A program made the translations under genes and the position numbers. Of a stretch of DNA of 13,418 bases, positions 1-13,418 are shown in pieces. The stretch is from Clostridiales bacterium GWB2_37_7 (lineage in GTDB: Bacteria > Bacillota > Clostridia > Lutisporales > Lutisporaceae). The notes under the pieces are model-generated. The model was not told the origin of the DNA. It worked only from the letters and a program-made list of their open reading frames with translations, and did no database searches. The stretch is taken from NCBI GenBank assembly GCA_001797185.1, contig MGOS01000111.1, forward strand, positions 11,646 through 25,063, given 5' to 3'. Every line of letters starts with the position of its first letter. Positions within the stretch are counted from its first letter, which is position 1.

Positions 1-190
1 ATCATGAACTTCCTTGTTGGAAGTCCTCTGGCGTATTATATAAACTGTAATATTGTTCGTAAGCTTCTATCCTAGTATAACCAATTTGGCTGTCTATGAG
101 TCGATACAGGGCTGGTGGATTGCTCCTCATACCCCTCGGTATTGCCGTCGCCTTATACGTTACGGTTTCACCGAAAAAGTCAGATTTTCA

Positions 191-210
191 CTTGTAAATC
201 ACTTTACAAG
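191..210. other. Perfect 8-bp inverted repeat hairpin (CTTGTAAA-TCAC-TTTACAAG) next to the left repeat copy. On the minus strand it is followed by a T-run and is a possible terminator.
   Basis: Self-complementary sequence at 191-198 and 203-210. The minus strand downstream reads TGAAAATCTGACTTTTTCGG. Confidence 0.3.
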
Positions 211-222
211 GCGACTCTATTA

Positions 223-287
223 AATCAAAACCCTGCGTGATAGTGCTTCAACCAAAGCTCGACCAGTGCAGACGGTGATTTTACATT
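223..287. repeat. Left copy of a ~65-bp diverged direct repeat (tRNA-derived sequence), immediately downstream of the giant gene stop
   Basis: AATCAAAACCCTGCGTGATAGTGCTTCAACC...CCAGTGCAGACGGTGATTTTACATT at 223-287 matches 8221-8286 at roughly 80% identity in the same orientation. The segments CCCTGCGTGAT.GTGCTTCAACC and GCAGAC.GTGATTTTACATT are nearly identical. Confidence 0.65.
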
Positions 288-323
288 ATTCTTGCTCTTT
301 CTACTTTTTAAGGTTCAAACATA

Positions 324-3300
324 TTACATCTTCTCAACACCCTTTGTCAGCACGTCAGTCATAACCACTAGTTTTTCATTCAGATCACCGAGCTTAAGGA
401 TCGCCTGACCTATTTTATCTTCACCCTTCATGAGCTTATTTTTCAAGAAGATATCTTTGATCTCCTTCCACCTTGCAGCATCCTGTTCGTTGAGACGTCC
501 GACAATTTCCTTCCACTTAAGCATATTTGCTTCTGCTCCTTTTGTTAAGGTTTGGGAGTCATTTTCATAGGAATTCTCAACCAGCTGCATTAGCTCCGTC
601 TCATCCATTAAGGGTACAATTCTTTCTGCGATTTTGTTCATATTTCTGTAAGAGCCTTGAAGCTTGAAAGGCGGCTCTTTTCTATATTCATCAGCTTGAG
701 CTGCGGAGTAGATGTACTCCATATTAATATCCAGCACTACATCGCGCACCAGAATAAGCTTTTGAATAACAGCAACAAACTCATTTATCTCCTCAACGGA
801 GTATTGACTTTCGAAATCCACACCTTCGCGTTCTCCATTCTGTGCGATATCAATCATTATATATATATCCTTTTGACTTCTGGTTGTAAGCTTGTTTAGA
901 ATCGGATTGGAGGTCAGACAGTTTTCGATATAGCTCAGCTTAAATGCATTCTCATTTTCCCGGAGCATATCTCCAAGGTTATATACATCTGCTCTATTTG
1001 CAAGCATGTCAGGAATTTGGAACTTTTCACCACTTTCGGTGTAAGGATTTCCTGCCATAACAACAGCAAGCTTCTTGCCCCTAAGGTCATAGGTTTGCCC
1101 TACCCCATTATAAACACCTTCAATTTTTCTCTGCCCGTCACACAGAGGAATAAACTTTTGCAGGAACTCCGGGCTGCAGTGTTGGATATCATCGATATAG
1201 ATCATTACATTATTGCCCATTTTGAAAGCTAAGTTCAGCTTTCGCAGTTCTTCCCTTGCTCCTGCATTTTTCGCCATAGCAGGATCCAGTGAGGTTACAT
1301 CATTGCCAATGGCCGGGCCATTGACCTTGACAAGAAAAATGCCAAGACGATTTGCAATATACTCTACAAGAGTCGTTTTCCCATAGCCGGGAGGGGATAT
1401 CAGCAGAAGCATTCCCATTAAGTCCGTTCGCTTATCCTCTCCTGTCGTACCGATCTGTTTTGCCAGATTGTCACCAATCAATGGCAGATACACCTTGTCA
1501 ATTAGTCGATTTCTTACAAAAGAGGATAACACATCTGGCTTAAACTCTTCCAAGCGGATTTCATCTCTAAACCTCTGTGATAGGTCCTTCTTTAAAGTTT
1601 GAAACTCAATAAAGTCACGGACAACAGTTCTGTCATATTCCTTTAGCTTTTTCATAAATTCCGTATAGGAAAGGGTATACGCTCCCCCTTTAAAGCTTGG
1701 ATGGCTGCCAGTCAACTCTTTAATGATCACTTTTGTCTTTCTGTTAATGACTTTAGGGCTGCCACCGCCATCGCATTTATCAACAATCAACATTATGACG
1801 ACTTCATCCATTACGTCAAAGCCCTCATTTAAGCTTGTTTCCTTAAAGAATGCTTTCAGCCATTCCCTGACTAGATAATATGCACCTTCCAAATCTTCTT
1901 CGAAAGCCTTAAGTGACTCTGCAAAAATATCTTGAGCCTTATTCGCTTTCATATGTTGCATGAACTTGCTTTTAGCTTCATCAGCTTCTAGGCTTGCAAC
2001 AAAGGAACCATCACGCATTAATTCCTTGCAAAGATATTCTGAGGCTTCAGAAACAAAGCTCTTATCAATGAATATATAGTTACTGAAAGCCTGATTCATT
2101 TCTGCTGCAATGGTAGAAATGTAGTCTTTTAATCCAGGCTCAGTCTTGAAATACACGCTAATTTTTGCCAGCTCTTTCAACCGTCTGCAGAACTTATCCT
2201 TCATTTCCGAGCCGACTATACAATACCAGTAAAGCTTGGCAATTGCTCTTGATGAAGGACTATAGGTCAAAAGATCAATATTCATATGCAAATCTAAAAG
2301 AACCTTTAGTATTCTATAACAATCTGCATCATGAACACCTTTTGTATATCCCTCTTGATAACGAGGCTCCATAAATTTGCGAATAAACTCCAAAAGCTGG
2401 TCTTCTGTGTATGAATAGAGTGTATCAAGCGTAACGATATCCTTATTTAAAGCGGCTTCAAATATCTTATAAACAAGATACTCTGCGCGGTAAATTTCCT
2501 TGGATTCAGAAAGTACATCCTGATCCCACAAGTAGCGAAACTTTGCCAGTGTATCCGACATTACTTTTTCCCAGAAATCAGTTCCCGATATATGAAAATA
2601 TAGTTCCCCATCTTTTTGTACCATTGATAGCTCAAGCTGTTGAGTATTGTAGGAAAAATAATGTCTGCCAAATTTAATGACATCTTTTCCATGAACAAAA
2701 AGCTCCTGTCTGTCTTTTAGTTGACGGACAGCCTCTTCTTTAATGATCTTTAGCCTGCCCTCTATCTCATCAGCTTTTACACTGTCTCCCAACACCTTCA
2801 GTTGATCTATGATATCTCTTACCTTCTCAATCATGAGATCTGATGCAAGGTAACCGTTAATCTCATTAATGGTATGAAAGCCTTGAAGTCGGCTTGTGAT
2901 TCCGGTCAGTATCCGCTCAGATGTATTAAAAAGAGCAGTAAGCTTTTTATTTCGTTTTTCCAAGACCAGCTGTTTTTTCGCTACAAAGGCGTTATAAAGC
3001 TCTTCCCGCTTTTCATTGAACTTTACAATGAACTCTTCAAAATCAGCAAATTTGCCTTCCAACTCTTCAATCTGCACCATGATCTTGTTCAAATATGAAT
3101 CACATTTCTCTGTGCTGTCTGCAATGTCAAGATAATTGGCTGCTGCTTGGTCCAGGAGCTTCATTTGGGACTGGAATTGTGCAATGCCTTCTTTCTCAGA
3201 AAGCTCTGCCATACGGTTTTTAAGCTTAGCTTTTGCCAGATTTAATAATGAATAAATGGCAGAAATATTTTCTATAATCTCAGTTGTTTTCGTTGGATCT

Positions 3301-5240
3301 TCAATTTTGAAATTGCTTACAATATCAATGAGAAGTTCAAGATCCTGAGAGGATTTGGCCATCTCATTCTCAAGCTCTTTACCTGCAGAAGTCTTTGTAA
3401 TACAAGGTATTTGGCTCTGCTGACTGTCAACTCGTTCAGCATAAGGCTTAAGACCTTCAGGCACCAGCAAAAATTCAGTACATCTTTGAGTAAGCTTTTC
3501 ATTTTTTTCTTTTACTTTCTCTTCTAAAGATTCAACAAGCGCTAAATTTGTATAACGCAAAGTCTTCAGAGAGGCAATTTCTCCCCTTAAAGACCTTAAA
3601 TCTGCTAGAATCTGCACATAGCCTTCAATACTGTCAAAAGTACCATATTCAGCATTCTTTAACAGCACCTGTGCCTTTTCATCTACCTCTTTAATTTGCT
3701 TTTCAGTTGAACGCCTTATTCTTGTAACCTTTTCGAACTCAGCAACTGCTGAAGTGGCAGCCTCTTTTATGCTGCTAAGCACTGCCTTCAAGTTGAAGAC
3801 TTCCACTTTGTCCAGCCAATAATAAGAGTCCATAATGCGCTCCGTGTCTTTAACAATGTCCAGATAAATGCTTGTATAGCTCTCCCCTTTTTGAATAAGA
3901 TTATATACAACCTTGCAATCTGCCATACAGTGAACAATTTCTTTATTGCCTATTTTATATAGAATTGAGTCGCTTTTATTCTCAACTGTATAGCTTTCTC
4001 CTACATATGGAGTTTGCCAAATTTGTATGGTGTGGTTCTTACGAGGCTCATCCTCTCCCTTAAAAATCACCATTTCACCATTCTTAAAGTGTGAGTATCC
4101 TCCGCAAATTATTGGTATTTCTAAAGACTGTTCAATGATATTGTATGTATAAATAAGATATATGCCCGTTTCCATGTTGTAGAAAATGTATTGAAAATCC
4201 TCTCCATTTGGGGCTTCTATTCGCTGCTCAAAAACAAACCCTTCACAGGGCACGTCAAAGAGCTTATACTCACCACTTTGCAGATAATAGCCCTTGGGGA
4301 AGATAAGTCCATGATTATCCGGAAGCAGAACACATGAATCCTTTATCGCATCTATACGAACAACCATCTGAAGCTTTTCATTAAATATGATATAGCGGTA
4401 CTCCTTCTCCCTGTAAGGAAGAATCTTCAAGATTATCAGATTTCCTACCAGAGCATAATATATTTCAGCATCATCAAGAGTCTGGTCCATATCTTCCACA
4501 GGCTCCGAATAGATGCCTTTGCCGGTATCTGTGTTATTCTCCACCTTTATTGTAAGGTCTCCGCCTAAGGTTTCCACAAAGACCCTGTCTTTAATCGAGA
4601 TATGGGGATGTCTGCCCTCCCGATGGTCTTCCCTTTTAACTCTAGCCCAATCAAGCTCGCTTTGTTCCTTCAGTCTTACCTCATGGTCACTCCTGTTGTC
4701 TACGTAGGAAAGCTTTCCATCCTTCATAAGCCATTTAAAGGCTTTGATGTCGAAGGGGCTCTTTCCGGTCTGAAATACCATGTAAAGATAAGGACCAATG
4801 ATTGTAAACTTTGCAAAGAACGTATTTTTATAGTACTTATACAACTCCTTGAAGTCGTTCATAAATTGGTCATTGCAAATAAGCTCTAAGGATTGCTTAT
4901 GAAATGAACCGTCCTTGTATTCATAGATGGAAAAGACGTCAGAAAGCTCAACAGAAGTTTTCAATCCCATATACACGTTATAACCGAAAATAAACAAAGC
5001 TCCCACGGGAGCCATGTCTCGTGGGACGCAGTTGTTTTCAGTAATGATCTTTTCACTGCCGAGTAGGGTTGTCTCAATTGAACCAAACACGCCTCTTCTG
5101 GAACTATTTAATTTATCGAGCTTATCTTTTAGGTCACAGCCAAGTCTGTCGAGTCTGCTCTTGATTAATTCATACGTGCCGTTTTCTATACTTCCGACAG
5201 GGTTTTGCCCGCCTTGTTCAGTCATTTTTAATTCACCCAC
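324..5240 (-). CDS. Giant (1638 aa) multidomain protein with a MoxR/AAA_5-type AAA+ ATPase domain near the C-terminus. It also has a long central coiled-coil segment and an N-terminal beta-rich region of unknown function.
   Basis: One uninterrupted 4.9-kb ORF on the minus strand. Walker A is LLLISPPGYGKTTL (encoded around nt 1375-1400), Walker B is VMIYIDDIQH (nt ~1185-1205), and a sensor motif VVMAGNPYTE follows. These fit MoxR/dynein-like AAA_5 ATPases (GPPGxGKT ... hhhDE ... ATxNP). A long heptad-like K/E/L-rich stretch (aa ~480-800) indicates coiled coil. The start may be GTG at 5240 (SD GAGGTG 9 nt upstream) or the in-frame ATG at 5225 (MTEQ...). The gene lies 17 nt downstream of the flotillin stop, so it is probably co-transcribed. 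Confidence 0.85.
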   Translation of the reverse strand: MGELKMTEQGGQNPVGSIENGTYELIKSRLDRLGCDLKDKLDKLNSSRRGVFGSIETTLLGSEKIITENNCVPRDMAPVGALFIFGYNVYMGLKTSVELSDVFSIYEYKDGSFHKQSLELICNDQFMNDFKELYKYYKNTFFAKFTIIGPYLYMVFQTGKSPFDIKAFKWLMKDGKLSYVDNRSDHEVRLKEQSELDWARVKREDHREGRHPHISIKDRVFVETLGGDLTIKVENNTDTGKGIYSEPVEDMDQTLDDAEIYYALVGNLIILKILPYREKEYRYIIFNEKLQMVVRIDAIKDSCVLLPDNHGLIFPKGYYLQSGEYKLFDVPCEGFVFEQRIEAPNGEDFQYIFYNMETGIYLIYTYNIIEQSLEIPIICGGYSHFKNGEMVIFKGEDEPRKNHTIQIWQTPYVGESYTVENKSDSILYKIGNKEIVHCMADCKVVYNLIQKGESYTSIYLDIVKDTERIMDSYYWLDKVEVFNLKAVLSSIKEAATSAVAEFEKVTRIRRSTEKQIKEVDEKAQVLLKNAEYGTFDSIEGYVQILADLRSLRGEIASLKTLRYTNLALVESLEEKVKEKNEKLTQRCTEFLLVPEGLKPYAERVDSQQSQIPCITKTSAGKELENEMAKSSQDLELLIDIVSNFKIEDPTKTTEIIENISAIYSLLNLAKAKLKNRMAELSEKEGIAQFQSQMKLLDQAAANYLDIADSTEKCDSYLNKIMVQIEELEGKFADFEEFIVKFNEKREELYNAFVAKKQLVLEKRNKKLTALFNTSERILTGITSRLQGFHTINEINGYLASDLMIEKVRDIIDQLKVLGDSVKADEIEGRLKIIKEEAVRQLKDRQELFVHGKDVIKFGRHYFSYNTQQLELSMVQKDGELYFHISGTDFWEKVMSDTLAKFRYLWDQDVLSESKEIYRAEYLVYKIFEAALNKDIVTLDTLYSYTEDQLLEFIRKFMEPRYQEGYTKGVHDADCYRILKVLLDLHMNIDLLTYSPSSRAIAKLYWYCIVGSEMKDKFCRRLKELAKISVYFKTEPGLKDYISTIAAEMNQAFSNYIFIDKSFVSEASEYLCKELMRDGSFVASLEADEAKSKFMQHMKANKAQDIFAESLKAFEEDLEGAYYLVREWLKAFFKETSLNEGFDVMDEVVIMLIVDKCDGGGSPKVINRKTKVIIKELTGSHPSFKGGAYTLSYTEFMKKLKEYDRTVVRDFIEFQTLKKDLSQRFRDEIRLEEFKPDVLSSFVRNRLIDKVYLPLIGDNLAKQIGTTGEDKRTDLMGMLLLISPPGYGKTTLVEYIANRLGIFLVKVNGPAIGNDVTSLDPAMAKNAGAREELRKLNLAFKMGNNVMIYIDDIQHCSPEFLQKFIPLCDGQRKIEGVYNGVGQTYDLRGKKLAVVMAGNPYTESGEKFQIPDMLANRADVYNLGDMLRENENAFKLSYIENCLTSNPILNKLTTRSQKDIYIMIDIAQNGEREGVDFESQYSVEEINEFVAVIQKLILVRDVVLDINMEYIYSAAQADEYRKEPPFKLQGSYRNMNKIAERIVPLMDETELMQLVENSYENDSQTLTKGAEANMLKWKEIVGRLNEQDAARWKEIKDIFLKNKLMKGEDKIGQAILKLGDLNEKLVVMTDVLTKGVEKM

Positions 5241-5257
5241 AGCTCACTACACCTCAT

Positions 5258-7375
5258 TTACTCGTTACTATTCATTTGTTTTGCAAGAAAGCTAGCCGGC
5301 TCATTGGCAAAGCCCGCCTTTTCTGCAGTTTCCAGTAGCTTTACAAGTGCAGGCTTTTCTGATGAATCCGCATACTTCATTGCTTTATGAATAGCAGCTG
5401 AAATTGATAGATTTTTCAAGTCCTCTGAAGTCAGGTTGAATTTTGAAGTCAGTTGTTCCAACTGTGACTTGAAATAATCACCATCACCTGTTATAAAGGT
5501 ATTCTTGATATCACTTAATACCTCACTGTTCTTCACCATACGGTCAACGGATTTGCCTTGGGTAATCGCACCGACGATTTTGTCAAAGAACATTGTCTCT
5601 CCTCCAACAATATCAATAGATGCTGACTTCAAAGCTTCACTTATAACAGAGGCTTGGGCGTCTGCTATATCTTTTTGAATATTTATTTGAGCAAGTTCGA
5701 TTTCCTTCTCTTTATCAAGCTTAAGCTTAAATTCTTCATGACCTCTTCCTGCTTCATCAAGCGCCTTCATACTGGTAGCCTTTTTCGCAATGCCTTCTGC
5801 TTCGGCGTGATATTTTTTGGACATGATATCAACCTCAACAGATCCTGATTTTTCTCTTACAATTACTTTGGCTTCTTCACCCTTAGCTTCCGCCAGGGCT
5901 TTTATTTCGATAGCCTTCGCTTCAGCCTGCGCTGTAGCCTCCAATACTCTTGCCTTTGAGCTGCCTTCCTTCTCTATAGCTGTCGCCTTTGTCTCAATGA
6001 CACGAGCTTCTGCCAAACCGTTAGTTGCTGACTGCACAACTTGAGCATCCGCAAGGATTTTGATTGCTTCTGCTTCCTTTTCTGAAGCTTTCAGCTTGGC
6101 CTCAGACTCAATCACTCTTTGCTGTGCTGCTCTTTCAGCCACTTGCTTTGTTGCCTCTGCATTCTGAACCTCTACAATCAGATTGGACTCTGCTTCTTCC
6201 TGTGCCTTCTTTAAAGCTGCTGCCTTTTGACGTTCCGCTTCAGCAATTACCCTTGTATCTTTAATCTTCTCTTCTTCAATTACTACATCCTTCTCAACTG
6301 CCACACGTTCACGGATAACTGTCTGAATGTTTTTCTTCTCTTCCTCCAGAGTTTTTTCTTTATCAATCTCTGCAAGGGCTACCAATTTTTCTTTATCAAC
6401 TTTCTCTAACAATCTTTTCTTATCAACTCGTTCTGTTTCAACAACCTCTGTACTCTCCTTGGATTTCTGGGCTACAACAATCTGTCTTTGCTTGTTTTCT
6501 TCCGCAATGGCAATATCCTCATCAACTTTGATACGAGCCATTTCAGCCTTTAGCCGCTCTTCTTGAGAAACTTTATCAGTCTCCGCCTTCTCTCTTGCTC
6601 TGATAATTGCGATTTCTCTCTGCTGTCTAGCTTCTGCTTCTTGATGCTGTTTCTCAAGCTCAAGAATAGCCTCACTTGCTACCACATCCTGCTGCTTGAT
6701 GGTTTTTTCCTTGTTTCGCTCAATCTGATTTGCAAGAATCAATTGCTGAGAGGTTAGTTCGGTAATTTTTTTGATACCCTCTGCATCCAGGATATTATTG
6801 GCATTCAGCTTATTTATATCAGTTTGCTCTAAATAATCAATAGCAGCATCATCTAGAACGTAACCATTCAAATCAGTGCCGATAATTTGAAGAATCTCAC
6901 TTTTAAACTTCTCTCTATCGGTGTATAGTTCAACGAAATCAAACTTCTTACCTACAGTCTTCAATGCCTCGGAGAATTTTGCATCGAAGAATTCCATCAG
7001 TGTGCCCGGATCTGAAGCCTTTTGGCATCCCAAGGATTGAGCTACCTTCAGTACGTCCTCTCTGGTCTGGTTGACTCTGACGAAAAATGCAACTCTTATA
7101 TCTGCTCTCATGTTATCCTTACAGATAAGTCCGTCTTTGCCTTCTCTGGAAATCTCAACTCTTTTTACTGAAATATCCATGATTTCTGCTCTGTGTAAAA
7201 TAGGTATCACTAACATGCCGCCAAAGGAAACCATCTGACCTCCTACGCCATTTCTTACGATTACCTTACTTTGTTCTACTTTTTTGTAGAATTTAGCTAT
7301 CAAGGAAATTAATCCTATAACGATTAATACTAAAACGCCAGCAGTTATTAATGTTACTTGTGTCATGTAAGCCAT
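5258..7375 (-). CDS. Flotillin-like SPFH/band-7 domain protein (YqiK/FloT type), 705 aa
   Basis: It has an N-terminal TM helix (LITAGVLVLIVIGLISLIAKFY) followed by a PHB/SPFH domain (VIVRNGVGGQMVSF...RADIRVAFFVRV). A very long E/A/K/Q-rich coiled coil with EA-repeat flotillin character (AEAEAKAIEIKALAEAKGEEAKV) follows. Its start codon overlaps the upstream NfeD gene (ATGGCTTACATGA), indicating translational coupling. Confidence 0.9.
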   Translation of the reverse strand: MAYMTQVTLITAGVLVLIVIGLISLIAKFYKKVEQSKVIVRNGVGGQMVSFGGMLVIPILHRAEIMDISVKRVEISREGKDGLICKDNMRADIRVAFFVRVNQTREDVLKVAQSLGCQKASDPGTLMEFFDAKFSEALKTVGKKFDFVELYTDREKFKSEILQIIGTDLNGYVLDDAAIDYLEQTDINKLNANNILDAEGIKKITELTSQQLILANQIERNKEKTIKQQDVVASEAILELEKQHQEAEARQQREIAIIRAREKAETDKVSQEERLKAEMARIKVDEDIAIAEENKQRQIVVAQKSKESTEVVETERVDKKRLLEKVDKEKLVALAEIDKEKTLEEEKKNIQTVIRERVAVEKDVVIEEEKIKDTRVIAEAERQKAAALKKAQEEAESNLIVEVQNAEATKQVAERAAQQRVIESEAKLKASEKEAEAIKILADAQVVQSATNGLAEARVIETKATAIEKEGSSKARVLEATAQAEAKAIEIKALAEAKGEEAKVIVREKSGSVEVDIMSKKYHAEAEGIAKKATSMKALDEAGRGHEEFKLKLDKEKEIELAQINIQKDIADAQASVISEALKSASIDIVGGETMFFDKIVGAITQGKSVDRMVKNSEVLSDIKNTFITGDGDYFKSQLEQLTSKFNLTSEDLKNLSISAAIHKAMKYADSSEKPALVKLLETAEKAGFANEPASFLAKQMNSNE

Positions 7376-8001
7376 TTGTCAATCACTCCTTCTAGTTTTG
7401 TAATTAAGTAAAAGTCTTTTTCTTCATCTTTTTTCAAGACCAGAACCTCATCTCCCTTTTGAAGCTCTTCGTCCTTTATCGTTTTAACGTTGATAATGAT
7501 TGGACTGCCATCTCTCTTTATCTCCACTTGCCCCAAACGGCCAAATGTCATATCGCAAAGAAGTATTCCTCGCCTGCCTTCAACAATTTCTTGCTCAAAC
7601 TCAGATTTGGTCCCCTTCCTGAATGCTTTTTCCAAGGGACTTAAGATTGCTTTTGTTATCAATGCACTTATTATTAAACTTGGAAGCATAAATATACCTG
7701 CAACGATCCCCCCTGTCTTAAAGGGCAGCAAGTGCATAGCCATTGACAAAACCCAAAAAACTAGAATGATAACGCTGATAACAAATCCTATTGGAATTCG
7801 ACCTATTTTAAAAAATATCATTATGCTATGCAAAGGATCTGAAATAGCATCCACATCAGCATCCACGTCTATGTCAATATCCAAGGAAGACAGATCAAGA
7901 GCGCCAATGGTTACAAACAGCCAATACAAAACAACCAAGCCCAACAAAGTAGTAGGAATAATATTTACACCCTCAACTGCAGTCGTAAAAAGCTCGTTCA
8001 T
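7363..8001 (-). CDS. NfeD-like membrane protein (YqiJ type) encoded upstream of flotillin
   Basis: It has several hydrophobic helices (LLGLVVLYWLFVTIGAL; IGFVISVIILVFWVLSMAMHLL; GIVAGIFMLPSLIISALI). A C-terminal OB-fold-like soluble domain follows (GRRGILLCDMTFGRLGQVEIKRDGSPIIINVKT...GDEVLVLKKD), as is typical of NfeD short homologues partnered with SPFH proteins. The RBS is strong (AAAGGAGAAACGAT before the ATG at 8001). Confidence 0.85.
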   Translation of the reverse strand: MNELFTTAVEGVNIIPTTLLGLVVLYWLFVTIGALDLSSLDIDIDVDADVDAISDPLHSIMIFFKIGRIPIGFVISVIILVFWVLSMAMHLLPFKTGGIVAGIFMLPSLIISALITKAILSPLEKAFRKGTKSEFEQEIVEGRRGILLCDMTFGRLGQVEIKRDGSPIIINVKTIKDEELQKGDEVLVLKKDEEKDFYLITKLEGVIDKWLT

Positions 8002-8043
8002 ATCGTTTCTCCTTTACATATATTTGAAAATATTTACTAATGA

Positions 8044-8072
8044 ATTATAGCATAATTAGGAAATTCTTACAA
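8044..8072 (-). promoter_or_regulatory. Candidate sigma-A promoter for the NfeD-flotillin-AAA+ operon (minus strand: -35 TTGTAA, 17-nt spacer, -10 TATAAT)
   Basis: Plus-strand ATTATA at 8044-8049 reads TATAAT on the minus strand. Plus-strand TTACAA at 8067-8072 reads TTGTAA on the minus strand. The spacing is 17 nt, and the site lies ~45 nt upstream of the NfeD ATG/RBS. Confidence 0.35.
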
Positions 8073-8151
8073 TTATGAATTAAATAGCAACACCGTCATG
8101 ATTATCATTCTATTATGGCACTTTCGCACTTATTCATACAAAAGAACAAAA

Positions 8152-8172
8152 GTCTGTGATGTCGTCCATCAC
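8152..8172 (-). terminator. Hairpin CTGTGATG-TCGTC-CATCACAG, followed on the minus strand by ACTTTTGTTCTTTTGT. It is a candidate intrinsic terminator downstream of the tRNA-like element.
   Basis: 8-bp perfect stem, 5-nt loop and a U-rich tract on the minus strand. It lies ~35 nt downstream (minus sense) of the tRNA-like 3' end. Confidence 0.35.
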
Positions 8173-8207
8173 AGGCTTTCCTATGTAAAAATTGTATTCT
8201 TTTTTAG

Positions 8208-8295
8208 TGGAAGCGAGGAGAATCGAACCCCTGCGTGATCGTGCTTCAACCGATGCGACCACCAGCGCAGACAGTGATTTTACATTCCCTCTGCC
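8208..8295 (-). other. tRNA-like remnant on the minus strand. It has a canonical T-arm, an acceptor 3' strand and an anticodon-loop-like segment (GAA/Phe-like), but no pairing 5' acceptor strand. It is probably a pseudo-tRNA or integration-site relic.
   Basis: The minus strand reads ...GCATCGGTTGAAGCACGATCACGC-AGGGG-TTCGATT-CTCCT-CGCTTCC-A. The T-stem is AGGGG/CTCCT with one G-U pair, and the T-loop is TTCGATT (G53/T54/T55/C56 pattern). A 7-nt acceptor 3' strand and discriminator A follow, with no encoded CCA. Upstream, a 7-nt loop TTGAAGC with U33 and purine 37 sits between partial stems ATCGG/ACGAT. The expected 5' acceptor strand GGAAGCG is absent (AAATCAC instead) and the D-arm is irregular. 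Confidence 0.45.
8221..8286. repeat. Right copy of the ~65-bp direct repeat, contiguous with a tRNA-like 3' half
   Basis: AATCGAACCCCTGCGTGATCGTGCTTCAACCGATGCGACCACCAGCGCAGACAGTGATTTTACATT. See the left-copy entry for the comparison. Confidence 0.65.
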
Positions 8296-8527
8296 ATATG
8301 CGCCGACCTCAGACTTACAGCTTTAGTAGCTTCATAATGCGTTATCTGTCTCAAAGCTTTGACAATAACGTTCACCTCTAAATGACGCCTTATCCTAAAG
8401 TGAGGTAACAAAAAGTAAGACGAGCAGCCTAAGCTGCTAACGCGTAATTGACCTTTGCATTTAATATAATTTTCCAGCTTTTTAAAGTAACCCTGGGACC
8501 ACCGCTCGCTACCTCGATAACATTGTG

Positions 8528-8559
8528 GGACAAGGAACCTCTTTGTCCTTTCTATCTCC
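8528..8559 (+). terminator. Terminator- or attenuator-like hairpin (GGACAAGGA-ACC-TCTTTGTCC) followed by TTTCTATCTCC. It lies in the long 5' leader of the sugar-modification cluster.
   Basis: 9-bp stem (one G-U pair), 3-nt loop and a T-rich tail on the plus strand. Confidence 0.3.
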
Positions 8560-8711
8560 AATCAGCCACCAAGCGTGCAATTCGGTCAGCATCCTGAGTT
8601 CCTTGAAGATTATCTTCCACACAATGTAAGTAGCACTTTTTATGAGTGGTGAATATACTAATATATGGTGCGACCACATATAATTTAGTATGTAATTGAG
8701 AGGGATTTGCA

Positions 8712-9674
8712 ATGATTAAGCTTGCTTTGATAGGCTGTGGAAAATGGGGAAAGAATTATTTGAAAACCGTAACTGCAATAGAGGGCAGTGAATTGAAGTG
8801 GGCCTGCGACCTTGATGATCAAAAGCTAAATCAAGCCGCTCCTGCTTACCCAGAGACGATGTTCACTGAAAACAAAGCAGATATATTGAATGACAGTGAG
8901 GTGCAGGGGGTTATTATAGCCACAACACCGGTCAGCCATTACTTGCTGGCGAAGGAAGCAATAAACAAAGGCAAAGCTGTTCTCGTAGAAAAGCCTGTGA
9001 CAATTAACAGGGAAGACAGTAATGATCTGATTGAATTGGCTGCTGCACAAAATACCATATTGATGGCCGGCTACTCATTGATTTACCATCCTGCTGTCAA
9101 AAAGATAAAGGGGCTCCTGGAACAAAAAGATATTATTGATGAGCTATATTACTTGAACATGTCCAGAACCAGTTCTGCCTCTCAGGCTCTAAGCGTAGAT
9201 GTTCTTCATGATCTGGCAGTTCATGATATCTATCTTTCCCGCCACTTGATAGGGGTCGACCCCATCTGGGTAATTGCCCATGGGGAAAGTTACAGTAAAT
9301 CTTGTTATAACAACGTTATTAATATACTGATGGGTTTCCCGGATGGTAAAATAGCTTCTATATTTTCAAGTTTCATTCATACCGAAAAAACCAGGAAAAT
9401 TACACTGGTCGCATCAAAAACAAAATTAGTATTTGATGATACACAGACCACCGATAGAAAAATCCAACTCTTCGTTAATGGAGAGCTGGCGCATTTCTTG
9501 GCAGTAGAAGAAAATTTAGAACCTCTGACACAGGAGTGTCTTCATTTTATCGAATGCATTAGAGATAACAAGGAACCCCTTAGCGGCAGAGAAAATATAG
9601 ATTTTGTGGCAAAAATAACTGATTGCATTTCCGACTCTCTCGCAAAAGGCGGAGAAAAAGTCATCATCCGCTGA
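8712..9674 (+). CDS. Gfo/Idh/MocA-family NAD(P)-dependent oxidoreductase. It is probably a UDP-sugar 3-dehydrogenase of the GnnA/WbpB/NtdC type.
   Basis: N-terminal Rossmann motif MIKLALIGCGKWGKNY, 320 aa, RBS GAGAGGGA 7 nt before the ATG. It sits in a cluster with a DegT-family aminotransferase. Confidence 0.8.
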   Translation: MIKLALIGCGKWGKNYLKTVTAIEGSELKWACDLDDQKLNQAAPAYPETMFTENKADILNDSEVQGVIIATTPVSHYLLAKEAINKGKAVLVEKPVTINREDSNDLIELAAAQNTILMAGYSLIYHPAVKKIKGLLEQKDIIDELYYLNMSRTSSASQALSVDVLHDLAVHDIYLSRHLIGVDPIWVIAHGESYSKSCYNNVINILMGFPDGKIASIFSSFIHTEKTRKITLVASKTKLVFDDTQTTDRKIQLFVNGELAHFLAVEENLEPLTQECLHFIECIRDNKEPLSGRENIDFVAKITDCISDSLAKGGEKVIIR

Positions 9675-9715
9675 TGGAGACGGTAAGCATGATAATCAGA
9701 TAAGTGGGTGAAATT

Positions 9716-10702
9716 ATGTTGGTTGTAAAGAGCTATTCAAGAGAACTTGAGAATGAATGGGAGGGATTTGTCGATTCCTCAGTGAACGGCACTTTTATGC
9801 AGGAGAGAAAATTCCTGGGCTATCATCCTTCAGACAAGTTTTCAGATCATTCTCTGATATTTATTGAGGATAAGAAAATCATTGCCGTTCTTCCTGCTGC
9901 CGTAGTACAACAAGAGGATAAACGCATCCTATATTCTCACCCCGGTGCTTCCCATGGAGGGCTGATTATCAAGTCTAGTCTAAGCACTAAAAAATGCTTG
10001 AAGTTAGTAAGCGCCCTTATTGAATATTGTGCCATGACCGGTTTTGACTATATACGGCTAAAACCCGTTCCGAGGATTTACCATAGTGGGCTTTCGGACC
10101 AACTTGACTTTGCATTAAGGTTCTCGGGGTTTGAAATTGAGTATACAGAGCTGGCTACAGCCCTTGAGCTAAAGAAAGGCAAGAATCATTTTTTAAAGCA
10201 TGTGATGAGTTCCACCGCTTTGCGAAACTATCAAAAGGCACTGAAAAGTGGACTTTCGGTTATTGAAGATGCGGATATAAATGATTATTGGGCTGTGTTA
10301 GAGAAAAATCTTGAACTTAACCATAATGCAAAGCCTACACATACATTTAAGGAAATCAAATACTTAAAAGAACTTTATCCTGATAGGATCAAGCTCTTTG
10401 CTGCTTATAAAGGGTCAATCCTTACTGCGGGCGTTCTCGTGTTTTTACTGAACGAAAGAGTAATAAACTGTTTTTATATTGCCCACGACGACCGATACCA
10501 ACACATGCGGCCGTTAAATCTGGTTTTTGGTTATATGATGGAGTGGGGAGGTCAAAACAGTTTTTCTTATTTGGATTGGGGTATTTCCACTGAGGGAAAA
10601 GGAAGCCGGGTTAATACCGGGCTGTTCCAGTTCAAAGAAGGCTTTGGAGGTCATGGTGTGTTACGGGAAAGTTATTTGTATGACGTAAACAATACTAGAT
10701 AG
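9716..10702 (+). CDS. FemAB-like/GNAT-fold acyl- or aminoacyl-transferase family protein (Acetyltransf_6-like)
   Basis: The ~330-aa ORF has an N-terminus typical of the FemAB-like acetyltransferase fold (SRELENEWEGFVDSS...TFMQERKFLGYH). The start is ambiguous: ATG at 9716 (weak SD GGGTGA) or an in-frame GTG at 9704, as in the ORF track. Confidence 0.5.
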   Translation: MLVVKSYSRELENEWEGFVDSSVNGTFMQERKFLGYHPSDKFSDHSLIFIEDKKIIAVLPAAVVQQEDKRILYSHPGASHGGLIIKSSLSTKKCLKLVSALIEYCAMTGFDYIRLKPVPRIYHSGLSDQLDFALRFSGFEIEYTELATALELKKGKNHFLKHVMSSTALRNYQKALKSGLSVIEDADINDYWAVLEKNLELNHNAKPTHTFKEIKYLKELYPDRIKLFAAYKGSILTAGVLVFLLNERVINCFYIAHDDRYQHMRPLNLVFGYMMEWGGQNSFSYLDWGISTEGKGSRVNTGLFQFKEGFGGHGVLRESYLYDVNNTR

Positions 10703-10719
10703 TTTAGTGGGGTAGTGCA

Positions 10720-11415
10720 ATGAAAATAGCAGGTCATCAACCGAATTATATTCCCTGGCCGGGATACTTTGTTAAGATGGTACAGTGTGATATTTTTTTT
10801 ATTTTAGATACTGCTCAGTTTCAAAATGACGGTTCATTGGATAATAGGAATCTTATCAAAACTTCCCAAGGGACTCAGATGCTTACAGTGCCGGTCAAAC
10901 GTAAAGGCATGGGCTTGCAGCGATTTGATGAAGTTATTGTTATACCGGGTTGGAAAAGGGATCATCTTATGGCACTCAAAGTAAACTACGCAAAAGCACC
11001 TTATTTCGAAGAAGTTTTCCCGATGCTGGAGCAGGCATTGCAAGATACCGGGTATCTTATAGATACCAACATAGCTTTTATCAGGCTTGTACATGACCTG
11101 CTGGGACTGAAAACAAAGCTTGTTTTTGTATCAGATTTACCTCAATTTGCCGATCTTAGAAAAAGTGAACAGATCGCTGCAATCTGCCGCCACTTTTCTG
11201 CTGACTGTTACCTGTCCGGCGTTGGAGCGAAGGCATATATTCAACCCGAGATTTTTGAAGAACAAGGCATTCAGTTGGAATATCTGGCCTATCAGCCTGT
11301 TACATATCCACAGCTTTGGGGTAGCTTTATCCCTAATCTGTCTATCGTTGATATGTTATTTAACTGTGGGGCGGAGGACACACGCAAGCTTTTGTTGAGA
11401 GAGGTGCAAGTATGA
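10720..11415 (+). CDS. WbqC-like family protein, a common component of O-antigen/glycan clusters with unknown catalytic role
   Basis: 231 aa. The N-terminus MKIAGHQPNYIPWPGYF matches the conserved WbqC-family start (MKxAIxQPxYxPWxGYF), and the size fits. Confidence 0.65.
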   Translation: MKIAGHQPNYIPWPGYFVKMVQCDIFFILDTAQFQNDGSLDNRNLIKTSQGTQMLTVPVKRKGMGLQRFDEVIVIPGWKRDHLMALKVNYAKAPYFEEVFPMLEQALQDTGYLIDTNIAFIRLVHDLLGLKTKLVFVSDLPQFADLRKSEQIAAICRHFSADCYLSGVGAKAYIQPEIFEEQGIQLEYLAYQPVTYPQLWGSFIPNLSIVDMLFNCGAEDTRKLLLREVQV

Positions 11416-12386
11416 CCAGGGTACTGTTTTTTTCACATGATTTGAAATATACTCTTGGGCTGCCGCAGGGTTTTAGGGAACTGAACTGCCCTGTTTTTGT
11501 CCTGAGGGATTTAAGTAGAAGTTCTATAAAAGAGGCAGTTGACCACTTTAGGCCTGACCTTATGATAACAACGGGATGGGCTTACCGCCGGCATAAACGT
11601 GAGCATGTAGATGAATTGGTCAAAAGAGCTGCTAAATATAAGGTGAAACATGTCTATTGGGCAACTGAAGATCCAAGATGGACCCAAGAGTGTTCCTTCA
11701 AGTGTATTGAAATCTATAAACCTGATGCAGTTATGACCATACATCCTGATAGTGTAAATAAATACAGGGAGCTGGGGCTTCCTGCCAGGCATCTGGATTT
11801 TGGCTGCAATCGGTCGTTCAATAAGGTTGAACCTCCAAGCAGTAAATATAATTATGATGTGGCTTTAGTCGGAAACGGCGGCAAAGCCTGGGAATCCTAT
11901 CGGAAGGATAGCGTTCAGATACTTTTAAGGCCCTTGGTGGAAAGGGGCTATAACCTTGCGATCTGGGGCAAGAGATGGGACCGTTTCAACGAGGAGTTGA
12001 TGGGTTTTAAGCTTCCGAAGCATATGCTCAAGGGAGAGCTGCCCTATGAGGAAACCAACAAGGTTTATAATTCAGCCAAAATAATAATCGGTTTGCAAAA
12101 CGACCAAACAATGCTGACTTCCCGGACTTTTGAAGTACTGGGTTCAGGCGGGTTTTTGCTGACAGTATCTACGAAGTCCGTCAATCATTTGTTTACAAAC
12201 AATGTTCATCTGACATGTTCATCCTCCCCGGTCGATACAGTCAGGCTTGTTGATTACTATTTGAAAAATGAGGCGGAGCGTCATGCAATAGCACGAAACG
12301 GGCAGCAGGAGGTCTACTCAAAGCATACGTATAAGGAACGTGCCAGACAAATTCTTGATTTCTATAGTTTGGTTGAAAGGAATTGA
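11412..12386 (+). CDS. CgeB-type (Glyco_trans_1_2-like) glycosyltransferase family protein
   Basis: 324 aa. The C-terminal motif RTFEVLGSGGFLLT resembles the RxFEalacG signature of CgeB/DUF3880-type GT-B proteins. Its ATG overlaps the previous stop (ATGA) and is preceded by SD GAGAGAGGTG. Confidence 0.55.
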   Translation: MTRVLFFSHDLKYTLGLPQGFRELNCPVFVLRDLSRSSIKEAVDHFRPDLMITTGWAYRRHKREHVDELVKRAAKYKVKHVYWATEDPRWTQECSFKCIEIYKPDAVMTIHPDSVNKYRELGLPARHLDFGCNRSFNKVEPPSSKYNYDVALVGNGGKAWESYRKDSVQILLRPLVERGYNLAIWGKRWDRFNEELMGFKLPKHMLKGELPYEETNKVYNSAKIIIGLQNDQTMLTSRTFEVLGSGGFLLTVSTKSVNHLFTNNVHLTCSSSPVDTVRLVDYYLKNEAERHAIARNGQQEVYSKHTYKERARQILDFYSLVERN

Positions 12387-12387
12387 A

Positions 12388-13248
12388 ATGGATAATCAGA
12401 CAACTATTAAACAGAAGGTTTCTCTAATGGGTACTAGCATTACTGGCGAATCTGATGCAAAGGTTACTTTTTATCCAGCCCCGCCTAATACAGGTGTAAT
12501 ATTTATCCGTAATGACCTGCCAGGCTGCCCTAGAGTAAAATGTTCATTTGAAAATGCAAAGGTTGAGCATCGATGGACGTCGCTGATACATGAAAATATT
12601 CGTATTGTCCATACAGAGCATGCTCTGGCAGCAATTTCAGGGTTGGGGTTGACTAATGTATTTGTTGAGTTGGAACAGCCCAGCTTGCCTGTGACACCGG
12701 ATTACGGCAGTAAAGAGTTTGTACGGGTTCTCTTGGACGCTGGAATAGAAGAACAACAATTTATGCAGGAAAAGATTAAAATACGTAAGCCAATTATTAT
12801 TTTTAAAAGAGATAGATTTGAGAGCTTTAAAAATGAAAAGCTGCTGATAGCACTGCCATACGATGGGTTCAAGTTAACTTATATTCTTGATTATCCTAAT
12901 CTGCCGCTATTATATCAAAATGTTGAAATAGACATTAACCCCCAAACCGTTATTAAGGAATTAGCGGATGCTCGTTCTTATGTAATTGAATCGGAGTTTG
13001 AAGAAATGATAAGCTTGACCGGAAAGGTCAGCGCAAACGATCTGGTAGTCAGAACCGGAGCTGAACGAGGAGAATGGCAATGGCCAAATGAACCTGCCCG
13101 CCATAAAGCACTCGATCTTCTTGGGGACCTTAGCTTACTTGGGAAAAAGATTCAGGGGCACGTGATAGGTATCAGATCCGGTCACCGGTTAAACCACGAG
13201 TTATGCAAAAAAATTTATAGGGAGTGTAAAGATGATTGCTTTGGCTAA
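12388..13248 (+). CDS. lpxC: LpxC-family deacetylase (UDP-3-O-acyl-N-acetylglucosamine deacetylase fold)
   Basis: Strong motif-level match to LpxC: TIKQKVSLMGTSITGESDAKVTFYPAPPNTGVIFIRNDL; IVHTEHALAAISGLGL; ARHKALDLLGDLSLLG; GHVIGIRSGHRLNHEL. The preferred start is the ATG at 12388 with SD AAGGAA 5 nt upstream. The longer ORF from 12340 overlaps the preceding gene and lacks an SD. Confidence 0.85.
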   Translation: MDNQTTIKQKVSLMGTSITGESDAKVTFYPAPPNTGVIFIRNDLPGCPRVKCSFENAKVEHRWTSLIHENIRIVHTEHALAAISGLGLTNVFVELEQPSLPVTPDYGSKEFVRVLLDAGIEEQQFMQEKIKIRKPIIIFKRDRFESFKNEKLLIALPYDGFKLTYILDYPNLPLLYQNVEIDINPQTVIKELADARSYVIESEFEEMISLTGKVSANDLVVRTGAERGEWQWPNEPARHKALDLLGDLSLLGKKIQGHVIGIRSGHRLNHELCKKIYRECKDDCFG

Positions 13249-13418
13249 ACCCATGCTTGGTATAGAGGAAAAAATACTTGTCAATGAAGTTCTTTCCAGT
13301 GGAAAGCTAGCCCAGGGAGAATATGTGGAAAGGTTTGAACGGGACTTTGCCGTATTCCAGGGCAGTAAGCATTGCGTCGCCACTTCTTCAGGAACCTCGG
13401 CCCTTCACGGGGCACTGC
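13231..13418 (+). CDS. DegT/DnrJ/EryC1/StrS-family PLP-dependent sugar aminotransferase, truncated at the window edge
   Basis: MIALAKPMLGIEEKILVNEVLSSGKLAQGEYVERFERDFAVFQGSKHCVATSSGTSALHGAL matches the N-terminus of the ArnB/WbpE/GnnB-type aminotransferases. SD AGGGAG lies 8 nt before the ATG. Confidence 0.8.

Follow-up and report, generated by a model that had tools for sequence, protein, structure and literature searches.

How did a three-gene operon come to lie between two copies of one short sequence, and what is that sequence? We address this question for the window, by which we mean the whole 13,418-nucleotide stretch of Clostridiales bacterium GWB2_37_7 DNA analyzed here. A repeat search of the window pairs positions 223-258 with 8221-8256 (36 nt, 86% identity, spacing 7998) and positions 262-287 with 8261-8286 (26 nt, 92% identity, spacing 7999), and the near-identical spacings indicate that the two blocks form a single repeat with a 1-nt indel. 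Local alignment of both intergenic regions yields 56 identical columns out of 66 (85%) and a score of 45, about 15 standard deviations above the values obtained from 1000 dinucleotide-preserving shuffles (14.2 ± 2.1, maximum 24). The two copies are co-oriented on the minus strand, with the longest identical run, the 13-mer AATGTAAAATCAC, at the 5' edge and a second identical run, the 11-mer CCCTGCGTGAT (plus strand), near what we describe below as a T-arm. Direct repeats of roughly 80% identity at 223-287 and 8221-8286 had been pointed out in an earlier note on this DNA; our measurements bear this out, with the left copy trimmed to 224-287, as they do the distances that it gave: the left copy lies 36 bp beyond the stop of the open reading frame at 324-5240, and the right copy 219 bp (about 220 in the note) ahead of where the frame at 7363-8001 starts. 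The junction sequence is identical in four independent assemblies, so the junctions are not an assembly artefact.

The homology does not stop at the edges of this 65-bp segment. On the right it continues past 8221 through positions 8220-8146, which hold a T-stem 3' strand, an acceptor strand and a terminator, and its counterpart on the left is a 74-nt stretch, 81% identical, found at 1251-1179 of the extended contig (L009), about 270 nt further on and outside the window. What separates the left copy from its matching 74 nt is a 258-nt insertion, a group I intron whose first base is position 223; the tmRNA-derived left copy is therefore 224-287. The true duplicated unit is about 150 bp, and the earlier description of 65-bp repeats bracketing the operon exactly gives way to a larger unit that includes a gene 3' end and its terminator and is split by an intron on the left.

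The right-hand unit belongs to a near-full-length tmRNA (ssrA) copy at 8205-8540 on the minus strand. Positions 8205-8539 match the tmRNA model RF00023 (44.3 bits, E = 2.3e-16, below the gathering score of 47) with a canonical T-arm, and a tag reading frame at 8458-8429 encodes AKVNYALAA followed by a stop codon. The repeat copy itself (8221-8286) supplies the P2 3' strand, the T-stem 5' strand and the T-loop, and the intron-less 3' end of the gene (8205-8220) follows with the T-stem 3' strand (8220-8216), the acceptor 3' strand CGCTTCC (8215-8209), the discriminator A (8208) and CTA (8207-8205), all on the minus strand. Behind it lies a terminator module (8140-8204) with a hairpin at 8174-8154 and a T-run, 81% identical to the module behind the second exon of the left copy. 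The suggestion in the earlier note that the repeat might be tRNA-derived thus holds insofar as the source is a tRNA-like gene; the gene is tmRNA, represented by its P2 3' strand and T-arm, rather than a tRNA, and the proposed comparison with known RNAs returned the tmRNA model for the right copy.

This copy lacks a recognizable partner for its acceptor 3' strand. An exhaustive 7-mer search over the 270 nt upstream found nothing able to form at least 6 of 7 base pairs with the resident acceptor 3' strand, an acceptor 5' strand was found neither in the window nor in the related loci L017 and L030, and pairing by hand gave no partner; the minimum free energy fold (z = -0.7) was uninformative. The candidate strands GGTGGCT, GGAAGAT, GGAGATA and GGAACTC were rejected for want of covariation with the 3' strands across genomes or because they would form U3:U70 or A3:U70. 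ARAGORN with default settings reports no tmRNA gene in the window, and removing the islet, intron or polysaccharide module in silico yields none either; with relaxed settings it calls the gene and reads the tag, with a 5' domain located in the PK1 region that we take to be a false 5' call. Judged against a functional tmRNA, with its 7-bp acceptor stem carrying G3:U70, T-arm and tag frame, the T-arm and the tag are present and the acceptor 5' strand is absent, and the 8205-8540 sequence is probably a 5'-defective, displaced tmRNA copy. The classic demand that integration regenerate a working gene cannot be demonstrated here, since no 5' acceptor strand is detectable in the upstream copy. At Rfam gathering thresholds nothing is reported in the window, and the matches came only in E-value mode on short stretches; ARAGORN, run on the window and all loci, returned nothing in the Clostridial loci, its sole call being in L033 from the unrelated Microvirga lineage, and the sequence is not listed in the supplementary data of the tmRNA database paper.

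In the displaced tmRNA 3' fragment on the left, the repeat copy (224-287, minus strand) forms exon 1, with the P2 3' strand, the T-stem 5' strand and six T-loop nucleotides. It is degenerate at a site conserved in the other copies, reading GGGT TTTGAT where they read GGGG TTCGAT. Exon 1 runs into the group I intron (RF00028), the first 223 of whose 258 nt occupy positions 1-223 on the minus strand and run off the window start; its omega-G lies 34 nt outside, at L009 1255. On the extended contig the full model (1-253) matches L009 1263-1522 on the minus strand with 42.8 bits (E = 4.5e-9, against a gathering score of 50), and the window alone gives a truncated match of 18.7 bits. The intron sits in the T-loop, after loop nucleotide 6, in the layout ...GGGTTTTGAT | TTAATAGAGTCG...ATAATGCCG | CCCCCTCGCCTCCACCA, and both the intron-less orthologue L047 Y (GGGGTTCGAT-T-TCCCTCACC) and the homologue in L030 confirm this position. 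Beyond it, exon 2 and the CCA (L009 1254-1238) complete the acceptor end (...CCTCCACCA), which is followed by a hairpin terminator resembling that of the right copy, so that with the intron removed the fragment reaches the end of the tmRNA gene. No complete tmRNA gene surrounds the intron: exon 1 is only 64 nt long, and upstream of it, across a 36-nt spacer with no terminator (288-323), lies the stop codon of a 1638-aa gene. The L030 locus carries a homologous intron at the same T-loop site, and both intron-bearing copies have one and the same variant, AGCTTTGGTTGAAGCACT, immediately 5' of the T-arm, which links the entire left copy with the resident end.

Between the two tmRNA-derived units lie three genes, all on the minus strand, and their putative promoter. 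The promoter region (8002-8075) contains TTGTAA-17-TATAAT with an upstream TG at 8072-8044. The first gene (7363-8001) encodes a 212-aa membrane protein; the earlier note had named it NfeD, Pfam gives no match, and we call it NfeD-like. It is invariably the first member of a conserved three-gene set, and is followed by a 705-aa SPFH/Band-7 (flotillin-like) protein (5258-7375) and by the 1638-aa protein (324-5240), to which Pfam assigns DUF3686, DUF7902 and AAA+ ATPase domains. The last has more than 5000 homologues, most of them from Clostridia; we found no mention of DUF3686 in the literature. PADLOC defence models applied to the proteins of the window and of the L017 cargo produced marginal P-loop matches only, and the base composition of the islet carries no foreign signature, matching that of the host.

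The closest homologue of the operon, L039, is 84% identical at the nucleotide level over window positions 8075-326, and the homology stops at 8075. It sits in a different context, which marks the operon as a separable unit, yet is trailed by a tmRNA 3'-end remnant and a terminator. Neither L039 nor more distant homologues have the 65-bp repeats; the earlier note would have counted operons without repeats in relatives against its reading, and this objection partly applies; the observation shows that the repeats belong to the site rather than to the operon. The cargo so defined covers approximately 288-8204 and comprises the three genes with their promoter and the terminator module; under the crossover that we favor below, it also takes in the replacement 3' end of the tmRNA, up to 8286.

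Related genomes show what this site looks like with other contents. In L030 the same tmRNA copy stands beside the same GFO gene and runs through the homologous intron into TCCCCTCACCTCCACCA, with no operon. The comparison with an empty site, as the earlier note had proposed, accordingly yields an uninterrupted copy but an imperfect empty site: L030 has a shorter tmRNA body and a different downstream flank, and its intron, with 97 nt deleted, is missing P3', P8 and P7'. In L017 the same spot holds about 6 kb encoding an AraC-type regulator and three unknown proteins and ending in a 250-nt tmRNA 3' fragment; in L016 it holds about 6 kb encoding a DUF4236 protein and a triple-AAA ATPase and ending in a T-arm/acceptor fragment of about 30 nt. 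The 5' boundaries of the displaced fragments thus vary among genomes (about 30, 65 and 250 nt). An uninterrupted site and two alternative cargoes are found in these relatives, though these genomes do not share conserved flanks downstream of the array. A metagenome scan with the tmRNA fragment recovered one contig, L047, which shares the terminator and p153 flank at 88-97% identity and has an intron-less T-arm. Downstream on the source scaffold lie genes for SDR, aconitase, IDH and citrate synthase, and together with the L047 flank they identify the far flank of the left copy as core chromosome.

The 65-nt segment occurs as two sequence types whose positions are swapped between the window and L017, and smaller blocks are mosaic; L017 c2 matches the right copy at about 95% of positions, and L047 Y matches the 3' part of the left copy at 97%. 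The overall identity of 85% without a long identical core, and mosaic copies that resemble the product of repeated homologous exchange, are points against a site-specific account. On the right, the segment at 8541-8711, which separates the tmRNA copy from the divergent GFO/IDH/MocA gene, is conserved in four genomes and probably represents the promoter and leader of a polysaccharide cluster, at the edge of the next module. That neighboring cluster is also flanked by tmRNA pieces, so that the locus is a tandem array of islets, seemingly built on a tmRNA copy without a usable 5' acceptor strand.

No recombinase domain was detected by Pfam in the three cargo genes, and the gene table of the scaffold (positions 61,220-90,570) lists neither a tyrosine nor a serine recombinase in the roughly 10 kb upstream of the NfeD-like gene (window position 8001) or the roughly 10 kb downstream of the 1638-aa gene (window position 324). 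The only mobility genes nearby are an IS21 pair about 10 kb away, and the islet is confirmed to be free of recombinase genes, in line with what the earlier note had reported for integrases and transposases. The L017 and L016 cargoes likewise contain no recombinase gene. A search for a candidate attP gave no matches in IMG/VR viral contigs, none in plasmids, and weak, unrelated matches only in phage records.

Insertion at an ssrA-derived site is well supported by these data. The identity of both repeats as ssrA DNA and of the intron, the extended repeat, the uninterrupted site and the other cargoes of related genomes are direct observations, and we consider it likely that the 8-kb unit entered by recombination within the tmRNA. 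We infer the direction of the event, the position of the crossover and the machinery as follows. The ancestor would have carried a single uninterrupted tmRNA copy running from its body through the P2 3' strand to the T-arm, with the group I intron after T-loop nucleotide 6, and then the acceptor end, the terminator and the core genes. The incoming unit would have begun with an intron-less tmRNA 3' part of its own, followed by a terminator, the promoter and the NfeD-like, flotillin-like and DUF3686/AAA+ ATPase genes in that order, entering most likely through a crossover at the 5' edge of the repeat, in the identical 13-mer. Its 3' part would have completed the upstream copy (8205-8286), and the resident intron-bearing 3' part would have ended up at the opposite end of the islet, from 287 down past the start of the window. 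The islet is one module of a tandem array at the ssrA-derived site. The event may have been driven by an integrase supplied in trans, the element having lost the one it encoded, or else by tmRNA copies recombining through their homology. The reading of the repeats as a footprint of site-specific integration therefore survives in part: insertion into a tRNA-like gene is upheld by the tmRNA identity and shared orientation of both copies, by L030, L017 and L016, and by the core flank, but site specificity is not, given the missing recombinase and the mosaic copies of 85% identity.

Since no recombinase lies nearby, the copies are mosaic at 85% identity and the longest identical stretch is 13 nt, homologous recombination is an equally live mechanism. 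In its fuller form, the islet would have spread among related Clostridia without any site-specific recombinase, by homologous recombination at the flanking tmRNA sequences, through Campbell-type insertion of a circle bearing a tmRNA 3' fragment or through double-crossover replacement after DNA uptake. We regard this as a real but lesser possibility. In its favor, none of the three islets holds a recombinase gene, the copies share some 150 nt of diverged homology reaching into the terminator where a short identical core might be looked for, the 65-nt types are swapped between the window and L017, the fragment boundaries differ among genomes, and the islet has the composition of its host. However, 85% identity over 65-150 nt makes a poor substrate for RecA, and one spot with varied cargo in constant orientation, the 3'-end fragment always last, is the signature of a tDNA-targeting integrase (PMC4383910); integrase-less islands in ssrA arrays are, moreover, usually read as decayed or cis-mobilizable (PMC3146451). 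A more specific version, which strikes us as rather unlikely, makes the defunct ssrA copy a landing pad at which recombinase-less cassettes with a partial tmRNA 3' end and a terminator are swapped between related genomes via the tmRNA repeats, each replacement removing the T-loop intron of the upstream copy. Were this so, island insertion would be a route of intron loss and the inserted operon would be left with a stranded but structurally complete intron in its 3' untranslated region.

The converse order of events, raised in the earlier note, has the tmRNA 3' region (or a pseudo-tRNA or sRNA locus) duplicated first and the operon landing between the duplicates later in an unrelated event. The pseudogene-like upstream copy, under no selection to keep a regenerated gene, and the abundance of tmRNA fragments in these genomes would suit such a history, but the copies differ by an intron and at 15% of positions, each has its nearer match in another genome and not in its partner, the copy in L030 is single and uninterrupted, and three cargoes would have had to land independently between duplicates; we consider it very improbable. 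Even less credible, and effectively refuted, is the idea that the 65-bp unit has no connection with the insertion and reflects either a dispersed intergenic repeat of a generic kind or an accident of chance or assembly. A terminator module, TT(G/T)(A/T)TACATAG plus a hairpin, does recur beside several copies and beside the L039 operon, and there are more than two tmRNA-like pieces per locus. Yet the alignment score far exceeds that of shuffled sequences, the unit fits the tmRNA covariance model, no copy occurs in the remaining 19 Clostridia-type loci retrieved around this gene cluster, all copies that were found are tmRNA 3' sequence in one orientation at a module boundary, and the four assemblies concur across the junctions.

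The locus offers a compact example of integrase-less modules accreting at an ssrA-derived site, with mosaic exchange of repeats and an insertion that parted a tmRNA copy from its intron, and it presents a conserved, unstudied three-gene set as a transferable unit in at least this lineage. It also illustrates that tmRNA-derived sequence, including a group I intron, can escape annotation: ARAGORN and Rfam at gathering thresholds reported nothing, and island mapping that relies on tDNA calls and an integrase filter would miss this array.

In Dehalococcoides, ssrA 3' repeats bound tandem ssrA islands, some without integration modules, and cis-mobilizable elements (CIMEs) and island accretion have been invoked for the integrase-less ones (PMC3146451). 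The present locus shares with these islands the order of tmRNA copy, cargo and co-oriented 3' fragment, the provision of a replacement 3' end by the island, the presence of other cargo at the same site in relatives, and tandem modules of which some have no integration genes. It departs from them in having no integrase in or near any module, a repeat of about 150 nt that is 15% diverged without a short identical core, an upstream copy without a usable 5' acceptor strand, variable fragment boundaries and an intron in the displaced fragment. The Islander principle pairs a regenerated gene with a displaced fragment (PMC4383910); here the far end carries a fragment of the same gene, in the same orientation, from the 3' side and reaching the gene end, and no integrase gene lies inside the island. 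As in CIMEs, att-like repeats flank cargo without recombination or transfer genes, arrayed with other modules, whereas here the repeats are only candidate att sites, with no cognate integrase or helper element found. Group I introns in the T-psi-C loop of tmRNA predominate in Bacillota, with position 7 (after T-loop nucleotide 6) as the main subsite (PMC11915505; Nawrocki, Petrov and Williams 2025), and the intron described here agrees with those of intron-form tmRNA genes in its insertion after T-loop nucleotide 6, its U at -1 paired with G in P1, its terminal G and its Bacillota host. Unlike them, it resides in a 64-nt orphan fragment downstream of an operon, and the complete-looking upstream copy is intron-less. 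As read from its sequence, the locus is a familiar genomic-island footprint, here without an integrase and with a self-splicing-type intron in the displaced piece; it is a known kind of feature, and nothing in it overturns current understanding.

A repeat search of the window returned a direct repeat at 223–287 and 8221–8286 as blocks of 36 nt (86%) at a spacing of 7998 and of 26 nt (92%) at 7999, which are thus separated by a single 1-nt indel. Local alignment of the two intergenic regions yielded 56 identities in 66 columns and a score of 45, against 14.2 ± 2.1 in 1000 dinucleotide-preserving shuffles. The direct repeat reported in an earlier note is thereby confirmed, as are its distances to the flanking open reading frames. 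The insertion that the note read from it holds in substance, although the anatomy was incomplete and the mechanism is unproven.

A covariance-model alignment and a tag frame identify the right copy (8221–8286) as part of a tmRNA gene copy spanning 8205–8540, namely its P2 3′ strand, T-stem 5′ strand and T-loop. Neither ARAGORN nor Rfam at gathering thresholds made a call in the window. Run in E-value mode on 8100–8720, Rfam aligned the whole tmRNA model (RF00023 positions 1–374) to 8205–8539 on the minus strand with 44.3 bits (E = 2.3e-16), below the gathering score of 47. Within this alignment, the frame at 8458–8429 (GCA AAG GTC AAT TAC GCG TTA GCA GCT TAG) encodes AKVNYALAA, a tag also read by relaxed ARAGORN, and minus strand 8232–8205 reads AGGGG TTCGATT CTCCT CGCTTCC A CTA, corresponding to the T-arm, acceptor 3′ strand and discriminator. 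The tmRNA homology is bordered on its 5′ side by a hairpin, GGGACAAGG-AAC-CTCTTTGTCC (8527–8549), which scores as terminator-like on the plus strand and whose stem shows covariation between genomes. In several independent assemblies of the same population, contigs break off at 7228–7231, 8213 and 8528–8536, the latter two sites within the tmRNA copy; these ends may reflect strain variants or graph branches.

Sequence past the window ends was taken from ENA ERZ28564357 scaffold_147 (98 kb, groundwater); positions on the source contig, L009, are oriented as the window and exceed window positions by 1289. The minus-strand sequence of the left copy closes with ...CACGCAGGGTTTTGAT and is directly followed by a full-model group I intron match (RF00028, L009 1522–1263, 42.8 bits, E = 4.5e-9). 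After the intron end (...ATAATGCCG) come CCCCCTCGCCTCCACCA and then AAAAAGAATAATAATTTTACATAGAGAAGCCTGTGATTGTACGCAATCACAGGCTT, a stretch 81% identical to the 74 nt after the right copy (window 8218–8146). The intron match and the tmRNA-type end beyond it indicate that the left copy starts a tmRNA 3′ fragment whose T-loop is split after nucleotide six by a 258-nt intron, the position of the main subsite in intron-form tmRNA genes (PMC11915505). The T-arm of L047, a metagenome contig with the window's far flank, is intron-less, which fixes the intron boundaries at window 223 and 34 nt past the window start. At −1 the base is U, which forms a wobble pair with G in P1; the intron terminates in G. 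The left copy has GGGT TTTGAT, whereas the other copies have GGGG TTCGAT, the changes falling at conserved positions. Given the match between the stretches beyond the two copies, the true duplicated unit is ~150 nt, made up of the 65-nt block, the remaining T-arm, the acceptor end and a terminator.

A protein scan of representative genomes with the adjacent GFO/IDH/MocA gene (GFO) returned 26 loci, including 21 close relatives (≥69% identity), nearly all Clostridia-type; in three of these (L030, L017 and L016) a tmRNA copy adjoins GFO. The window makes a fourth genome with this divergent arrangement (window 8205–8711; L017 7223–7739; L030 9435–10001; L016 9827–10001), and the 170 nt from the copy to the GFO start codon are ~90% conserved. 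Three of the four keep the frame, with tags AKVNYALAA, PKVNYTLAA and ANENYTLAA. In L030, the operon is absent and the copy is unbroken: its body leads to the T-loop, then through a homologous, identically placed intron to TCCCCTCACCTCCACCA and a terminator. The L017 copy is followed by ~6 kb of other genes (an AraC-type regulator plus three proteins that lack informative domains) ending in a 250-nt intron-less tmRNA 3′ fragment, and the L016 remnant by ~6 kb (a DUF4236 protein and a triple-AAA ATPase), then a ~30-nt T-arm/acceptor fragment. The cargoes of the window, L017 and L016 contain no recombinase domain. L047, the single match of a metagenome scan, shares the array's far flank at 88–97% identity (the exon after the intron, the terminator, a 153-aa gene and a 260-aa gene), followed by a further 220-nt tmRNA 3′ fragment. 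Past the left copy, the source scaffold carries housekeeping genes (SDR, aconitase, isocitrate dehydrogenase and citrate synthase).

None of the GFO-adjacent copies is detected by ARAGORN or reaches the Rfam gathering threshold, and an acceptor 5′ strand could be found in none of them. In the 8205–8540 copy this strand is not recognisable. Across the window, L017 and L030, the upstream 270 nt contain no 7-mer that pairs at ≥6/7 positions with the resident acceptor 3′ strand, and in silico excision of the modules restored no gene detectable at default settings. At the Rfam-aligned position, L030 and L016 have xxGGGCG, which looks like a decayed GGGGGCG. The L030 intron (L030 9435–9600) is a deletion derivative, lacking ~97 nt (P3′, P8 and P7′) between short direct repeats CATAG(A/T)CAGC, and probably cannot splice. 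Together, these features argue that the 8205–8540 copy is probably a displaced, nearly full-length pseudogene; that it instead has an unconventional 5′ end is less likely, though the chance is not negligible.

The operon (324–8001), which encodes a 212-aa membrane protein, a 705-aa SPFH/flotillin-like protein and a 1638-aa DUF3686-DUF7902-AAA+ protein, is conserved in Clostridia, where this three-gene set is common in unrelated contexts. For the giant protein, 5150 homologues were found at E ≤ 1e-20, often near a PspC gene; PADLOC gave no real match for the set, and the literature searched does not mention DUF3686. The closest relative, L039, is 84% identical over window 8075–326, where identity stops, which places the start of the transferable unit ~75 nt before the first gene; a predicted promoter (TTGTAA-17-TATAAT with TG, a good match) lies at 8072–8044. 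The earlier note had held that a relative carrying the operon without the repeats would speak against integration. L039 lacks the 65-bp repeats, so these are a property of the insertion site and not of the operon, yet its giant-gene stop codon runs into CCCCAGCTCCGCCAAATAAG and a terminator that closely match the tmRNA 3′ end and terminator of an L017 tmRNA copy (c3). On its upstream side, too, the L039 operon has a terminator module of the post-tmRNA type. This module, AA(A/T)AAGAA..TT(G/T)(A/T)TACATAG plus a hairpin (window 8140–8204; L009 1179–1237; L039 6950–7010 and 14945–15020; L017 14470–14540; L047 190–270), follows tmRNA 3′ ends and in L039 flanks the operon without a tmRNA body. At its end (15010–15101), the L039 contig has GTGCGCCCGGCATGGGCGCAATCTAACGGGTGAGAGTCCCGAACACG..., which resembles a group II intron 5′ end; for this short segment Rfam gave no match at E ≤ 0.001.

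A third tmRNA piece, a 5′ fragment, lies past the right end of the window (L009 ~17045–16880, ~window 15590–15755, minus strand), upstream of a polysaccharide cluster (GFO, FemAB-like, WbqC, glycosyltransferase, LpxC-like, DegT and ATP-grasp). It opens with GGGGTCAGGCACCGAGGTTTCGCAG, has the tag frame TKVNYALAA and stops just past the tag-stop hairpin; over its final 105 nt it shares 82% identity with window 8518–8417. The cluster is thus likewise bracketed by tmRNA sequence, making the locus an array. Many Clostridium and Anaerosolibacter genomes carry the cluster with 82–90% amino-acid identity, and in L017 it is preceded by the 3′ end of another tmRNA copy, cut by the contig end. Within this Clostridial polysaccharide cluster, an LpxC-family deacetylase gene (12340–13248) accompanies the WbqC, FemAB-like, GFO and glycosyltransferase genes (8712–12386). 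No mobility genes were seen near the array apart from an IS21-type pair (L009 19187–20883; a transposase with a Mu-transposase C-terminal domain, and IstB) ~2 kb upstream of the 5′ fragment.

Insertion at a tmRNA-derived site, displacing the resident 3′ end, is in our judgment the likely origin of this arrangement, with two other explanations together sharing the smaller remainder. A crossover in the T-loop would make the 65-nt block of the left copy islet-derived; one at the 5′ edge of the repeat would leave the whole left copy as resident sequence, the islet having brought the 65-nt block, intron-less T-arm, acceptor end and terminator now on the upstream copy. The 5′-edge crossover is favored by sequence comparison: the T-arm-adjacent variant of the left copy recurs in the intron-bearing L030 copy and the orthologous L047 copy, and the identical 13-mer AATGTAAAATCAC stands at the 5′ edge of both repeat copies.

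Granted insertion, a decayed or cis-mobilisable element served by an integrase in trans is tentatively given slightly more weight than homologous recombination; the former has been proposed for Dehalococcoides ssrA islands that lack an integrase (PMC3146451). No recombinase was called at scaffold positions 61,220–90,570, and the tmRNA fragment was not found in the viral, phage or plasmid sequences searched. The 65-nt block occurs as two types, swapped in position between the window and L017, and smaller blocks are mosaic, which points to repeated homologous exchange.

The locus is unusual in that a structurally complete intron is stranded in a stretch that in effect forms the operon's 3′ untranslated region, in that one pseudo-ssrA site holds three different recombinase-less cargoes, and in that the tmRNA pieces and intron were all missed by standard RNA finders. 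Among island targets, tmRNA genes show the strongest enrichment (PMC4383910), and both tandem ssrA islands (PMC3146451) and group I introns in the tmRNA T-loop (PMC11915505) are documented; the present locus joins features of all three. It differs from a canonical tRNA/tmRNA-targeted island in having no integrase and no demonstrable regenerated intact gene, the upstream copy being without a recognisable acceptor 5′ strand. We therefore class it not as a canonical active island but as an islet that lacks an integrase and belongs to an ssrA-derived array.

Follow-up and report, generated by a model that had tools for sequence, protein, structure and literature searches.

What does a giant ATPase do in one operon with a flotillin and a small membrane protein? 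The question is raised by a 13,418-nt stretch of DNA (contig MGOS01000111.1 of Clostridiales bacterium GWB2_37_7; hereafter, the window), in which three adjacent genes encode an NfeD-like protein, a YqiK-type flotillin and a very large AAA+ protein (Table 1). It touches a wider open question: the way in which bacteria build, control and take apart flotillin scaffolds and PspA/IM30 polymers.

Gene order and promoter

The first-pass annotation described the three genes as co-directional, tightly packed and served by a single candidate promoter upstream of the first one, and this description holds. All three open reading frames are on the minus strand. Genes 1 and 2 overlap by 13 nt (7363–7375), and between the flotillin gene and the giant gene lie 17 nt if a GTG is taken as the start codon, or 32 nt if an ATG is. 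For the identical protein (P0001), NCBI places the start at this ATG (position 5225), five codons later, which shortens the product from 1638 to 1633 aa.

The site in front of gene 1 is the top-scoring sigma-70-like site in a scan of positions 1..8720; as a whole, the 25 promoter-like sites found in the scan are no excess over the number expected by chance (20.8 ± 4.3). In the closest relative (locus L083, 88% identical), both hexamers and the 5′ UTR show almost no change, and DNA homology to this relative is lost directly before the −35 hexamer. Judged by sequence, the three genes are a real operon, with predicted transcription from one strong promoter-like site.

Table 1. Predicted features of the cassette and its surroundings (nucleotide positions are those of the window; aa positions are those of the giant protein numbered from the GTG start)
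Feature	Position	Strand	Remarks
Promoter-like site	8072..8044	−	TTGTAA-17-TATAAT, TG-extended −10; 10/12 positions matched
Gene 1, NfeD-like membrane protein, 212 aa	8001..7363	−	Hydropathy and profile methods
Gene 2, YqiK-type flotillin, 705 aa	7375..5258	−	Band_7, E 4.5e-10
Gene 3, soluble giant ATPase, 1638 aa (GTG start)	5240..324	−	Pfam and AF2 model
Helix	aa 21–52
Divergent beta-propeller (DUF3686)	aa ~58–409
Helical/coiled-coil bundles	aa ~420–850		~430 aa, including DUF7902
Small beta unit	aa ~854–892
Helical domain	aa ~896–1230
AAA+ module	aa ~1245–1440
Walker A, GYGKT	K1288
Walker B, DD	1350–1351
Sensor-1	N1398
Arginine of the AAA+ module	R1416
C-terminal helical domain	from the AAA+ module to aa 1638
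Downstream direct-repeat copy	223..287	−	65-nt partial duplicate of the tmRNA 3′ part
Upstream direct-repeat copy	8221..8286	−	3′ part of the tmRNA-like gene, up to the T-loop
tmRNA-like gene	8205..8539	−	Rfam RF00023; context only, outside the operon
Terminator-like hairpin	8174..8154	−	Same scan as the promoter sites

The NfeD-like protein and the flotillin

The product of gene 1 has three predicted transmembrane helices (by hydropathy), an acidic D-x-D-x-D loop after the first of them and a beta-domain at the C-terminus. It had been called NfeD outright. The protein from the window, taken by itself, has no significant match to the Pfam NfeD model, and the NfeD C-terminal domain (PF01957, an OB fold that binds partners) matches only two of 30 orthologues, with an E-value of no better than ~0.03. 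What stands is the relationship detected by profile methods: YqiJ_N (PF21001) matches 17 of the 30 orthologues (best E 3.6e-8), alignment of the family with Escherichia coli YqiJ by hhalign has a probability of 96.8% (E 2.9e-10), and the family profile against the soluble domain of Bacillus subtilis YuaF (2k14) yields an E-value of 0.05. ‘NfeD-like (YqiJ type)’ is thus a defensible label, on the strength of these profiles.

The flotillin consists of an N-terminal transmembrane or hairpin anchor, an SPFH domain (33–173), a long coiled coil rich in E, A and K, and a C-terminal region that is also conserved. Its identity with E. coli YqiK is 31% across 435 aa that include the SPFH domain and the coiled coil (E 3e-45), and its conservation among 65 cassette-linked orthologues extends from end to end. 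Only one hydrophobic segment was seen in the hydropathy profile (aa 1–33); with a single N-terminal anchor, the bulk of the protein is therefore placed in the cytoplasm. The Pfam Flot C-terminal model does not match the flotillin of the window, and a sequence search of the PDB gave no match for it.

The giant ATPase

The first-pass annotation had the overall architecture of the third protein right (a beta-rich N-terminal domain, coiled-coil bundles and an AAA+ ATPase near the C-terminus) and erred in taking the ATPase for the only recognizable module and the N-terminus for a region with no family signature. Pfam assigns aa 36–474 to PF12458 (DUF3686) with an E-value of 1.2e-179, as well as aa 596–678 to PF25472 (DUF7902). 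In the AF2 model, some seven to eight four-stranded units at aa 58–409 are followed by helical bundles. A fold comparison of the N-terminal ~450 aa had been advised; the Foldseek hits that fall in this domain (ranks 1, 6, 8, 11–13 and others) are beta-propellers, with E-values down to 5.6e-7 and low TM-scores, which points to a divergent beta-propeller. No transmembrane segment was found by hydropathy in the giant protein.

The Walker A lysine, the Walker B DD pair, the sensor-1 asparagine and conserved arginines are invariant in 34 homologues with identity down to 28%. Walker B motifs usually end in DE, from which the DD of this protein departs. Evidently, to judge by these residues, the giant protein is an active AAA+ machine, as predicted from its sequence.

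Its place among AAA+ proteins is less tightly defined. The AAA_5 score of 24.1 bits barely exceeds the cut-off of 22 and is below that of the generic AAA model (31.9 bits), while AAA_3, the MoxR model proper, has no match in the giant protein. Comparison of structures puts the AAA+ fold nearest to those of the MoxR-family proteins CbbQ and NorQ, along with dynein and midasin. ATPases of the MoxR type are normally paired with a VWA partner. The window contains no member of the VWA family, nor does VWA occur among the 25 most frequent of the 109 and 130 families counted two genes to either side in related loci (217 genes). Matches of the giant protein in a PDB sequence search were confined to the surroundings of the P-loop and AAA region, and no well-characterized family was found to absorb the protein as a whole.

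Distribution and conservation of the trio

A search with the non-AAA part of the giant protein (aa 1–1200) found matches (E ≤ 1e-3) in 1333 clusters formed at 50% identity. Homologues are present in at least 591 GTDB species genomes, with hosts among Clostridia, Bacteroidota, Planctomycetota, Verrucomicrobiota and Desulfobacterota; plasmid and chromosome records add Gammaproteobacteria, Actinomycetota and Deinococcota. A blastn search of 5,426 complete E. coli genomes turned up no homologue of the giant gene.

We surveyed the neighbourhoods of 82 related loci from at least eight phyla; the counts of flotillin and NfeD-like genes are restricted to loci having enough upstream DNA. Of 65 such informative loci, 63 have an orthologue of the ~700-aa flotillin upstream and on the same strand, the two others (L024 and L055) having a giant gene with no detectable flotillin, and the NfeD-like gene is kept in 57 of 64. 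The full trio is also present in Proteus, Vibrio, the Pseudomonas plasmid pQBR103 and Streptomyces. In the surveyed loci, homologues of the giant gene are thus almost always found with SPFH and NfeD-like genes, and not as unlinked housekeeping genes. These counts support the view that the three genes make up one conserved module whose members are likely to be functionally linked.

In some Bacteroidota and Verrucomicrobiota, other genes separate the flotillin from the giant gene. A fourth conserved component at this place was considered and rejected: the intervening genes vary, and include a DUF559 endonuclease-like gene, a biotin/lipoyl domain gene and unknowns. Envelope-stress regulators upstream of the Clostridia copies were likewise rejected as a general feature, as LytTR and LiaF-like genes are found in C. 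intestinale only, with unrelated genes in the others.

The surroundings of the trio are otherwise variable, copies are found on plasmids, and even the 88%-identical relative has different flanks. By these genomic signs the module is widespread, accessory and apparently mobile by horizontal transfer. Accessory status had been suggested from repeats that flank the cassette, which are real: the two copies are 86–92% identical and ~7998 nt apart. The downstream copy begins ~40 nt past the stop codon of the giant gene, and its similarity to the tmRNA-like gene stops inside the T-loop.

The tmRNA-like gene itself scores 44.3 bits with RF00023 (E 2.6e-16), under the gathering threshold of 47. It has a plausible tag frame (AKVNYALAA-stop) and a non-canonical 5′ acceptor and D-loop region. 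ARAGORN reported no standard tmRNA at default settings and only spurious ‘permuted’ calls at relaxed settings. The placement of the cassette between this gene and a 65-nt copy of its 3′ part looks like an insertion footprint. Metagenomes were scanned for the remainder of a putative intron or an empty insertion site; neither of the two queries, the left end of the window and the tag region of the tmRNA, returned anything. No tmRNA or tRNA adjoining the cassette was found in the relatives; therefore, the tmRNA adjacency is specific to this genome and is not a trait of the family.

The published operon and the link to PspA

That such an arrangement had not been described, as initially supposed, is wrong. 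Ravi et al. (2024, mSystems, PMC11237479) set out the same trio, both with and without PspA, as an abbreviated form of a CesT/Tir-PspA operon: a flotillin, a YqiJ/YuaF protein with three transmembrane segments and an AAA+ ATPase with beta-propeller and coiled coil, exemplified by Dokdonia donghaensis ANH61663.1. They proposed ATP-dependent remodelling or chaperoning beneath the membrane and pointed out that it is not known how the assembly of PspA homologues lacking an associated AAA+ ATPase is controlled. The trio type is therefore one already known from comparative genomics, and the window holds a further copy.

The likeness extends to every part of the trio. The window has the YqiJ/YuaF-like gene with three transmembrane segments, the flotillin and the combination of propeller, coiled coil and AAA+ module, and the Bacteroidota loci of our survey reproduce the full set with the divergent HTH regulator, CesT_Tir_1 and PspA. 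The difference is that the window has the trio only, in a Clostridia-type MAG and between tmRNA-derived repeats. PspA_IM30 is the sole recurrent extra neighbour in the survey (20 of 82 loci, in Bacteroidota). CesT_Tir_1 accompanies it in 16 loci by clustering (14 by a Pfam scan of the two upstream genes), and a divergently transcribed HTH regulator does so in 18 loci. On plasmid pQBR103, the trio closes a yjfJ-type PspA operon. None of the genes for PspA, CesT/Tir or the HTH regulator is within the 13.4-kb window, and PspA is also missing from most loci outside Bacteroidota, so for the copy in the window the link to the Psp system is indirect. By gene content, we classify this locus as a PspA-less, abbreviated form of the CesT/Tir-PspA-YqiJ-flotillin-AAA+ operon.

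The description by Ravi et al. is purely computational; it is the sole paper on the family that our literature search found, and no experimental study of any member came up. Nothing was found for DUF3686, PF12458 or ‘DNA repair ATPase’ in connection with flotillin, and neither a paper on SPFH evolution (PMC2636767) nor one on SPFH proteins of Pseudomonas aeruginosa (PMC13086221) mentions the ATPase.

Comparison with other systems

The E. coli yqiJK and B. subtilis yuaF-floT pairs have homologues of genes 1 and 2 in the same order and with the same predicted translational coupling. Unlike the cassette, these model-organism pairs have no third gene; in addition, the cassette-linked flotillin is ~150 aa longer than E. 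coli YqiK. With the MoxR family (CbbQ, NorQ, RavA) the giant protein shares a fold close to that of CbbQ and NorQ, whereas the VWA partner is absent here. By function, the trio may be compared with HflK/C-FtsH and ESCRT-III-Vps4, where a membrane-attached oligomeric scaffold is likewise encoded with an AAA+ machine. PspA and Vipp1 are homologues of ESCRT-III. The giant protein differs from FtsH and Vps4 in that it shares only the general AAA+ fold with them and has no protease and no MIT domain. By analogy, the linkage to PspA suggests a Vps4-like remodelling role, as proposed for the AAA+ partners of PspA (PMC11237479).

Functional interpretation

As its most likely function, the giant ATPase of this Ravi-type trio would remodel sub-membrane assemblies of flotillin or PspA under envelope stress, driven by ATP; we think this reading probably correct. 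It builds on the observed gene linkage, domain architecture, conservation of the ATPase motifs and linkage to PspA, and the recurrent fusion of the trio with PspA/IM30 operons fits the membrane-remodelling or stress role suggested at the outset.

The scheme that we infer covers how the proteins touch one another, what oligomers they form, which way remodelling runs and which stress sets it off. The flotillin would be anchored through the hydrophobic segment at its N-terminus and, helped by the NfeD-like protein, would build a large oligomeric scaffold on the cytoplasmic side of the membrane. The giant ATPase would oligomerize through its AAA+ ring, and its beta-propellers, carried on long helical arms, may reach the scaffold or its clients, such as PspA/IM30 polymers. 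ATP would then be used to remodel, disassemble or load sub-membrane assemblies under envelope or membrane stress.

In a sharper and more tentative form, the giant DUF3686 ATPase would be a dedicated ATP-driven machine for the assembly or disassembly of flotillin cages and/or PspA polymers, a bacterial counterpart of Vps4 or NSF in function. The protein is clathrin-like in outline: a beta-propeller at the N-terminus is followed by a long helical leg and, at the C-terminus, by a putative hub for oligomerization. We put this form forward as a possibility that we ourselves find doubtful.

A somewhat different role would be that of a MoxR-type chaperone acting on a specific membrane client (in cofactor insertion, maturation or extraction) that the flotillin corrals, the flotillin and PspA polymers themselves not being remodelled; HflK/C-FtsH, or FloA stabilizing unfolded proteins, would be the parallels. 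CbbQ and NorQ, the nearest in AAA+ fold, are maturation chaperones of the MoxR family, beta-propellers are typical platforms for binding substrates or peptides, and SPFH cages are reported to enclose or organize AAA+ machines and unfolded clients (PMC11222466 and PMC13220708). Against this role, neither a conserved client gene nor a VWA adaptor accompanies the trio, neighbours beyond PspA and CesT/Tir are not conserved, and the ATPase has no protease domain. We consider it unlikely, while taking it more seriously than the two explanations that follow.

The first-pass annotation had also suggested anti-phage activity. In such a system, of the abortive-infection type, the flotillin would sense how phage perturb the envelope, with the giant ATPase as the effector or switch. 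The patchy distribution with apparently horizontal spread, the plasmid-borne copies, the differing flanks of 88%-identical relatives and the tmRNA-derived direct repeats that bracket the cassette, typical of genomic islands, would all suit a defence system, and large ATPases are frequent in such systems. The searches gave the suggestion no support. The trio has no significant match in PADLOC-DB v2, where the sole matches (IetA and mad8, E ~1e-3) fall in the P-loop/AAA region of the giant protein and none concerns the flotillin or the NfeD-like protein. Defence matches among the 217 flanking genes are scattered, almost all single and in several cases to generic helicases, with no recurring family; the neighbour that does recur, PspA/IM30, is no defence gene. 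The trio has no nuclease, protease, TIR, pore-forming or other recognizable effector domain, and the phage collection contained no homologues. We regard an anti-phage function as very unlikely.

That the giant protein is a DNA repair ATPase next to a flotillin gene by coincidence is the least credible reading, one we would nearly discard: the PF12458 text (‘ATPase involved in DNA repair’) and the NCBI product name (‘DNA repair ATPase’) are backed by no paper that we found, the weak RuvB likeness at the P-loop (RuvB_N, E 9e-5; PDB RuvB, E 1.5e-4) spans only ~45 residues around Walker A with RuvB models at 21–24 bits against cut-offs of 282–299, no DNA-binding or nuclease domain was detected in the giant protein, and its gene almost always accompanies two membrane-protein genes with which co-transcription is predicted.

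Implications

The analysis corrects a misleading database name, ‘DNA repair ATPase’. To our knowledge, bacteria have no Vps4. An AAA+ protein that is tied to the flotillin/NfeD pair in eight or more phyla, and recurrently to PspA as well, is therefore a candidate, open to testing, for a factor that uses energy to regulate membrane microdomains and membrane repair. Suitable hosts for its study are Proteus mirabilis, Vibrio campbellii, Pseudomonas fluorescens SBW25 with plasmid pQBR103, and Streptomyces. If the ATPase does act as an assembly or disassembly machine, flotillin microdomains of these bacteria would be actively turned over and not passively assembled.

Organisation of the cassette

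The three genes of the cassette, encoding an NfeD-like protein, a flotillin and a giant AAA+ ATPase, lie on one strand (see table). The window corresponds to a MAG annotated as Clostridiales bacterium GWB2_37_7, and its giant protein shows 100% identity to database protein P0001. Genes 1 and 2 overlap by 13 nt, and gene 3 follows gene 2 after 17 nt if a GTG start is used or after 32 nt with the ATG start chosen by NCBI. The sigma-70-like site is located 43 nt upstream of gene 1; as a class, promoter-like sites in this AT-rich DNA are not more numerous than expected by chance. Locus L083 is the closest relative (88% identity between the giant proteins), and it keeps this site and the 5′ UTR almost perfectly. 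DNA homology between the two genomes forms a 7.8-kb block (window 8075..326, 84% identity) whose borders fall immediately before the −35 hexamer and at the giant gene's stop codon, so the conserved unit consists of the promoter and the three genes. The gene order, overlap, spacing and candidate promoter reported in the first-pass annotation are borne out by the ORF calls and the promoter scan.

Features of the cassette and its borders (window positions) and segments of the giant protein (residues)
Feature	Position	Strand	Remarks
Gene 1	8001..7363	minus	212 aa ORF
Gene 2	7375..5258	minus	705 aa ORF
Gene 3 (giant)	5240..324	minus	1638 aa ORF
Sigma-70-like site	8072..8044	minus	TTGTAA-17-TATAAT, TG extension; top-scoring in the region
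tmRNA-like gene	8539..8205	minus	Rfam RF00023, 44.3 bits, E 2.6e-16; adjoins cassette upstream
Terminator-like hairpin	8174..8154	minus	3′ of tmRNA-like gene
Direct repeat, about 65 nt	8286..8221 and 287..223	minus	86-92% identical, about 8.0 kb apart
Group I intron match, weak, 3′-truncated	1-233	minus	RF00028, 18.7 bits, E 0.012
Helix	aa 21-52		AlphaFold2 model
About seven or eight four-stranded beta units	aa 58-409		AlphaFold2 model
Helical hairpins and three-helix bundles	aa about 420-850		AlphaFold2 model
Small beta unit	aa 854-892		AlphaFold2 model
Helical domain	aa 896-1230		AlphaFold2 model
AAA+ alpha/beta domain	aa about 1245-1440		AlphaFold2 model
Predicted beta-hairpin preceding sensor-1 strand	aa about 1372-1385		Within AAA+ domain
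Lid and C-terminal helical domain	up to aa 1638		AlphaFold2 model

The encoded proteins

Three TM helices are predicted for the gene 1 protein, which also contains an acidic D-x-D-x-D loop and ends in a beta-domain. Taken alone, it matches the YqiJ_N family with an E-value of 0.012 at best; 17 of 30 orthologues match this family (best E 3.6e-8), and the profile of the gene 1 family finds Bacillus subtilis YuaF (2k14) at E 0.05 and Escherichia coli YqiJ with an hhalign probability of 96.8%. In the gene 2 protein, a single hydrophobic anchor at the N-terminus is combined with a Band_7/SPFH domain (E 4.5e-10) and an extended coiled coil; the protein shares 31% identity with E. coli YqiK across 435 residues (E 3e-45). 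Given these matches to YuaF, YqiJ and YqiK, genes 1 and 2 make a yqiJK-type pair. The flotillin is membrane-anchored with its bulk on the cytoplasmic side; the giant ATPase, for which no TM segments are predicted, is cytoplasmic.

The N-terminal domain of the giant protein had been thought to lack a family signature, yet it matches PF12458/DUF3686 with an E-value of 1.2e-179 (aa 36-474). PF25472/DUF7902 is found at aa 596-678 (E 1e-23), and weak matches to AAA, AAA_22, AAA_5 and RuvB_N fall at aa 1266-1401. The protein was modelled with AlphaFold2 on 87-sequence alignments in two parts, aa 1-700 (mean pLDDT 86.6) and aa 690-1638 (mean pLDDT 85.9). Positions K1288 (Walker A), D1350/D1351, N1398 (sensor-1), R1371, R1416 and R1532 are invariant in 34 homologues with identities down to 28%; this invariance of catalytic positions argues for an active ATPase.

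Distribution and linkage of the three genes

Searches with the non-AAA part of the giant protein (aa 1-1200) hit 1333 clusters at the 50% identity level (E <= 1e-3), 422 of them at E <= 1e-30, and in most of the matched clusters the full-length architecture (1600-1900 aa) is retained. When one genome from each GTDB species was scanned with a motif, at least 591 species proved to have a homologue. The best 80 loci come from Clostridia, Bacteroidota, Planctomycetota, Verrucomicrobiota, Desulfobacterota and Fibrobacterota-like lineages; the plasmid collection adds homologues on Pseudomonas fluorescens pQBR103 and on Hymenobacter, Deinococcus and Streptomyces plasmids, as well as on apparent chromosomes of Proteus mirabilis, Vibrio campbellii, Photobacterium, Halomonas and Nonomuraea. 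The giant proteins of Planctomycetota and Verrucomicrobiota (homologues P0271-P0384, about 1780-1890 aa) are consistently 150-250 aa longer than those of Clostridia and Bacteroidota (about 1620-1680 aa).

For the neighbourhood survey, the ORFs called in 82 loci were compared with profiles built from the window proteins. A same-strand upstream flotillin orthologue of roughly 700 aa is present in 63 of the 65 loci informative for this count (those with >3.2 kb of upstream DNA), and the NfeD-like gene in 57/64. The sole flotillin-less exceptions are L024 and L055, where neither a flotillin nor an NfeD-like gene was detected in >7 kb upstream of the giant gene. The trio is complete also in Proteus, Vibrio, pQBR103 and Streptomyces. 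These counts agree with the earlier description of a true operon, whose members are linked in an obligate-like manner.

In some Bacteroidota and Verrucomicrobiota loci (L014, L025, L028, L044, L056, L064 and others) the flotillin and giant genes are 0.5-2.4 kb apart. The genes in these gaps (among them DUF559 endonuclease-like, biotin/lipoyl-domain, DUF3592/ion-channel-like and unknowns) are small, variable and not conserved between loci.

Association with PspA operons

All-against-all clustering of neighbouring ORFs from the 82 loci revealed only three further recurrent families: PspA/IM30 (20 loci, E down to 1.4e-44), a CesT_Tir_1 protein (16 loci) and a divergently transcribed HTH regulator (18 loci). 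In Bacteroidota these are situated immediately upstream of the NfeD-like gene. The complete extended operon, with the order divergent HTH regulator, CesT_Tir_1, PspA/IM30, NfeD-like gene, flotillin and giant ATPase, is seen in 16-20 of 82 loci, all Bacteroidota (e.g. L008, L020, L028, L036, L043, L056, L062 and L081). On the SBW25 megaplasmid pQBR103 (L084, NC_009444.1, 85.1-97.6 kb) the trio stands at the end of a yjfJ-type operon (PspA, rhomboid protease, DUF2491, DUF350, DUF1190, glutathionylspermidine-synthase-like, NfeD-like, SPFH, ATPase), which ties it to polyamine-associated Psp operons. The module is repeatedly fused to PspA operons; the remaining neighbours are unrelated housekeeping or metabolic genes.

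In Clostridium intestinale (L001, 3975-5157) genes for a LytTR regulator and a LiaF-like membrane protein (LiaF-TM and LiaF-like_C) adjoin the cassette upstream on the same strand, a hint of a link to cell-envelope stress. No such pair was found in the other Clostridia loci.

The first-pass annotation regarded the arrangement as undescribed. A comparative-genomics survey of Psp systems, Ravi et al. 2024 (mSystems, PMC11237479; preprint 2020), had already reported, by computation only, CesT/Tir-PspA operons combined with the three proteins, and the Bacteroidota loci recovered here match in architecture the Dokdonia donghaensis example given in its supplement. The window holds an abbreviated form of this operon type and is a further member of a kind already described computationally. 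Experimentally the system does appear uncharacterised, as had been supposed: our literature search found no experimental paper on the trio.

A tmRNA-like gene at the cassette border

The tmRNA-like gene scores just under the RF00023 gathering threshold of 47 bits and was not accepted by ARAGORN. It has a plausible tag frame, AKVNYALAA-stop. Its 5′ acceptor/D-loop region, GGUGGCUGAUUGGAGAUAGAAAGGAC, is non-canonical and shows no pairing to the 3′ end, CGCUUCCA-CUA; the gene may represent an ssrA that is decaying or chimeric. The direct repeat corresponds to the 3′ part of this gene, with similarity stopping inside the T-loop. Its downstream copy begins about 40 nt past the stop codon of the giant gene, so that the two copies bracket the cassette.

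Site-specific insertion classically leaves behind a tRNA-like RNA gene followed by a partial copy of its 3′ end. Since a tmRNA-like gene and its partial 3′ duplicate flank the cassette, the repeat pair looks like an attL/attR-type footprint. The eight kilobases between the copies hold the cassette alone, with no integrase. The RF00028 match starts at the T-loop divergence point of the downstream tmRNA fragment and is cut off by the window end; a Clostridium tmRNA gene with a group I intron in its T-loop has been reported, and a putative intron-containing ssrA is a possible insertion target. Metagenome scans for the missing flank or an empty insertion site gave no match. In relatives the cassette occupies other sites, without tmRNA; together with the repeat pair and the tmRNA footprint, this supports the accessory-island status proposed at first reading.

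Beyond the cassette, a divergent plus-strand cluster (8712-13248) resembles polysaccharide or lipid-A synthesis genes, in the order GFO/IDH/MocA oxidoreductase, FemAB/GNAT-like, WbqC, glycosyltransferase and LpxC-family deacetylase (E 5e-58). One would not expect to meet an LpxC homologue under the label Clostridiales; the gene may reflect a diderm lineage or encode an LpxC-like sugar deacetylase.

Proposed function

The suggestion that the cassette is membrane-related holds, and we consider it, as a whole, to be probably a Psp-related module for membrane-scaffold remodelling. The flotillin and its NfeD-like partner would form an oligomeric scaffold beneath the membrane, and the giant protein would oligomerise through its AAA+ ring. 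Beta-propellers on long helical arms could then contact the scaffold or its clients, e.g. PspA polymers, and under envelope stress ATP would be spent on remodelling, disassembling or loading such assemblies. This action would resemble, with no homology, that of Vps4 on ESCRT-III or of FtsH inside HflK/C. We are far less confident of any one direction of remodelling.

A client-specific MoxR-type chaperone working inside flotillin domains is a rather unlikely alternative; the loci show neither a conserved client gene nor a VWA adaptor. Anti-phage defence, raised in the first-pass annotation, would suit the mobile cassette's patchy occurrence and island-like setting, but PADLOC gave no significant match among the three proteins, defence matches among 217 flanking genes were scattered and almost all single, the trio has no recognisable effector domain, the phage collection contains no copies and the recurrent neighbourhood is solely that of PspA; we regard this function as improbable. 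A role in DNA repair is suggested by the NCBI family name 'DNA repair ATPase', for which a literature search found no supporting paper, and by a RuvB similarity restricted to the P-loop and far under model cut-offs; we regard it as very improbable.

The system would be no surprise to specialists familiar with the 2024 Psp survey (PMC11237479). The trio is nevertheless a good experimental target for studies of the active regulation of flotillin and PspA assemblies in bacteria.
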